In this document: piece after piece, positions 1 to 64,000 of the stretch
Position numbering within the stretch: position 1 is the first letter of the stretch
Layout of the letters: every line of letters begins with the position of its first letter
Assembly: GCA_965215505.1 (NCBI GenBank)
Contig: OZ244065.1
Location: 5,568,001 to 5,632,000 of the forward strand
DNA: 64,000 nt
Direction of reading: 5' to 3'
DNA from: Capsulimonadaceae bacterium
GTDB lineage: Bacteria; Armatimonadota; Armatimonadia; Armatimonadales; Capsulimonadaceae
Made by a program: the position numbers and the translations under genes
The notes under the pieces: model-generated
Databases searched by the model: none
What the model was told of the DNA's origin: nothing
The model's input: the letters and a program-made list of their open reading frames with translations, nothing else

Positions 1-1
1 A

Positions 2-685
2 GACGCCCTGGGCCTGGACTCGCCGCCGGAGCGCATCGAGGCGTTCGACATCTCCACCATCCAGGGCAGCAACTCGGTCGGCGGCATGGTGGTCTTCCAG
101 GACGGCAAGCCTTTGAAGTCCGATTACCGGCGCTTCAAGATCCAGAAGCCGACGCCGACCGGCGAGCCGAACGACTTCGCTATGATGCGCGAGGTGCTGA
201 CGCGCCGCCTGAAGGAGTTCCAGTCGGACAACCCCAAGTTCAACACCCTGCCCGACCTGATGCTGATTGACGGCGGTAAGGGCCAGCTCTCGGTCGCCGT
301 CTCGGTCGCCGCCGAACTTGGGCTGGAACTGAACATGATCGGCCTCGCCAAGCAGTACGAGCTGATCTACACGCCCGGCAAGTCCGAGCCTCTTGTCCTG
401 CCCCGGAACTCCCAGGCCCTGTTCCTGCTTCAGCGCGTCCGCGACGAGGTCCACCGCTTCTCCGTCACCTACCACCGCACCCTGCGCGGCAAGAATGCCA
501 CCATGTCCGTGCTGGACACCATCCCCGGCATCGGCCCGACCCGCCGCCGCGCGCTCCTGAACTTCTTCGGCAGCGTCGAGCGGCTGAAGCACGCGAATGT
601 TGACCAGATCGCCAACGCCCCCGCCATGAACCGCAAGCTGGCGACCACCATCCACACGATGCTGCACGGGGGGGACGAGGCCTGA
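2..685 (+). CDS. uvrC: Excinuclease ABC subunit C, C-terminal part (5'-truncated by window)
   Basis: Frame is open from base 2: PPERIEAFDISTIQG, YRRFKI, DFAMMREV, PDLMLIDGGKGQL, RDEVHRF and C-terminal HhH IPGIGP. Confidence 0.97.
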   Translation, partial: DALGLDSPPERIEAFDISTIQGSNSVGGMVVFQDGKPLKSDYRRFKIQKPTPTGEPNDFAMMREVLTRRLKEFQSDNPKFNTLPDLMLIDGGKGQLSVAVSVAAELGLELNMIGLAKQYELIYTPGKSEPLVLPRNSQALFLLQRVRDEVHRFSVTYHRTLRGKNATMSVLDTIPGIGPTRRRALLNFFGSVERLKHANVDQIANAPAMNRKLATTIHTMLHGGDEA

Positions 686-1203
686 TGGAGCCGTTGACGC
701 CGGAGCAGGAGGAGCGGCTTGTTGAAGTCCGGCGGCTTCGCATCGAGGGCATCCAGGCCGCCAAGAAGCTGCGGAACGACGACGCGGAAGCGTTCTATCG
801 GCAAGCCCTCCGTCTGCATGAGGACACGCTGGGGCAAGACGATCCCGGCATCGCGGACAGTCTGTGCGCCCTCGTTTACGAGTTTGGCCGTCATGGTCGT
901 CATGCCGAGGCGGAGTCACTGATTGCCCGTTCTCTAGCTCTGTTGCACCAAAAACCTGTGCCGAAGTATCGTGGCATCCTGGGAACGCTGGACGGGTAGG
1001 CTAAGAGGTGCCACGAACGCGGGGACTATGGCAATGCAGAGCGGTATCACAGATGGGTGCTGGCGGCGCGGGAGGAACTCCTGGGACCGAACCATCCGCG
1101 CGTCGTAGCCACCCGCAGGAAGTACGTTGCGCTTCTCCAGGAAATGGGGCGCGAAAGTGATGCGCGTCAAGTGAGGTACAATGGGGAAGGAGAACTGAAA
1201 TGA
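685..1203 (+). pseudogene. Kinesin-light-chain-type TPR protein with in-frame TAG at 997-999
   Basis: TPR motif LGQDDPGIADSL before the TAG; same frame continues AKRCHERGDYGNAERYHRWVLAAREELLGPNHPRVVAT to TGA 1201-1203, which overlaps the next ATG (ATGA). Confidence 0.8.
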
Positions 1204-1469
1204 CCATCACCCTTGTACCTGAAATTGAAGCGCGTCTTTGTGAGCGCGCAGCGAGGGACGGGAAAGACATGGAGGCACTCGTGAATCAAATGCTAGATGA
1301 GGCGCTGGCAGAGAAGGCCGAAAAAGAAGAAGCGTATCACCGCGCCCTGCTGGCATCCGGGCTGGTAAAGCGGATCGCCCGGCGGACGGAGCCGGACACG
1401 TCGGAGCGCCGTTTGATTGAAGTGCAAGGGGAGCCTGTCTCGGAGACGATTATGCGGGAGCGACGCTGA
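1200..1469 (+). CDS. Putative type II antitoxin (RHH-like N-terminus, VapB-like)
   Basis: MTITLVPEIEARLCERAARDGK RHH-like pattern; SD GGAG; directly upstream of a PIN gene. Confidence 0.75.
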   Translation: MTITLVPEIEARLCERAARDGKDMEALVNQMLDEALAEKAEKEEAYHRALLASGLVKRIARRTEPDTSERRLIEVQGEPVSETIMRERR

Positions 1470-1934
1470 ATGGCTTCCTACTTCGCGGACAGCAGCGCCC
1501 TCGTCAAGCGGTATGTGCAGGCACGCGGTTCGGCCTGGGTCATTGGCTTGTTCATGCCGTTTCCGCATGATGATGTCTACATCGTCGCAGTCACTCCCGT
1601 GGAGATCGTGGCTGTTCTAATGCGGCGCTCACGCTCGGGCACTATGACCGAGGCGGACGCGGCGGCGGCCTGTTCTCAGTTCCTCGCTGACTTGCCTCTG
1701 GACTATCAAGTGGTCGAAGTGACAGAGGGGATTATCAACCCTGCCATCCTTCTCGTGAAGAAGTATAAGCTGCGGGGCTATGATGCCATGCAACTGGCGG
1801 CGGGCTGTCAGGTGAATGCGGTCTGCCTCGCGACCGGTCTGCCTCCACTCGTCTTCATCTCGGCAGACAAAGAGCTAAACGCCGCCGCGAGCGGCGAGGG
1901 CCTGTCGGTGGACGACCCGAACGCGCACCTCTAG
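1470..1934 (+). CDS. vapC: PIN-domain toxin, VapC family
   Basis: YFADSSALVKRY, VE, LRGYDAMQLA, FISADKEL acidic PIN residues. Confidence 0.9.
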   Translation: MASYFADSSALVKRYVQARGSAWVIGLFMPFPHDDVYIVAVTPVEIVAVLMRRSRSGTMTEADAAAACSQFLADLPLDYQVVEVTEGIINPAILLVKKYKLRGYDAMQLAAGCQVNAVCLATGLPPLVFISADKELNAAASGEGLSVDDPNAHL

Positions 1935-1941
1935 GACGAAC

Positions 1942-2343
1942 ATGCACTTGCTCCTGCGCTGGATACTGAGCGCCGTGGCCCTCTACATCACGGTGCTGCT
2001 GGGCCACTTCATCAATCTGAGCCATCCGGAAACCGGACTGCGGTTCTGGATCGCGCCGGGCCTTGCGGGCGTACAAGGGGCGCTGCTCTTCGTGCTGGCG
2101 TTGGGCGTCGCCAACGCTTTGCTGCGGCCCGTGCTGAAGGCCCTGACCCTGCCGCTGACCTGCCTGACCTTGGGGCTGTTCTCGTTCGTGGTGAACGCCT
2201 TCCTGTTCTGGCTGGTCGGGCAGTTCGTCCCCGGCTTCCACGTCGCCGGGTGGCAGGCACCGCTCTTCGGGTCGGTCGTGATGAGCCTCGTCGGGGGCCT
2301 CTTGAATAACGTCCTGGTGTCGAGACGGGAGCGAAAACGCTGA
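1942..2343 (+). CDS. Phage-holin-family (YvlD-like) 4-TM membrane protein
   Basis: LGVANALLRPVLKALTLPLTCLTLGLFSFVVNA signature. Confidence 0.88.
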   Translation: MHLLLRWILSAVALYITVLLGHFINLSHPETGLRFWIAPGLAGVQGALLFVLALGVANALLRPVLKALTLPLTCLTLGLFSFVVNAFLFWLVGQFVPGFHVAGWQAPLFGSVVMSLVGGLLNNVLVSRRERKR

Positions 2344-3209
2344 TGCAGTTAGTCGTCATTACGGGGATGTCGGGCGCGGGCAAGGCGTCGGCGGCCAAGG
2401 TGTTCGAGGACATGGCCTACACGGTCGTGGACAACCTGCCGCCGATCCTGCTGCCCGAGCTGGTCGAGAAGTGCCTGGGGGCGGGGGAGCAGCCGCCGGG
2501 CGAGCGGCTTGCCGTCGTCATTGACGCCCGCTCCGGGTCGTTCCTCATGGGCCTGGAGCCGGCCCTCTCGCTGATCCGAAAGGCGGGAGTCCGGCCCATC
2601 GTGCTGTTTATCGATGCTTCCGACGGCGTGTTGATTCAGCGATTCAAGGAAACCCGGCGCAAGCACCCGCTGTTCGAAGACCAGGGCGGCATCCTGGGCA
2701 GCATCCGGGCCGAACGGTCGCTTCTGGAAGACATCAAGGAAAGCTCCGACAAGGTGGTGGACACTAGCGACATGGGCGCACACGAGCTGCGGACACTCCT
2801 GCTGTCCGAATTCGCGCCCGCGCAGGACAAGAGCCAGGGGCTGATCGTGACCGTGAATTCGTTCGGCTTCAAGTACGGCCTGCCGCTCGACGCCGACCTC
2901 GTTTTCGACGTGCGGTTCCTGGTCAACCCGCACTATGTGGACGACCTGCGGCCTTACGACGGGCGCAACCAGATCATCGAGGAGTTCGTCATGCGCGACC
3001 CGGACAGCGGCCTGTTCCTGGGGAAGCTGTACGACCTGATGGACTGGAGTGTCCCGCGCTACATCGCCGAGGGCAAGGCATACCTGACCGTCGCCATCGG
3101 CTGCACGGGCGGGCGGCACCGGTCCGTGGTCGTCTCGGAGAAGCTGGGCGCACACCTGCGCGCCCTCGGCTACCGCGTCCTAGTGCAGCACCGCGACGTG
3201 GATAAGTGA
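2343..3209 (+). CDS. rapZ: RNase adapter RapZ
   Basis: ITGMSGAGK, VDNLP, ETRRKHPL, SFGFKYGLPLDADLVFDVRFL, IGCTGGRHRSV. Confidence 0.97.
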   Translation: MQLVVITGMSGAGKASAAKVFEDMAYTVVDNLPPILLPELVEKCLGAGEQPPGERLAVVIDARSGSFLMGLEPALSLIRKAGVRPIVLFIDASDGVLIQRFKETRRKHPLFEDQGGILGSIRAERSLLEDIKESSDKVVDTSDMGAHELRTLLLSEFAPAQDKSQGLIVTVNSFGFKYGLPLDADLVFDVRFLVNPHYVDDLRPYDGRNQIIEEFVMRDPDSGLFLGKLYDLMDWSVPRYIAEGKAYLTVAIGCTGGRHRSVVVSEKLGAHLRALGYRVLVQHRDVDK

Positions 3210-3236
3210 TGGAAGTGACGTTGTGAGAGTGACGCC

Positions 3237-4553
3237 ATGAGTGGCCTGTGGTCCTGGCTGAAATGGCTGTATCCGGGGATGCGCGTCAAGCGCTGGATGA
3301 TGCTGACCCTGGTCGGCCTCGTCATGGTCGTCGCGGGCATCATCCTCGCCGTCAACGTCACCTGGGGCAGCTACCTCCAGATACTGGATAACCTGCTCTA
3401 CTGGATCTTCGACAAGACCAACGGCTACCTGGACACCAGTGTCACCGGCGTCTATCTCCCCCTCGGCCTGACCCTGGTCACGCTCGGCCTGCTGATGATC
3501 TTCGTCTCCTACTTCCAGTTCAACCGCTCGGTTCTGGCGGCTGTTGCCCCCGAGGCGCGTGAAGACCTCGCCGACCGAATCTTCCAGCGCCGCTCGCTCG
3601 CACAGGGCCAGCGCATCGTCGTCCTGGGCGGCGGGACTGGACTGTCCACGATGCTGCGCGGCCTGAAGGAGCGGACCTCCAACATCGTCGCCATCGTCAC
3701 CGTCACCGACAACGGCGGGTCGTCGGGCCGGCTGTCCCAGCAGATGGGAGTCCTGCCGCCGGGCGACCTGCGGAACTGCCTGGTCGCCCTGGCCGACGCC
3801 GAGCCGACACTCGCCTCCCTGTTCCAGTTCCGCTTTGATGAGGACCAGGAGGGCCTAGCCGGACACTCGTTCGGCAACCTGTTCATCGCGGCCATGACCG
3901 AGATCTACAAGGGCAACTACGAGCAGGCCATCGCGGCGACTTCCAAGGTCCTCGCCATCCGGGGCAAGGTCTACCCGTCTACAGTCCAGAACGTGACGCT
4001 GCTGGGGGAGATGGAGGACGGGAGCATCATCGAGGGCGAGACACAGATCGCGCACCACGCGCTGCCCATCAGGCGGATGTATCTGCGGCCCGAGAACGCC
4101 CAGCCCCTGCCGGAAGCCTTGGAGGCCATCCGGCTGGCCGACGCCATCATCATGGGGCCGGGCAGCGTCTACACCAGCGTCGTCCCGAACCTGCTGGTGG
4201 ACGGCATCGCCGAGGCGATCCACCGAAGCCGGGCCGTCAAGATCTACGTCTGCAACGTGATGACCCAGCCGGGCGAGACGGATAACTACACCGCCTCAGA
4301 CCATGTGCGCGCTTTGATGCTGCACGCGCCAGGCAGGCGGCTACTGGACTACGTCCTGATCAACAAGGAGCCGCCGGCCCATGAGGTCTTGGAGCGGTAC
4401 GAGAAGTACGGCCAAAGGTTCGTCACGCCCGACGCCGACGCCATCCGGGCCATGGGATTAACGCCGGTCGCCGTCAACCTCATCTCCCAGACCGACATCG
4501 TCCGCCACGACCCGGCCCATCTCGCCGAGGCCATCTACCGGATCATTCTGTAG
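3237..4553 (+). CDS. yvcK: YvcK/CofD-family gluconeogenesis and cell-wall factor with N-terminal TM segments
   Basis: GGGTGL, VTDNGGSSGRL, PPGDLRNCL, GHSFGNL, GPGSVYTS, NVMTQPGET, RHDP. Confidence 0.95.
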   Translation: MSGLWSWLKWLYPGMRVKRWMMLTLVGLVMVVAGIILAVNVTWGSYLQILDNLLYWIFDKTNGYLDTSVTGVYLPLGLTLVTLGLLMIFVSYFQFNRSVLAAVAPEAREDLADRIFQRRSLAQGQRIVVLGGGTGLSTMLRGLKERTSNIVAIVTVTDNGGSSGRLSQQMGVLPPGDLRNCLVALADAEPTLASLFQFRFDEDQEGLAGHSFGNLFIAAMTEIYKGNYEQAIAATSKVLAIRGKVYPSTVQNVTLLGEMEDGSIIEGETQIAHHALPIRRMYLRPENAQPLPEALEAIRLADAIIMGPGSVYTSVVPNLLVDGIAEAIHRSRAVKIYVCNVMTQPGETDNYTASDHVRALMLHAPGRRLLDYVLINKEPPAHEVLERYEKYGQRFVTPDADAIRAMGLTPVAVNLISQTDIVRHDPAHLAEAIYRIIL

Positions 4554-4595
4554 GGGCACAGCGGGAGAAGAGGGCGCGGCAAGCAACGCCCCTAC
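4550..4595. repeat. Inverted pair of GTAG-type REP elements between convergent genes
   Basis: GTAGGGGCAC at 4550 (degenerate) and minus-strand GTAGGGGCGTTGCTTGCCGCGCCC at 4572-4595. Confidence 0.7.
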
Positions 4596-6640
4596 GCCAG
4601 CAATTCCAGTCGCGCCTGCGTCCCCGCCGCCATCGCCTCAAACCACGCCCCCGTCGGGTCAACGAGCGGCAGCCACCAGGCCGTCGGGCGGAGCTGCGTG
4701 TGTTCCAAACCTTCAATCGTCAGGTAGGCGTCACGGACCAGATCGAGCCGCGCCATCTGCGCCTCCCGGACGATCTCCGCGATCCGAGTCCGCGCCGCCG
4801 TCGCCTCCGGCCCGCGCTCAAGCAGGCGGCGCTGGCGGCGGAACTCGGCCAGCAGGGAGCGCGTGGCGGCGATGCGCTCGCGGGCGGTCTCAATCGGCCC
4901 GTCGAAGGATTTGGCGCGGGCCGCGATCTGGCGCTCCGCTTCCCTCCGCCACGACTCGGCTTCCTTGCCGTCCGAACTCGCCTCCGCCTTCCGCAAGAGA
5001 GGCTGGACGTTCTGCCTCCAATCCTCGCCTTTGCGTCGCTCCAGATCCATCCGCTCGCGCCCCCAAACGGCGATCTCCCGCCGGTGTTCCTCGACTCGGC
5101 CGCGCAGCGTCTCACTGTGAGATGCGACCTCTTTCAGCGCCTTCAAGGCCGCATCGTACTCGTCACGGCGCTCGCACCAGCACAGATCGGCCTTGCCTTC
5201 CAGGAAGGTCAGCAGGTGGCGCGGGCTGGACAGGGCGCGCGACTCGCGCAGAGTCTGGCGGCACGATTCGATGACTTCGTGCCAGCGTCCGGCGAACTCG
5301 CGGGCCGAAACCGTCTCAGCCCCGAAAGCCGCCGCCAGATGCGGCGGCAGGCGCAGGGCGGTCCCGTCGGGGGCGGACGCCAGAGCGTCCCAGGTGGGGT
5401 AGGTCAGCCTGACGATCGGGTAGAGCGTCTGCGCCAGCCCGTGCTTCGCCAGCGAGGCGTTCATCGCCTGCGTCGCGGAGGTGTAGGCCGAAGCCGTCTC
5501 GTGGAAGACGACCAGATGCTCCTCGGCGATCATGTTCGCCAGTGTCACCGCCTTGCCGACCAGGACCACGTCGGGGCCGAAATGCGCTTCTGTCACGGCG
5601 GCGAGCTGTCCCAGCGTCGTGATCCGCCCCTGCACCGGCACGAATATCTCCTGTGGGGCTGTCTCGATGACCAGCGCGGCGGGCGTCGTGCGGATCGTGC
5701 CGCGCCCGACGCCGGGGATGACCAGGTCGAAGGGGATCGCGCCCGCCCCGAAAGCATCCAGGGTGTACATGCCTAGCCCCGCCACCGACTTGTCGTAGGC
5801 CCGGCGTGCGACCGGGCGCGTTTCCGGATCGAGGAACAGGCCGACGAGACGGAAACGGGGCAGGGCGCAGGTGGCACGGTTGAACTGGAAAAGTGAGGTG
5901 GAGGCGGTCGTCTGGAGGTCGCGGGCCGGTTCGCCCAGCAGGAGCGCGTAGAAGCGCGGCAGGAGGGTCTGGTACAGGTCGGACAGCCGACACGAGTCGC
6001 TGCATGTTTCCAGGAACTCCAGCACCCAGCCGCGCACCTGCGCCGCCGTTCCCGCTGCATGAGCGCGCGTCTTCTCGTCCGCCAGACAGGCGATGCTCTC
6101 CGCGAAGCCCCAGTCGAGCTGTTCCAGCAGGGCGTCCTGGATGTCCCGGATGGGGATGTCGTGGGCGATGACGCTGTGCGACTCGGTGTGGACGATGCCG
6201 CGCCAGCCCCACGCCGTCGTCTTGTCGGCGTAAAGCCGGCTCTTGCCGCCGGGATACGTCTTGCCCAGCCAGTCGAAGGGGACGCCGTGAGACAGGAACA
6301 TCGCGCGCGTCGGGACGCTCTCGCTGCCTAGCAGGGACGACAACTCGCCCGCCGCGCTCCATAGGTCGCGCGTCTTGCCGTCGTCATGGGGCAGCGCGAC
6401 GTAAGGCTTGTCGTCCCCGACGTGGGCCGACGTCTTGGCGAAGTAGTCCGTGTCGTGGACGCCTGCGATCAGCGTCGCGCCGGGCAGGTGGGAGTCGAGC
6501 AGGCGCCGCCAGACCGCCTTGGCCGGCTCGTCCCAGAAGACGGTCTGGCCCAGGGCGAGAAACGGCACGTCCGGGTGGCGCTCGCGGATCGTATCCAGCG
6601 CGCTCAGGACGGACGGGTCGGCGGCGGTCGGGGAAGGCAT
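4592..6640 (-). CDS. Hypothetical protein with C-terminal coiled coil; possible remote BshC-like fold
   Basis: Long ORF with host-like codon usage; ATG at 6640 preceded by GGAG; motifs LGQTVFWDE, HDTDYF, GKAVTL, FHETASAY. Confidence 0.75.
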   Translation of the reverse strand: MPSPTAADPSVLSALDTIRERHPDVPFLALGQTVFWDEPAKAVWRRLLDSHLPGATLIAGVHDTDYFAKTSAHVGDDKPYVALPHDDGKTRDLWSAAGELSSLLGSESVPTRAMFLSHGVPFDWLGKTYPGGKSRLYADKTTAWGWRGIVHTESHSVIAHDIPIRDIQDALLEQLDWGFAESIACLADEKTRAHAAGTAAQVRGWVLEFLETCSDSCRLSDLYQTLLPRFYALLLGEPARDLQTTASTSLFQFNRATCALPRFRLVGLFLDPETRPVARRAYDKSVAGLGMYTLDAFGAGAIPFDLVIPGVGRGTIRTTPAALVIETAPQEIFVPVQGRITTLGQLAAVTEAHFGPDVVLVGKAVTLANMIAEEHLVVFHETASAYTSATQAMNASLAKHGLAQTLYPIVRLTYPTWDALASAPDGTALRLPPHLAAAFGAETVSAREFAGRWHEVIESCRQTLRESRALSSPRHLLTFLEGKADLCWCERRDEYDAALKALKEVASHSETLRGRVEEHRREIAVWGRERMDLERRKGEDWRQNVQPLLRKAEASSDGKEAESWRREAERQIAARAKSFDGPIETARERIAATRSLLAEFRRQRRLLERGPEATAARTRIAEIVREAQMARLDLVRDAYLTIEGLEHTQLRPTAWWLPLVDPTGAWFEAMAAGTQARLELLA

Positions 6641-6814
6641 GAGTGAACTCCAGCGAGAAAAGCAGTCGGGTAAAGTATACCCAATATCCAGGCGCGGGTG
6701 GGCCAATGGCGGAATGCCGTCTGCGGGACACTGGTTCCCGGCCTTGCGAACAGGCCGGCAAGTGAGGTATCCTAACAGGCGAAAACAGAACACACCGAGG
6801 AACCTTGCCCACTC

Positions 6815-8134
6815 ATGGTTGATATCCTGCCGTTCAGCGGCGTCCGCTACGATCCCGCCGGCGCAGGCTGGGATTTGTCCGTCTTGGTCGCGCCCCCCTA
6901 TGACGTCATTTCGCCCGCCGAGCAGGCCGCGCTTTACGAGAAGCACCCCGCCAACGTCGTGCGGCTCATTCTGGGGCGCGAGGAAGACAAATACGCCCAG
7001 GCCGCCCGGCTGTTCCGGGAATGGCTGTCATCGGGCGTGCTGAAGGCCGACGATGAGCCTGCGCTCTACGTCTACCATCAGACCTTTGCCGACCCGGCCA
7101 CGGGCGAGCCGGCCCCGGAGCGGATGGGGCTGGTCTGCCTGCTGAAGCTGGAAGACTACAGCACGGGCCGCGTCTTGCCGCACGAGAAGACCCTGACCGG
7201 GCCGAAGGCCGACCGCCTGGAACTGCTCCGGGCGACGGAAGCGCAGTTTGAGTCCATCTACGGCCTGTACTCGGACCCCGACCGGTCCATCGAATCCTTC
7301 CTGGACGAGTACGACGACCGCGAGACGGTCATCGAGCGCGTGGACGGGCTGATCGGCTCCTCGCACCGCGTTGAGCGGATCACGGACACGAACGCCCACG
7401 CCGTCCTGCGCGACCTGCTGGCCGACACGCCCGTTTTCATCGCCGACGGGCACCACCGGTACGAAACCGCGCTGACGTACCGCCGCGAGGTCCGTGCCGC
7501 ACACCCCGAAATCGCCGAAGACACGCCGCTCCCCGCCGATTACATCCTGATCACACTGACGGCCTTTGAAGATGAGGGCCTGCTGGTGCTGCCGACGCAC
7601 CGGCTCATCAGGAACGTGCCGCCGGAGAAGATCGCCGCCCTGCCGGACGCATTGGCCGCGCGCTTCACGCTTTCGGGCAGCTCGCCGGACACCATGGAAG
7701 CCGAGATCGCCACCCAGGCGGAGGCCGGCAAGGTCGCCTTCGGCGTCGTCCTGCCGCCGGGGACCGTACACCTCGCCGTGCTGAATGAGGCGGTAAGCCC
7801 TGATCTGCCTGCCGCCGCGCGCCTGCCGGTGACCCTGCTGGGGAGCCTCATCCTGGAGCCGTGCTTGGGCATTGACGCCGCCGCCGTGGCTGGTGGGGGA
7901 CAGGTTTCCTACACGCGCGAACTGACTGAGGCCGTCGCCGCCGTTGAACGCGGCGAGGCGCAGGCCGCCTTCCTGCTGGGCCGCCCTACCGTCCAGGAGA
8001 TCAAGGAGGTGTCGCTGGCGGGGGATGTGATGCCGCAGAAGTCCACGTTCTTTTTCCCAAAGCTGCTGTCCGGCCTGGTCCTGCGCGACCTGAAGGCGGA
8101 CGACCCGGCGGAGGCACTGTCGCCCGATGCTTAA
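6815..8134 (+). CDS. DUF1015 family protein
   Basis: PPYDVIS, PHEKT, IADGHHRYETAL, PTHR, MPQKSTFFFPKL. Confidence 0.93.
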   Translation: MVDILPFSGVRYDPAGAGWDLSVLVAPPYDVISPAEQAALYEKHPANVVRLILGREEDKYAQAARLFREWLSSGVLKADDEPALYVYHQTFADPATGEPAPERMGLVCLLKLEDYSTGRVLPHEKTLTGPKADRLELLRATEAQFESIYGLYSDPDRSIESFLDEYDDRETVIERVDGLIGSSHRVERITDTNAHAVLRDLLADTPVFIADGHHRYETALTYRREVRAAHPEIAEDTPLPADYILITLTAFEDEGLLVLPTHRLIRNVPPEKIAALPDALAARFTLSGSSPDTMEAEIATQAEAGKVAFGVVLPPGTVHLAVLNEAVSPDLPAAARLPVTLLGSLILEPCLGIDAAAVAGGGQVSYTRELTEAVAAVERGEAQAAFLLGRPTVQEIKEVSLAGDVMPQKSTFFFPKLLSGLVLRDLKADDPAEALSPDA

Positions 8135-8975
8135 CCGCGTGTTCGCGCTCCTCTGCGGCATCCCTTTCCTGCTGAGTGCCGCCCACGCCGCCCCGCCCAA
8201 AGCGCCGGCAGCGCCGCCCAAGCCTGCCCTGCCTGCGTCCAAAGCCAGGGCGCAGGTGCAGGCGGCCCGGAAGATGCTGCCGGAAGCCTTTTACGACTCG
8301 CCGAACTTCCCGGAACGCTACCGCCCCTACATGACCCTGCTCGGCAAGGACGAGTATGAGCAGGAGCGCGGCTACAAGTTCAACAAGATCATCCGGGGCG
8401 ACATCCGCAAGCAGCGCATTGCCCTGACCTTCGACGACGGCCCGCACCCTGTCTACACCTTGCAGCTTCTGGACATCCTGCGCCGCACCCACACGCCCGC
8501 CACGTTCTTCGTCGTCGGCCGGCAGGTGGAGAAGAACCCGGCCCTGGTCCAGCTCGAAGTCGCCGAGGGCCACGAGATCGGCAACCACACCTACGACCAC
8601 GTCAACCTGACCCTGATCCCGCCCGAGCTGATCGCCTACGAGCTGGACCAGTGCGACGCAGCCATCAAGAAGGCGACCGGGTCGTCCGCCCGCTTCTTCC
8701 GCCCGCCCGGCGGCGACTACAACGGGGACGTACTCCGGGACGTCGCCCAGCGCGGCTACATCACGACCCTCTGGACCAACGACCCCGGCGACTTCCAGAA
8801 GCCCCCCGCCGACGTCATCCTGAAGCGCAGCCTGGAACACCTGGAGAACGGGGCCATCATCCTGATGCACGACGGCATCCCGCAGACCTTGCAGATCCTG
8901 CCGCAGTTCATTGAAGAGGCCCGCCGCCGCGGCTACCAGTTCGTCACCATCAGCCAGCTCGCGCGGGACTACTAG
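8127..8975 (+). CDS. Secreted polysaccharide deacetylase (CE4/NodB)
   Basis: Signal peptide; TFDDGP, GHEIGNHTYDH, FRPPGG, IILMHDG. Confidence 0.95.
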   Translation: MLNRVFALLCGIPFLLSAAHAAPPKAPAAPPKPALPASKARAQVQAARKMLPEAFYDSPNFPERYRPYMTLLGKDEYEQERGYKFNKIIRGDIRKQRIALTFDDGPHPVYTLQLLDILRRTHTPATFFVVGRQVEKNPALVQLEVAEGHEIGNHTYDHVNLTLIPPELIAYELDQCDAAIKKATGSSARFFRPPGGDYNGDVLRDVAQRGYITTLWTNDPGDFQKPPADVILKRSLEHLENGAIILMHDGIPQTLQILPQFIEEARRRGYQFVTISQLARDY

Positions 8976-8983
8976 AGGCCGCT

Positions 8984-9373
8984 TTGCCCGATCATCTCCT
9001 CAGACAGTGTCTCCTCGTCGGGGCGGGCGGGTTTCTTGGGGCCGTCGCGCGATTCCTGCTGAACGTCTGGGCCACGGGACGCTACGGGAATCAGTTCCCC
9101 TGGGCGACGTTCGGGATCAACGTCAGCGGCTCGTTCCTGCTCGGCCTGCTGATGACTCTGTTCCTCGCGCGGTTTCTCAGCGACCCCTGGCGATTGTTCC
9201 TCATGGTCGGCTTCCTCGGGGCGTATACGACGTTTTCCACCTTCGAGTACGACTCGGCCCGCCTGGGCCTGTCCTGGGCCGCCCTCGGCAACCTGCTGGG
9301 CAGCGTGGCGGCTGGGTATGGGGCGGTCTGGCTCGGCATCCGTCTCGGTGAGGCATGGCCGCACGGCAGCTAG
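8984..9373 (+). CDS. crcB: Fluoride efflux channel CrcB/FluC
   Basis: GGFLGAVARF, FPWATFGINVSGSF, GFLGAYTTFSTF. Confidence 0.95.
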   Translation: MPDHLLRQCLLVGAGGFLGAVARFLLNVWATGRYGNQFPWATFGINVSGSFLLGLLMTLFLARFLSDPWRLFLMVGFLGAYTTFSTFEYDSARLGLSWAALGNLLGSVAAGYGAVWLGIRLGEAWPHGS

Positions 9374-9454
9374 GTTTAGCGCTCGCCCGCTTGTTGGAAA
9401 GTCTTGCTGAACGACAGTTTTGGAGACGACACGGCCCTGTAAAGGACACCAACG

Positions 9455-10345
9455 ATGGCACAAAGGCTGACACTCAACGACCTCGACCACCTCTCTACGG
9501 GCAAGCGGCTCCGCCTGCACCGACTGATGTACCAGTCCGGCCCCGGCAATGGGACCCTGCTGCTGCTGCCGATTGACCAGGGCCTGGAACACGGCCCGCG
9601 TGACTTCTTCGCGAACCCCGACTCGGCGGACCCTAACTTCCAGTTCAAGCTGGCGATTGAGGGCAAGTACTCCGGCATCGCCTTGCAGTACGGGCTGGCC
9701 GAGAAGTACATGCGGAACTATGCCGGTCACATCCCCCTCATCGTCAAGCTGAACGGCAAGACGGAAATCCCCTCCGATGCCGAGTCTTTTTCCTCGTGCC
9801 TTGCTTCTGTCGCCGATGCCGTCGCCCTTGGCGCGGACGCCGTCGGGTACACGCTGTACGTCGGCTCGCCCGCCCAGGACCGCGACTTCGCGCAGTGGGC
9901 CGAAGTCCGGCGCGAGGCGGAGCGTCTGGGCATCCCGACCATCATCTGGGCCTACCCGCGCGGCGAGGCGGTGGAAGCCAAGGGCGGCAAGGAGAGCGTC
10001 TGGGCCATAGACTATGCCGCCCGCGTGGCGACCGAAGTGGGGGCGGACGTGGTCAAGATCAACTTCCCCACCCATAGCCCCTCCGCCGGCTCGCCCAAGC
10101 CCTATGACACGATGGCGTTCAGTCCGCAGGACGCCATAGACCGGGTAGTCAAGTCGGCGGGCAAGACCCTGGTGCTGATCTCCGGCGGCGAGAAGGAGCC
10201 GGACGACGAGCTGCTGGAAAAGGCGCGGCACTCGTTCAACGCGGGCGCGACGGGCCTGATCTTCGGGCGGAACACCTGGCAGCGGCCCTATGACGACGCC
10301 CTGAAGCTGATGGGCGAGCTGCGCGAGATCGCGCTGAAGGCCTGA
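9455..10345 (+). CDS. fbaB: Class I fructose-bisphosphate aldolase (DhnA/FbaB family)
   Basis: LPIDQGLEHGP, GYTLYVGS, WAYPRG, GADVVK, GLIFGRN. Confidence 0.88.
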   Translation: MAQRLTLNDLDHLSTGKRLRLHRLMYQSGPGNGTLLLLPIDQGLEHGPRDFFANPDSADPNFQFKLAIEGKYSGIALQYGLAEKYMRNYAGHIPLIVKLNGKTEIPSDAESFSSCLASVADAVALGADAVGYTLYVGSPAQDRDFAQWAEVRREAERLGIPTIIWAYPRGEAVEAKGGKESVWAIDYAARVATEVGADVVKINFPTHSPSAGSPKPYDTMAFSPQDAIDRVVKSAGKTLVLISGGEKEPDDELLEKARHSFNAGATGLIFGRNTWQRPYDDALKLMGELREIALKA

Positions 10346-10357
10346 CGCGGCCTTGGA

Positions 10358-10390
10358 AAGCCTCGGCACCCCCGGTGCCGGGGCTTTTTT
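10358..10390 (+). terminator. Intrinsic terminator after aldolase
   Basis: AAGCCTCGGCACC-CCC-GGTGCCGGGGCTT followed by a T tract. Confidence 0.8.
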
Positions 10391-10395
10391 GGCGT

Positions 10396-10424
10396 TTGAC
10401 ATCCGCCCCGATCTGCGTTATAAT
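10396..10424 (+). promoter_or_regulatory. Consensus sigma70 promoter for the LCP-GT4 operon
   Basis: TTGACA (10396-10401) - 17 bp - TATAAT (10419-10424). Confidence 0.85.
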
Positions 10425-10502
10425 CTGTTAGCCCTCCTACCGGCCACTTCATATCATCATTCTCATCATAAACATCCATCCGACCGGAGATCACACGCCG
10501 AC

Positions 10503-11555
10503 ATGACTCAACCCCCACGCCGCCCCGTCAAGCCCCGACGGTCCGCCCGCCGCTCGCCCGCCCAGAAGGCCGGGAAGCTTTTCGGCGTTCTCACCCTCCT
10601 GACCCTAACCGCCGCCTCCGTCTACGGCGGCTATCTTTACCGCACCACCGGCTGGATGCCCAAGTACCTCCCCGGCATCCTGCACCCGAAGACCGTCGCC
10701 GACGTTTTCCCGCACCAGCAGGCGCTCAACCTGATGGTGATCGGGCGTGACCGCGACTACGACGACCGCACGGATCAGGTCCTCAAGACCCGCGCCCGGT
10801 CGGACATGCTGATGGTCGCCCACCTGGACTTCGACAAGAAGACCGTCGCGCTGCTTTCCATCCCGCGCGACACGCGCGCCCATATCCCCGGCTACGGCGG
10901 CGTGACCAAGATCAACGCCGCCCACCAGAAGGGCGGCCCGCGCCTGTCCGAGCAGACGGTTCAGGAGAACTTTGGCATCCCGAGCGACAAATACATCGCG
11001 CTGGACTTCGACGGGTTCGAGCAGGCCATCGACATCCTGGGCGGCGTGGACCTCGCCGTGGACAAGAAGATGGACTACGACGACAACTGGGGGCACCTGC
11101 ACATCCACCTGAAGCCGGGGATGCAGCACCTGGACGGGAAGCAGGCGATGGGCTTCGTGCGTTTCCGCCACTCCGACAGCGACCTCGTCCGCACCCGCCG
11201 CCAGCAGGCCCTCATCGCCGCCCTGAAGACGAAGCTGCGCGAGCCGTCGGCGCTGGCGAAGATCGGGCCGCTCCTGGACACCATAGACCGGCATGTGGAC
11301 AGCGACCTGACCACGGACCAGAAGGTCGCGGTCGCACGGTTCGTCCACGACACGCCGCGCGAGCAGGTCCGCATGGACACGCTGCCCTCGCGGCCCGTCG
11401 GCAACGACGTGGCGACGGACTGGCCGCACGCCGCCCCCATGATCCGTCGCATCTTCGGCGTCGCGCCCAGCCAGGTGGTCGCCGACGCAGCCGGGAGCGG
11501 GCATCGCAAGCGCCACCGCCGCCGCCATGCCGTCCGGGTGGCCGCCCTCCCGTGA
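10503..11555 (+). CDS. LCP (LytR-CpsA-Psr) family protein
   Basis: TM anchor; RSDMLM, SIPRDT, KINAA, FVRFRH, DLVRTRRQQ; start placed at MTQPP downstream of the promoter. Confidence 0.92.
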   Translation: MTQPPRRPVKPRRSARRSPAQKAGKLFGVLTLLTLTAASVYGGYLYRTTGWMPKYLPGILHPKTVADVFPHQQALNLMVIGRDRDYDDRTDQVLKTRARSDMLMVAHLDFDKKTVALLSIPRDTRAHIPGYGGVTKINAAHQKGGPRLSEQTVQENFGIPSDKYIALDFDGFEQAIDILGGVDLAVDKKMDYDDNWGHLHIHLKPGMQHLDGKQAMGFVRFRHSDSDLVRTRRQQALIAALKTKLREPSALAKIGPLLDTIDRHVDSDLTTDQKVAVARFVHDTPREQVRMDTLPSRPVGNDVATDWPHAAPMIRRIFGVAPSQVVADAAGSGHRKRHRRRHAVRVAALP

Positions 11556-12637
11556 CCAGCCCCGTCCGCGTCCTGGAGGTCGTCCGCCCCGCCCAAGGCG
11601 GCATCCGCCAGCACGTCCTCAATCTGGTGGACGGGATGGACCCCGCCCTGGTCACACTCTCGGTGGCCGCCCCGCCCGCGTTCGTGCGCGAGGTGCTGGC
11701 CCATCCGGGCCTGCACGCGACAATCCCGCTGGACATCGCCGCCCGGCTGTCGGTCGCCCGTGACCTTCTGGCCGCGCGGCGGCTCGCCCGCGTCCTGCCG
11801 CAGTTCGCCGAGGTCGTCCACGCCCACGGCGCGCGGGCGGCCTGGGTGGCGGCACTCGCCCACCGGCACCGCCCGTTCCCGCTGGTCTTCACCGCCCACA
11901 ACCTGATCGGGCGCGACCTGCCCTCGCGCCTGGGCATTCCCTTCATCGGCTTCCACTGTACGCGCGTCCTCGCCGTCTCCCCCTCGGTCGCCGACAGCCT
12001 CGCCGCCTGCGGCGTGCCGCGCGCCAAGATCGAGGTCATCCCGAACGGCATTGACCTGGGCCACTTCGAGACGCCGGTGGCGGACCGAGCCGCCGCCCGC
12101 AAGACGCTGGCCGCACCCGAAAACGCCTTCGTGGTCGCCGCCGCCGCCCGGCTTTCCCGCGAGAAGGGCCTGGACATCCTCCTTTCCGCCGCAGGCCAGC
12201 GCGCCGGGATGACGTTCCTCATTGCCGGTGACGGCCCGCTGAAATCCGCGCTCGCCCACAAACTGCCGTCCAACGCCAAACTGCTGGGCCGCCTGGCCGA
12301 CGTGCGCCCCCTGCTGGCCGCCGCCGACGTCTTCGCCGTGCCCTCCCGCCGCGAAGGGCAGGGGATGGCCGCGCTGGAGGCGATGGCCGCCGGTGTCCCG
12401 CTCGTCGCCGCCCGCGTCGGCGGCCTGGCCGACATGCTGGCCGACGGCGAGACGGCCCTTCTGGTCCCTCCTGACGACCCGGACGCCCTGGCCGCCGCCC
12501 TCAGCCGCCTCCAGAGCGACACCCGCCTGCGCCAGAAGTTGGTCGTGAACGCCCGCGCCCTCGTCCGCGAGCGCTACAACCTGCGCGCGATGCTTGATGC
12601 AGTGGCGGAGGTCTACCAGGAAGTGGCATCAGGCTAA
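11552..12637 (+). CDS. Glycosyltransferase family 4
   Basis: GGIRQH, HAHG, IPNGID, PSRREGQGMAALEAMAAG. Confidence 0.92.
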   Translation: MTSPVRVLEVVRPAQGGIRQHVLNLVDGMDPALVTLSVAAPPAFVREVLAHPGLHATIPLDIAARLSVARDLLAARRLARVLPQFAEVVHAHGARAAWVAALAHRHRPFPLVFTAHNLIGRDLPSRLGIPFIGFHCTRVLAVSPSVADSLAACGVPRAKIEVIPNGIDLGHFETPVADRAAARKTLAAPENAFVVAAAARLSREKGLDILLSAAGQRAGMTFLIAGDGPLKSALAHKLPSNAKLLGRLADVRPLLAAADVFAVPSRREGQGMAALEAMAAGVPLVAARVGGLADMLADGETALLVPPDDPDALAAALSRLQSDTRLRQKLVVNARALVRERYNLRAMLDAVAEVYQEVASG

Positions 12638-13064
12638 TTGTGATCTAGTTTCGGTCATGAGGTGACCATTTCTAAGATGTTCGAGTTTTTACGTCGGTTG
12701 TTTAGCAGAAAAGCCATCCTAACTTTGACGCGCATCAGGCCGGTTGGAGATGCGCTCGATGTTATGCCAGGACAGTTCGGCCAATCCATGCGAACCGCTG
12801 TCTCAGCCATAAACCTAGTTCATCAAGACGGGCAATTGCCTGTAATCCCGGTCACACGCGACTTCTTTCGTGATCGGCATGGACAATTCTCTGTCCGTTC
12901 GGGAACGATCTCTGTCCAGATCAACTTAGTAGGGCCCCATCCCGAATTCACCACTGTGCATGAGATTGGACACTTCCTAGACCACAGCGGCTTGGGTATG
13001 ACCTTTCCCCCAAAAACTGTACCATTCGCAAGGTGAGTATTGACCCGAAAGGTAGAATACTCGA

Positions 13065-13331
13065 ATGCAGAAGAGCCAGTTCACCGACGCGCAGATCGTC
13101 GCCATCTTGCAGCAGGCCGAGAAGGGCGAACAGACTATCGCCGAAGTCTGCCGCCAGCACAACGTCTCCGAGAACAGCTTCTACCGCTGGCGCTCGCGCT
13201 TCGGCAGTGCGACCGTCAATGAAGCCGCCCGCCTGCGCGAGCTGGAAAAAGAGAACGCCCGCCTCAAGCGCCTGCTCGCCGAGCGCGACCTGGAGGTCGA
13301 CATCATCAAGGAGATCCTGCAAAAAAAGTAG
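13065..13331 (+). CDS. IS3 transposase OrfA (HTH)
   Basis: FTDAQIVAIL, VCRQHNVSENSFYRWR, LRELEKENARLKRL; ends CAA AAA AAG TAG. Confidence 0.95.
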   Translation: MQKSQFTDAQIVAILQQAEKGEQTIAEVCRQHNVSENSFYRWRSRFGSATVNEAARLRELEKENARLKRLLAERDLEVDIIKEILQKK

Positions 13332-14188
13332 CCGAGGCCGCCGACCCGCTGGCCGAGGGGCGCGCGGTGGTCTCGCAGGCGGTGGAGCGCGGCCTCTCAC
13401 AGCGCCAAGCCTGCCGCCTGGCGAAAATCTCGCGTTCCAGCGCCCGCTACCAGGCGCACCCGCGTGACGACCAGCCGCTCCGGGAGCAGCTTGAGCGGAT
13501 CAAGCGGAAGCACCCGCGCTTCGGCATCCCGCGCGCCCACGCGCTCTTGCGGGCGGGCGGCCACCTCGTCAACCGCAAGCGCGTGGAGCGCGTCTGGCGA
13601 AAGAGCGGCCTGCAAGTGCCGCAGTGCCCGAAGAAGCGCAAGGTCAGGGCGGGGCGGCGCGTGCCCTGCCAGGCGGAGCACCCCGACCACGTCTGGAGCT
13701 ACGACTTCCAGGAGGACGGGCTGCTCTCTGGTCGCAAGATCCGCCTGCTGAACATCCTGGACGAGTTCACGCGCGAGTGGCTGTCCGTGACGGTGGGCGT
13801 GTCCCTGACCAGCGGGGCAGTGCTTGCCGCCTTGAAGCCGTTGTTCGCTGTGCGCGGCGTCCCGCGCTTCGTCCGCAGCGACAACGGTCCCGAGTTCATC
13901 GCGGGCGAGGTCCAGAGCCTGCTTTCGAGCAGCGGCTCCGCGCCGCACTACATCGACCCTGGCTGCCCGTGGCAGAACGGGTTCCAGGAGAGCTTCCACG
14001 GCAAACTGCGCGACGAGTTGCTTGACCGCGAGGTCTTCGCCTCGGTTCAGGACGCCCAGGTGCGGCTGGGAGCGCATCGGCTCTGGTACAATGAGGAGCG
14101 TCCGCACAGCAGCCTGAAGTATGTGCCGCCCGCCGCGTATGCGCGGGCCTGGCAACGGGAGCAGGCGGAAAAGAAGCCGCCCGGCTAG
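13322..14188 (+). CDS. IS3 transposase OrfB (DDE), joined to OrfA by -1 frameshift at A-AAA-AAG (13322-13328)
   Basis: WSYDF, DEFTRE, RSDNGPEF, PWQNGFQESFHG, YNEERPHSSL; OrfB frame is -1 relative to OrfA and open back to the slippery site. Confidence 0.93.
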   Translation, partial: KKVAEAADPLAEGRAVVSQAVERGLSQRQACRLAKISRSSARYQAHPRDDQPLREQLERIKRKHPRFGIPRAHALLRAGGHLVNRKRVERVWRKSGLQVPQCPKKRKVRAGRRVPCQAEHPDHVWSYDFQEDGLLSGRKIRLLNILDEFTREWLSVTVGVSLTSGAVLAALKPLFAVRGVPRFVRSDNGPEFIAGEVQSLLSSSGSAPHYIDPGCPWQNGFQESFHGKLRDELLDREVFASVQDAQVRLGAHRLWYNEERPHSSLKYVPPAAYARAWQREQAEKKPPG

Positions 14189-14634
14189 ACAACAGAAGCG
14201 CTCACTCTGCCCGTGGTACATAAAACGGGGGAAACGTCAGGTAGACCAGGCGAGTGGGCTTCGGAGACGCCTGGTGTACTCGATCAATGGCGTGATGCTG
14301 TCAGAGGCACTTGGGGCATCCAGCGCCTCTTGCCTCTACTTCAAACAGGTGTAGATCGGACGAGTGAGATGTTACCGGATGGAACTGTGGTAGAATATGA
14401 AGTAGACCAAGTCTATCTGCATTACCTGCTTGAGCCACGCGAGTTATGGGCACGCTGTTATGCACAATTCATCGCTGTACAAAGCGGCGACCCCGACTTA
14501 TCGCTTCAGCTAAATAGCCTCCGAGACAGGCCTGTGCGGACTTTTTATTATGGTGAGCAATGGGATGAGGATGATTTTCGCCCCATCCAGTCGAGTATCG
14601 AGGTCGCTTTCCGTTCTTTCAAGTGGATGTAAAA

Positions 14635-14880
14635 ATGAAAAAAAGAACACTGCTTGGCAACCTGCTCCCACCTGCCCCAACGGCGTGGCCTTCGTTGGAG
14701 GACGAAGAAACCCAAAGACAAGTAGATAGGCTTACCCGTGAACTAGCCGGTCGTGAAATAGACGCCCGATTTCGGGAAGCACTCCGGCGCGGCGAGACAC
14801 AAGGAGACGTTGTCATTTTAGACGAACACGGCAATGAGATAAAGGACGCGCTCTCCAGGAAGACTATTTTTGACTTTTAA
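14635..14880 (+). CDS. Small hypothetical protein
   Basis: ATG 2 nt after the zincin stop; followed by a terminator. Confidence 0.55.
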   Translation: MKKRTLLGNLLPPAPTAWPSLEDEETQRQVDRLTRELAGREIDARFREALRRGETQGDVVILDEHGNEIKDALSRKTIFDF

Positions 14881-14898
14881 TGCCGAAGACATTGTCTG

Positions 14899-14934
14899 AA
14901 GGCCGCCACTCAGAACCGGGTGGCGGCCTTATTT
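14899..14934 (+). terminator. Intrinsic terminator
   Basis: AAGGCCGCCAC...GTGGCGGCCTT-ATTT. Confidence 0.7.
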
Positions 14935-14966
14935 CGTGCTTGGTTAAAGACAGGAAACACGGCTAT

Positions 14967-15671
14967 ATGTATGAGGAGTATGGTGCAATCGTGTATTGGC
15001 AACCCAGGGAGAAGTGTTGGATTGCCGAAACATCCGGAATGGAGATTTGCCGAGGGTATGGAGAGAGCAGGCTAGAGGCTTTAGAATCTCTTGAAGCCGA
15101 AGTCCGCCGATGGGAAGCAACACGACAATCAATTAGTCTATCTCAACTAGGGGACCCGCAACAGGAGATGGACTTTGGCATCGCTCAGGAAGAACCAGCC
15201 AAAGTCGTTTCACCCAGAATAGCAAAAAGCATGCCCCCACTCTTTGCCACACTTGTTAGGTTGTGGGAGAAGTTACCAGAAAATCAGCAGAAAATACTAT
15301 TAGAATTACGTCAGAAATCGGGTGGGTACAACGTCAGGGTTGATGAGGAAGGCACTATCTTTCTCGCTGGTGAAGTAGACCTTATCACCTCTCCCAGGCT
15401 TGAGACGACAATTAATGCTCTCATAGATGCAGGTGTCGTTGATATCATCGTAGACCTGGCAGACGTGAGCTATATGGACGCTTCTGGCCTCGGGGTGTTG
15501 GTAAAGTCCGTGAGGCATCTTCGGGCGTCATGTGGAGCAAGCGCAGGAGTTATTCTTACAGCACCGAATGCAACCATCCTGCGACTTCTGCGGCTGACAC
15601 GTCTCGACACAATACTAGACGTTTATGACACGATTGAGGAAGCTAAAATCGCTCTTTCGTCACAGCGATAA
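14967..15671 (+). CDS. HicB-like N-terminal domain fused to STAS anti-sigma-factor antagonist
   Basis: YGAIVYW..EKCWIAET...CRGYGESRLEALESL; LAGEVDLITSPRL, VDLADVSYMDASGLGVL; start placed after the terminator. Confidence 0.78.
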   Translation: MYEEYGAIVYWQPREKCWIAETSGMEICRGYGESRLEALESLEAEVRRWEATRQSISLSQLGDPQQEMDFGIAQEEPAKVVSPRIAKSMPPLFATLVRLWEKLPENQQKILLELRQKSGGYNVRVDEEGTIFLAGEVDLITSPRLETTINALIDAGVVDIIVDLADVSYMDASGLGVLVKSVRHLRASCGASAGVILTAPNATILRLLRLTRLDTILDVYDTIEEAKIALSSQR

Positions 15672-15775
15672 AGCATGGTATTCAAGTTTCACATTTCGAT
15701 GTTTGCCTTGTCTTATCCCTAAGTGATGCCTCTCCTGGTCTGCGAGTACAATTATTTCCCACATGAGGTTGACCG

Positions 15776-16228
15776 ATGATTACATCCACCCAGCAACTCG
15801 CCGACCTACTGCTCGCCCGTGACCCGCTGCCGCCGCTGGTCCCGGTCCAAGTCTTTGACGCCTCGCTGACGCCGCAGATCGAGGAGGCCGCCGCGCCCGA
15901 CATGGTGAAGATCGGGCTGCACCTGCTCAACGATGACCTCGACGCCGCCCACGCGCTGTCCCAGAAGCACGAGAGCGAGCCGCTGGCCGACTACTGGCAT
16001 GCGATCATCCACCGCCGCGAGGGCGACTATGGCAACAGCCGCTACTGGTTCGGGCGGGTGGGGCGGTCGCCGCTGCTGGCCGAGGTCTACGGCCCGGACC
16101 CCGCCTCGCCGGCGGCGTTTGCCGAGCGATGCCGCGCCGTGGGGCGCGGGCGGGACGCCGACTTGGAGCGGTCCCAGCGGGACGAGATGGCACGCCTCTT
16201 AGCCTACGCCCAGGACCAATCCGCATGA
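15776..16228 (+). CDS. Conserved-looking hypothetical helical protein
   Basis: LDAAHALSQ, YWHAIIHRREGDYGNSRYWF; SD GAGGT. Confidence 0.8.
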   Translation: MITSTQQLADLLLARDPLPPLVPVQVFDASLTPQIEEAAAPDMVKIGLHLLNDDLDAAHALSQKHESEPLADYWHAIIHRREGDYGNSRYWFGRVGRSPLLAEVYGPDPASPAAFAERCRAVGRGRDADLERSQRDEMARLLAYAQDQSA

Positions 16229-16232
16229 ACGC

Positions 16233-16302
16233 TTGATTTTGCCGCCGATTCCCTCTATAATGATTTAGCACACCCAATCTCCCAGCGTTCAGCGCTAAGT
16301 CA
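16233..16302 (+). promoter_or_regulatory. Sigma70-like promoter with overlapping inverted repeat
   Basis: TTGATT (16233) - 17 bp - TATAAT (16256-16261); TGATTTAGC (16261-16269) ... GCTAAGTCA (16294-16302). Confidence 0.6.
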
Positions 16303-16317
16303 AAGTGAACCCACGCC

Positions 16318-17163
16318 ATGTATGAAGAGTTTTACGGCCTGCGCGAGACGCCGTTCTCCGTCCAGCCCGACCCGCGCTACGCCTTCCCGAGCGTCGAGCA
16401 TAAAGTCTCCATCGCCAAGATGCGCTACGCCGTGGACCAGAAGCGCGGCCTCGCCGTGCTGACCGGGCCGGTCGGGTCGGGCAAGACGACCATTGCGAAC
16501 GGCCTCCAGATGACGTGGGACGACGATCCGACCAAGACGGTCGCCTTCCTGCCCGGTGCGCCGGTGCGGACGCCGGGCCAGTTCCTCCGGCTCATCCTGG
16601 AAGCCTTCGGGACGCCCGCCCTGCGGACCGAGGCGCAGAACCGCCAGGCGCTGGAGCGCTTCCTGCTGGACGAGTACCAGGCGGGCCGCCATCCCGTGCT
16701 TCTTCTGGACGAAGGCCAGAACGTCGCCTCGCGCGTCATTGACGCCATCTCCGACCTGACCAACTTCCAGACCTCGCAGACAAAGCTGATCACGGTCGTC
16801 ATGCTCGCCCAGGACAACCTGCCCAAGAAGCTGGAGCGGCACGACGCCTTCCGGTCGCGCATCGCCGTCGTGGGCCGGCTGGACCCGCTGGACCTGGAGG
16901 AGATGACCGAGATGATCGCCTACCGGATCACGACGGCGGGCGGCGGCGCGATCGACACCTACTTTGAAACCCAGGCGCTGGCCGACGTCCACGCCATCAC
17001 GCGCGGCGTCCCGCGCGACGTCTGCGTGCTGTGCGACGCCCTGTTCGTCAACGGCTACGTCCGCGACCAGCGGATGATGACGACCGCGCTCGTGGCCCGG
17101 ACTTTGAACGAGATGAGCCGCGAGAAGAAGTGGCCGGTCCAGCTCAAGAACATGACGAAGTAG
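16318..17163 (+). CDS. ExeA/GspA-like AAA ATPase (ATPase domain only)
   Basis: MYEEFYGLRETPFSVQPDP, GPVGSGKTT, LLLDEGQ, TRGVPRDV. Confidence 0.92.
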   Translation: MYEEFYGLRETPFSVQPDPRYAFPSVEHKVSIAKMRYAVDQKRGLAVLTGPVGSGKTTIANGLQMTWDDDPTKTVAFLPGAPVRTPGQFLRLILEAFGTPALRTEAQNRQALERFLLDEYQAGRHPVLLLDEGQNVASRVIDAISDLTNFQTSQTKLITVVMLAQDNLPKKLERHDAFRSRIAVVGRLDPLDLEEMTEMIAYRITTAGGGAIDTYFETQALADVHAITRGVPRDVCVLCDALFVNGYVRDQRMMTTALVARTLNEMSREKKWPVQLKNMTK

Positions 17164-17194
17164 CACGGACAAGCAGAACGAGGAGATCCCGCCC

Positions 17195-17593
17195 ATGACC
17201 ACGCTCGCCGAGCTGCGCCTCGCCAACCTGCGCGAACAGAAGAAGTCCGCCCAGGAGCCTGCCGAGGCCGCCCCAGAACCCGCCCAGCCAATCGTTCCCG
17301 CCCCGCCCGCGCGTGAGGACGACCTGGTCCTCGCCCAGTACCTCACCGACTCGGAGCCGCCCGCCGAGATGCCCGCCGACCCCGAGGCCGAGAAGAGCGC
17401 CGCCCTGATCGCCCGCGTCCACCAGACGTTGGCCCACCGGACGATGCACCCGACCGGGGCGAAGGCCACCGTGGACATGTCGCCCGCGCTCTTCCACCGC
17501 GCCAAGCGCTACTGCCTGGACCACGGCAACGTCACCCTGCGCCAGCTTTTCCTGGACCTGATGACGGCGTTTCTGGATGAGGAAGGATACTAA
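17195..17593 (+). CDS. Small protein with disordered N-terminus and C-terminal ribbon-helix-helix-like domain
   Basis: KATVDMSPALFHRAKRYCLDHGNVTLRQLFLDLMTAFL; SD GAGGAG. Confidence 0.7.
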   Translation: MTTLAELRLANLREQKKSAQEPAEAAPEPAQPIVPAPPAREDDLVLAQYLTDSEPPAEMPADPEAEKSAALIARVHQTLAHRTMHPTGAKATVDMSPALFHRAKRYCLDHGNVTLRQLFLDLMTAFLDEEGY

Positions 17594-19355
17594 GCCAGTG
17601 GCGGCCCCCGCGACTCCCTCCGGCCTGACCGACCTACTGACGCCGGACAGCCTGCGGCGGCTTGCGGGCATCCGTTCCTACGGTCTGGGCGAGGAGTACA
17701 GCGCGGACGGGCTGGTTTCGGGGCTGGTGCAGGACGGCGACATCCTCGCCGCCCAGGTACACGGGACCCAGAGCTACCGCGTGAAGCTCCAGGCGGTCGG
17801 CGACCGGCTGAAGTACGACTGCTCCTGCCCGTTCGCGGCGGAGGGCGCCTTCTGCAAGCACTGCGTCGCCGTCGGCCTGGCCTGGCTTTCGGGTGCCGTC
17901 CCCGGCGGCAAGACCGCCGCCGTCACGATGGACGACGTGCGGGCCTACCTGCAAAGGCAGGGCAAAGAGGCCCTGATCTCCCTCCTGGTGGAGCAGGCGC
18001 TGGAAGACGCGGACCTCCAGACGCGGCTGTTCCTCCGCGTCGCCCAGGCCGCCGCAGGCGGGCCGAACCTCGCCGCCTACCGCCGCGCCATTGACCGAGC
18101 CGCCAAGACCGGCGACATGGTCGAGTACGACGACGTGCCGGACTATGCGCGCGGCCTGGAACGGGTCACGGGGTCGCTGCGCGAGCTGCTGTCGGCGGGC
18201 CACGCAGGCGCGGCCCTGGAACTGACGGAGTACGCGCTGGCAAAGGTCGAGAAGGCCCTGAACAGCGTGGACGACTCGAACGGCTCGGTCGGCGGCGTCC
18301 TGCACGACCTGGAAGAGCTGCACCGCGACGCGTGCGTCCTCGCGAAGCCGGAACCCGTCGCGCTGGCCCGCCGCCTGTACGAGTGGCAGATGCGCTCCGG
18401 CCTGGTCTTCTCCGACGTGCTGGATGACTATGCCGACGTCTTTGGTGCGCGCGGCCTGGCCGAGTACCGCCGGATGGCGGAAGCGGACTGGGCGAGTGTC
18501 CCGACGCACGGCCCCAGCCAGCGCCGCGTTTCAGAGTACGGCAGTTCATGGCGTCTGGCCCAGGTCATGGAGAGCCTGGCGCGGCGGACGGGCGACGTGG
18601 AGGCGGTCGTTGCCGTGCTGCGGCGCGACCTCTCCGGCCCGTACCGTTTCCTGACCATCGCGCAGGAGTATCTGGCGGCGGGGAACGCATCGGAAGCGCT
18701 CACATGGGCGGAGCGCGGCCTGAAAGAGTTTCCGGACGCGCCGGACGGGCGGCTGGTCGAGTTCCTCGTGGAGCGTTACCAGGCCCTCGGGCGGCACGAC
18801 GAGGCCCTCGCCCTCCTGTGGGATCAGTTCCGGCGGCGCCCCGCGCTGGCCCATTTCCAGGCACTCAGGGGATACGCGCAGCCGGTGGGGCGCTGGGAGG
18901 AGTGGCGGCCCCAGGCGCTGGCTTACCTGCGCGAGCAGATCGAGGCCGAGAAGGCGCGTCCCAGCCGGTTCGGCCTCTACGCCCGCGTGGACAACTCGGA
19001 ACTGGTGCGAATCCTGCTCTGGGAGGGCCGCGACGAGGACGCCTGGCGCGAGGCGCAGCAGGGCGGCTGTGGCGAGGGCCTGTGGCTGGAACTCGCCGGC
19101 AAGCGCGAGAAAGAACACCCCGAGGACGCCCTGGGAATCTATCGTCCTCGGATCGCCCCGCTGGTGGAGCCGACCACGAACGGCGACTACGCCGAGCCGG
19201 TCCGTCTGCTGCTCCGAATCCAAAGGCTGATGACGCGCCTGGGCCGGCAGGACGAGTTCGCCCGCGACATCGAGCTTCTGCGCTCGACCTACAAGCGCAA
19301 GCGCAACTTCCTCAAACTGCTGGACGAGAAGATGCCCACCCTGAAAGGGAGCTGA
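17577..19355 (+). CDS. SWIM zinc-finger protein with helical-repeat C-terminus
   Basis: CSCP-x6-CKHCVA; DDSNG; YKRKRNFLKLL; start uncertain. Confidence 0.88.
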   Translation: MRKDTKPVAAPATPSGLTDLLTPDSLRRLAGIRSYGLGEEYSADGLVSGLVQDGDILAAQVHGTQSYRVKLQAVGDRLKYDCSCPFAAEGAFCKHCVAVGLAWLSGAVPGGKTAAVTMDDVRAYLQRQGKEALISLLVEQALEDADLQTRLFLRVAQAAAGGPNLAAYRRAIDRAAKTGDMVEYDDVPDYARGLERVTGSLRELLSAGHAGAALELTEYALAKVEKALNSVDDSNGSVGGVLHDLEELHRDACVLAKPEPVALARRLYEWQMRSGLVFSDVLDDYADVFGARGLAEYRRMAEADWASVPTHGPSQRRVSEYGSSWRLAQVMESLARRTGDVEAVVAVLRRDLSGPYRFLTIAQEYLAAGNASEALTWAERGLKEFPDAPDGRLVEFLVERYQALGRHDEALALLWDQFRRRPALAHFQALRGYAQPVGRWEEWRPQALAYLREQIEAEKARPSRFGLYARVDNSELVRILLWEGRDEDAWREAQQGGCGEGLWLELAGKREKEHPEDALGIYRPRIAPLVEPTTNGDYAEPVRLLLRIQRLMTRLGRQDEFARDIELLRSTYKRKRNFLKLLDEKMPTLKGS

Positions 19356-19362
19356 ACCCGCC

Positions 19363-20925
19363 GTGAACCGTCTCCTGTCCCTCTGCGCCTTTTTGTCTTT
19401 AGGCTTCGCCCTTGCGCCCGTCCGGGCCGATGCTCCGGCTCAGGCGTCCGCCGAGGCCGCCTTCGCCCAGGGCAAGTTCGACGACGCCCGCAAGGCCTAC
19501 GAGCGGCTGGTCAAGTCCGACCCCCGGCCCGTCGGCCCGCGCCTCGGCCTGATCCAGACCCTGCTGCGTCAGGACCGCTGGCGGGACGCGCTGCGGGAGG
19601 CGCAGGCCGCCGCCCTAGCCGCCCCCGCCGATGCGGACGCGCGGGGCCTTCTGGCCCTGGCCGAGTTCCGGGCGGGGCAGCCGGACGCAGCCCATTCGGA
19701 CTCGCAGAAGTCATTGGCGCTGGACAAAGAGGACTATTGGGGCCTGGTCGCGGCGGGGCGGCTGGCCGACTGGAACGGCGAGGACGGGCAGTGCCATGAC
19801 GCTTTCGCCCGTGCCGCCGCCCAACATCCCGAGCGGCCCGACGCCTGGCTGGGGCTGTGGCAGGCAAGCCACGAGGACCGGATCGGCCCGGCCGGGGCGG
19901 CCATCGCCGCCCGCTACCTGGCTTTATCTCCCCAGGGCTATCCCTTCGACCGGGAGACGCCCCTCATCCGCAACTTCAGCGAGAACGAGGTGGGCTACTG
20001 GCGCGACTTCATCAAGGACCCGCCGTTCCGCCTGGAGACGGGGACGGACGGCGGGAAGGCGAATACGTCCGCCGTCTTCCCCATCGAGCGCGAAGGCCAC
20101 TTCGTTTTCGTCTCGGTCGCGATCAACGGTCGGCCCTTCCGCCTGTTGTTCGACACGGGCGCGAGCAGCCTCCTGCTGTCCCGGAAGGCCGCGCGCCGTC
20201 TGGCGCTGCCTGACCTGGCGAAAGCCTATGTGGCGGGCGTCCAGGGCAAGGCCCCCGCGACCCTCCAGCGCGCCGACACGCTGACGCTGGGAGGCGTCAC
20301 CGTGCGTTCCATCCCGGTCACCGTGACCGACAGCGCCGGAGAGGGCGACGGCATCTTCGGCGGCACCATCCTGCGGGACTACGCCGTCACCCTGGACTTC
20401 GACAGCAACACGATGACGATCGTGCGCGGGCCGAATGCGGGGTACGTCGCCCGCCCCCACACCACCGCCTCCACCCTCCCGCTGCGCCTCTACGGCGGGC
20501 ACCTGTTCATCTCCGCCCATGCCCAGGAGCAGGCCGAGAACGCCGTGGACCACCCCGTCTGGGCGATCCTGGACACGGGCGCGTTCACCGACATCTTCTC
20601 CCTGAGCCTGACCCATGAGCTTTCCGCCCATGACCCCCGGCCCGACTGGCAGGAGGGCAGCATCAGCAGCCGCGTGGGCATCGGCGATTCGGCCCGGAAG
20701 ATCAACGTCTGCCTGACGCTGGCGAAGGTCAAGATCACCTTCGACGGCTCGGACCACGTCACCAACCAGATCGGCCTCACCGGCGAGTCCGCGATGGACG
20801 ACCAGGTCAGCCCCGGCACGGGGTTTGAAGTCGGGATGCTGCTCGGCATCCCCCTCCTGGCCCAGCACAGCCGCGTCACCATTGACTACCCCCACCGGCT
20901 GCTGACGTTTGAAGACCCCGAGTAG
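19363..20925 (+). CDS. Secreted TPR plus tandem retropepsin-like aspartyl protease
   Basis: Signal peptide, TPRs, LFDTGA and ILDTGA, DGIFG and GMLLG motifs. Confidence 0.88.
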   Translation: MNRLLSLCAFLSLGFALAPVRADAPAQASAEAAFAQGKFDDARKAYERLVKSDPRPVGPRLGLIQTLLRQDRWRDALREAQAAALAAPADADARGLLALAEFRAGQPDAAHSDSQKSLALDKEDYWGLVAAGRLADWNGEDGQCHDAFARAAAQHPERPDAWLGLWQASHEDRIGPAGAAIAARYLALSPQGYPFDRETPLIRNFSENEVGYWRDFIKDPPFRLETGTDGGKANTSAVFPIEREGHFVFVSVAINGRPFRLLFDTGASSLLLSRKAARRLALPDLAKAYVAGVQGKAPATLQRADTLTLGGVTVRSIPVTVTDSAGEGDGIFGGTILRDYAVTLDFDSNTMTIVRGPNAGYVARPHTTASTLPLRLYGGHLFISAHAQEQAENAVDHPVWAILDTGAFTDIFSLSLTHELSAHDPRPDWQEGSISSRVGIGDSARKINVCLTLAKVKITFDGSDHVTNQIGLTGESAMDDQVSPGTGFEVGMLLGIPLLAQHSRVTIDYPHRLLTFEDPE

Positions 20926-20940
20926 GAAACGGCGTTATCG

Positions 20941-21146
20941 GACACTTCGGGCTTCATCCTGCGCTTCCGTGAAGTTCTATCCACCGATCAAAAAATGCAG
21001 GCATCCGATTCCTGCTGTCCAGCTACCTGGAGATGGCCGGGCAGTATCAGGAAGCACGGGCCGATCCACAGCAAGTGGCGCATTCGGGCGACGAAATTTG
21101 GCCGGCGAAGGCGCGTCAGGCGCTTGAACCGCCGGAGCCTCTTTGA
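20941..21146 (+). pseudogene. Frameshifted TPR gene remnant
   Basis: DTSGFILRFREVLSTDQK, then after a shift in the A-run near 20990 NAGIRFLLSSYLEMAGQYQEARA...AKARQALE; no start codon or SD. Confidence 0.5.
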
Positions 21147-21152
21147 CCCGCC

Positions 21153-21183
21153 TTGACGCGGCCCCGCCTCTTCTTGGTATAAT
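21153..21183 (+). promoter_or_regulatory. Promoter for yebC
   Basis: TTGACG at 21153 and extended -10 TGGTATAAT (TATAAT 21178-21183). Confidence 0.65.
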
Positions 21184-21251
21184 GAATCGCCACGCGAACC
21201 CTTTTACGGCCCCAGGCCGTTAACAATCCAACAGCAGAGGATGAGAGAACG

Positions 21252-22010
21252 ATGTCAGGACACAGCAAATGGCACAGCATCAAGCACCAGAAGGGCAAGG
21301 CCGACGCCGACCGGGGCAAGCTCTTCACCAAACTCGCCCGTGAGATCATCGTCGCCGCCAAGGCGGGCGGGCCGAACCCGGACTCGAACATCACCCTGCG
21401 CGCCGCCATTACGCGGGCGCGGGCGATCTCGATGCCCCAGGACAACATCAAGCGCGCCATCGCGCGCGGGGCGGGCGGCGATGACACCGCGAACTACGAG
21501 GACCTGACCTATGAGGGCTACGGGCCGGGCGGCGTCGCCGTCCTGGTCAGTTGCCTGACCGACAACAAACAGCGGACGGTCGCCGAGGTCCGGGCCGCCT
21601 TCAACCGGTCCGGCGGGCGGCTGGCCGAGTCGGGCAGCGTCTCCTACCTCTTTGCGCCTAAAGGCATCCTCATCGTGGACCCGGATGTCACGACCGAGGA
21701 GGCCGTGACCGAGGCGGCCATCGAGGGCGGGGCCGAGGACATCCAGCCGACCGACGACGGCGGCTTCGAGATCACGACTGCGCCGGAGGACTTCGCCGCC
21801 GTGCAGAAGGCTCTGGACGGAGTCAAGATCGCCTACGCCTCCGCCGAGATGACCATGCTGCCGCAGACCACCGTGGACATCGCCGGCAAGGAGGCCAGCC
21901 AGGTCCTGCGCCTCGTAGACACCCTGGAAGACAATGACGACGTCCAGAAGGTCTACGCGAACTTCGACATCTCCGACGCGGAGATGGACGCGGCCGAAAG
22001 CGGTCGTTAG
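21252..22010 (+). CDS. yebC: YebC/PmpR family protein
   Basis: MSGHSKWHSIKHQK, YEGYGPGGVA, LTDN, DDVQKVYAN. Confidence 0.97.
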   Translation: MSGHSKWHSIKHQKGKADADRGKLFTKLAREIIVAAKAGGPNPDSNITLRAAITRARAISMPQDNIKRAIARGAGGDDTANYEDLTYEGYGPGGVAVLVSCLTDNKQRTVAEVRAAFNRSGGRLAESGSVSYLFAPKGILIVDPDVTTEEAVTEAAIEGGAEDIQPTDDGGFEITTAPEDFAAVQKALDGVKIAYASAEMTMLPQTTVDIAGKEASQVLRLVDTLEDNDDVQKVYANFDISDAEMDAAESGR

Positions 22011-22093
22011 GGCCACCGGCACCGGAAGTGCCGGGTGAGCCGACTCTGCGAGCAGACCCGTGGGCATCCCCCGCGAGAACCGAGGCTGTCCCG

Positions 22094-24754
22094 ATGTTCC
22101 GGCCCCCCCGTCGTTTCCGCTTTCTTCTCGCCTGGACGTTCTGCTGCCTCGGCAGCCTGCCGGCCGCCCCGGTGCGGGCCGACGGCCCGCCGCTGACCGC
22201 CGTGTTCGGCATCGCCGGGCGCTACCGCCCCGGTGCCTGGTGCCCCGTCACCGTCACCGTCCGCAACCCGTCGTCCGAGGGCCTTGCCGGGCAGGTGCAG
22301 GTTCTGGCGGGCGCGGACTCGAACCGGAACGGGGGCGGCGGCAACCGGGCACTCGGCGCGGCCCTGTTCGGCCGCCCCGTCACCGTCTCCTCCGGGGCGG
22401 CCCCGCAGCCCTTCATGCTCTACACGCGCGGCCTGGACCCCGGCCGGGACAGCGTCACCGTGCGGCTCTCCGAGGGCCGGCAGCGCGGCGACGGGCGCAC
22501 TCTCGCCTCGGCCAACACGCAGGACACGAAGACCTCGCAGGCCATCACGGGAACGCCCGTCAGCGACACCGACCTGCTGCTGGTCGGCCTGGGCGGCGAC
22601 CCCGGCGCATTCATCCCCCTGAACGGGCGTCAGCTCGGCCTGGCACACCAGGTCGGCGGGTTCGCCGTGGGCGGGAGCAATCCGGGCGGACAGCCCGCGA
22701 CCGTGCAGGTCGCCGAAGCGGCAGGGCCGGACCTCCCGGACAAGGCGGCCGGCTACGGCGGCGTGGACGCCTTCCTGCTCCGCAGCGACGCCCCGCTGGA
22801 CGCGCTCACCGAGGCGCAGGCGGAGGCACTGCGCGGCTGGGTGGCGGCGGGCGGCCACCTCGTCGTCTGCGGCGGCGTGGACCCCACCCGTTTCTCCTCG
22901 GCCTTCTACAACGGCCTGCTGCCTGCGGGCATCGGCGCGGCCCGCCCCGGCGCGGTCGCGATGCCGGGCGTCGGGCCGGTCGGCGCGCTGACGCTCACCC
23001 CGAAGCCGCTGCCCGGCGTCCGCGTGCTGGCCTCCGCGCCGGACGGCTCGCCGCTCGTCGTCGCCGGCCCCTACGGCGCGGGCTGCGTGACGCTGACGGC
23101 CTATGACCCGACATCCAGGGGGTTCCAGTCGTCCACGTTCGACAGCGGGGCGCTCTGGCGGACCCTGCTGACCGCCGGCCCCTCCGCCTCCGCCGCCGTA
23201 CTGCCCCAGGTCGCCGCCCGCGAGGAGAACTACCACCCCAACTATTACGGCGGCGACGCCCAGCTCCTCTCCGACGCGGTCATGCGCGGGCCGTCCCTGG
23301 ACGCGCCCGCGACCGAGGTCATCGGCCTGTTCCTGCTGGTCTACCTCATCGCCCTGGTCCCCGCCAATTATCTCATCCTGAAGCGGCTCGACCGCAAGGA
23401 GCTGGCCTGGGTGACGATCCCCGCCCTGGTCCTGCTCTTCGCGGTCGGCACCTTCGGCGTCGGCTATGCCGCCAAGGGCGGCACGGTCTTCGTCAACCGC
23501 GCCGCCATCGTCGAGACGACGGCGGGCCGGCGCGAGGCGGGCGTCTACGCCGAGCTTGGCCTGTTCTCGCCGCACCGGACCTCCTACGACATCGCGCTGC
23601 CCGGCGCGAACGGCCTGGCCGCCATCCCGAACCCCGGCTTGTCCTTCAACAACTTCCGGGGCGGCTCCAGCGCGGACACGCAGGACTCCGGCCTGACCAG
23701 GTTCGTGGAGACTCCGGACGGCACCTCCCTGCTCGACACCTCCGTCAACATGTGGGCCATGCGCGCCTTTGACGTGCAGGCGACCGAGGACTTGGGCGGG
23801 ACCGTGGACAGCACGCTCACCGCCCAGGGCGGCTCGCCCCCGAACGGCCTGGGCGTCGGCCCCGTCACGGGCACCGTGACCAACCACCTGTCCCACACGC
23901 TCACCGGCTGCGCCCTGCTCCACAACGGCCAGTGGCAGACATTGGGGGACCTTGCGCCCGGCGCGAGCGTCCCCGTCTCCGGCACGAGCGCCGTCGTTGG
24001 GCCGCCGGGGAGCCTGTCGGGCCTCCCCTTCAGCGGCAGGATGAACGGGAACGGCGGCGATGCCCAGGCAGACATCCACACACGGATGCAGGCGGCCCTC
24101 GCCGACTACGCGCGCTCGCTCGGGCAGCAGAACAACAACCAGTTCTATAACGGCGGTCAGACCCAGGCCCCGAGCGTTTATGTGCCCTCGTCCGGCGAGG
24201 CCCTGCTGCTGGGCTGGAGCAGCGACCCCGCCCTGGCCGGACCCGTCCCGCGCATTGACGGCCACGCGGTCCACGAGAACGACATCAGCCTCGTGATCGT
24301 CCATCTGCCGATCAAGGGCGCGCGGATCGTCGCCGCCGCGCTACCCCCGCCAACGCCCGGCATGGTGCGCCGGTTCCAGTTCCCCCCACAGCAACGGATG
24401 GCCTCGCGGTCCGCCCAGTTCGGCGTGACCGCCCGCACCGCGCCGGCCTACAAGCAGGCCATGGACGCGCACAGCCTGATGCTGGCCCGGAAGAACATCG
24501 GCAAGCAGTCCAGCTTCCACGGGACCGTCGCCAATGTCACGCAGGACGCGCAGGGCCAGACCTTGACCGTGGAGTTCGACCCGCAGTACCGGCTGGCAGT
24601 CACCGCCGTACTCACCTTCCGGGCCTACTCGCGGTTCCCCAACATGCAGACCTTGCGGGGCCGGGAGGTCGTCGTCTCCGGCCCGCTTCTTCAGTACGGG
24701 GACAAGATCGCCGTCATGCTGACCCGGCCGAGCCAGATCCAGGTCGTCCACTGA
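22094..24754 (+). CDS. Large exported/membrane protein (GATase-like middle, 2 TM, C-terminal OB-fold-like domain)
   Basis: Signal peptide; YRPGAWCPV; LRGWVAAGGHLVVCGG; PANYLILKRLDRKELAWVTIP; start placed at MFRPP. Confidence 0.8.
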   Translation: MFRPPRRFRFLLAWTFCCLGSLPAAPVRADGPPLTAVFGIAGRYRPGAWCPVTVTVRNPSSEGLAGQVQVLAGADSNRNGGGGNRALGAALFGRPVTVSSGAAPQPFMLYTRGLDPGRDSVTVRLSEGRQRGDGRTLASANTQDTKTSQAITGTPVSDTDLLLVGLGGDPGAFIPLNGRQLGLAHQVGGFAVGGSNPGGQPATVQVAEAAGPDLPDKAAGYGGVDAFLLRSDAPLDALTEAQAEALRGWVAAGGHLVVCGGVDPTRFSSAFYNGLLPAGIGAARPGAVAMPGVGPVGALTLTPKPLPGVRVLASAPDGSPLVVAGPYGAGCVTLTAYDPTSRGFQSSTFDSGALWRTLLTAGPSASAAVLPQVAAREENYHPNYYGGDAQLLSDAVMRGPSLDAPATEVIGLFLLVYLIALVPANYLILKRLDRKELAWVTIPALVLLFAVGTFGVGYAAKGGTVFVNRAAIVETTAGRREAGVYAELGLFSPHRTSYDIALPGANGLAAIPNPGLSFNNFRGGSSADTQDSGLTRFVETPDGTSLLDTSVNMWAMRAFDVQATEDLGGTVDSTLTAQGGSPPNGLGVGPVTGTVTNHLSHTLTGCALLHNGQWQTLGDLAPGASVPVSGTSAVVGPPGSLSGLPFSGRMNGNGGDAQADIHTRMQAALADYARSLGQQNNNQFYNGGQTQAPSVYVPSSGEALLLGWSSDPALAGPVPRIDGHAVHENDISLVIVHLPIKGARIVAAALPPPTPGMVRRFQFPPQQRMASRSAQFGVTARTAPAYKQAMDAHSLMLARKNIGKQSSFHGTVANVTQDAQGQTLTVEFDPQYRLAVTAVLTFRAYSRFPNMQTLRGREVVVSGPLLQYGDKIAVMLTRPSQIQVVH

Positions 24755-24755
24755 A

Positions 24756-25595
24756 ATGGGCCTCTTCACGAACAACCCGGTCCTGGAGCGCGAGCTGCGC
24801 GGGCGTCTCCGGCTGCGGCGCAAGGGCGCGGGCCGGGTGATCCCCGTCGTCGCCTGGCCCATCGCCCTGGTCGCCCTCTACTTCTACGCGCGCGGCCTGA
24901 CCGCGATCGGGCGCGGCACCAGCCGGGACGCCCAGGAACTCCTGCCCGTGATGGTATACGGCGCTCTGGCCTTGATCGTCCTGCTGGCCCCCGCGATGGC
25001 CTCCACCGCCATCACCCAGGAGCGCGAGCAGCAGACGTGGGACGCCCTGGCGACGACCAGGTTGTCGGCCTGGGAGATCCTGATCGGGAAGTGGGTGGGG
25101 CGTCAGGTCATCCCCTGGCTGATGATCGTCCTCTCCCTCCCGTACCTGGTGGCCTGCGCGTTCTTCGGCGGCATGGGCTTCGCGATCCTGCCCGCCGTAC
25201 TCGTTCTCCTGGTCGTGACGACGGCCTTCTACAGCGCCATAGGCCTGCTCTGCTCGTTCCAGGCGCGGAGGACGGTGGGCGCGACGGCGACCGCCCTGAC
25301 CATCACCGCCCTGCTCTGCGTCGGGACCGTGGTCGTGAACCAGGTCATCAAGATTTTTCAGCAGAACTCTAATTTCAGCGACTCGTGGGTCATGTGGCTC
25401 AACCCATTCTATGTCCTTTCGTCGCTTCTAGCGTGGCTGGGCCGGAACATCATCTATCAGAACAACACGGCACTCCCGATCGACCTGAATCCACTACAAG
25501 TCGGCTTCTATCTGCTCACCTCTGTCGCCGCCACCGCCGCCGCCTTCTACTTCATGGCGAGCCGTTATCACCGCGCCGTGCGCGAGCGGACGTGA
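24756..25595 (+). CDS. ABC-2 type permease
   Basis: NPVLERELR, ITQEREQQTWDALATT, ILIGK, LNPF. Confidence 0.9.
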   Translation: MGLFTNNPVLERELRGRLRLRRKGAGRVIPVVAWPIALVALYFYARGLTAIGRGTSRDAQELLPVMVYGALALIVLLAPAMASTAITQEREQQTWDALATTRLSAWEILIGKWVGRQVIPWLMIVLSLPYLVACAFFGGMGFAILPAVLVLLVVTTAFYSAIGLLCSFQARRTVGATATALTITALLCVGTVVVNQVIKIFQQNSNFSDSWVMWLNPFYVLSSLLAWLGRNIIYQNNTALPIDLNPLQVGFYLLTSVAATAAAFYFMASRYHRAVRERT

Positions 25596-25630
25596 GGCCG
25601 AACGGATTGAGACGCCGAACGGAATGAACG

Positions 25631-26614
25631 GTGAATGCTTTTCTCGACAGCCTGGCGCGTGTCCTCCTCGACAACCCCGTCTTCAGGCGCGAGACGCGCG
25701 GGTGGCTGCGCGGGCGCTGGCTGCGCCGCAGCCGGCCCTCCGCCTGGACGGCCGCGACGGTCGCGGCCGTCCTAGGCTGGCTGTATGTCCGTATCCTGTG
25801 GTCCATGGCGGACGTGGGCGTTCCGAGCTTCCGGCCCCTGTGGTTCTGGCTGACGCGGGGCCTGCTTCTGTTCGTCGTCGTGGTCGCGCCGATCCTGGCG
25901 TCCGCCAGCATCACGCGGGAACGTGAGCAGCGAACCTGGGAGAGCCTGACGCTGACGCGGTTGCCGGGGCATGAGGTGATTCTCGGCAAATGGCTTTCGG
26001 CACTGACGCCCGCGCTCCTGACGGTGCTGGCGACGGCACCGCTGCTCCTTCTGGTCGCCGTCGGCCTCGGCATGAGCCTCGCGCTGCTGGTGGTCATGCT
26101 CGCTTTCTACCTGCTGACGGCCGCCGCGTTCACGATGCTGGGCCTGCTCTGTTCGTTCGTCGCGCGTCACGCCTCGTCCGCCCGGACGGCAGTGCTGACC
26201 ACCACCTTCGCGTCGTGCTTCGGCCTGATCATCGTGGACGGCATCCTGCGCGTCCTGGCGCTCCCGTGGGTGCATTCCGGCACGCCGTGGGGCGTCCTCT
26301 CGCCGGACGGATACGGAGGCCCCCTCCAGGATGACTACGGCTATCATGGGCTGCCCGCCGTGTCCTGGTTCAGCCCGCTTTATGTGCTTTCAGTGCTTTC
26401 CAATCGGATGAGTGCGGGGGCCGCCTCTTCCGCCGCCCCCCGGTGGCAGGTGTCGGAGGAAGACGCGGATGTCTGGAGCGCGGACCCGTCTCATGTCCTG
26501 CTCGTCTATGACCTGGGCCTCGTCATCGGCATCGCCCTGTGCCTCTATTACATGCTGACCCGCTACCGCCGGGACGTGCGCGGCGGCAGACCGCTAGGAG
26601 AACCCATCGCGTGA
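25631..26614 (+). CDS. ABC-2 type permease (paralog)
   Basis: NPVFRRE, ITREREQRTWESLTLT, VILGK. Confidence 0.88.
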   Translation: MNAFLDSLARVLLDNPVFRRETRGWLRGRWLRRSRPSAWTAATVAAVLGWLYVRILWSMADVGVPSFRPLWFWLTRGLLLFVVVVAPILASASITREREQRTWESLTLTRLPGHEVILGKWLSALTPALLTVLATAPLLLLVAVGLGMSLALLVVMLAFYLLTAAAFTMLGLLCSFVARHASSARTAVLTTTFASCFGLIIVDGILRVLALPWVHSGTPWGVLSPDGYGGPLQDDYGYHGLPAVSWFSPLYVLSVLSNRMSAGAASSAAPRWQVSEEDADVWSADPSHVLLVYDLGLVIGIALCLYYMLTRYRRDVRGGRPLGEPIA

Positions 26615-27537
26615 TCAAGATCAGCCACCTGAACAAAGAGTATAAAGGCCTCACGGCCGTCAAGGACCTCAGCCTGCACCTGGAGGCGGGCGACATCTTC
26701 GGCTTCATCGGCCCGAACGGGGCCGGCAAGACGACCACGATCAAGATGCTCGCCACTCTGCTCAAGCCGACCTCGGGCACGGCCCTCATTGACGGCATTG
26801 ACGTCGTCGAGAACCCCGAGGCCGTGCGCGGGCGGATCGGCTACATGCCGGCCTTCTTCGGCATCTACGACGACATGCGGGTCTGGGAGTATCTGGACTT
26901 CTTCGCGGGCGCGTACCGGCTGCCGCGCGCGCAGCGCCCGCGCATCATTGATGACGTGCTGAACCTCACCGACCTGAGTGGAAAAAAAGACAATTATGTG
27001 GAAGAATTATCCACGGGCATGAAGCAGCGGCTCTGCCTGGCGAAGACGCTCATCCATGACCCCAAAGTCCTGCTGCTCGACGAGCCGGCGTCCGGGCTGG
27101 ACCCGCGCGCCCGCATCGAGATCAAGGAGCTGTTCAAAGAACTGAAGGCGATGGGGAAGACGATCATCATCTCCTCGCACATCCTGCCCGAGCTCGCCGA
27201 CTTCTGCAACAAGGTCGGCATCATCGAGCGCGGCGAACTTCTGGTGTCCGGCGACGTCCAGGAGATCATGGCCCAGATCACCGGCGGCAAGACGCTGGAG
27301 ATCAAGCTGCTGGGGGACACCGAAAAGGCCCTGGCGATCCTCGCCGACGCCCCCGGCGTCCGCGCCGTCCGCCCCATGGAAGCCCACCTGCACGTCGAGT
27401 TCACCGGCGACCTGGAGGCGCAGGCGGGCCTGAACAAGCTCCTGGTGGACAGCGGCCTGCGCGTCCAGACATTCTCGGAGCAGGAGACGGACCTGGAAGA
27501 CATTTTCATGAAGGTGACAAAGGGACTCGTGCAGTGA
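26611..27537 (+). CDS. ABC transporter ATP-binding protein
   Basis: GPNGAGKTT, LSTGMKQR, LLLDEPASGLD, SSH; GTG start with SD AGGAG. Confidence 0.95.
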   Translation: MIKISHLNKEYKGLTAVKDLSLHLEAGDIFGFIGPNGAGKTTTIKMLATLLKPTSGTALIDGIDVVENPEAVRGRIGYMPAFFGIYDDMRVWEYLDFFAGAYRLPRAQRPRIIDDVLNLTDLSGKKDNYVEELSTGMKQRLCLAKTLIHDPKVLLLDEPASGLDPRARIEIKELFKELKAMGKTIIISSHILPELADFCNKVGIIERGELLVSGDVQEIMAQITGGKTLEIKLLGDTEKALAILADAPGVRAVRPMEAHLHVEFTGDLEAQAGLNKLLVDSGLRVQTFSEQETDLEDIFMKVTKGLVQ

Positions 27538-27609
27538 AGGACTAGATGTGCAGTGACGGATTAGCGCCGACTGGGGGCGGTCGCGGCTGAGGGAGGCGGA
27601 AAGTAGACC

Positions 27610-28137
27610 ATGATACGAGTGGGCATTCTGGGGTTGGCCCGCCGGGAAGGCACCTTCGCCGAAGTGGGCCTGCGGTCCTGGGAGGAGGCGGGCTGCGCCT
27701 GCGTCGAGCGAGTCCTGATGGCGACGGGAGCGAGCCTTTACACCGTCCACCGCCCGCTCGTCCTCCGCAGCGCGCGTGCCGAAGTCGAGCGTACCCTGCG
27801 CGACTGGTGTGACGCCCCTAACGTATCAGCGCGGTGCGACCTGATCCTGACCGTCGGCGGGACCGGCTACTCGGGCGCGGACGTCATGCCCGAGGCCACC
27901 CAGCCGCTCCTCAAGCGCCCAGCGCCCGGCATCATCGAGGCCATGCGCCAGGCGGCCCTGGGGGCGGGCCAGACGCAGGCGTGCGTCTCGCGCGGCGTCG
28001 CCGGGATGCGCGGGCGGACCCTGCTGATCAACCTTCCCGGCGTCATCCAGGGCATGGCCGATGAGGGCAGTCTCACCCTCGCCACGCAGACACTCCTGCC
28101 TTACCTGCCCGACATACTGGCCGCAGTCATGGAGTGA
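27610..28137 (+). CDS. MogA/MoaB molybdopterin-binding family protein
   Basis: LTVGGTG, DVMPEAT, SRGVAG, INLPG. Confidence 0.85.
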   Translation: MIRVGILGLARREGTFAEVGLRSWEEAGCACVERVLMATGASLYTVHRPLVLRSARAEVERTLRDWCDAPNVSARCDLILTVGGTGYSGADVMPEATQPLLKRPAPGIIEAMRQAALGAGQTQACVSRGVAGMRGRTLLINLPGVIQGMADEGSLTLATQTLLPYLPDILAAVME

Positions 28138-28155
28138 CCTGCCGGCGAGCCTGGG

Positions 28156-28185
28156 TTGACCCTGGCTGTGGAAAAATGATATACT
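28156..28185 (+). promoter_or_regulatory. Promoter for glcEF, probably leaderless
   Basis: TTGACC - 18 bp - TATACT with TG extension; ATG 5 nt downstream. Confidence 0.6.
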
Positions 28186-28190
28186 AAGGC

Positions 28191-29411
28191 ATGAGGACGC
28201 CGCCCTACGATCTCTTCGGCCACGCCCCCGACTCGACCTGCATGCCCGAGTCCGCCGATGAGGCGCAGGAGATCGTGCGGCAGTCGGTGGGGAGGGCGAT
28301 CATCCCATGGGGCGGGGCGACACGCCGGCATCTGGGCCATCCGCCGACCCGCTATGACCTGGCCCTCTCCACGCAAAAACTCGACCGGATCACGGACTAC
28401 GCGCCCGCCGACCTGACCGTGACCGCCCAGGCCGGAGTCACGGTCGCCGCGCTGCAAGAGGCGCTGGCCGCGCAGGGGCAATTCCTGCCCCTGGACATCG
28501 CCCTTCCCGAACGGCAGACCGTCGGGGGCGTCGTCGCGACCCGCGCGAACAGCCTGCGACGGCTGGCGAACGGCAGCGTCCGCGACTCGCTGCTGGGAGT
28601 CACCGTCATCAATGGCCGGGGCGAGTGGATCAAGGGCGGCGGCAAGGTCGTCAAGAACGTCGCCGGCTATGACCTGCCCAAGCTCTACTGCGGCTCGTTC
28701 GGCACGCTGGGCTTGATTACCGAGGCGACGTTCAAAGTCGCGCCCCTGCCCCCGGCCTCGGCCACCGTCGCCCTGCCACTCGACCCGGACCACAACAGCG
28801 AAGACGTCCTGGACCATCTCCTGGCGTCCGATCTGACGCCCTCCTTCCTGTCCCTGCTCGGTCCCGACGCCGCCCGGTCCGTTCTCCCGGAGGCATCCGG
28901 GGCGCAGTATGTCGTCCTCGGCTTTGACAGCGACGGGGAAGCCGTCGCCTGGCAGATCGAGACATTGGGGGCCGCCGCGCTGCCCGAAGAGGCCGCCGCC
29001 CTTGTCCGCGCCCGCCTGCGCGACTTCGCCCTCGACGACGCCCCGATGACCGCTTCGTTCCACATTCTCTCGTCCCAGGTCGGCGCGTTCTCGCGTATGG
29101 TCGAGTGGACCGCACGCCGGACGGGATTTTCCGCCCAGGTCGCCGCCGACGCCGCCCTGGGCCTGATGACGGCGCACTTCGCGCCCGCCGGCGGGGATGC
29201 CGACTGGGGCGCCTTTTACGCCGACCTGAAGGACAAGGCCGACCGCTGCGGCGGCAGCTTCATCATCGAGCGGATGCCGGACCGCCTGCGCGCCCTCGAC
29301 ACCCCGGTCTGGTCGCCGCTCCTGGCCGACTTCGGCCTGATGGCACGCCTGAAAGACGCCTTAGACCCCGACCGGATGTGGAATCCAGGCCGGTTCGTCG
29401 GTAAACTATGA
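28191..29411 (+). CDS. glcE: FAD-binding oxidoreductase, glycolate oxidase GlcE-like
   Basis: DLTVTAQAG, GGKVVKNVAGYDLPKL, GTLGLITE, LDPDRMWNPGRF. Confidence 0.85.
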   Translation: MRTPPYDLFGHAPDSTCMPESADEAQEIVRQSVGRAIIPWGGATRRHLGHPPTRYDLALSTQKLDRITDYAPADLTVTAQAGVTVAALQEALAAQGQFLPLDIALPERQTVGGVVATRANSLRRLANGSVRDSLLGVTVINGRGEWIKGGGKVVKNVAGYDLPKLYCGSFGTLGLITEATFKVAPLPPASATVALPLDPDHNSEDVLDHLLASDLTPSFLSLLGPDAARSVLPEASGAQYVVLGFDSDGEAVAWQIETLGAAALPEEAAALVRARLRDFALDDAPMTASFHILSSQVGAFSRMVEWTARRTGFSAQVAADAALGLMTAHFAPAGGDADWGAFYADLKDKADRCGGSFIIERMPDRLRALDTPVWSPLLADFGLMARLKDALDPDRMWNPGRFVGKL

Positions 29412-30685
29412 CCAACGCCCAGCAAGACTCACACGAACAGGACCTGATGGCCTGCGTCCACTGCGGCCTCTGCCTCCCCTCCTGCCCCACCTATCTGGAA
29501 ACCGGCAGCGAGGCGGACAGCCCGCGCGGGCGGATCGTCCTGATGCGGAAGATGCACGAAGGCACCCTGTCGCCGCAGGATGCCGACGTCACCCGGCACC
29601 TCGACCTGTGCCTGGGCTGCCGCGCCTGCGAAACCGCCTGCCCCTCCGCCGTGCCTTACGGGCGTATTCTGGAGACGGCCCGCGAACGGATCAACGCGGA
29701 ACACGCTCGGCCCCGCCCGACCGATCTGTCCCGCTGGGCCTTGCTGGAGACGCTCACGCACCCGCCCCGCATGACCGCCGCGATGCGCGCCGCCCAGGCC
29801 GTGACCGGCGGCGGCGTACCGGCCCCCGCCGTGCGCCTCCTGTCTGGAGATGTTCACGCGGCGGCGCAGGCGACCACTCTGCCGGACGTGCTTTCGCCGC
29901 CGCTCCCGCCGGTCGTGACGGCCGCTGTGGGGAAGAAGCGGGCACGGGTCGGCGTCCTCGCCGGCTGCGCCATGCGCGTGCTGTTCGGCGATGTCAATGC
30001 CGACACCGTGGCCGTCCTCGCCGCCAACGGCTGTGAGGTCCTGGTGAACCGTCGGCAGGGCTGCTGCGGCGCGCTGCACGGGCACAACGGCTATGGGGAC
30101 GAGGCCAAGTCTCTGGCACGTTCGCTCATAGACGCCTTCTCGCCGTTTGATGGTCTGGACGCGGTCGTCGTCAACTCGGCAGGCTGCGGCAGCATGATGA
30201 AGGAATACGGGCACCTGCTGGCCGACGATCCTCAGTACGCCGCCCGCGCCGCCGCCTTCGCTTCTAAGGTCCGCGACGTGTGCGAGTGGCTGGACGAGGT
30301 CGGCTGGGTCGCGCCGTTCCGGGCTGCCCCGGCAGCACCCGTGACGATGACCTACCATGACGCCTGCCACCTTGCCCACGGGCAGCAGGTCCGCGAGGCA
30401 CCCCGCGCCCTGCTGGCACTCCTGCCCAATGTGACCTGGGCGCAGCTGCCCGAAAGTGAGGTCTGCTGCGGCTCGGCGGGCATCTATAATCTCACCGAGC
30501 CGACAATGGCACGGAATTTGCAGAGACGTAAACTGGAAAACATCCACGCGACCGGCGCGTCCGTCGTCGCGGCGGGCAACCCCGGCTGCCTGTCCTGGAT
30601 CGGGGCGGGCCTGAAAGAGCGCGGCCTGCCGGACATCCGCGTCGCGCACCCCGTGACACTGCTGGCCGAGTCACTGCGGACTTAA
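29408..30685 (+). CDS. glcF: Glycolate oxidase iron-sulfur subunit
   Basis: CVHCGLCLPSCPTY, CLGCRACETACP, CCG domains, YHDACHL. Confidence 0.9.
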   Translation: MTNAQQDSHEQDLMACVHCGLCLPSCPTYLETGSEADSPRGRIVLMRKMHEGTLSPQDADVTRHLDLCLGCRACETACPSAVPYGRILETARERINAEHARPRPTDLSRWALLETLTHPPRMTAAMRAAQAVTGGGVPAPAVRLLSGDVHAAAQATTLPDVLSPPLPPVVTAAVGKKRARVGVLAGCAMRVLFGDVNADTVAVLAANGCEVLVNRRQGCCGALHGHNGYGDEAKSLARSLIDAFSPFDGLDAVVVNSAGCGSMMKEYGHLLADDPQYAARAAAFASKVRDVCEWLDEVGWVAPFRAAPAAPVTMTYHDACHLAHGQQVREAPRALLALLPNVTWAQLPESEVCCGSAGIYNLTEPTMARNLQRRKLENIHATGASVVAAGNPGCLSWIGAGLKERGLPDIRVAHPVTLLAESLRT

Positions 30686-30688
30686 CTT

Positions 30689-31261
30689 ATGCTGACAAAA
30701 CACATCGAAGAACTACAACGGGACCTGCAAGCACTGGCCGCCCACGAGGCGACCTTGAACGCGCTGGCCGACGCCGTCCTGCACGCCTTCAGCCACGGCG
30801 GCAAGCTGCTCACCTGCGGCAACGGCGGGTCGGCGGCGGAGGCCGCCCATCTGGCCGAGGAGTTCACCGGGCGCTTCTACCGTGAGCGGAAGTCGCTGCC
30901 GGGGATGTGCCTGTCCATAGACGGCACACTCCTGACCTGCATCGGCAACGACTATGGGTACGACGAGATATTCGCGCGGCAGGTTCACTCCCTCGGGATG
31001 CCGGGCGACGTGCTGGCCGTCTTCACCAGCAGCGGCAACTCGGAGAACGTCGTGCGCGCCCTGACGGCGGCTCGGGAGCGCGGGCTGGTCACGGGCGCAT
31101 TCCTGGGGAAGACCGGCGGCAAGTGCAAGGGGTTGGCGGACCACGAGATGGTCGTGCAGAGCGTCAACCCAAGCGCGATGCGTATCCAGGAGTGCCACCA
31201 ACTGATGCTGCACGCCCTCTGCGAGCGCGTCGAGGTGACTCTTCTTGGCATCGAGCAGTAA
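30689..31261 (+). CDS. gmhA: Phosphoheptose isomerase (SIS domain)
   Basis: CGNGGSAAEAAH, GNDYGY, SSGNSEN, RIQECH. Confidence 0.88.
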   Translation: MLTKHIEELQRDLQALAAHEATLNALADAVLHAFSHGGKLLTCGNGGSAAEAAHLAEEFTGRFYRERKSLPGMCLSIDGTLLTCIGNDYGYDEIFARQVHSLGMPGDVLAVFTSSGNSENVVRALTAARERGLVTGAFLGKTGGKCKGLADHEMVVQSVNPSAMRIQECHQLMLHALCERVEVTLLGIEQ

Positions 31262-31276
31262 TAGACAGGAAATCCC

Positions 31277-32167
31277 ATGAGCTTCTGTGACAAACTGGCG
31301 GCGGGCGTCCCGACGCTCTCCTATGAGTTCTCGCCCCCCAAAAACCCGGCGGGGTGGGCCACTCTCTACTCGACGCTGGGCGAGATCACCCGGCAGGCAC
31401 CCGACTTCGTCTCCGTCACCTACGGCGCGGGCGGCTCCAACCGGGAGAAGACGGTGGGCCTCGTCAGCCGCATCGAGCGCGAGCTGGATATCGAGTCCGT
31501 GCCGCACCTCACCTGCGTCGGCCATTCCCAGGCGGAGATCCGCGACATCCTGACGACCCTCCAAGGGGCGGGCATCCGGCACCTGATGGCCCTGCGCGGC
31601 GACGCGCCCCAGGACGACCCGCAGTATAAGCCGCATCCGGACGGCTTCGCCCACGCCAGCGATTTGATTGAGTTCGTCAAGGCGAACTTCGACTTCCACG
31701 TCGGCTGCGCCTTCTACCCGGAGAAGCACCCCGACGCCGAACACATCGACCACGACATCCAGTGGCTCAAGTTCAAGCAGGAGTGCGGGGCTGAGTTCGC
31801 CACCTCCCAGCTTTTCTTCGACAATGACCTCTTCTACGCCTTCCGCGACAAGGCCGCACAGGCGGGCATCACCTTCCCGCTCGTCGCCGGCATCCTGCCC
31901 GTCACGTCCCTGGGCCAGCTCAAGCGCATCGGCGAACTCAGCGGCCAGGCCATCCCGAAGAAGCTGCTGGACGCTCTGGGGGAGGGGACCGAGAAGGAGA
32001 TCACGGAACGGGGCATCGAGTACGCGACGCGCCAGTGCCGCGACCTGCTGGAACAGGGCGTGGCGGGCCTGCACGTCTACACCTTCAACCGCGCCCTGTC
32101 CGCCGTGCGTATCACCAAGACCCTGCGCGCCGAAGGCTACTTCCCGGTGCAGAAGAAGCCGAAGTAG
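31277..32167 (+). CDS. metF: Methylenetetrahydrofolate reductase
   Basis: SYEFSPPK, SVTYGAGG, HLTC, ALRGD, YPEKHP, SQLFFD. Confidence 0.95.
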   Translation: MSFCDKLAAGVPTLSYEFSPPKNPAGWATLYSTLGEITRQAPDFVSVTYGAGGSNREKTVGLVSRIERELDIESVPHLTCVGHSQAEIRDILTTLQGAGIRHLMALRGDAPQDDPQYKPHPDGFAHASDLIEFVKANFDFHVGCAFYPEKHPDAEHIDHDIQWLKFKQECGAEFATSQLFFDNDLFYAFRDKAAQAGITFPLVAGILPVTSLGQLKRIGELSGQAIPKKLLDALGEGTEKEITERGIEYATRQCRDLLEQGVAGLHVYTFNRALSAVRITKTLRAEGYFPVQKKPK

Positions 32168-32196
32168 CGACCCTTCGCACCTGAAAGCCCCATCTT

Positions 32197-34584
32197 TTGA
32201 CCGAACCCATCACCTACGATGCCCAATCGTTCCTCATTGACGGCGAGCGCGTCTTCCTGACAGCAGGGGCGATCCACTATCCGCGCGTCCCGCGCGAGCT
32301 GTGGGCGGACCGCATCCAGAAGGCCAAGGCCGCCGGGCTGAACACCTTGCAGCTCTACTTCTTCTGGAACGTCCACGAGCCGGAGGAAGGCAACTTCGTC
32401 TTTGAAGGCCAGGCCGATGTCGCCGCCTTTCTGGACATGATCGCCGAGGCCGGGCTGTACATCGTCGTCCGCCCCGGCCCGTACATCTGCGCCGAGTGGG
32501 ACGGCGGCGGCTTCCCCGCCTGGCTCTACACCAAGGCCGGGCTGGAGACGCGGACGCTGAACCCGCTCTACTTGCAGGCCGTCGAGAACTACTGGAGCCG
32601 CCTGCTGCCGATCTTCGCCGAGCGGCAGATCACGCGCGGCGGCAGGATCATCCTCTGCCAGATCGAGAACGAGCTGAACCTGGGCGGCAGCCAGGGCCAC
32701 GCCCAGGAACTCTACATGGAGGCCTTGATCGGCATCGCCCGCAAGTACGGGATTGACGTGCCCCTGATCACCTGCGAGGGCCAGTTCCCCGGTGCCATCG
32801 AGTGCATCAACGCCCACCGGATCGCCGACCGCTTCGAGGACTATCGGCGGCGGCAGCCCGACAAACCCCTGCACTCCACCGAGTTCTGGACGGGCTGGTA
32901 CAATGTCTGGGATAAGCCTTACGACACCGCCCCCGCCTGGGGCGGCGGCAACCCCTTCGCCCCGGCCTTCACCGAGCGCGAGACGTGGCGCATCCTGGCG
33001 ATGGGCGGGGCGGGCTACACCTACTATATGTGGCACGGCGGGACGAACTTCGGCTATGGCGCGATGTACGGTCAGACGACTTCCTACTATAGCACCGGCC
33101 CGCTCTCCGAGACGGGGGGCTTGCAGGAGAAGTTTGGGCGGACCCGCCGCGTCGCCCTGTTCGCGCAGACGTTCAAAGACATCCTGCTGAACGCGCCGGT
33201 CTATGACCCGGCCCTGCACCGCCAAACGCTCTCCAGTGGTGTCCTGCTGCACCGGCGCGAGACGGACGGCGGCAAACTCTGGTTCCTGGAAAATAAAGGA
33301 ACGGAGCGCACGGACGTGGACCTGTCCGAGATCGCCGAGGGCCTGCCGCACCATGTCGCCGTCCCCGCCGGGACGGTCCGCCCGCTCGTCCTGGACTGGT
33401 CCGTCGGCGGCACCCCGATGGATTTCTACGCGCCCATCATCACCCAGGTTCTGGAAGCCCCGAACGAAACCATCGTCGTCGCCTACGACCCGGACAATGA
33501 CCCCAAGTTCGCCGCCACCCCCGGTGACCCGGTCCACGTCCGCCGCCACGAAACGCCCGAAGGCCGGACGCAGACGTTCCTGACGCTGACGCCCGGCCAG
33601 ATAGACCTGACCTGGTTCGGCGCGGACGGCACGGTCTATCTCGGCGCGTACTATCTGCGCGAAACGGATGACGGGCCGAAAGCCGAGCTGACGCCCGGCG
33701 CGACCGACCTGTGGAAATACGGGGGCGGGGCCTGGACGCCGCTTCACGTCCCCGACACGGCCCTGCCGGATGCGCCCATCCTGGAGAACTGGCAGAGCGC
33801 GCCCGCCGACGAGGAGGCCCAGCCTGACTACGACACGTCGGCGTGGACGGCGATGTACCAGCCGATGAACCGCGTCCACCTGGGCGACAAGTCCGGCTAC
33901 GCCTGGTATCGGACGACGCTGGATGCCGAGAGCGACGGGGAAGCGACGCTGACGCTGACCGCCCTGGCCGACCGCGCCCTGCTCTTAGTCAACGGCGCAC
34001 TCGTGGCCGTGAGCGAGGCCCCCGCCGAGGAGCGCATGGCTGACCCGTCCCTGACCGCCCGCGTCTCGCTCCAAGCGGGCGCGAACACGGTCGCCGTCCT
34101 GAGCGACGACATGGGGCACCTCAAAGGGGCCTGGCAGTTCAAGGGGCGGCGGCTGGAGGAAGACAAAAAGGGTCTGTTCGGCCCCGTCCTGCGCGACTTC
34201 AGCGGAGCCATCACGGACTGGCGTTTCCGGCCCAAGCTCTCTTGGGAGATGGCACCGGGTGAGACTGCTTGGGGACCTTTGGAGGATGCCGCGCGCCCGC
34301 TGCGCCTCTTCCGCGCTTCGTTCGCGCTGCCGATGGACGAGATGGGCGTGCCGGATCGGGAGGTCATCGCCCACCTGGACTGCATGGGCAAGGGCGTACT
34401 GTACGTCAACGGGATCAACCTGGGCCGCTACTGGGCGATCAACGGCCACACGCGCTACTACGTCCCCAAGTGCTGGCTGCGGGAACACAACGAGCTGGTG
34501 CTGTTCGAGGAGACGGACGCCGCACCGGACGGCGTCCGTCTGGCCTGGGACAGCCTCTCAGTCGGCGCGCTCGTGTCCTTGTAG
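32197..34584 (+). CDS. Beta-galactosidase, GH35
   Basis: IHYPR, WNVHEP, RPGPYICAEWDGGGFP, QIENE, YMWHGGTNFG, GKGVLYVNG.NLGRYW. Confidence 0.93.
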   Translation: MTEPITYDAQSFLIDGERVFLTAGAIHYPRVPRELWADRIQKAKAAGLNTLQLYFFWNVHEPEEGNFVFEGQADVAAFLDMIAEAGLYIVVRPGPYICAEWDGGGFPAWLYTKAGLETRTLNPLYLQAVENYWSRLLPIFAERQITRGGRIILCQIENELNLGGSQGHAQELYMEALIGIARKYGIDVPLITCEGQFPGAIECINAHRIADRFEDYRRRQPDKPLHSTEFWTGWYNVWDKPYDTAPAWGGGNPFAPAFTERETWRILAMGGAGYTYYMWHGGTNFGYGAMYGQTTSYYSTGPLSETGGLQEKFGRTRRVALFAQTFKDILLNAPVYDPALHRQTLSSGVLLHRRETDGGKLWFLENKGTERTDVDLSEIAEGLPHHVAVPAGTVRPLVLDWSVGGTPMDFYAPIITQVLEAPNETIVVAYDPDNDPKFAATPGDPVHVRRHETPEGRTQTFLTLTPGQIDLTWFGADGTVYLGAYYLRETDDGPKAELTPGATDLWKYGGGAWTPLHVPDTALPDAPILENWQSAPADEEAQPDYDTSAWTAMYQPMNRVHLGDKSGYAWYRTTLDAESDGEATLTLTALADRALLLVNGALVAVSEAPAEERMADPSLTARVSLQAGANTVAVLSDDMGHLKGAWQFKGRRLEEDKKGLFGPVLRDFSGAITDWRFRPKLSWEMAPGETAWGPLEDAARPLRLFRASFALPMDEMGVPDREVIAHLDCMGKGVLYVNGINLGRYWAINGHTRYYVPKCWLREHNELVLFEETDAAPDGVRLAWDSLSVGALVSL

Positions 34585-34604
34585 GGGCGCGATTCATCGC
34601 GCCC
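34581..34604 (+). repeat. GTAG-type REP element
   Basis: GTAGGGGCGCGATTCATCGCGCCC; identical copy at 55775, one mismatch at 61908. Confidence 0.85.
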
Positions 34605-34634
34605 TCCTTGTCAAGCGCGCCCTCCCCTTCGATA

Positions 34635-35666
34635 TCACACAGCTACCTTCTGCCCCGTCCGCGCGCTGGCCGCAACGGCGTCCAGGGCGCGCATGTTGTT
34701 CAGGCCGTCTTCGGCGGTCAATAGGAAAACATCATCGCCGAGGATGCGGCGCGACATCGCCTCCACCTCGGAGACGTACATGCTCCCTGCCTGAGACCGG
34801 CGCTCCTCGTCCTGCCCGCCTCGCGACAGGCAGTAATCGCCCGCTTCGGCGTGGTCCCCCTGTGCCTGGCCCCCGAGCAGGAAGTTCGGTACGATGACTG
34901 AGGCCTCACTGCCCACGATCTCGTAGGTCGCCCGGAAGGACAGCGAGAACGAGCAGTCAATCAGAGCGATGCCCCCCCCGTCGAACTCCATGAGCGCCGT
35001 CGTCGTCGTGTCAATCCCCGTCTGCGGGTCGTACAGCGATTTGGCCGTCACGGCCGTCGGCTCCCGCGCGAACACGCGCCGGGCGATGTGGATGCAGTAA
35101 CACCCGACATCGAACAGTGCCCCGCCGCCCATGCTGGGGTCGCGCCTATAATCGTCCTCGTCGGTCTGCACGAACGAGAAGGAGGCCCGCACCAGGCGCG
35201 GGTCGCCCAAATCGCCGCCGCGCACTAGGCCCGCTACCTCTTGCTGCAAAGGGTGATACCGGTACATGAACGCTTCGGACAGCACGACCCCGTTGTCTTG
35301 CGCCGTCTCGACCATCTCCTCCGCCTGTTGTGCGTTCAAGGCCAGCGGCTTCTCGCACAGGACGTGCTTGCCGTTGTTCATCGCCTCGACGGCCCAGCCC
35401 AGGTGCAGGTTGTTCGGCAGGGGCAGATAGACCGCGTCCACCCGGTCGTCGGCGATCAGCGAGTCGTAATCCCCATACGCCGCCACGTCCGGCCCGGCCA
35501 GTGCCGCGATCTCCCGCGCGCTGTCCCGGCTGCGCGAGGCGACGGCGGCGAGTTCCGCGTGTTCGCTGGTCAGGATAGCGGGGATCAGCGCGTTCTTGGC
35601 GATGCGCGCCGTCGCCCCGATGACCCCCCACCGGACTTTCCGTGTGTCCCCTTGCGTGTCCGCCAT
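34635..35666 (-). CDS. Gfo/Idh/MocA oxidoreductase
   Basis: WGVIG, AVYLPLPNNLH, HVLCEKP, GGGALFDVGCY. Confidence 0.93.
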   Translation of the reverse strand: MADTQGDTRKVRWGVIGATARIAKNALIPAILTSEHAELAAVASRSRDSAREIAALAGPDVAAYGDYDSLIADDRVDAVYLPLPNNLHLGWAVEAMNNGKHVLCEKPLALNAQQAEEMVETAQDNGVVLSEAFMYRYHPLQQEVAGLVRGGDLGDPRLVRASFSFVQTDEDDYRRDPSMGGGALFDVGCYCIHIARRVFAREPTAVTAKSLYDPQTGIDTTTTALMEFDGGGIALIDCSFSLSFRATYEIVGSEASVIVPNFLLGGQAQGDHAEAGDYCLSRGGQDEERRSQAGSMYVSEVEAMSRRILGDDVFLLTAEDGLNNMRALDAVAASARTGQKVAV

Positions 35667-35729
35667 GTCTGCTCCTTACTGTTCGCTCTTATGCAGGACT
35701 TTCCGCCCGTTCAGGCGTATCTTACCCCC

Positions 35730-37433
35730 GTGAACGCCCGAATTATACCCACCCTCGCCGCCGCGTGTCTTCTGCTCACCGGCTGCCGCCACGACACCGA
35801 CTCGGCGCCCGCTCCGGCCCCACTGCCGGCTGATCAGGCCACCGCCGCGAACGCCCTGTTCCTGAACCAGAGGACCTTCGACCCGTGGGTGCTGACAACC
35901 ACGGACCAGAACCGCCTTGTTGACCCCTACCTGAGCGACGGCCGCATCGGCAGCCAGTTCACGGCCTCCGGCCACAACGGTACGACATATGCGGCAGGTG
36001 ATTATAAAGACGGACAGCTCGCAGCACATCCGCCACTGATTGTGGGAACGCTGAGTCCTGGGCTGCGATTCCAGCAGGCTTTGAATCTGCAATCAGGACA
36101 GTTATTCCTAAGCATGCAGGGAACACAGGTTGCTTCCCCCACGCCTGAAGATAAGCTGCATCTTCACCCCGCCGAGTGGCCCCGCCTCTGGCAGACCTCC
36201 GACATCGTCATCACGGGCGACCCGGAGGCGCAGCAGGTGACGCATGCCAACCTGTTCTATCTGCTCTCCTCCACCTACCCCGGCTCCGACCACTCCATCC
36301 CGCCGATGGGCCTGTCATCCAACATCTATGGGGGCCATATCTTCTGGGACGCGGAGGTCTGGATGATGCCCGCGCTCATCGTCCAGCACCCCGACTATGC
36401 TAGGTCAATCATCGCCTATCGGTTCAAGCTGCTGGGGCAGGCCAAGAAGAACGCCAAGATGCACGGCTTCGCCGGGGCCGAGTACCCCTGGGAGAGCGCG
36501 GACACGGGCGCGGAGATGGTCGGCGGGGAGTTCACCAAGGAGCGGCACATCACCGCGGATGTCGGCTGGGCCGCCTGGCAGTATTACCTGTGGACGGGTG
36601 ACAAAGCGTACCTGCGAAGCGAGGGATGGCCGGTTCTACAGGCGACGGCGCAGTACTGGGTTTCACGCGTGACGAAGGGCGCAGAAGGCAAGTACCACGT
36701 TAAAGGCGTCCTGTCCCCCGACGAGACGGCGGGCGTGGTGGACGACGACGCCTGGACGAATGCCGTCGTGCAGGCGAACCTCCGGGCGGCATCGCGGGCG
36801 GCGGCGGCTATGGGGCAGCCCGCCGACCCGCGCTGGAAGACGGTCGCGGACGGGATGTTCTTCCCCTTCGACAAGCCGCGCGGCATCCCCGCCGAGAACG
36901 ATGCGCCGCTGACGGACCGCTTCGCCGCCAAACAGGCCGACACGCTGCTGCTGGTCCATCCCTTGAATGTCCCGTTCGACCCGCAGACGGAAGGCAAGAT
37001 GCTGGACTTCTACACGGCCCACACCATCAAGAACGGTCCCGCCATGACGGCCAGCATCCACGCCGTCGTCGCCGCCCGGCTCGGGCGTGGCAAGGATAGC
37101 CTGGACCTGTTCCACGACTCCTACAGGCCGTTCATGCGCGGGCCGTGGGACGCCTTCGCGGAGAAGCGGACCTCGAACCGAGTTTACTTCTGCACCGGGA
37201 TGGGCGGCTGCCTCCAGAGTGTCCTGTACGGCTTCGCAGGCCTGCAAGTCGTCGAGCCGGGCCAGAAGGCGGCGGGGACGAAGATCGCGGGGGACGGCGA
37301 GGCGTCCCTGCACGCCGATCCGCACCTGCCGCCGGGGTGGGGCGGGCTGACCGTCAAGGGAATACAGTTCCGGGGCAGGACGCTCGACCTGAGCGTGATG
37401 TCGGGGAACAAGGTCACGGCGACGGCCAGATGA
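35730..37433 (+). CDS. GH65-family glycoside hydrolase, predicted lipoprotein
   Basis: Lipobox LLTGC; YGGHIFWDAE, YPWES, HITAD, PDE, KQAD, GGCLQ; GTG start inferred. Confidence 0.88.
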   Translation: MNARIIPTLAAACLLLTGCRHDTDSAPAPAPLPADQATAANALFLNQRTFDPWVLTTTDQNRLVDPYLSDGRIGSQFTASGHNGTTYAAGDYKDGQLAAHPPLIVGTLSPGLRFQQALNLQSGQLFLSMQGTQVASPTPEDKLHLHPAEWPRLWQTSDIVITGDPEAQQVTHANLFYLLSSTYPGSDHSIPPMGLSSNIYGGHIFWDAEVWMMPALIVQHPDYARSIIAYRFKLLGQAKKNAKMHGFAGAEYPWESADTGAEMVGGEFTKERHITADVGWAAWQYYLWTGDKAYLRSEGWPVLQATAQYWVSRVTKGAEGKYHVKGVLSPDETAGVVDDDAWTNAVVQANLRAASRAAAAMGQPADPRWKTVADGMFFPFDKPRGIPAENDAPLTDRFAAKQADTLLLVHPLNVPFDPQTEGKMLDFYTAHTIKNGPAMTASIHAVVAARLGRGKDSLDLFHDSYRPFMRGPWDAFAEKRTSNRVYFCTGMGGCLQSVLYGFAGLQVVEPGQKAAGTKIAGDGEASLHADPHLPPGWGGLTVKGIQFRGRTLDLSVMSGNKVTATAR

Positions 37434-38488
37434 TTCCCTGGTTGCAGTCCCTCAAGTTCCGGCCGCGCCTGCGGGACTTCTACCGCAACCCGCTCCTGCG
37501 GCTGCGGCTGGCCCTGCTGCTCGGGGTCTTCATCCTGACCGGCGGCACGGCGGGCTACATGGGGATCGAGCATTACACCTTCCTCGAAGCGCTGTTCATG
37601 ACCGTCATCACGCTGGGCAGTGTCGGCTACGGCGAGGTCAAGCCGCTCGACACGGCCGGGACGGTCTTCACGATCGTCCTCATCCTGTTCGGGCTGGGCA
37701 CGGCGGCGTGGCTGTTCACCACCATCATCGAAACGTTCGTCAGCGAGCAAACGCTGCTGCTTCTCTTCAGGAAACGGATGGACCGCACGGTGAACGCCCT
37801 CAAAAACCACTACATCGTCTGCGGCTATGGCCGTATCGGGCAGCAGATCGCGCTAGGGTACACGAACGACAAAGTGCCCTACGTCGTCGTTGAGCAGGAG
37901 CCTTCGCGCGTGGAAATGTTACGGGAAGCCGATGTCCCGCATGTGGAAGGGGACGCCGCCGACGATGAGGTGCTGAAAAGGGCCGGAATAGACCGCGCCG
38001 CCGCTCTCATCGCCGTAACGCCGACCGATGCCGTCAACACGTTCATCGTCCTCTCGGCGCGCGGCCTGCGGCCGGACCTCTACATCGTCGCCCGCGCGGA
38101 CACATTGCAGAACGAGGCCAAGCTGCTCCGGGCGGGGGCCAGCAAGGTCGTCTCGCCGCACATCCTGGGAGGCCGGTGGATGGCGATCACGGCGATCAAC
38201 CCCGCCGTCACGGACTTCATCACGGCCATGACGGAAACCGACCAGTCCAAGTTCCTGCTGCGGGAGGCGACGGTGACCGCCCGTGCCGCCTGCGCGGGTA
38301 TGACGTTCGGGGCCGCCCAACTCAAGCAGAAGACCGGTGCCCTCGTCGTCGCCCTGCGGGCCGGCGGCGAGGGCGGCGTCTTCGTCCCGAACCCGCCCGA
38401 CGCACGGACGCTGACGCCCGGCGACATCTTGATCGCCATCGGCTCCCCGACCCAGCTTTCGAACCTCGCCTGCCTGCTGAACCCCTAG
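37430..38488 (+). CDS. Potassium channel protein with RCK (TrkA-N/C) domains
   Basis: VGYGE filter; HYIVCGYGRIG; GDA; RAGA; ATGA overlap with upstream gene. Confidence 0.92.
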   Translation: MIPWLQSLKFRPRLRDFYRNPLLRLRLALLLGVFILTGGTAGYMGIEHYTFLEALFMTVITLGSVGYGEVKPLDTAGTVFTIVLILFGLGTAAWLFTTIIETFVSEQTLLLLFRKRMDRTVNALKNHYIVCGYGRIGQQIALGYTNDKVPYVVVEQEPSRVEMLREADVPHVEGDAADDEVLKRAGIDRAAALIAVTPTDAVNTFIVLSARGLRPDLYIVARADTLQNEAKLLRAGASKVVSPHILGGRWMAITAINPAVTDFITAMTETDQSKFLLREATVTARAACAGMTFGAAQLKQKTGALVVALRAGGEGGVFVPNPPDARTLTPGDILIAIGSPTQLSNLACLLNP

Positions 38489-38497
38489 CAGCCCGTG

Positions 38498-39091
38498 TCA
38501 CATTCGCAGCAGCGCGTTCCCCGCCGAGGCCAGCCACTCCCGATCGGCTTCGCGCAGGAACTCGCCGATCACGACCTCCTCGCCTCGGCCTTGAAGAGTG
38601 AGAGTGCCCGCGTCAAGCCCCGGCGGGATGCGCCGGAGCAGGAAGCCGCGCACATCCCGCCGCGCCAGCCGATGCTCCCGCGCTCGCCCCCACTCCGAAT
38701 GCCGGACGCCCACCCATTCTTCAGAGATCTCCACCGTGTCACGCGCCGTGACCGGGCGCAGGATCGCCGCCAGGGTGAAGAACCCGAGTGCCTCAGCCAG
38801 CAACAGGCCCAGCAGCAGGGCCGGCTCCCAGTGGCGCAGCGAGTAGGGCAGTCCGGTGGGCGAGATCTGGGCCATGAACAGCACGCTCCGACGTGCTAGC
38901 ACCAGAACCAGGCCGGTGTAGAAGGTAATGAGGAGGTTTGCGAGCAGTACGCAGGCGAAGAACAGGACGACGGGGGAGACGCCGCGCGGCGGGATGACGA
39001 GGGTGATGTTCCCGTCCTCCTCGCGCCGGATTTGGATGGGGCAGTGGCCGGGCCGCTCGCGCGCCCCAGGCACCTCGTCCAGAGTCGTCAT
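38498..39091 (-). CDS. Hypothetical 2-TM membrane protein
   Basis: Coupled to UDG gene by 4-nt overlap; two hydrophobic segments. Confidence 0.7.
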   Translation of the reverse strand: MTTLDEVPGARERPGHCPIQIRREEDGNITLVIPPRGVSPVVLFFACVLLANLLITFYTGLVLVLARRSVLFMAQISPTGLPYSLRHWEPALLLGLLLAEALGFFTLAAILRPVTARDTVEISEEWVGVRHSEWGRAREHRLARRDVRGFLLRRIPPGLDAGTLTLQGRGEEVVIGEFLREADREWLASAGNALLRM

Positions 39092-39699
39092 GCCGCCCGC
39101 GTTTCCAGCAGCGTCCGTAGGGCGCGGTAGTCCGCCTCCTGTGCAGCGTGACTGCGCCCCGTCGGGCTGATGACGACTTGCGGGGATGGGTGATAAAGCG
39201 GGAATAGTGTGTGCCCGTTCCAGGAAACCGCCGTCGCCGCGTGTTGCCGGAGGGTGTAGGAGTGGCTTTCGATGAGGTGCAGTGCGGCCAAGGCTTTGTT
39301 GCCCAGCGTCACGAGGACGGCCGGCCGGACGACGGCCAGGGTGCGCCGGAGGAAGGGCGCACAGTTCCGCAGTTCGGTCGGGGAGGGTGGGGCGTTCGTC
39401 CCGCGCTCCGTGCGCGGGTTGCAGAGGGCGGCGTTGGTCACGAAGACCTCCTCCCGAGCCATCCCCGCCGATTGGAGGTAACGAGTGAAGTTGCGGCCGG
39501 AAGCGTCCCCGGACAATGGAATGCCGCCCTTCTCCGCCCCGAACCGCCCAGGCGCTTCGGCGATGAACAGGACGCGCGCCGCCAGCGGCCCGTTGCCGGC
39601 AGAAAGCACCCGCCGACGTCCCTCCATGCGCGGGCAGGCCCGGCAGGCCTGGGCCTCGCGGACCAGCGCGGCGAACTCGTTTTCGGGGTCGGTCGTCAC
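39088..39699 (-). CDS. Uracil-DNA glycosylase, family 4/5 type
   Basis: CRACP, FIAEAPG, TNAALC.P, NCAPFL, PLYHPS; GTG start inferred. Confidence 0.88.
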   Translation of the reverse strand: MTTDPENEFAALVREAQACRACPRMEGRRRVLSAGNGPLAARVLFIAEAPGRFGAEKGGIPLSGDASGRNFTRYLQSAGMAREEVFVTNAALCNPRTERGTNAPPSPTELRNCAPFLRRTLAVVRPAVLVTLGNKALAALHLIESHSYTLRQHAATAVSWNGHTLFPLYHPSPQVVISPTGRSHAAQEADYRALRTLLETRAA

Positions 39700-39713
39700 T
39701 CGTCCCACCGCCG

Positions 39714-40226
39714 TTAAATTTCCAGCTTGTCGAAACGGCCCGCGCCGGGGTCGAGCGCGTTCTGTAGAACCTGATAGGCCTCCTCGACTTTTTGCAGGAT
39801 CATCTTGGCTTCGGCCTGCTCCTGGGTGCCGTCGGCGAACCGGGAAGGCGCGCACCGGTCGCGCAGCTTGTTGGCCGCCGTCTGCACGGTCAGGAAGTCC
39901 GAGCCGGGCGGGACGCCGAGGATCTTATAGGCCGTCTGCATCGGGTCGGTCTGCAAGGCCGGAGACGCGGCGGGAACGGGCGACGGGGCGTAGCGTGCCG
40001 GAGACAGCTCCCTCTGATTGGCGGACGCCTGGCGCGCGGCGGTGATCTTCGCCTGCGCGCGCTCCATCGGGTCGTCACTGGCCGACAGCCCCGCCTGGAT
40101 GTCGTCGCGGTTCAGGGCCTTCGTCAGCTCATCCTGCGCGTCCGCCGTGATGTCGTTCAGGCGGCCCTTCGCTTCGTTGAGGTAGGTTTTCGCGAGGCGG
40201 AACGACCGCCCCAGAATGTCAGCCAT
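39714..40226 (-). CDS. Protein with C-terminal J-domain-like module lacking HPD
   Basis: AYKILGVP...KLRDRCAPSRF...KVEEAYQVL. Confidence 0.75.
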   Translation of the reverse strand: MADILGRSFRLAKTYLNEAKGRLNDITADAQDELTKALNRDDIQAGLSASDDPMERAQAKITAARQASANQRELSPARYAPSPVPAASPALQTDPMQTAYKILGVPPGSDFLTVQTAANKLRDRCAPSRFADGTQEQAEAKMILQKVEEAYQVLQNALDPGAGRFDKLEI

Positions 40227-40269
40227 AAATGATCCTGGTCCTTACGGGCGAGCCGTTGTATGCCGGCCG

Positions 40270-41052
40270 TTACGAGGGGGACGTGCCGTTGCCGCCGACG
40301 CGGGCTTCCAGCTCCTGGAGCTGCCGGTCGATGTCGGACCCGGCGATGGGGGTGCGGGGCGCGACATTTGCGCTGGCGGCGGGCTTGGGGGCAAGCCCGA
40401 GCCGCTGCTCCATCTGTGCCAGCTCGTCGTCTGCGTTGTTGGCGGCCTCCACGTCTCCCAAGCCGGCCAGCTTGCCGCTCAGGCTCTCGCGGGCAAGCTC
40501 CGTCCGCGCCTGCCCCTCGCTGCGGGCGTTGGAGATCTTGGCCGCCGCGCGCTCGAAGGCCTGGTCGGTGCCGTCCGCCGACATGCCTTCCAGGGCCTTG
40601 TTCATCGAGTTCTCGATCTGGGCCTGCTTCCACTGCGCCTTCATCGAGAGCGCCTGGGCGGTCTTGGCACGGATGCGCTCCTCCTCGCGCCGCATGGCGG
40701 TCTTGACGGCTTCGGTCGTTTCCAAAGCCTGCTGGAGCGAGACCTTGGTGGACTCCAGCGTGCCGTCATACTGCCCCTTCTCGATCAGGAGCTGGCGGGC
40801 CAGATCGCGGTCGCCGTTCTTCAGGGCAAGCTCGGCCTTCGCCTGCAAGTTGTTGACCATCTTCTGGGTCTGGTCCACGAGGGCTTGCAGGTTGTTCTTC
40901 TGCGTGATCGCCTGCACCGCCCGCTCGCGGTTCTTGGCCTGCGCCTCTCGCATCTCTTGCTGGGCCTGCTGCAAGAGGATCTCGGGGTCCTCCAGCTTGT
41001 CCAGATTGAAGCCGAGCAGGCCCTTCAAATACCGCATGATTCGACTGAACAT
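40270..41052 (-). CDS. pspA: PspA/IM30 family protein
   Basis: LEDPEILLQQ, AELALKNGDRDLARQLL, coiled coil. Confidence 0.92.
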   Translation of the reverse strand: MFSRIMRYLKGLLGFNLDKLEDPEILLQQAQQEMREAQAKNRERAVQAITQKNNLQALVDQTQKMVNNLQAKAELALKNGDRDLARQLLIEKGQYDGTLESTKVSLQQALETTEAVKTAMRREEERIRAKTAQALSMKAQWKQAQIENSMNKALEGMSADGTDQAFERAAAKISNARSEGQARTELARESLSGKLAGLGDVEAANNADDELAQMEQRLGLAPKPAASANVAPRTPIAGSDIDRQLQELEARVGGNGTSPS

Positions 41053-41190
41053 GAACTGTCTCCTTCGGGAACGTGCGAGGCACGGCGTACCTGGAATGTC
41101 GTAGAGAATGTCGTAGAAAGCGTCGTCAAGTCTTTATGACACGCGAACCGGCGAAAAGTCGCAGAGCGCCGGCAGGGCCTCATAGAACAT

Positions 41191-41245
41191 ATTATAACAG
41201 ACTGTAAACCCTTTTTCAATCGCGGCTTCCAAGAGCAGGTATAAT
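41191..41245. promoter_or_regulatory. Divergent promoters for pspA (-) and mnmE (+)
   Basis: Minus strand TTGAAA (41219-41214) - 17 bp - TATAAT (41196-41191) with TG extension; plus strand TATAAT 41240-41245, 6 nt before mnmE ATG. Confidence 0.75.
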
Positions 41246-41251
41246 CGCCCC

Positions 41252-42658
41252 ATGATACCCGACGCGACGCCCGACGAAGTGCCTGACGAGACGCCCGACG
41301 AAGTCCGGGATGAAGACACCATCTGCGCGCTGGCGACCCCGCCCGGAACCGGCGGTCTGGGCGTCATCCGCGTCAGCGGCCCCGCCGCCTTCGCCATCGT
41401 GGACCGGGCGACCTGGCGGCCCAACCACACGCCCTGTGCGGGCTGGGCCGGCTACACCCTGCACCGCGCCGACATCGTCCACCCCACGGGCGAGGTGATT
41501 GACGACGTGCTGCTCGCCGTCTTCCACGCCCCGCGCTCCTACACCGGCGAGGACCTCGTCGAGATCTCCGCCCACGGCGGCCCGGTCCCGCTGCGGCAGA
41601 TACTGGGGCGTCTGATGCAGTGCGGGGCGCGGGCCGCCCGGCCGGGCGAATTCACGCAGCGCGCTTTCCTGAACGGCAAGATGGATCTGGCACAGGCTGA
41701 GGCCGTCGGCGACATCATCGCCGCCCGGACCGAGCAGGCCCACCGGCTCGCCCGGCGGCAGAGCGAGGGACGCCTCAGCGCCGCCGTCCGGGAGGTCCGG
41801 GAGATCGCCCTGGGCGTCCTGGCCCGGATCGAGGCCTCGATTGACTTCCCCGAAGACGTGGGCGAGCTGGACATTGATGTCTGCCGGTCCGAGCTGGACC
41901 TCGCGGAGCGCAAAGTCGGCACCCTGCTGGCGACCGCCGATCAGGGCATCCTGTACCGTGAGGGCCTGAAAGTGGTCCTTGCGGGCCGGCCCAACGTCGG
42001 CAAGTCGTCCCTGCTGAACGCCCTGCTGCGCGCCGACCGCGCCATCGTCACCGCCGTTCCGGGCACTACGCGCGATGTAATCGAGGAAACCCTGAACCTG
42101 CGCGGCATCCCCCTGCGCGCTGTGGACACGGCGGGCCTGCGCGAGACGGAAGACGAGGTGGAGCGCATCGGGGTCGCGCGGACGCGCGCCTCCCTCGCCG
42201 ACGCCGACATCGCCTTGCTCGTCCTGGACGCCACGGTCGGCGAGACTGAGGAAGACACCGCCCTGCGCGCCGAGCTGACGGGCCGCCCGCATATCGTCGT
42301 CTGGAACAAGTGGGATCTGAAGCCCGGCGAGGACCCGCCCGCCGGGGGAGTCGTCGTGTCTGCCGTGACCGGCTGGAACCTGGTCGCCCTGGAAGATGCC
42401 CTGGCCGCCCTGGCGTTGGGGGGCCGCGCCGCCGACACCGAAGACACGTTCGTCACCCACGCCCGCCACAAACAGGCGCTGGAGGCGGCGTCAGCGCATC
42501 TGGCGGACGCGCGCGGCACCCTGGACGCCGCCCTGCCCGCCGACTTCCTCTCCATTGACGTGCGGGGCGTCCTGTCCGCCCTGGGCGAGATCACCGGCGA
42601 GACGGCGGGGGAGGACGTAATCAGTGAGATATTTGCGCGTTTCTGCATCGGCAAATAG
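41252..42658 (+). CDS. mnmE: tRNA modification GTPase MnmE
   Basis: IRVSG, PRSYTGED, GRPNVGKSS, PGTTRD, DTAG, NKWD, FCIGK. Confidence 0.98.
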   Translation: MIPDATPDEVPDETPDEVRDEDTICALATPPGTGGLGVIRVSGPAAFAIVDRATWRPNHTPCAGWAGYTLHRADIVHPTGEVIDDVLLAVFHAPRSYTGEDLVEISAHGGPVPLRQILGRLMQCGARAARPGEFTQRAFLNGKMDLAQAEAVGDIIAARTEQAHRLARRQSEGRLSAAVREVREIALGVLARIEASIDFPEDVGELDIDVCRSELDLAERKVGTLLATADQGILYREGLKVVLAGRPNVGKSSLLNALLRADRAIVTAVPGTTRDVIEETLNLRGIPLRAVDTAGLRETEDEVERIGVARTRASLADADIALLVLDATVGETEEDTALRAELTGRPHIVVWNKWDLKPGEDPPAGGVVVSAVTGWNLVALEDALAALALGGRAADTEDTFVTHARHKQALEAASAHLADARGTLDAALPADFLSIDVRGVLSALGEITGETAGEDVISEIFARFCIGK

Positions 42659-44516
42659 GCTCCTGGCTGCCTTCTTCCTGCTTGTCCTGTTCATGCCGGG
42701 CGCGGTTGCCGCGCCTACAAACAAAACGCCCCTTTACACCTACGACCTCGCGCCCGTCCTCGCCTACGACCTGCACACCGAGCGCGGCAGCCGGAAGGCC
42801 TGGACCGAGGCGCATCTGGTCGCCGCCCTGCAAGGCCTGGTCAACCGGAATCGCCCCCGCCTCTACATCACCTACGTCAGCGGCGACACGGGCAGACCGG
42901 GCGGCGTTGACCGTTTCTGGCTGGATCACCTGCGCGCGCCCGGCGGCTGGCTCGCCAAGATGCCGCTGCGCCCGCTGCCGACTTTGGAAAGCCTGGTCCA
43001 GACCTTCCGCCCGCAGATCAAGGGCATCGTCCTCTATGACCTGCACGTCCCCGCCACGAGCAGCGTCGCCTCGACGGCGGCGGGCTGTGAGGACCTCCTG
43101 CCCGTCGCGTATGACCCGGCTCCCGGCTCCGTCTACGACCGCCTCGTCGCCCACGGCCCGCGCCTGCCGGTCAGACTGCGCCTCCTGCACACCGACGGCT
43201 CGCCGCTGTTCACCGGGGCAGAAACCGGCAGCGCCAAGTGTGACGCCTACCTGTGGGCCAAGCGCCACTATCTGGACACGGGGCGGTGTGACCCGACCCT
43301 CCTGGCCTATTACATCGACTCCTGGTGGCTGACCGCGCCCACGAAGTCCGGCCCGGACACGCACGGGCTGTCCGACCATGACTACTTCATCGCCCATCGC
43401 GCCTTCTTCTTCGACCTCTCCCCGTGGGACGACGAGAAGCCGCAGGACGACCCCGATCAGCCGCTCGGCGCGGACACCCGGACGCTGACGGCGATCCTGC
43501 GTACCGCTTATAATCAGACATTGGGCCGGAGCATGATCCACGTCGGAGGCTTCGTCCCCTGGGCCTGGAAGTACACGCGAACTGCTGGGGGTGGGCACGG
43601 CGATGTCGCCACCGAATGGCGCTACGCGGCCATCCTGTCCTGCTTTAACGCCTACATGGACGCCGACGCGTTGGGCCTGAACGCCATGGCAAACGCCTCC
43701 GTCTTCGCCCTGTTTCCCCGCCAAACTCACTACCCGCAAGCCAAGCCGACCGCCGCCGACTGGGCCAAAGCAGGCGACTTGGATGGTACTGGAGGTGTCG
43801 CGCCCTACACCTACATCACGTTCTACGTCGGCGACTACGACTCGGCGGCCTGGCTCTATCAGCGTCTCCCCGCCCTCTGGAACGACCCGGCGCGCGGGTC
43901 CGTCCCGCTCGGCTGGGCGTTCAACCCGAACCTCGCCGACCGCTTCCCCATCGGCCTGGATTGGGCGCGTCGCACGGCCACCGCCAACGACCACTTCATG
44001 GCGGGCGACTCGGGCGCGGGCTACCTCAACCCCGGTAACCTCGACGGCGACCGCCCGTTCTCGCACCTTCCTTCCGGCCTGACCGCTTGGGAGGCGCACT
44101 GTCGCCGCTATTATCAGGCCTGGGGCCTGTCCCTGACCGGGTTCGTCATTGACGGCGATGCGCGCCCCATGTCCGCCGCCGCCCTGGCCGCCTACGCCCG
44201 CTTCTCCCCGGACGGGTTTGTCGCCCAAAAGCTGCCCGCCTATTCGGGCCTGGTCCCCGGCACCCAAACGCCTTACCTGACGATGGGGGCCGACATGCCG
44301 AACCCGGACCAGACTGACGAAGCAGTTCATCGCATCGGGGCGACGCTTGAAGGGGATAGGGGCGCGGGGCCACACTTCCACATCTTCCGCACCATCCTCT
44401 GGTCGCCGTCCGCCCATCAAAGGCTGTTCACGCGCCTACGAGCATCGCCCAACGTCCGCATCGTGGACCCGTACACGCTCCTGGGCCTGCTGCGCCGCCG
44501 CCTGACGCAAAAATAA
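42624..44516 (+). CDS. Secreted GxGYxYP-family putative glycoside hydrolase
   Basis: Signal peptide; LQGLVNR, GDYDS, RGSVPLGW, SGAGYLNP; start uncertain (overlaps mnmE end). Confidence 0.8.
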   Translation: MRYLRVSASANRLLAAFFLLVLFMPGAVAAPTNKTPLYTYDLAPVLAYDLHTERGSRKAWTEAHLVAALQGLVNRNRPRLYITYVSGDTGRPGGVDRFWLDHLRAPGGWLAKMPLRPLPTLESLVQTFRPQIKGIVLYDLHVPATSSVASTAAGCEDLLPVAYDPAPGSVYDRLVAHGPRLPVRLRLLHTDGSPLFTGAETGSAKCDAYLWAKRHYLDTGRCDPTLLAYYIDSWWLTAPTKSGPDTHGLSDHDYFIAHRAFFFDLSPWDDEKPQDDPDQPLGADTRTLTAILRTAYNQTLGRSMIHVGGFVPWAWKYTRTAGGGHGDVATEWRYAAILSCFNAYMDADALGLNAMANASVFALFPRQTHYPQAKPTAADWAKAGDLDGTGGVAPYTYITFYVGDYDSAAWLYQRLPALWNDPARGSVPLGWAFNPNLADRFPIGLDWARRTATANDHFMAGDSGAGYLNPGNLDGDRPFSHLPSGLTAWEAHCRRYYQAWGLSLTGFVIDGDARPMSAAALAAYARFSPDGFVAQKLPAYSGLVPGTQTPYLTMGADMPNPDQTDEAVHRIGATLEGDRGAGPHFHIFRTILWSPSAHQRLFTRLRASPNVRIVDPYTLLGLLRRRLTQK

Positions 44517-44563
44517 TTTTGCGGCGATGTTTCGGCCCGAAACCCGCCGGGTATCATGTTCTC

Positions 44564-44690
44564 GTAAGACAACCGAATAGCGACAACTAAAAAGTGCCTC
44601 ACAACCGAATATAGACAACTTCATAGTGCCGACCAAAACCGAATACATAAACCACGAACAGCCCCCGGAACCACCGGGGGCTGTTCTTAT
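44564..44690 (+). ncRNA. Candidate repeat-containing small RNA (~125 nt)
   Basis: -10 TATCAT 44552-44557; three (A/C)AACCGAATA-led repeats at 44569, 44601, 44635; strong terminator; no plus-strand ORF. Confidence 0.6.
44656..44690 (+). terminator. Intrinsic terminator, 13-bp perfect stem
   Basis: GAACAGCCCCCGG-AACCA-CCGGGGGCTGTTC-TTAT. Confidence 0.85.
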
Positions 44691-44704
44691 GTTCTGTCTT
44701 CGCA

Positions 44705-45427
44705 ATGCTCTCCGTCATCATCCCCACGCTTAACGAGGCCGCGCAGCTTCCCGACACGCTGAACCGTGCTTGGGCCGCCCTGCGGCTCGGCGACGAGATC
44801 ATCGTCGCCGACGGCGGCAGCACCGACGACACGCGCGGACTTGCCTGCGCTTCCGGCGCGCGAGTGATTAGCTCCCCACGTGGGCGCGGCACCCAGATGA
44901 ACGCCGGTGCGGGCGCGGCGACCGGAGACACCCTGCTGTTTCTCCACGCCGACACGCACCTGCCCTCCGACGCCTCCGACCTCATCCGACGCGCCCTCGA
45001 CGACCCTACCTTGCTGGGCGGCAACTTCACCCTCCGGTTCGACGCCTCCGGCTTGCTCCCTCGCCTCTTCGCCGCCGTCTACAACGCCCGCTCTCGCCGC
45101 TCCCGCCTGTTCTACGGGGACAGCGCCCTCTTCGTGCGCCGTGATGTTTTCGACGCCCTGGGCGGTTACAAGGAGGCCATACTGATGGAAGACCATGCTT
45201 TCTGCCTCGCCCTGCGCGCCGAAGCCAGACGCCGCGATGCCACTGCTCCCCTGTCCCATATGCTGCCGATGCTTCCGGCACCGGTCGTCACCAGCGCGCG
45301 CCGCTTCCACGGCAGGCGCGGCCTGGCCTGGCGCATGATCGGTGTGTGGACGCTGCTGCATCTGCTCTACATGCTGGGGGTAAAGGCCGAAGCACTGGAA
45401 CGCCGGTTCTACCCGCCGAAGGGGTAG
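44705..45427 (+). CDS. Glycosyltransferase family 2 (TIGR04283-like)
   Basis: SVIIPTLNE, DGGSTD, GRGTQMNAGA, FLHAD, YGD, LMED, TSARR. Confidence 0.9.
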   Translation: MLSVIIPTLNEAAQLPDTLNRAWAALRLGDEIIVADGGSTDDTRGLACASGARVISSPRGRGTQMNAGAGAATGDTLLFLHADTHLPSDASDLIRRALDDPTLLGGNFTLRFDASGLLPRLFAAVYNARSRRSRLFYGDSALFVRRDVFDALGGYKEAILMEDHAFCLALRAEARRRDATAPLSHMLPMLPAPVVTSARRFHGRRGLAWRMIGVWTLLHLLYMLGVKAEALERRFYPPKG

Positions 45428-45449
45428 GAATCAGGTACAATCCCTTCCG

Positions 45450-46253
45450 ATGACACACGCCACCCTCACCCACATCAACGTCTACCCTGTCAAATCGCTC
45501 GGCGGCTGCTCGGCGGACGTGGCTGCCGTCGAGCCGCGCGGCCTGCGGCATGACCGCCGCTGGATGGTCGTGGACCAGAAGGGCCGGTTTTTGACCCAGC
45601 GCGCTCTGCCGCGCATGGCGCTCGTCAAGGTTGGCCTGACGCCGAATGGGCTGATGCTCACAGCGCCCGGAATGGAACCCTTGAGTGTGTCCTGTGAGCC
45701 GGAAGTCCCGGCCCGGCGTCAGACCGTACAGGTCTGGTCGAGCGTCTGTGAGGCAGTGCCGGTGGGGGAGGCGGCGGATGGGTGGTTTACGGACTATTTG
45801 GACGTTCCCTGCCGCCTCGTTTTCATGCCCGACGAGACGCGGCGACCGGTCAATCCCGAGTACAGCGCGGGCGAGGGCATCGTCAGCTTCGCCGACGGCT
45901 ACCCGCTCCTGCTGCTGGGCGAGGCGTCGCTGGCCGACCTGAACACGCGGCTGGAAATGCCGGTGCCGATGGACCGCTTCCGGCCAAACCTCGTCGTCTC
46001 CGGGGTGCCCGCGTATGTGGAAGACGGCTGGACTAAGGTTCGCATCGGGGACGCGACGTTCTACGGTGTCAAGCCGTGTGACCGCTGCGGCCTCATCACC
46101 GTAGACCAGGAGGCGGGCGAGGCCACCGGCCCCGAGCCGTTGAAGACGCTGGCGACGTACCGGACCAAAGATCAGAAGGTCCTTTTCGGCCGGCTGCTCA
46201 TCCCGGACGGAACGGGCGTCGTGCGCGTCGGCGACGCCGTCGAGGTGCTATGA
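45450..46253 (+). CDS. MOSC domain protein
   Basis: YPVKS, DRRWM, FADGYP, RFRPN, PCDRC. Confidence 0.93.
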   Translation: MTHATLTHINVYPVKSLGGCSADVAAVEPRGLRHDRRWMVVDQKGRFLTQRALPRMALVKVGLTPNGLMLTAPGMEPLSVSCEPEVPARRQTVQVWSSVCEAVPVGEAADGWFTDYLDVPCRLVFMPDETRRPVNPEYSAGEGIVSFADGYPLLLLGEASLADLNTRLEMPVPMDRFRPNLVVSGVPAYVEDGWTKVRIGDATFYGVKPCDRCGLITVDQEAGEATGPEPLKTLATYRTKDQKVLFGRLLIPDGTGVVRVGDAVEVL

Positions 46254-47068
46254 CGAAAGACAACGAGACGCCACTGCTCCAGATCGACCGGGCCACGCTC
46301 GTCAAAGGCGGCGCGCGCATCCTGGACGACCTGAGCCTCACCATCGGGTCAGGCGAACACACCGCCATCGTCGGCCCCAACGGGTCCGGCAAGTCCTCCC
46401 TCATCAAGCTCATCACGCGCCAGCACTACCCGCTGGCGGGCGCAGACGGCAGGCCCAAGATCACGCTCTTTGGCCGCGCCCGGTGGGACGTCTTCGAACT
46501 CCGGACGCTGCTCGGCATCGTCTCCGCCGACCTGCACCAGACCTTCGTCAATGACGGCGCGCTCACAGGCTCCGAGGTCATCCTGTCCGGCTTCTTCGCC
46601 TCGCAGGGTTTAGCAAAACACCATGCCGTGACATCGGCCATGCGCGAACGGGCGCGGGAGGCTTTAGACCTGATGGAAGCCGGTCCGCTCGCGGGCAAGC
46701 CGATGGCGCACATGTCCACGGGGGAGGCGCGGCGCATCCTGATCGCCCGCGCCCTCGTCCACGACCCGCGCGCCCTGCTGCTGGACGAGCCGACGACGGG
46801 CCTTGACCTGATCGCGCGCCGCCGTTTCTTGGAGACGCTGCGGCGCATCGCCGAGCGCGGCACGACCCTCGTTCTGGTCACGCACCACGTCGAGGAGATC
46901 CTGCCGGAGATCGGGCGCGTCGTCTTGATGAAGGCCGGCACGGTCTTCCGCGACGGCGCAAAAGAAGACATCCTGACGCCGCCGACCCTGTCCGCGCTGT
47001 TCGACGCGCCGGTTCAGGTCCGCGAAGAGGCGGGCTACTACGCGGCGGGGTACAATAGCGTCCTATGA
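46250..47068 (+). CDS. ABC ATP-binding protein (ModF/YlmA-like, no adjacent permease)
   Basis: GPNGSGKS, MSTGE, LLLDEPTTGLD, VTHHVEEI. Confidence 0.9.
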   Translation: MTKDNETPLLQIDRATLVKGGARILDDLSLTIGSGEHTAIVGPNGSGKSSLIKLITRQHYPLAGADGRPKITLFGRARWDVFELRTLLGIVSADLHQTFVNDGALTGSEVILSGFFASQGLAKHHAVTSAMRERAREALDLMEAGPLAGKPMAHMSTGEARRILIARALVHDPRALLLDEPTTGLDLIARRRFLETLRRIAERGTTLVLVTHHVEEILPEIGRVVLMKAGTVFRDGAKEDILTPPTLSALFDAPVQVREEAGYYAAGYNSVL

Positions 47069-47937
47069 ACGGCGTACTGAACATTGACAAACCCGCCGGG
47101 ATGACCTCGCATGACGTCGTCGCCCGCGTCCGGCGCGTCGCGCATCTGAAGCGAGTCGGCCATGCGGGGACACTTGACCCGGACGCGACCGGGGTGCTGC
47201 TGGTGTGCCTCGGCGCGGCCACGCGCCTCTCGGACTTCCTGGCCGACGAGGGCAAGCAGTACCGGGCGACTCTGGCCCTGGGCGTGACGACGACGACCGA
47301 GGATGCGTCCGGGGAAGTGCTTACCCGTACAGACGCGAGCCACATCACCGCGTCGGATTTGGCCGCCGTCCTGCCGCGATTCCTCGGCGACGTGTCCCAA
47401 ATCCCGCCGATGGTGAGCGCGGTGCATCACGAGGGGCGGCGGCTGTATGAACTGGCGCGGGAGGGGGTGACAGTCGAGCGGGCAGCCCGGACGATTCGGA
47501 TTGACACGCTTACCATGGCCGACTTCGTGCCGGGCGAAGTGGCGACGGCAACTCTCGAAGTCTCGTGCGGCAAGGGGACCTACATCCGTACCCTCTGCGC
47601 CGATCTGGGCGCGGCACTCGGGGTGGGGGGGCACATGGCGACCCTGCGCCGGACGCGCGTCGGCGCGTTCGGGGTCGAGGCGGCGACGCCGCTGGCCGAC
47701 CTGGCCGAGGAGAACCTGCCGACCCTGCTGGTTTCGCCCGCCGACGCCCTGGACAGCCTGCCCGCCCACCGCGCCGACAACGACGCGGACGCGGACGCGA
47801 TCCGGCACGGGCGCGCTCTCCCCTCGCCCCTGCCGCCGGATACCGTCGCCCGCATCCTGGACGCGCAGGGCGCGCTCCTCGCGCTGGGCCGGGCGGACGG
47901 GGAACAACTCCGCCCGTTCAAGGTGTTCGCCTTGTGA
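47065..47937 (+). CDS. truB: tRNA pseudouridine(55) synthase
   Basis: DKPAGMTSHD, GHAGTLDP, CGKGTYIRTL, LRRT. Confidence 0.97.
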   Translation: MNGVLNIDKPAGMTSHDVVARVRRVAHLKRVGHAGTLDPDATGVLLVCLGAATRLSDFLADEGKQYRATLALGVTTTTEDASGEVLTRTDASHITASDLAAVLPRFLGDVSQIPPMVSAVHHEGRRLYELAREGVTVERAARTIRIDTLTMADFVPGEVATATLEVSCGKGTYIRTLCADLGAALGVGGHMATLRRTRVGAFGVEAATPLADLAEENLPTLLVSPADALDSLPAHRADNDADADAIRHGRALPSPLPPDTVARILDAQGALLALGRADGEQLRPFKVFAL

Positions 47938-48905
47938 TGACAGCCATGCGTACCATTTACCCGCTCCAAGACTCGCCGGAGACGCTGAAAGACACCGCCG
48001 TCGCCATCGGCGTCTTCGACGGCGTCCACCGGGGGCACCAGGAGATTCTAAAGCAGACCGTCCGCGAGGCCCGCTCGCAGGGGCTGACGCCGGTCGCGCT
48101 GACCTTCGACATCCACCCCACGGAACTTTTCGCCCCCCAGCAGTCGCCGCCCTACATCGCCTCGCTCTCGCAGCGGGTGGAACTCATGGAAGAGTTCGGC
48201 GGGGGGATCGAGGCCGTCGCCGTGGTCCGCTTCGACAAGGCTTTCGCGGGCCTGTCACCCGAAGCGTTCGTCGCGGACGTTCTGGAAGGGACGCTGGGCG
48301 CGCGCCACGTCCTGGTCGGCGCGGACTTCTGCTACGGGACACGCCGGTCGGGGTCAGTGACGACCCTGCTGCGCGACGGCGCGCGTAACGGCTTCGCCGT
48401 CACCGTCGTGCCGCCCATCCTCATCGGCGGCGAGCGCGTCAGCAGCACCCAGATACGCGGCCTGGTGGCGGGCGGCGACCTGCCCGCCGCAACGCACCTG
48501 CTGGGCCACCCGTTCGTCGTGCAGGGCGTCGTCGGCCACGGCAAGCGGCTCGGCAGGACACTGGGCTACCCGACCGCGAACCTCGTCCCGACGCAGCCCG
48601 GCCAGCTCCTGCCCGGCAACGGCGTTTATGCGGCCTATGCCCGATTGGCGGACGGGCGGACTGTGCGTGCCGCCGTCAGCGTCGGCACGAACCCGACGAC
48701 GGACACCGACGGGGGCCGCAAAGTGGAGGCGTTCCTGATGGACGGCTTCGCCGGGGACCTGTACGACCAGCCCTTCGCCCTGGACTTCCGGGAGAAGGTA
48801 CGGGACGAGCAGAAATTCGACGGCCTTGATGCTCTGGTTACGCAGATGGGCCGAGACGTTGTGGAAGTCGCGGCACTGCTCACGTTGCCGGGCGCTACTT
48901 TTTAG
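47937..48905 (+). CDS. ribF: Bifunctional riboflavin kinase / FAD synthetase
   Basis: GVFDGVHRGH, VSST, GRTLGYPTAN, GVYA, RDEQKF. Confidence 0.96.
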   Translation: MTAMRTIYPLQDSPETLKDTAVAIGVFDGVHRGHQEILKQTVREARSQGLTPVALTFDIHPTELFAPQQSPPYIASLSQRVELMEEFGGGIEAVAVVRFDKAFAGLSPEAFVADVLEGTLGARHVLVGADFCYGTRRSGSVTTLLRDGARNGFAVTVVPPILIGGERVSSTQIRGLVAGGDLPAATHLLGHPFVVQGVVGHGKRLGRTLGYPTANLVPTQPGQLLPGNGVYAAYARLADGRTVRAAVSVGTNPTTDTDGGRKVEAFLMDGFAGDLYDQPFALDFREKVRDEQKFDGLDALVTQMGRDVVEVAALLTLPGATF

Positions 48906-49659
48906 GCTTGCTCATCTGCACCATCTGACTGAGCATGAACGCCGGGGCGATCCGGCTCATCGTCTTCAGCACGTTGCTCAGGCCGGGTCGGATCTCCAGC
49001 CTCCCCGCCTCGATCCCGGCGATGGCCTGCTTCGCCAGAACCCCCACGTCCATCCCCTTCTGCCCCTTTAATTCCTCCGCGAACTCGCCCCGGAACAGCG
49101 GCGTCTCGACGCCGGGCGGGGCCAACTCGATCACGGTAACGCCCGTCCCGTCGAGCTGGACGCGCAGGGACTGTGTGAAGGAGTGGAGGGCGGCCTTCGT
49201 AGCGCAGTAGACCGGCGAGAGGGGCAATGGGATGAAGGCCAGGCCGGACGTCACGTTGACGATCAGGGGGGCCTTCTGGGTCTTGAGGTGCGGGAGGAAC
49301 TGCTGGATCATCCGCACCGGGCCGCTCAGGTTGGTCTCGATCTCGCGCGTCACGTCGCTCAGGCCGTGCTCCTGGTTGAGATTCAGGTTCCGCATGATGC
49401 CAGCGTTGTTGATGAGGGTGTCGAGGGCGGGGAAGCGCGCGAGTAGGGCGTCATGCAGCGCGGTGATGGCTTTCGGGTCGCTCACGTCGCTTTTGAAGGT
49501 GTGAACACCGGGCAGCGCCCGTTCGGCGGCGTCCAGCTTTTCCCGGTTTCGACCGGTGACGAGGACCGTGTTGCGCCGCTGGAGGAGCTGCTTCGCCAAC
49601 TCCAGGCCGATCCCGCTGGTTCCTCCGGTGATCAGGACGGTTCTGTTTTCTAGTTTCAT
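48895..49659 (-). CDS. SDR oxidoreductase (DltE-like)
   Basis: TGGTSGIG, NNAG, YCATKAALHS, ELAPP. Confidence 0.93.
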   Translation of the reverse strand: MKLENRTVLITGGTSGIGLELAKQLLQRRNTVLVTGRNREKLDAAERALPGVHTFKSDVSDPKAITALHDALLARFPALDTLINNAGIMRNLNLNQEHGLSDVTREIETNLSGPVRMIQQFLPHLKTQKAPLIVNVTSGLAFIPLPLSPVYCATKAALHSFTQSLRVQLDGTGVTVIELAPPGVETPLFRGEFAEELKGQKGMDVGVLAKQAIAGIEAGRLEIRPGLSNVLKTMSRIAPAFMLSQMVQMSKPKK

Positions 49660-49679
49660 GGCCCCTCTGCTTTCCGGGT

Positions 49680-49985
49680 TCAGACTTGCGGTCCGACCTC
49701 AAAGTCGAAGTCAATGACGCTCTCCAGGATCGGCTTCAGATGCGTCTCGATGACGGCGCGGTGGGCCTGGTGCGGGCCGTAGGCGTCGAACGAGGCCCGG
49801 TCGGAGAAGCGGATGACCAGGGCGTGCGTGTAGCCCTGCGCTTTGCCTGAGAAGTCGGCACCGCAGGCCAGGGACGCAATGCCTGGAATGCTGTCCTTCA
49901 GGGCGCGCAGACCTTCTATGCCTGCCCCGATCTGCTCGGCGGTTGCTTCGATCTTCCAGCGGAACAGTACGATGTGTTCGATCAT
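49680..49985 (-). CDS. Dabb family (stress-responsive A/B barrel) protein
   Basis: IEHIVLF, IPGI, GYTH, Y..H..H. Confidence 0.88.
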   Translation of the reverse strand: MIEHIVLFRWKIEATAEQIGAGIEGLRALKDSIPGIASLACGADFSGKAQGYTHALVIRFSDRASFDAYGPHQAHRAVIETHLKPILESVIDFDFEVGPQV

Positions 49986-50001
49986 GGTGTTCGTCCTTCC
50001 C

Positions 50002-50778
50002 TCATTCGCCCAGTCTTGAGGCAGACATGGCATCGTTCATCGTCTTGAAGAAGTCATCATAGCCGCCATTGGCCTCGGCGAAGCGCCGCGACTTCACCCG
50101 CTCCACGCAGATCTCGGTGGCCTCGGGCGAGTTCGTGAGGATGCTCATGGACTCGGCGATGTAGTCGGCCAGCGGCATCGCCATGGGGTCGTTGGCCTGG
50201 CGGTTCCCCATCAGACCTGTCTGCACATAGGGCGGGATGAGTTCCAGGACCTCGACCGAGGTATCCTGGAGCTGGTAGCGCAAGGATTGCGTGTAGGAGT
50301 GGAGCGCGGCCTTGGTCGCGGAGTAGGTCGGCGTCATCGCCAGCGGCATGAACGCCAGCCCGGACGTGACGTTCATGATCGTGGCGCGGGGCTGTTTCAG
50401 CAGAGCCGGCAGCAGGGCGGCCGTCAGGCGGATCGGGCCGAGCAGGTTGGTCGCGACCGTGGCTTCCATGTCGGCAAGCGGCTCCTGCTGGTCGAGCAGC
50501 TTCTCGTTCTTCATGACGCCTGCCATGTTGATGAGGACGTTGAGCCTAGGGTAGTCCTGGATCACCTGGGCGGCGAACGCACGGATGCTGCCCGCGTCCG
50601 CCATGTCCACCGTCAGGGATTCCATGCCGGGGTTGGCCCCGGTCGTCTCGTCCAGGCGGCTCTGCCCGCGCCCGGCGATGATGACCCGGTTGCCCAGCGT
50701 GTGGAAGGCTTCGGCCAGGCCGCGCCCGATGCCGGAGCCGCCGCCCGTGATGAGGATCGTGTTGTCAGTCATTTTCAT
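50002..50778 (-). CDS. SDR oxidoreductase (DltE-like)
   Basis: TGGGSGIG, YSATKAALHS, ELIPPYVQT. Confidence 0.93.
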   Translation of the reverse strand: MKMTDNTILITGGGSGIGRGLAEAFHTLGNRVIIAGRGQSRLDETTGANPGMESLTVDMADAGSIRAFAAQVIQDYPRLNVLINMAGVMKNEKLLDQQEPLADMEATVATNLLGPIRLTAALLPALLKQPRATIMNVTSGLAFMPLAMTPTYSATKAALHSYTQSLRYQLQDTSVEVLELIPPYVQTGLMGNRQANDPMAMPLADYIAESMSILTNSPEATEICVERVKSRRFAEANGGYDDFFKTMNDAMSASRLGE

Positions 50779-50803
50779 GCTTCTTCTCCTGTCTGTACTC
50801 GTG

Positions 50804-51391
50804 TCAGTGTCTTGGTCTGAGGCCGTTCAAAGTGAGTGACCAGACCTCTTTAAAGTCCGCGTCAATGTCGGGATGTGCCCACTCCGACGCGTGTGCGGGG
50901 TGGTGGAACCGGGCGGTCGCGCCCAGCACGGCGCGGCCCGTCGCCGCCGGGTCCTCGGCCTCAAACTCGCCGCGCGCCACGCCCTCCCGGATGATGCGCG
51001 CGACTTGGGCGGTAAGGTGGTCCATATGCTCCGCGACGACCTCCCGCGCCTCAGCCCCCAACTCGACATAGGTGGCGAACAGCTCGGGGTCATCAGCGAG
51101 CAGGCGGCGCTTGATCGTAATGAGTTCGCGCAGCCAGCGGTAAAGCCGCTCGGCGGACGTGGCCTCTTCGGCAATTACGGCTTCGAGAGGATCGTGAATC
51201 CGCGCCAGCCAGATTCGTGTGACGGCATCGCGCAGCTCGGCCTTGCTGGCGAAGTGCCGGTAGACACTGCCATGGCTGACCCCGAGGGCGCGCGCCACAT
51301 CAACGACGGTTGCCTTGCTCGGCCCAAAGCGCCGCAGAACATCCTCCGCCGCCTCTATTATCCGTTCGCGCGTCAGTGCCGTTTCGCTCAT
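50804..51391 (-). CDS. TetR-family transcriptional regulator
   Basis: ATVVDVARALGVSHGSVYRHFASK; start at MSETAL. Confidence 0.93.
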   Translation of the reverse strand: MSETALTRERIIEAAEDVLRRFGPSKATVVDVARALGVSHGSVYRHFASKAELRDAVTRIWLARIHDPLEAVIAEEATSAERLYRWLRELITIKRRLLADDPELFATYVELGAEAREVVAEHMDHLTAQVARIIREGVARGEFEAEDPAATGRAVLGATARFHHPAHASEWAHPDIDADFKEVWSLTLNGLRPRH

Positions 51392-51397
51392 GGCGTG

Positions 51398-51437
51398 ATT
51401 GTACCCTGACAAATGACAAAATACAACATATGTCAGA
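51398..51437 (-). promoter_or_regulatory. tetR promoter with candidate operator
   Basis: Minus-strand TACAAT (51403-51398) 6 nt before ATG; TGACA-AA-TGACA...TGTCA direct and inverted repeats. Confidence 0.55.
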
Positions 51438-51501
51438 TGATTTTCGCCGTCACTGGCGGCCCTGTAGGAGTATCTGCCGATGGGGCGGGGTATAAGGGGG
51501 C

Positions 51502-52701
51502 ATGGAAAAATGGACCCGCCTCCTCGTCATCATCGCGACCGTGCTGCTGCTCATCACGTTTTTGGGCGTCGGCATCCACATCGCGACTTATATCCACCAC
51601 ACGCTGCTCCTGTTCGCGCTGGGTGGACTGGTGGCCTATGCTCTCAGTCCCCTGGTGGAACGACTGAGCCGGACGCGGCTTTCACGGCCCCTGAGCGTCG
51701 CCGCCGTCTTCCTCGGCCTGTTCGTGATCTTCGGCCTGGGGGCATGGTTCCTGGAAGGCAAGCTGTCCAGCCAAGTCCAGGACATCCAGCAGAACTTCCC
51801 GCAGTACAAGCAGGCCGCCCTGGACCGGGCCGCCGACCTGGACCAGAAGCTGGCGGCGCGGCACGTCAAGTTCAGCCTGACCGACACGATTCAGCACCCG
51901 CCCGCCAACGTCGCCGCCTTCGGCGAGCGCGCTGGGAAGGAGGCTCTGCCGATCCTGCGCCGCTCGTTCACCGACGCCGCCGAGGCCGTCATCGTGCTGC
52001 TGATCGCCCTGTACTTCCTGATCTTTGCCCCAGACATGCGCGAGAAGTTTAACGGGATGCTGCCCGCCGACCTGGGCCGCCGGGCGGACCTGTGGGAAAC
52101 CGACGTCAGCCGCATTCTCGGCGGGTTCGTCAGCGGCCAGCTCATCATCGCGCTCATCATGGGGGCGGCGGCGGCCTTGGGCTGCCTCGCCATCGGTATC
52201 GGCCCGTGGCTGGTCATCGGGTTGTTCGTGGTGGTCGCATCGCTCATCCCCGTCTTCGGGCCGTACATCGGGGCGATCCCCGCCGTCCTAGTCGCCCTCA
52301 TCACTCCGACCCACATCCACAGCCCGGTCGGGGCGGCCATCGCCGTGGTGGTCCTGTTCGTGGTCATCAACGAGGTGGGCGGTAAGGTCCTGTATCCCAA
52401 GCTCGTCGGCAGCGCCCTCGGCCTGCACGAAGTCCTGGTCCTGTTCGTCCTGTTCGCGGGCCTGGAGATCAACGGCATCGTCGGAACGCTTTTCGCCGCC
52501 CCCATCGCGGCCCTGGCGATCGTGACCGTGGTTCACCTGTACCGGCTGTGGATGGACATGCCGGACGGCCTGATCTCCAATGCCAACCGCCGCGAGTCAA
52601 GGCAGAACGGTCAGATCGCACCGGCCCCGGCATCAGCGGAACCGGAAACGCAGGCGGACGACCGGAAGGCACGGGTGCCGCGCGAGTCGCAGGTTTCTTG
52701 A
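51502..52701 (+). CDS. AI-2E family transporter
   Basis: AYALSPLV, GFVSGQ, IPVFGPYIG, YPKLVG, G.LFAAP. Confidence 0.92.
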   Translation: MEKWTRLLVIIATVLLLITFLGVGIHIATYIHHTLLLFALGGLVAYALSPLVERLSRTRLSRPLSVAAVFLGLFVIFGLGAWFLEGKLSSQVQDIQQNFPQYKQAALDRAADLDQKLAARHVKFSLTDTIQHPPANVAAFGERAGKEALPILRRSFTDAAEAVIVLLIALYFLIFAPDMREKFNGMLPADLGRRADLWETDVSRILGGFVSGQLIIALIMGAAAALGCLAIGIGPWLVIGLFVVVASLIPVFGPYIGAIPAVLVALITPTHIHSPVGAAIAVVVLFVVINEVGGKVLYPKLVGSALGLHEVLVLFVLFAGLEINGIVGTLFAAPIAALAIVTVVHLYRLWMDMPDGLISNANRRESRQNGQIAPAPASAEPETQADDRKARVPRESQVS

Positions 52702-52720
52702 CAGAGTCCTTGAGTCGCGC

Positions 52721-52750
52721 TTGACACCGCGCACGCCGACCGGGTACACT
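52721..52750 (+). promoter_or_regulatory. rpsO promoter
   Basis: TTGACA - 18 bp - TACACT. Confidence 0.75.
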
Positions 52751-52798
52751 GTGCCGAATACACCAAGGTTTAAAACGTACAAGGGGGAAAAGAGCTAA

Positions 52799-53074
52799 AT
52801 GGCTCTGCTCAAAGAACAGAAAGAAGTCGTGATCGGCGACAACAAGACGCACGACGCGGACACTGGCTCGCCCGAGGTCCAGATCGCGCTGCTGAATGCG
52901 TCCATCAAGAACCTGACCGAGCATCTGAAAATGCATCGGCACGACAACCACACCACGCGCGGCCTGCTGGTGCAGATCGGCAAGCAGCGCCGCCTGCTGA
53001 ACTATCTGGCGGCCAAAGACATCAACCGCTACCGCGCGCTCGTCGCCAAGCTCGGCATCCGCAGCAAGCACTGA
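52799..53074 (+). CDS. rpsO: 30S ribosomal protein S15
   Basis: [27 protein letters not shown]. Confidence 0.98.
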
Positions 53075-53111
53075 AACCCGGTCCCGCTCGGCCACGACGC
53101 CCGGCGCGGCC

Positions 53112-53166
53112 CCAAAAGCAAATGCCTCCTGGCGACTTAAACCGCGCAGGGGGCGTTTTGTTTTGG
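53112..53166 (+). terminator. rpsO-pnp intergenic long hairpin (terminator or processing site)
   Basis: CCAAAAGCAAATGCCTCCTG...CAGGGGGCGTTTTGTTTTGG imperfect stem. Confidence 0.65.
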
Positions 53167-53222
53167 ACGGCGCAACATAGATTTCAACGGCGTAACGTAA
53201 ATGGAGAGATGAAAACAGACAC

Positions 53223-55646
53223 ATGGAACAATTTGTAGAGGCCGAATGGTGCGGTGCGACGCTTCGCATCAGCACCGGCAAACTCGCCCAGCAGGCCAAC
53301 GGCTCCGTCCTGCTCTCGAACGGCGACACGATGATCCTGGCGACCGCCACGATGTCCAAGGAGCCGAAGTCCCACCTCGATTTCTTCCCCCTCACCTGCG
53401 ACTATGAGGAGAGGAAGTACGCCAACGGCAAGATCCCCGGCGGCTTCATCAAGCGCGGCGGGCGTCCCGGCGAGAAGGCCACCCTCACCTGCCGCCTGAT
53501 CGACCGGCCCCTGCGCCCGCTGTTCCCCTACGGAATGCGGAACGAGACGCAGATCATCGCGATGCCGCTCTCGTACCAGCCCGAGTTCTCCCCCGACGTG
53601 CTTTCCGTCACCGCCGCCTCGGCCGCCCTGATGGTCTCCGACATCCCCTTCAACGGTCCCATCGGCTGCGTCCGCGTCGGCCTGGACGCTGAGGGCGCGT
53701 TCATCCTCAACCCGTCCTTCCCCGAGCAGCAGGAAAGCCCGCTCGACCTGATCGTCGCCGCCAGCGATGACGCCATCGCGATGGTCGAGGCCGGCGCGTC
53801 CGAGGTCAGCGAGGAGAAGATGCTCGAAGCCATGGACTTCGCGCACGAGGCCTGCCGGAAGCTCTGCGCCATGCAGCGCGAGCTGGCCGCCAAAGTGGGC
53901 AAGGCCAAGGCCGACGTTCCCCTGCACCATGTTCATGCCGAAATTCTTGGCGTCATCCAGGAGCGGTTCAACGCCACCCTGCGGGCGGGACTCCAGGACC
54001 CGGACAAGTCTTCCCGCGAGGCCGGCCTGACCCTGCTCATTAATCAGGTGGTGGAAGAGCTAAAGGGCGAGTACCCGGACAACATCGCCGACATCAAGGA
54101 GGCCGCCGATAAGGCCGTCAAGGACCAGCTCCGCGACCTCATCCTGACCGAAGGCAAGCGGCCCGACGGGCGCGGCACGACCGACATCCGCAAGATTGAC
54201 TGCGAGGTCGGCCTGCTCCCGCGCGTCCACGGCACGGGCCTGTTCACGCGCGGCCAGACCCAGGTGCTGACCACGCTCGTGCTCGGCTCGGGCGACGATG
54301 CTCAGATGGTGGATACGCTGGAAGAAGACAGCGAAAAGCACTACATGCACTTCTACAACTTCCCGCCCTACTCGGTCGGCGAAGCGCGCCCCATGCGCGG
54401 GCCGGGCCGCCGCGAGATCGGCCACGGCGCACTCGCCGAGCGCGCCCTGCGGGCGGTCATCCCCTCCCGCGAGACGTTCCCGTATACCATGCTGCTGACC
54501 TCGGAAGTGCTGGAGTCCAACGGCTCGACCTCGATGGGGTCCACCTGCGGTTCCACGCTGGCGCTCATGGACGCGGGCGTACCCATCAAAGCACCCGTCG
54601 CGGGCATCGCCATGGGCCTGATCGAAGGGCCGGAAGGCAGCGGCGAGGGTGGCACGGGCCGCAAGTACGCCGTCCTGACCGACATCCAGGGCATGGAAGA
54701 CTTCTCGGGCGACATGGACTTCAAGGTCGCCGGGACGGCCGAGGGCATCACCGCCTTGCAGCTCGACACCAAGATCGGCGGCGTCCCGCGCGCGGTCTTC
54801 GTGCAGGCCTTCCAGCAGGCGAAAGAGGCCCGGCTGTTCATCCTGGACAAGATCACGCAGGCCATCCCCGCGCCGCGCGAGAACCTGTCGCTGTACGCCC
54901 CGCGCATCTTCACGATCCAGATCGAGCCGGAGCAGATCGGCCTGGTCATCGGGCCGGGCGGCAAGACCATCAAGAAGATCACCGCCGACACCGGCGCGAA
55001 GATCGACATCGAGCAGGACGGAACGGTCTACATCGCCTCCGTTGATGGCGCGGCCGGCGAGGCCGCCCGCAAGGCGGTCGAGGACCTGACCCGGACGGTC
55101 AAGCCCGGCGACGAGTTCGAGGGGACGGTCGTCCGCTTCCTCCAGTTCGGCGCTTTTGTCGAGCTGATGCCCGGCAAGGACGGCCTGGTCCACGTCTCCC
55201 AGCTCACCGACTCGGACGAGCGGATCGGCAAGCCCGAGGACGTGGTCAAGATGGGCGACAAGATCAAGGTCCGTGTCACTGAAGTAGATGGGCAGGGGCG
55301 CGTCAACCTGACCGCGCGCGGCCTGGACCAGCCCTTCGACCCGGCCAACCCCGAGCCGGGCCGGCCCCCCCGCCCCGGCGGCGGTGGTGATCGCGGCGGA
55401 CGCCCCGGCGGCGACCGTGGCGGGGATCGCGGTGGGCGTGGCGGCGGCTTCGGCGGTGGAGATCGCGGCGGCAACGGCGGCGGACGCGGCAACTTCAGCC
55501 CAGACCGCTCCGAGAGCGCCGTCCGCGCCGAGCCTCCCAAGCCCGAAGGCACCGGCGATGTCGCGGCGGCAGCCCCCGCCGCCGATGCGCCCCTGGCCCA
55601 GTCGGACGACGAAGCCCCCCGCGCCCGGTTCCGGCCCAAGCGGTAA
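53223..55646 (+). CDS. pnp: Polyribonucleotide nucleotidyltransferase
   Basis: FFPLT, RLIDRPLRP, FTRGQTQ, RREIGHG, GDMDFKVAG, KH and S1 domains. Confidence 0.98.
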   Translation: MEQFVEAEWCGATLRISTGKLAQQANGSVLLSNGDTMILATATMSKEPKSHLDFFPLTCDYEERKYANGKIPGGFIKRGGRPGEKATLTCRLIDRPLRPLFPYGMRNETQIIAMPLSYQPEFSPDVLSVTAASAALMVSDIPFNGPIGCVRVGLDAEGAFILNPSFPEQQESPLDLIVAASDDAIAMVEAGASEVSEEKMLEAMDFAHEACRKLCAMQRELAAKVGKAKADVPLHHVHAEILGVIQERFNATLRAGLQDPDKSSREAGLTLLINQVVEELKGEYPDNIADIKEAADKAVKDQLRDLILTEGKRPDGRGTTDIRKIDCEVGLLPRVHGTGLFTRGQTQVLTTLVLGSGDDAQMVDTLEEDSEKHYMHFYNFPPYSVGEARPMRGPGRREIGHGALAERALRAVIPSRETFPYTMLLTSEVLESNGSTSMGSTCGSTLALMDAGVPIKAPVAGIAMGLIEGPEGSGEGGTGRKYAVLTDIQGMEDFSGDMDFKVAGTAEGITALQLDTKIGGVPRAVFVQAFQQAKEARLFILDKITQAIPAPRENLSLYAPRIFTIQIEPEQIGLVIGPGGKTIKKITADTGAKIDIEQDGTVYIASVDGAAGEAARKAVEDLTRTVKPGDEFEGTVVRFLQFGAFVELMPGKDGLVHVSQLTDSDERIGKPEDVVKMGDKIKVRVTEVDGQGRVNLTARGLDQPFDPANPEPGRPPRPGGGGDRGGRPGGDRGGDRGGRGGGFGGGDRGGNGGGRGNFSPDRSESAVRAEPPKPEGTGDVAAAAPAADAPLAQSDDEAPRARFRPKR

Positions 55647-55656
55647 GGCACAACAG

Positions 55657-55688
55657 AAAGGCCGTGGCAGCAATGCCACGGCCTTTTT
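55657..55688 (+). terminator. Intrinsic terminator after pnp
   Basis: AAAGGCCGTGGCA-GCAA-TGCCACGGCCTTTTT. Confidence 0.9.
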
Positions 55689-55740
55689 CGTCCGTGGGGG
55701 CGAAGAAGGATGGGGATGGGAGAGAGGGCGAGATCAAGAA

Positions 55741-55798
55741 GGGCGGGGGAACCCCGCCCCTACGCTATGACGATGTAGGGGCGCGATTCATCGCGCCC
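55741..55798. repeat. Divergent REP pair
   Basis: GGGCGGGGGAACCCCGCCCCTAC (55741-55763) + 11 nt + GTAGGGGCGCGATTCATCGCGCCC (55775-55798). Confidence 0.85.
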
Positions 55799-55864
55799 TC
55801 TTTCCCTCGTGTTCTCCTCTCTGTCCATGTCCTTTCTTCTATGCCCCTCCGAAAGAGGCAACCG

Positions 55865-56122
55865 ATGTCTTCAGCCAGTTACGCTCAGACGATGGCCGAC
55901 AAGAAGCAAATAGAGCAACAGGTAGACGCAGAGTTTGCCTTCGGTGAGTTGCTAGAGGCCAACGGGGTAGACCCAATCCTATTTATGAAGCAGTGGAAGC
56001 TGTCTCATCATCAGTTCAACACGCTCGCCCACTATCTCCACGGCGTCAACGATGAAGAGACTATTCTGCCGCCTGCGCTGAAGGCAATGCTGACGGCGAT
56101 GGAGACTCGGCGCGCGGCTTGA
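55865..56122 (+). CDS. Small hypothetical protein
   Basis: SD GAGG before ATG 55865; the upstream extension in the ORF track reads through terminator and REP DNA. Confidence 0.55.
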   Translation: MSSASYAQTMADKKQIEQQVDAEFAFGELLEANGVDPILFMKQWKLSHHQFNTLAHYLHGVNDEETILPPALKAMLTAMETRRAA

Positions 56123-56219
56123 AAGCGGTAACGCGAAACAACCGAGGTGGGAGCAGGAAAGCACCGGGGGGCACAGAATTATTCTCTGCCGCCTTTTCGC
56201 TTCGCTCCGGGCGTAAAAC

Positions 56220-56750
56220 ATGCAAGTGACGTATACACAGACTTCTGAGGAGTTGCGGCGGCGTTTCCTGCCTCCTACCCGTTTTCGAGAGCGCCTGGCA
56301 ATGCTGGGAACGCCGCTCCTGTTCTTTGCCGCCGCATGTCAAGCTGGCGTTGGGAAAGCCAGCCTCTGGGTTGCCGTTGCCGCCCTGTATGGAGTAGTGG
56401 TGGCTCTGTTCTGGATAGTGACAAAGTGCCTGGCACGGAAAGACGTTTCAACTGATTATCTCGTCGAAATCAACGAACTTGACTTCTCTGTGAAGGCTGT
56501 GGATAGTCCCGAACGACGTCATCCGTGGGCGCATGTTGGAAATGTCGCTGACGAGGGTGACTACATCGTGTTCACCTCAAATCGTGGGCAGAACCTAGCT
56601 GTCGTTCCTCAGTCTGCGTTTGCTGACAGCCATGCAAAAGCATTCTTTGAACAGTCGCGCCGGTATTGGGAGACTGCAAAAGAAAAGCAACGAGACGAGG
56701 CGCAAAGGGCTGAGGGGTCTTGGCCGCCCCCGCCGCACACCGGAGCCTGA
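56220..56750 (+). CDS. YcxB-like membrane protein with C-terminal WPPPP
   Basis: 2 TM; W..V..V.DE.DYI, VVPQSAF; lower GC. Confidence 0.7.
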   Translation: MQVTYTQTSEELRRRFLPPTRFRERLAMLGTPLLFFAAACQAGVGKASLWVAVAALYGVVVALFWIVTKCLARKDVSTDYLVEINELDFSVKAVDSPERRHPWAHVGNVADEGDYIVFTSNRGQNLAVVPQSAFADSHAKAFFEQSRRYWETAKEKQRDEAQRAEGSWPPPPHTGA

Positions 56751-56754
56751 ACCC

Positions 56755-57261
56755 ATGACCACACTCACCGAACAAACAGCCCCCGCCTATACCAGCCGGT
56801 CGCAGTGGAACGTGGAGCGCCCGCGCGTCCTCGTCGCCTGCTGCTCGGACGGACGTTTGCAGGAGGCCATTGACGAGTTCTTGCAGAACCACCTGCACAT
56901 CCGCGATTACGACCGCTTCTACGCGCCGGGCGGACCCGGCGCGCTGACGCCGGGCGGGTACGAGTTCCTGCGGGCGACGCAGTACCGGGACGACCTGGCG
57001 TTCCTGATCCGCGCCCACAAGGTCGAGGATTTGCTGCTGATCTTCCACGGGGCCGCGCCCGACGGCACGGCGGAGGCGACCTGCGCCCACTACCACCGCG
57101 TCCTGCCGGGGGCCAGCGCGGCGGCCGTGCGAGAGCAGCAGTTCCAGGATCTCGCCGATCTCCAGATGTACCTGAACGGCCTGCGCCTGACCGCGCGGGT
57201 ACGCGCCTACCGGGCCGAGGTGAAAGCGGACCGTCAGGTGCAGTTCGTGCCGATGCTTTGA
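56755..57261 (+). CDS. Beta-carbonic-anhydrase-like protein
   Basis: CSDGR, PGG, H...C putative zinc ligands with atypical spacing. Confidence 0.65.
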   Translation: MTTLTEQTAPAYTSRSQWNVERPRVLVACCSDGRLQEAIDEFLQNHLHIRDYDRFYAPGGPGALTPGGYEFLRATQYRDDLAFLIRAHKVEDLLLIFHGAAPDGTAEATCAHYHRVLPGASAAAVREQQFQDLADLQMYLNGLRLTARVRAYRAEVKADRQVQFVPML

Positions 57262-57273
57262 CGGAAACCATTT

Positions 57274-58191
57274 ATGGACTGGCAGGAGCGGCTGAACCGG
57301 AGCCTCGGGCGGATGCCGCTGGGGCGGGGGACGGTGGAGGTGCTGCAATGGGCCTACGACCGGCACCTGGCCGACAACCGCCCGCACCGGCACACGTTCT
57401 TTGAAGTGTGCCTGGTCGGCGGGTATGGGGCAGGCGAATTCGTCGTGCAGGACCGGGCGCACCGGGTCGGGCCGGCGGACCTGTTGATCGCGCGCCCCGG
57501 CGTCATCCACCAAATCGTCAATACGGGCCGACCAAATATGGAACTGTCCTGGGTCTCGTTCCAGTGGACGCCCACACCCGCCGGAGCGCCCGGTGAGGTG
57601 GACGCCCTGCTGCGGGACTTCGCGGAAGCCTCGCTCCTGGTCGCCCCGGACGGGCAGGGGCAGGTCACCGCACTCTGGGGGGCACTGCGGGCGGTCGCCT
57701 CGGGTCCGACCGGCGCGGCTTATGAGGTCCAGTATCAGGCCTTGGCGACCGCCTTGATTCTGGGCATCGCGCAGGCCGGGGCGGGGCGGGAGCGGTTGCC
57801 GGACGCGGAGCCGTCGGGGCCGGGAGCAGGCGACCTCGCTGCGCGGCTCGCCGTCCGCTTCATCCACGACAACCTAAACCGCCCCCTGCCACTGGCCGAG
57901 ATCGCCGCACAGGCCCACCTCTCCCCCCGCCACCTGTCCCGGCTGCTGACGCGCTTCACCGGCAAGTCGCCCGCGCATTACATCACCCACGCCCGCATGG
58001 ACCGGGCGCGCGGCCTGCTCCTGCGCTCCCAGACGCCGATCAAGGAGGTCGCCGTCGCGGTCGGCTACCCGGACGTCCACCACTTCACGCGCGCCTTCGC
58101 CGCTCACTTCGGCACGCCGCCGGGGGAGATGCGCCGCCACCCCGAACAGGCTCCTGTCCCGAATATCCAAAAGCCGGGCGATTTGGTCTAA
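57274..58191 (+). CDS. AraC-family regulator with cupin sensor
   Basis: HRHTFFE, PGVIHQ; LSPRHLSRL, VGYPDVHHFTRAF. Confidence 0.93.
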   Translation: MDWQERLNRSLGRMPLGRGTVEVLQWAYDRHLADNRPHRHTFFEVCLVGGYGAGEFVVQDRAHRVGPADLLIARPGVIHQIVNTGRPNMELSWVSFQWTPTPAGAPGEVDALLRDFAEASLLVAPDGQGQVTALWGALRAVASGPTGAAYEVQYQALATALILGIAQAGAGRERLPDAEPSGPGAGDLAARLAVRFIHDNLNRPLPLAEIAAQAHLSPRHLSRLLTRFTGKSPAHYITHARMDRARGLLLRSQTPIKEVAVAVGYPDVHHFTRAFAAHFGTPPGEMRRHPEQAPVPNIQKPGDLV

Positions 58192-58240
58192 AGACGTTTA
58201 GGCAGTGTCAGTGCTATCATGGGGACATAAGGAGAGACCC

Positions 58241-59119
58241 ATGCTTACCGACCAGCAGAAACAGTTTTTTGCCGACAACGGCTATGTCCTCGTCCCCGGC
58301 CTGTTCACGCCCGAAGAGGCCGCTTTGTACCGCCGGGAGGCGCACGATCTGGCCCACCGCCTGAGCGCTATACGCAACATCAACTCGACCTGGGGCAGCG
58401 CCAACACGGTCACAGACAAGCCCACTCAACTCCTGCACTGCCACGATGTCCAGTTCCAGTCCGCCGCCTTCACGCGGATGCTGGTCAACGCGAAGTTCAC
58501 CGAAGCCGCCGCCGACATCATCGGGCCGAACGTCCAGCTCCACCACACCAAGATGTTCATCAAGCCGCCGGAGAAAGGCTCGCCGTTCCCGATGCACCAG
58601 GACGCGCCGTTCTTCCCGCACGAGAACCATTCCATGATTGCGGCCATCATCCACTTTGATGATGCGCCCATCGAGCGGGGCTGCGTCCGGGTCGTCCCCG
58701 GCTCGCACAAGCTGGGGATGCTGCCGCACATCGCCGCCGGTGCCTGGCACCTGTCGCCCGAGGAGTACCCCGTCTCGGAGGCCGTTCCCGCCGAGGCCAA
58801 GGCCGGGGACGTGCTGTTCTTCAGCTACCTGACCATCCACGGCTCGGGCATCAACGAGAGCGACCAGGCGCGGACGACGGTTCTGGTCCAGATGCGCGAC
58901 CCCGCCGACCCGCCCTCCTTCCGCGCCCACGAGTCCAACGGCCAGGGCATGATGCTGGCCGGCGTAGACCCCTCCTGCGCCACGCGCCCTGCCTGGGAGC
59001 GCGAACAGACCCCCGACGGTACGCTGGGCGAGGCCAACGGGAACGGCGCGAAGGCCGTGCCGATGGGCATGGGCGCGGCCATGGCCGGGTCAATGGGCGG
59101 TGGGATGGGTAAGATGTAG
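58241..59119 (+). CDS. Phytanoyl-CoA dioxygenase (PhyH) family Fe(II)/2OG oxygenase
   Basis: FFADNGY, MHQD, VPGSHK, AGDVLFF, IHGS, R; SD AAGGAG. Confidence 0.92.
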   Translation: MLTDQQKQFFADNGYVLVPGLFTPEEAALYRREAHDLAHRLSAIRNINSTWGSANTVTDKPTQLLHCHDVQFQSAAFTRMLVNAKFTEAAADIIGPNVQLHHTKMFIKPPEKGSPFPMHQDAPFFPHENHSMIAAIIHFDDAPIERGCVRVVPGSHKLGMLPHIAAGAWHLSPEEYPVSEAVPAEAKAGDVLFFSYLTIHGSGINESDQARTTVLVQMRDPADPPSFRAHESNGQGMMLAGVDPSCATRPAWEREQTPDGTLGEANGNGAKAVPMGMGAAMAGSMGGGMGKM

Positions 59120-59148
59120 GGGAAACGCAGCGTCCGGCAGGACAACAG

Positions 59149-59185
59149 ACAGGCGGCGGGGAAACATACCCCGCCGCCTGTTTTT
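59149..59185 (+). terminator. Intrinsic terminator
   Basis: ACAGGCGGCGGGG-AAACATA-CCCCGCCGCCTGTTTTT. Confidence 0.88.
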
Positions 59186-59200
59186 GAGGCTGAGGCACCC

Positions 59201-59818
59201 ATGACAATTTCGTACCGTATGAGCATGACCGACAACTGGCACCAGATCAGATGCATCTTCACCAAGACGATATTAGGAAAGTGTCTCCTGGTGTTCTTCC
59301 TTGTCATTCCTTTTGTGGCCCCGGTCGTTTTCTACCACGTTGCGTCTTCGCACCCTGCCCTCCCTTCACATCATGCCGCCCCTAGCCCAAGGTTTGACCA
59401 CTTGGCAGCAATCACGTCTTTAATCGTGGTATCAGCGTTCTATGCCATCATCCTTTTCGGTGGGCTAATCGGTTTGTATCTGGCAACGCTGATACTTCCA
59501 AGGACGACGATCACTGTTGAGCCTGAATTTCTCACCCTAAGCATTCTCACGACTGAAAAGCTCCGCTGGAAGCAATTCTCCGCAGTCGCGGAAGAAGCCG
59601 ACCATTTCTACTTCGTTGGGTGGAAACGAGCGTTCCTTGTCCCAAAACGCGCGTTCAACAGTTCCGCCGAGGCCGAGTCTTTCTTCGATACCGCACTCGT
59701 CTACTGGCGGAAGGCAACGGGGATCGTTCCGCCTCCCGCCCCGAATGTCTCCGGCGTCTGGCCGCCCGCGCCGCGCGCGGGGGATTCTCAGGAACTAGGC
59801 GGAACCCCGAAAGGTTAG
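59201..59818 (+). CDS. YcxB-like membrane protein with C-terminal WPPAP
   Basis: 2 TM; LRWKQFSAVAEEADHFYF, VPKRAF; lower GC. Confidence 0.75.
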   Translation: MTISYRMSMTDNWHQIRCIFTKTILGKCLLVFFLVIPFVAPVVFYHVASSHPALPSHHAAPSPRFDHLAAITSLIVVSAFYAIILFGGLIGLYLATLILPRTTITVEPEFLTLSILTTEKLRWKQFSAVAEEADHFYFVGWKRAFLVPKRAFNSSAEAESFFDTALVYWRKATGIVPPPAPNVSGVWPPAPRAGDSQELGGTPKG

Positions 59819-59866
59819 GGGGTATACTAGAGCCGACAAATTAACCACGAGGATTATTCACCCATC

Positions 59867-61153
59867 ATGATACAACGCGAAGTGCTTCCTAACGGCGTCC
59901 GCATCGTCACCGAGAACATTACCTATGTCCAATCGGTGGCTTTGGGCATCTGGGTCGGGGTGGGGGCGCGCGACGAATCCGACAAACTGCGGGGCATCTC
60001 GCACGTCATCGAGCACATGCTGTTCAAGGGGACGCCGACGCGCACCGCCCAGCAGATCGCCGATCAGATCGACTCGGTCGGGGGGGACATCAACGCCTTC
60101 ACCTCCAAAGAAAGCACCTGCTATTACGTCCGCATCCTCTCCGAACACGTTCCCCTCGCCGTTGACATCCTCACCGACATGTTCCTGAACTCCAACGTTG
60201 ACCCCGAGGAACTGGCGCGCGAGCAGAACGTCATCCTGGAAGAGATCAAGCGGCGCGACGACGAGCCGGACGACCTGGTCCACGACATGTTCGCGCAGAC
60301 CTTGTGGCCGAATCACGTCCTGGGCAAGAGCATCATCGGGACGCCCGAGACGGTTTCCAGCCTGAAATCGGCGGACCTGAAGGGCTACATGACCGAGCAT
60401 TACACGCCGGACACCATCGTCGTGGCGGCGGCGGGCAACCTGAACCACGACGAGATCGTGGCGATGGTGCGGGAGCGGCTCGGGCACCTGACCGGCAGCA
60501 AGTCCGACTGGCGCGCGCCGGACACGACGCCGTTGTTCACGCCCGAAACCATTTACATCGAGAAGCCCATCGAGCAGGTCAACCTTGTCATCGGGGCACC
60601 CGGCTACTCGCAGCTTTCCGACGACAAGTACAAGCTTTCTATCCTGGACAACGTGCTGGGTGGCTCCATGAGCAGCCGTCTGTTCCAGGAGATCCGCGAG
60701 AAGCGCGGCCTGGCCTACTCGGTCGGGTCGTACTCGCAGTCCTATCGGGAGGGCGGCTACTTCGGCGTCTACTCCGGCACCAGCGCCAAGACGGCGGAGC
60801 AGGTCATTGATCTGGTCCGGGCGGAGTTCAAGAACGTCCACAAGAACAACATCACCCAGAAGGAGCTGGACCGGTCCAAGAACCAGTTCCGTGGGTCGAT
60901 CGTGATGAGCCAGGAAGGGATGAACTCGCGCATGATGCGGATCGGGCGCAATGAGCTGACCTACGACCGCGTCATCCCCGTCGAGGAGATCATGGACAAG
61001 ATCGTCGCCGTGACGCTCGACGACATCGCCGAGGTTTCGGAGTACCTTTTCGGGCGCGACGAGTACGCGATGGCGACGGTCGGCCCGTTCACCAAGGACG
61101 GCGCGACGATTGTCGAGGAAGAGGAAGACGGCGGCGAAGAGGCGGCGCAATGA
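59867..61153 (+). CDS. M16 (pitrilysin-family) zinc peptidase
   Basis: HVIEHMLFKGT, NAFTSKE, SRLFQEIREKRGLAY. Confidence 0.96.
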   Translation: MIQREVLPNGVRIVTENITYVQSVALGIWVGVGARDESDKLRGISHVIEHMLFKGTPTRTAQQIADQIDSVGGDINAFTSKESTCYYVRILSEHVPLAVDILTDMFLNSNVDPEELAREQNVILEEIKRRDDEPDDLVHDMFAQTLWPNHVLGKSIIGTPETVSSLKSADLKGYMTEHYTPDTIVVAAAGNLNHDEIVAMVRERLGHLTGSKSDWRAPDTTPLFTPETIYIEKPIEQVNLVIGAPGYSQLSDDKYKLSILDNVLGGSMSSRLFQEIREKRGLAYSVGSYSQSYREGGYFGVYSGTSAKTAEQVIDLVRAEFKNVHKNNITQKELDRSKNQFRGSIVMSQEGMNSRMMRIGRNELTYDRVIPVEEIMDKIVAVTLDDIAEVSEYLFGRDEYAMATVGPFTKDGATIVEEEEDGGEEAAQ

Positions 61154-61911
61154 CGGACCGGATCACGGTCGCCGTCTCGGGGGCGCTGGGCCGCATGGGG
61201 CGTGAGGTCGTTGCCGCCGTCAGCGCCGAGCCGGACCTCCAACTTGTGGCTGAAACGGACAGGGACGACAATCTGGGGGACGTGCTGGGCCGGACGAAGC
61301 CCAGTGCCTTGGTGGACTTCTCAGTCCCCGAAGCTGTCATGGGCAACATCGAGGCCGCCCTGGTTGCCCATGTCGTCCCCATCGTTGGCACGACCGGCCT
61401 GTCGCCGGGTGATGTCGCCCATGTCCGCGACCTGTGCCGCCGTCACGGGTGCGGCGCGCTCATCGCCCCGAACTTCGCCATCGGCGCGGTCCTGATGATG
61501 CAGTTCGCCCGGCTGGCGGCGAAGCACATGCCCGACGCCGAGATCATCGAAATGCACCACGAGAAGAAGCTGGATGCGCCTTCCGGGACGGCTGCCAAGA
61601 CCGCCGAGATGATCGCTGAGGGCCGGGCCAGTGCCGCCCCGACGCCGCTCCCCGCCGATGCCTTCGAGAAGATCCCCGGCTCGCGCGGCGGCAAGGGGGT
61701 GGGGGACGTTCCCGTCCATTCCGTCCGCCTGCCCGGCTTCGTCGCCTCCCAGATGGTCATCTTCGGCGGCCTGGGCCAGACCTTGACCTTGCGGCACGAC
61801 TCGATAGACCGCAAATCCTTTATGCCCGGCGTCCTGCTCGCCGTCCGCCACGCGCCCGCCCTGGCCGCCAACGGCGGCGAACTGGTCTATGGGCTGGAGA
61901 ACTTGCTGTAG
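61150..61911 (+). CDS. dapB: 4-hydroxy-tetrahydrodipicolinate reductase
   Basis: GALGRMG, GTTG, APNF, EMHHEKKLDAPSGTA, HSVR. Confidence 0.97.
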   Translation: MTDRITVAVSGALGRMGREVVAAVSAEPDLQLVAETDRDDNLGDVLGRTKPSALVDFSVPEAVMGNIEAALVAHVVPIVGTTGLSPGDVAHVRDLCRRHGCGALIAPNFAIGAVLMMQFARLAAKHMPDAEIIEMHHEKKLDAPSGTAAKTAEMIAEGRASAAPTPLPADAFEKIPGSRGGKGVGDVPVHSVRLPGFVASQMVIFGGLGQTLTLRHDSIDRKSFMPGVLLAVRHAPALAANGGELVYGLENLL

Positions 61912-62010
61912 GGGCGCGATTTATCGCGCCCTCTTCCTTTATCGCGCCTGACGGGAGGGCGGGGGAACCCCGCCCCTACGATGTCGCGTAGGGGTCGGGT
62001 TCCCCGACCC
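61908..62010. repeat. Cluster of three alternating REP elements (BIME-like)
   Basis: + 61908-61931, - 61957-61979 (identical to 55741-55763), + 61988-62010 GTAGGGGTCGGGTTCCCCGACCC. Confidence 0.87.
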
Positions 62011-62797
62011 TTTCTTTTGCCTTCCCCATCTCCCGCCTCAGCGCCCGCTCCCGCCACCGCAGGCGCAGCGGCATGATCAGCGACTCCCACACGACCCCTT
62101 TGGACAGCTTCGACTGGCCCGCGCGCCGCTCCATGAAGATGATCGGCACTTCGGTGATCCCGAAGCCCGCGACTTGCGCCCGGAACGTCATCTCCACCTG
62201 GAACGAGTAGCCGTTCGAGCGGACAGTCTCCAATTTGATGGCCTCCAGAACGCGCCGGTGGTACATCCGGTAGCCGCTCGTGCAGTCGTTTACGGTCAGC
62301 CGCGTCACCGTCCGCACATACCAGTTCGCGCCCCACGAAAGCAGGATGCGGCGCAGGGGCCAGTTGATGACCGAAATTCCGTTGAGATAGCGCGAGCCGA
62401 TGACCACGTCTGAGGTGCGCGCGGCCTCCACCATGCTTTGCAGGTACAAAGGGTCGTGTGACAGGTCGGCGTCCATCTCGACAACGGCCTCATAGCCCCC
62501 CGCCAATGCCCAGGCGAATCCGGCGAGGTAGGCCCGGCCCAGGCCCTCTTTCGACGCCCGGTGCAGGACGTGGACGCGGCCCCCTGCCTCCGGGGAAGCG
62601 GCCAGTGTGTCGGCGAGACGCCCGGTGCCGTCCGGAGAATTATCGTCCACGATCAGCAGGTCCACGCGGGCGGGCTGTTTCAAGACCTCATGGGCCACTT
62701 TTTCCAGGTTGTCTGCCTCATTGTAGGTCGGGACGACAACGATTGTGCGGGTTTTCGGGTATTCTAAAGACGTTTGATGGGGGACTGCTGGGGACAT
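61976..62797 (-). CDS. Polyprenol monophosphomannose synthase (Dpm1/Ppm1-like GT2)
   Basis: PTYNE, DDNSPDGT, GLGRAY, MDADLSH, GSRY, DCTSGYR, GYSFQVE. Confidence 0.92.
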   Translation of the reverse strand: MSPAVPHQTSLEYPKTRTIVVVPTYNEADNLEKVAHEVLKQPARVDLLIVDDNSPDGTGRLADTLAASPEAGGRVHVLHRASKEGLGRAYLAGFAWALAGGYEAVVEMDADLSHDPLYLQSMVEAARTSDVVIGSRYLNGISVINWPLRRILLSWGANWYVRTVTRLTVNDCTSGYRMYHRRVLEAIKLETVRSNGYSFQVEMTFRAQVAGFGITEVPIIFMERRAGQSKLSKGVVWESLIMPLRLRWRERALRREMGKAKERVGEPDPYATS

Positions 62798-62859
62798 ACG
62801 CGCGTTCTTGTACCGACCTCTTCTTGAATTGACTCCAACGAATACGCTACTGGAATACG

Positions 62860-64000
62860 ATGTCGTTCGGCCGTAAAATCGCAAACCGGATCGTGCTGGC
62901 TTACCTGGTCCCGCTGGCCTTCACGCTGCTGATCGGCATCGTTCTCATCCATTTGGGTGGAGACCAGATCAAGCTGCGGGATTACGCCTTGGGCATGGTC
63001 TTCGCCCTCATCCCCGCCGTGATCATCGGACGCCTGCTGACCCAGCCGATCACGACGCACCTGGGACAACTCCGGCGCGGGGCGGAGCGGATCGAACACG
63101 GCGATTACCAGTCCCGCGTGGTCGCGAGTACGGGGGACGAGTTCGCGGACCTCGCCCGCGCTTTCAACCACATGGCGGACGTGCTGGCCCAGCGCGAGAG
63201 CGTCCTGCGCGAGCAGAACGGCGTCCTGGCGACCCTCAACCACCGGTTCGAGTCGGTCCTGAACGCCGCCAACGACGGCATCGCCATGCTGGACCGGCAG
63301 GGCCACTTCGTGCTGATTAACCGGCGTTTTGGCGAGCTGCTGGGGGGCAGGCCCGAGGCATTGCTGCGCCACACGGTGGAGGAGGCACCCCCCCTGCTCC
63401 TGGAGCGGCTGGCCCGCCTGAGCAGCCGCCTGGCCGCGCTGCTGCCCGGCGACGTGCAGGACGAGCGCGGAGTCGCCGAGGAGATCATCGCGCTCGACGG
63501 CTCGGACCAGCGCTTCTTGCAGTTCTACACGGCCCCCGTCCAGGGCGAAGACGGTCAGGAGACCATCGGCCGGATTCTTGTCCTGCGGGACGTGACGCGC
63601 GAGCGGGAGCTGGACAAGATGAAGACCGACTTCATTTCGGTCGTCTCGCACGAGCTGCGGACGCCGCTCACCAGCATCAAGGGCTATACGGACTTGCTGC
63701 TGTCCGGGGCGACCGGTGAGGTGTCCGAGCTGCAAGCGGAGTTCCTGGGCATCATCCAGAGCAGCACGACGCGGCTCTCTAACTTGATCAACGACATCCT
63801 GGACATCTCGCGGATCGAGTCCGGCAGCATCCAGATCAAGCACGAGCCGATCGACTACCGCCGCATCGTTTCGGACACACTGCGGCTGATGAAGGCCGCC
63901 GCCGACGAGAAGCAGATCAGCATGGATGCGAGCCTGCCCGAATCCATCCCGCCGGTCCGGGGCGACACGGACAAAGTGACGCAGGTCCTGGCGAACCTCG
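62860..64000 (+). CDS. Membrane sensor histidine kinase (TM-HAMP-PAS-HisKA), 3'-truncated by window
   Basis: Absent from the ORF track; MSFGRKIANRIVLAY..., DEFADLARAFNHMA, RDVTRERELDKMKTDFISVVSHELRTPLTSIKG. Confidence 0.95.
   Translation, partial: MSFGRKIANRIVLAYLVPLAFTLLIGIVLIHLGGDQIKLRDYALGMVFALIPAVIIGRLLTQPITTHLGQLRRGAERIEHGDYQSRVVASTGDEFADLARAFNHMADVLAQRESVLREQNGVLATLNHRFESVLNAANDGIAMLDRQGHFVLINRRFGELLGGRPEALLRHTVEEAPPLLLERLARLSSRLAALLPGDVQDERGVAEEIIALDGSDQRFLQFYTAPVQGEDGQETIGRILVLRDVTRERELDKMKTDFISVVSHELRTPLTSIKGYTDLLLSGATGEVSELQAEFLGIIQSSTTRLSNLINDILDISRIESGSIQIKHEPIDYRRIVSDTLRLMKAAADEKQISMDASLPESIPPVRGDTDKVTQVLANL

Follow-up and report, generated by a model that had tools for sequence, protein, structure and literature searches.

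A conserved array of 14-nt repeats in Armatimonadota that resembles the segment following boxA in rRNA operons: a candidate multivalent decoy RNA

Several described systems lie close to the locus reported here. The nearest in sequence is the nut-like antiterminator of rRNA (rrn) operons. According to PMC3177189, recognition of boxA by NusB-NusE is confined to nucleotides 1-8, and G2, C5 and U/C6 of this core are critical (PMC3177189 and PMC2724277). The segment just after boxA is conserved well beyond Armatimonadota, and its reader is only partly defined. Its E. coli counterpart, the rrn spacer oligonucleotide 'acaauuua', is bound by NusA-SKK with a Kd of 71 uM, and boxA plus spacer is bound at 14 uM (PMC2724277); the same paper describes AUA as a trinucleotide critical for the KH domains of M. 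tuberculosis NusA. In E. coli rrn elongation complexes, NusA and SuhB contact the boxA-boxC linker, as described in PMC8632103.

Other systems are closer in layout or in concept. In the sponge RNAs CsrB/RsmZ and CrcZ, a stand-alone promoter and a terminator flank many short copies of a motif. The motif of the CrcZ type, which is bound by the distal face of Hfq, consists of contiguous A-R-N triplets and is A-rich ('AAnAAnAA'), and the usual 3' module of Hfq-bound sRNAs combines an A-rich tail with a U-tailed terminator behind it. 6S RNA, a structured RNA, mimics the open promoter and binds the sigma-70 holoenzyme, and the type III antitoxin RNAs of the ToxI kind carry tandem direct repeats of ~36 nt between promoter and terminator. 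Transcripts carrying boxA reportedly compete for a host factor (Friedman et al. 1990), in a plasmid/phage construct that had the full boxA core and acted on NusB. The literature searched described no regulatory RNA for Armatimonadota and contained no trans-acting RNA that imitates an rrn antiterminator.

The element investigated here occupies positions 44529-44696 (+) of the window, the whole stretch of 64,000 nucleotides that was analysed, and consists of five tandem units with a promoter-like block ahead of them and a perfect hairpin of 13 bp behind (Table 1). It resembles ToxI in placing tandem direct repeats between a promoter-like block and a terminator, and differs from it in having a unit of 14 nt, in the absence of a following toxin gene, as judged from the neighbour genes, and in being chromosomal and syntenic within the genus. 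With CsrB/RsmZ and CrcZ it shares the stand-alone arrangement of many short motif copies, a copy number that varies by species and paralogous genes in some genomes. Unlike in those sponges, the motifs lie in a stretch predicted to be unstructured and not in hairpin loops, and unlike in CsrB/RsmZ, the units contain no GGA, as the original prediction had noted.

Anatomy of the locus

The tandem repeats that had been predicted are present as two 30-nt direct copies at 44569-44598 and 44601-44630, 83% identical and spaced by 32, and a third AACCGAATA copy from 44634. The spacings of AACCGAATA are therefore 32 and 34, in agreement with the predicted period of 32-34 nt; as the repeat unit, this period did not hold. 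The basic unit is ~14 nt long, with the consensus ACAAY-YGM-AUA-NMG (ACAAYYGMAUANMG; logo of 163 units), and the longer period corresponds to a pair of units, the second with a UGCC(N)C insert that is kept within the genus. Among 132 intervals between units, 14 was the commonest spacing (59), followed by 18 and 32. The G at unit position 13 is conserved (87%), and the extraction of units did not force that G. Genome-wide, AACCGAATA occurs 15 times, three of them at the locus, and a cluster of at least three ACAA[CT]...A[TAC]A within 110 nt was found once in 6,177,771 bp (both strands). Tandem Repeats Finder reported zero arrays at the locus, the copies being too few in number and too unlike one another. 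The description of the locus as an A/C-rich island in GC-rich DNA proved accurate: over 33 arrays the base composition is A 46, C 24, G 15 and T 15%, and the genome has a G+C content of 66.5%.

Table 1. Features of the element, in window coordinates
Feature	Position	Strand	Remarks
Promoter-like block	44529-44534; 44550-44557	+	-35-like GTTTCG, 17-nt spacer, extended -10-like GGTATCAT
Predicted RNA 5' end	44563-44568	+	placed by spacing only, ~6-9 nt past the -10-like hexamer
Unit 1	44569-44582	+	ACAACCGAAUAGCG ('spacer-type')
Unit 2	44583-44600	+	ACAACUAAAAAGUG with CCUC insert ('leader-type')
Unit 3	44601-44614	+	ACAACCGAAUAUAG
Unit 4	44615-44631	+	ACAACUUCAUAGUG with CCG insert
Degenerate unit 5 and A-rich tail	44635-44655	+	AAAACCGAAUACAU; basis: third direct copy
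Intrinsic-terminator-like hairpin	44656-44696	+	13 bp, 5-nt loop, then UUAUGUUCUG

The putative promoter at 44529-44557 is proposed from the conservation of its -35-like/-10-like block in relatives. In 11 of the 12 aligned genus loci, GTTTAA/GTTTGA, ~17 nt and GGGCATAAC/GGGTATTAT stand at a constant distance from the first unit, and the copies of family f2 carry a promoter-like TTTGAC..GCGGTATA. The -10 of the original prediction belongs to this conserved block but did not pass a sigma-70 consensus scan, whose sole call was a site at 44087-44114; promoter function is thus put forward provisionally. Directly 5' of the first unit, relatives have (U)GUGUCAG or CGUAAG.

At the other end, the predicted hairpin was found with a perfect stem (44656-44686) that has 10 G-C pairs among its 13 and is followed by TTATGTTCTG. 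The terminator site also scores on the minus strand, and U4-5 tails behind the hairpin are clearer in relatives. Of 33 arrays, 21 have a hairpin and a following T-run downstream on the strand of the motif, and 0-1 have one upstream; an A-rich tail precedes the terminator in all of the 11 aligned relatives. The putative ends of the RNA are read from the terminator together with the conserved promoter-like block.

The repeat region is predicted to be single-stranded and unstructured. The fold of the repeat part reached -4.2 kcal/mol over 93 nt (z = +0.34), with 119 of 200 shuffles at least as stable, and in a consensus fold of 11 sequences the terminator helix was the sole predicted helix, with compensatory changes in 7 of its 13 stem pairs. 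Coding use of the array was also considered. The original prediction held that no ORF uses the repeats; four mechanical ORFs do overlap them (three on the minus strand, of 61, 89 and 143 aa, and one of 35 aa on the plus strand), but a Pfam search of these ORFs gave zero matches, and indels of 14, 18 and 32 nt among relatives break any reading frame through the array. In keeping with the prediction of an unannotated element, no described RNA family matched: Rfam 15 at gathering thresholds gave zero matches in the whole window, and a permissive Rfam scan of 44400-44800 gave four, with E values of 3.1-4.8 and 15.5-16.5 bits against thresholds of 49-98. A scan of 44000-45000 for tRNA and tmRNA returned none.

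Conservation, distribution and gene context

A covariance model gave full-length matches (72-151 bits) in 14 of the 24 genus genomes, usually just after mnmE. The gene is lost or decayed in ~10 of the 24, indicating that any role it has is dispensable. Across the phylum, the two-unit pattern occurs in 44 of 401 genomes, versus 1 of 401 for a reversed control; by family, it was found in 10/28 (f1), 11/24 (f2), 11/32 (f8), 5/20 (f27) and 5/28 (f22). Arrays contain 3 to 8 units, and several paralogous array genes are present in some genomes (G049, G048, G400, G352, G193 and G388). The invariant columns of the alignment are exactly GACAA, AUA and G, with variable columns between them. The array is unique in its own genome and conserved across the genus and in other families, and so is the predicted layout, which recurs there as a promoter-like block, unstructured A/C-rich repeats and a terminator. 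The stretch or part of it is contained in 14 of 18 runs, none of them on record as RNA; in four DNA runs from four studies the array had no indels and unchanged motif positions, the DNA contigs of such runs showing presence and sequence stability and not expression.

The intergenic position and the tandem direct repeats are what a DNA-level feature, either tandem protein-binding sites or a neutral minisatellite, would also present. We consider this highly improbable, given that a 14-bp period does not fit helical phasing, that the two strands differ strongly in composition (A+C 70%) and that the orientation relative to the terminator is fixed, that motif positions are conserved across families while other positions and copy number drift, and that the four samples lack length polymorphism. 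At the level of sequence comparison, the element is confirmed as real, selected, oriented and gene-like.

In a pattern scan of the whole genome collection, which gave at least 120 loci, at least 12 Armatimonadota-labelled loci with the same kind of array were among the matches listed, most of which were chance matches or perfect minisatellites of other phyla. Sources of such chance matches and minisatellites among the matches listed were Staphylococcus massiliensis, Proteiniphilum, Pedobacter and Muribaculaceae. One look-alike in an Oscillospiraceae MAG (L091) has five ACAACUGAAUAUCG units behind a TTGACA-17-TATAAT promoter; the genome that carries it had zero matches to the rrn-type pattern. 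A Lachnospiraceae MAG had 13 rrn-type pattern matches, seven of them TTGAAAACTGAATA, mostly at contig ends and with no rRNA assembled alongside. Rfam returned nothing on the look-alike loci of other phyla.

At its own locus, the element lies between a GxGYxYP gene upstream, on the same strand, and a GT2 glycosyltransferase gene downstream, the downstream operon being GT2-MOSC-ABC-truB. The next gene is thus a GT2 and not a toxin, as predicted, and no toxin gene adjoins the element. Since the element follows mnmE and faces a convergent gene in most genus relatives, the adjoining GT2 is incidental. Neighbours in relatives include mnmE, convergent genes, GT2, TPR and others, and no neighbour conserved across families was found. 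In 5 of 11 f2 loci the upstream neighbour is a divergent, orthologous GT2, with 60-70% mutual identity and ~35% identity to the GT2 of the window. In its own genome, jag/khpB is not beside mnmE.

The gene context bears on a cis-acting role, in which the element would be the 3' UTR or terminator of the upstream gene, equipped with NusA sites that would help termination, or a nut-like loading site for read-through by RNA polymerase into the downstream operon. Genus elements do start ~30-70 nt past the stop codon of a gene on the same strand, mnmE or, in this genome, the GxGYxYP gene; a co-oriented GT2 starts 18 nt past the hairpin here and in G012 and G022, and the hairpin also reads as the terminator of the convergent gene in most relatives. 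However, a conserved promoter-like block separates the stop codon from the array, most of the genus has a convergent gene downstream, and the array is divergent from the upstream gene in 5 of 11 f2 loci, where it would need a promoter of its own. The units also lack the boxA core that is needed to load NusB-S10, according to PMC3177189. We therefore regard a cis-acting role as quite improbable.

The repeat unit and the segment following boxA

In its sequence, the unit together with the preceding G matches the segment that adjoins the 8-nt boxA core on its 3' side, both in the 16S leader and in the 23S spacer of the same genome. This segment corresponds to boxA position 9 and the 'boxA-boxC linker', and it also supplies the 5' strand of the stems at which rRNA is processed. 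The genome has a single rrn operon, ~1.5 Mb from the element, with UGUCCUUUGACAACUGCAUAAAG ~90 nt before 23S and GCACAUUGAAAACUAAAUAGUGG ~215 nt before 16S. Unit 1 matches the 23S-spacer segment GACAACUGCAUAAAG at 11 of 15 positions, the preceding G counted, and unit 2 matches the 16S-leader segment GAAAACUAAAUAGUG at 13 of 15; the commonest unit, ACAACCGAAUA, is 1-2 positions off both rrn versions. The conserved G at unit position 13 is also part of the match. Both the rrn linker and the array unit are single-stranded (the latter by prediction) and have the form ACAA...AUA, ACAA and AUA being the invariant parts of the unit. The likeness extends to most families of the phylum, and to most of the Armatimonadota rrn leaders examined.

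We also scored rrn regions with a 15-nt weight matrix built solely from 192 sRNA units. In 23 of 31 loci the rrn element was the top site in the 300 nt upstream of 23S, with at least 12.7 bits, and 21 of 26 16S leaders reached at least 15.7 bits; in 3000 random windows of the genome itself, the 99th percentile was 7.5 bits and the maximum 13.8. The 23S end is assembled in 0 of 11 genomes of f8 and f27, and in 1 of 18 when f2 is included, which sets the scope of any comparison of covariation between units and rrn leaders. Lineage-specific variants of the rrn linker exist, such as UAAAAAC in G040. The rrn motif is independent of the presence of the sRNA, since G016, G013, G021 and G006 have the motif and no sRNA.

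The array nevertheless differs from an rrn antiterminator. The 8-nt NusB-NusE core (rrn boxA UGCUCUUUA) is not present ahead of the units; the 8 nt ahead of each unit belong to the 3' end of its predecessor, e.g. CGAAUAGC, and within the genus a shortened UGCC(N)C without UU precedes every second unit. The array lies outside the rRNA operon, has 4-8 repeats, is framed by its own promoter-like block and terminator, and lacks a complementary 3' strand in its vicinity.

As copies of the 5' strands of the two rRNA processing stems (16S and 23S), the units might pair with the opposite 3' strands, and a base-pairing RNA might in this way bind rRNA trailers and modulate RNase III processing; alternatively, its units might be redundant seeds for pairing with mRNAs, or it might sponge another sRNA. 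The rrn motifs are indeed the 5' strands of long stems, with complements ~110 nt past 16S and ~40 nt past 23S, and the 23S-spacer segment is reproduced exactly, over 11-13 nt, by the first units of several relatives. The predicted trailer duplexes (-18.2 and -20.2 kcal/mol) were no better than those with random windows, however, since 67% and 52% of 600 random genome windows bind the RNA as well as the two trailers do. In addition, the leader strand is already present in cis, and the longest invariant runs of the array are 4-5 nt, broken by variable positions. Complementary 14-mers with at most one mismatch occur at two sites, about the number expected by chance and neither of them at a start codon, and no antisense array exists elsewhere in the genome. 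Single motif copies near mRNA start codons were found at 1 of 19 sites, the same as in permuted controls. Base pairing as the function of the array is thus improbable.

A protein-sponge sRNA of a generic kind, with Hfq, an RRM protein, S1 or some uncharacterised factor as its partner, would account for the unstructured, multivalent region, the discontinuous conserved positions and the variable copy number; its likeness to rrn would then arise because the sponged protein also binds pre-rRNA, or be coincidental. We counted Hfq, CsrA and RRM_1 in 26 array-bearing and 46 array-free related genomes, as co-occurrence for which no statistics are claimed. All 26 array-bearing genomes had Hfq above its cut-off and 25 of the 26 had RRM_1, but Hfq was also present in 30 of 46 array-free genomes and RRM in 33 of 46, so that neither discriminates. 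The A-rich tail and terminator of the array resemble the usual 3' module of an Hfq-bound sRNA. In contrast to the A-R-N runs of CrcZ, the array motif is a discontinuous 14 nt without contiguous A-R-N triplets: its AAY and AAU triplets stand alone, with 2 and 6 nt between them, its 14-nt period does not keep triplet phase, and the G conserved at position 13 (logo) is a misfit. Coincidence is also hard to argue, since the rrn match spans 13-15 nt and holds across families. On this evidence, a generic sponge is doubtful, though a serious contender.

CsrA occurs in 18 of the 26 array-bearing genomes, and the own genome has four CsrA matches. As a general partner it is ruled out, because it is absent from all seven array-bearing f2 genomes.

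A possible decoy for the antitermination machinery

The absence of an Rfam match, of GGA in the units, of CsrA in f2 and of an adjoining toxin, together with the conserved layout, makes a multivalent single-stranded RNA the best reading of the element. That part of the original prediction, a multivalent single-stranded RNA, is supported. The motif itself is not anonymous: the unit matches the segment on the 3' side of the boxA core, which points to NusA or the rrn antitermination complex and not to an unknown binder.

What the analysis shows is the anatomy of the locus, its conservation, its lack of predicted structure and the identity of its motif with the rrn element; that an RNA is transcribed, has a binding partner and exerts a physiological effect is inferred. 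The reading we favour, tentatively and with somewhat less than even confidence, is a stand-alone multivalent RNA that mimics the linker of the rRNA antiterminator and titrates NusA or another factor of the rrn complex. The stand-alone gene would give an RNA of ~125-135 nt (window ~44563-44696, +), the body of which would be an unstructured tandem array of the 14-nt motif closed by an intrinsic terminator. As a multivalent decoy, this RNA would compete with nascent pre-rRNA for the reader of the single-stranded linker segment. The foremost candidate partner is NusA, which would bind through S1-KH1-KH2; other options are SuhB, S1 or a weakened contact with NusB-S10. The outcome would be a tuning of rRNA antitermination, folding or processing. 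Binding of the unit by NusA is suggested by analogy with the E. coli and M. tuberculosis data, and the reported E. coli NusA affinities are only micromolar. NusA being universal, its co-occurrence with the array is uninformative.

It is possible, if unlikely, that the locus is a natural trans-acting antiterminator mimic in which 4-8 linker copies titrate NusA (or SuhB, S1 or S10-NusB) off nascent pre-rRNA. Such a mimic would resemble the case of Friedman et al. (1990), in that transcribed antiterminator motifs would titrate a Nus factor in trans; unlike that construct, the array is a natural chromosomal gene and holds the linker part only. In concept it would also resemble 6S RNA, both being small RNAs that stand in for a natural nucleic-acid signal and titrate a component of transcription; unlike 6S RNA, with whose Rfam family it gave no match, it would be an unstructured mimic of an RNA signal.

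Even read modestly, the element represents a conserved sRNA family that is new and suitable for inclusion in RNA family databases, and its repeat design, free of structure, is unusual. Provided that the RNA is made and that NusA or some other factor of the rrn complex binds it, it would represent a novel class of decoy RNA directed at transcription elongation and antitermination, an sRNA tied directly to ribosome synthesis and a natural multivalent ligand with which to study the reader of the post-boxA segment. Should it prove to be an antiterminator mimic, look-alikes such as L091 would mean that the design arose more than once, and the RNA would be for the elongation and antitermination machinery the counterpart of 6S RNA on the sigma-70 holoenzyme. 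Armatimonadota would then have RNA-level control of rRNA antitermination, co-transcriptional folding and ribosome output.

Anatomy of the repeat locus

The element was examined in its own genome, a single contig of 6,177,771 bp with a G+C content of 66.5%. The listed start of the upstream GxGYxYP-family gene overlaps the end of mnmE by 35 nt, so its true start is probably later than 42624.

Features at and around the element (window positions)
Feature	Position	Strand	Remark
mnmE	41252-42658		further upstream of the element
GxGYxYP-family gene (putative glycoside hydrolase)	42624-44516	+	upstream of the gap
Intergenic gap with element	44517-44704		188 nt, between GxGYxYP-family gene and GT2 glycosyltransferase
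Element (candidate RNA gene)	44529-44696	+
Repeat copies 1 and 2	from 44569 and 44601		30 nt each
Repeat copy 3	from 44634
Hairpin	44656-44686		perfect 13-bp stem
GT2 glycosyltransferase	44705-45427	+	downstream of the gap
MOSC, ABC ATPase, truB			downstream, GT2 side

The original prediction, an unannotated small RNA with promoter, tandem repeats and terminator, was borne out for the repeats and the hairpin. The two 30-nt copies are 83% identical, the third copy reads AACCGAATA, and the stem is perfect. Both strands of the genome were scanned for at least three ACAA[CT]...A[TAC]A motifs within 110 nt, and this cluster was unique, far beyond chance; Tandem Repeats Finder reported no array at the element. 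No Rfam family matches the element. Mechanical ORFs overlap it, contrary to the expectation that no ORF would use it, but they gave zero Pfam matches and their frames are disrupted in relatives by indels of 14, 18 and 32 nt.

The array was free of indels in four DNA runs from four studies, all of which differed from the window at 44559 and 44648 (T to C), outside motif positions. In run X7, a second contig (record 19) covers 44567-44639 with 10 differences in 73 nt, which suggests that a related species in the same community has a copy of the RNA gene too.

Conservation in the genus and distribution across the phylum

Searching 60 relatives by blastn with the gap sequence detected 81% identity over query positions 12-178 in G012, matches to the repeat part in eight other genomes of the genus (G022, G011, G005, G004, G008, G018, G003 and G019), and matches in G049, G048 and G042, all three of which belong to a second family. 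In most genus members, the element begins ~30 nt past the mnmE stop codon (...FCIGK*), and the GxGYxYP gene intervenes solely in the window genome and G012.

Twelve genus loci were aligned, and they share a short (U)GUGUCAG leader, 4-7 units, an A-rich tail and the terminator. Eleven of the 12 carry a -35-like GTTTAA and, 17 nt on, a -10-like GGGCATAAC or GGGTATCAT; the exception is G022, in which the upstream sequence is replaced. The stand-alone promoter originally proposed thus survives as a conserved promoter-like block, but the sigma-70 scan did not call it. A purely cis-acting role of the element is unlikely, given the conservation of this block and the f2 arrays (f-numbers denote families of Armatimonadota) that are divergent from the upstream gene (5/11 loci).

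A covariance model was made from A1, an alignment of 11 of these loci from just 5' of the first unit through the terminator, and searched in 39 genomes of the family. Full-length matches (72-151 bits) were obtained in 14/24 genus genomes, the window's own included, and G011 contained a partial, decayed copy without promoter, retaining about one unit and the terminator. About nine other genus genomes gave no convincing match, and the 15 genomes of other genera in the family gave one weak match. In five near-complete genus genomes that lack a match, mnmE is present; a decayed remnant follows it in G021 and other sequence in the remaining four, indicating that the sRNA gene is dispensable and was repeatedly lost. 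In G013 and G016 (loci L229 and L230) an apparent gene directly follows mnmE and the sRNA is absent. In G017 (L228) its position directly after the mnmE stop codon is occupied by a long inverted repeat (CCCCCTAGCCCCCAATAATGGGGGAA … TTCCCCCATTATTGGGGGCTAGGGGG, ~25 nt per arm); it may represent a small mobile element or a palindromic one.

Across the phylum, a two-unit pattern matched 44/401 genomes, against 1/401 for the reversed control, and a looser pattern matched 65/401; since the surveyed genomes are mutually related, these counts are descriptive, not statistical. Matches occurred in families f1 (10/28), f2 (11/24), f8 (11/32), f27 (5/20), f22 (5/28) and f6 (1/6). The pattern misses diverged copies (9/17 genus genomes found, below the covariance-model yield), and therefore the zeros in f11 (0/47), f5 (0/27), f15 (0/18), f24, f25, f18, f19 and f20 mean not found rather than absent. 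Six genomes (G049, G048, G400, G352, G193 and G388) contain two or three copies. A pattern scan over named records matched at least 120 loci, and 12 of the 120 listed carry such arrays; the record labels of all 12 read Armatimonadota, Chthonomonadaceae, Armatimonadaceae, Capsulimonadales or similar, and the assignment to Armatimonadota follows from these labels.

Look-alikes were observed in MAGs of other phyla. An Oscillospiraceae locus (L091, ~370-450, minus strand) contains a TTGACA-17-TATAAT promoter and a short hairpin, and after them five tandem units (ACAACUGAAUAUCG, ACAAUGGAAUAUCGUU, ACAACUGAAUACUGUU and others) whose consensus is that of the Armatimonadota unit. It has no Rfam match, and the rrn-type motif was not found elsewhere in that genome, where rRNA is probably unassembled. 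This locus may be an analogous Firmicutes array or a chance tandem repeat selected by the search pattern. Loci from Chloroflexia (L096), Planctomycetota (L107) and Lachnospiraceae (L102) each contain 2-4 intergenic ACAACYGAAUA-type motifs, preceded in L107 by their own reverse complement. TTGAAAACTGAATA occurs seven times in the L102 genome, chiefly at the ends of contigs with no rRNA assembled alongside, and these copies may be rrn leaders. One TTGAAAACTGAATA copy in the Lachnospiraceae MAG adjoins an Rfam pemK RNA motif (L302, G412:C85, 1040-1097, minus strand, 61.7 bits).

A unit, predicted to be unstructured, that matches the segment after boxA

A logo built from 163 units of 31 loci gave the consensus A-C-A-A-Y-Y-G-M-A-U-A-N-M-G, with 87% conservation of G at position 13, which the extraction pattern did not require; the invariant columns of A1 are exactly GACAA, AUA and G. 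Units were most commonly spaced by 14 nt (59/132 intervals), followed by 18 and 32 nt. The 32-34-nt period first described is thus a real spacing, but the unit is 14 nt and 32 nt spans a pair, the second with a UGCC(N)C insert. In six f2 loci (L016, L034, L039, L043, L111 and L144), one special unit, YGGCAAAUAGAAUA, lies amid ordinary units and may be a distinct site.

The 33 distinct arrays contain 3-8 units each and are composed of 46% A, 24% C, 15% G and 15% U. In 21 of them, the motif strand has a G+C-rich hairpin with a trailing T-run no more than 130 nt downstream, compared with 0 or 1 upstream. The repeat part of the window RNA has a predicted fold of -4.2 kcal/mol over 93 nt (z = +0.34), equalled by 119 of 200 shuffles. 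The predicted stability of the full RNA comes nearly all from the terminator (-34.7 kcal/mol, z = -4.7), which is the sole predicted helix of the consensus fold, with compensatory changes in 7/13 pairs.

The genome contains one rrn operon (16S, tRNA-Ile, tRNA-Ala, 23S and 5S; G000:C1:4112300-4118300, locus L233), and a search for single motif copies showed that its 23S rRNA gene is flanked by copies of the full consensus. UGUCCUUUGACAACUGCAUAAAGAAAAAC lies ~90 nt upstream of 23S and its complement ~40 nt downstream, together forming a processing stem; GCACAUUGAAAACUAAAUAGUGG lies ~215 nt upstream of 16S and its complement ~110 nt downstream. Unit 2 (GACAACUAAAAAGUG) is identical to the 16S-leader segment at 13/15 positions, and unit 1 (GACAACCGAAUAGCG) to the 23S-spacer segment at 11/15; in several relatives the first units (such as GACAACUGCAUAACG) fit the latter segment better still. 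Between the tRNA-Ala and 23S genes, L233 has a second site resembling a promoter (TTGACA..17..TAACAT), immediately ahead of the spacer boxA, and after 16S it contains a further unit-like GCAACCGCAUAAGA plus UUUUGACAACAC.

Aligned to published boxA and spacer sequences, the rrn element of Armatimonadota reads as a core (…CCUU), G and ACAACUGCAUAG. The sRNA unit corresponds to what comes after the core, the linker; the units lack the boxA core itself. The shortened UGCC(N)C before every second unit in the genus resembles the first half of the core minus two U residues, and was not counted as boxA. CUGUCCUUUGACAACUGCAUAAAG was found upstream of 23S in 10/10 genus loci, with or without the sRNA in the genome, CCUUGA(C/A)AACUGCAUAG in families f14, f31, f5, f24 and f16, and variants in f19, f20, f15, f9, f10, f17 and f2. 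With a 15-nt weight matrix derived solely from 192 sRNA units, the linker element ranked first within the 300 nt upstream of 23S, at 12.7 bits or more in 23/31 loci (null of 3000 random own-genome windows: 99th percentile 7.5 bits, maximum 13.8). Among the eight misses, L241 is a cut locus in which the motif is nonetheless present, and the others (three f11 loci, f15, f9, f25 and f20) have weaker variants. The 16S leaders reached at least 15.7 bits in 21/26, the misses being G026, f15 and three f11 loci. Comparison of arrays with their own rrn covers families other than f8 and f27, as rRNA operons are missing from most draft genomes.

Predicted duplex energies gave no support to base-pairing with the rRNA trailers, and complementary sites elsewhere in the genome were at chance level. 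Single motif copies were not enriched at start codons (1/19, own genome).

Candidate partners and proposed mode of action

The original prediction had the repeats, which do lack GGA, presenting a motif to an unknown RNA-binding protein. A multivalent, single-stranded RNA is still the preferred reading, but the match to the rrn linker points to NusA or another rrn-complex factor. Passages of PMC2724277 write rrn boxA as 5'-UGCUCUUUA-3' and report, for E. coli NusA S1-KH1-KH2, a Kd of 71 uM with the rrn spacer oligo acaauuua and of 14 uM with boxA plus spacer; the M. tuberculosis NusA KH domains bind extended leader oligos, the trinucleotide AUA in these being particularly critical. In rrn elongation complexes, NusA and SuhB contact the boxA-boxC linker (PMC8632103). 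NusB-NusE recognition is limited to boxA nucleotides 1-8, according to a passage of PMC3177189, and S1 is also described in part of this literature as having affinity for boxA.

Hfq and RRM proteins are each compatible as the partner of the array, being present in 26/26 and 25/26 array-bearing genomes, respectively, but neither is discriminating, as they also occur in 30/46 and 33/46 array-free genomes. A second, weak Hfq-like gene (G000:C1:2269148-2269303) accompanies canonical Hfq in the window genome; such genes (23-39 bits) were found in families f1, f2 and f7 and were not seen in f8 or f27. CsrA was excluded as a general partner, since the units lack its GGA and CsrA is absent in 7/7 array-bearing genomes of the sister family f2. 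The window genome, in contrast, has four CsrA-family matches (G000:C1:1569869, 616508, 6150864 and 3522904).

Open-access papers and bioRxiv yielded nothing on Armatimonadota sRNAs or on a trans-acting boxA or linker decoy, and sponge RNA literature from these sources gave base-pairing and Hfq examples only. The motif and implied target are new, and the design of promoter, motif array and terminator is that of known decoy RNAs. We tentatively propose, with somewhat less than even confidence, that the element is transcribed on its own and mimics the rrn antiterminator linker as an unstructured, multivalent RNA. The analysis establishes its anatomy, its conservation, its predicted lack of structure and the identity of its motif, and its transcription, partner and effect are inferred. 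Such an RNA would present multiple linker copies and, in competition with nascent pre-rRNA, would bind NusA or a different factor of the rrn complex.
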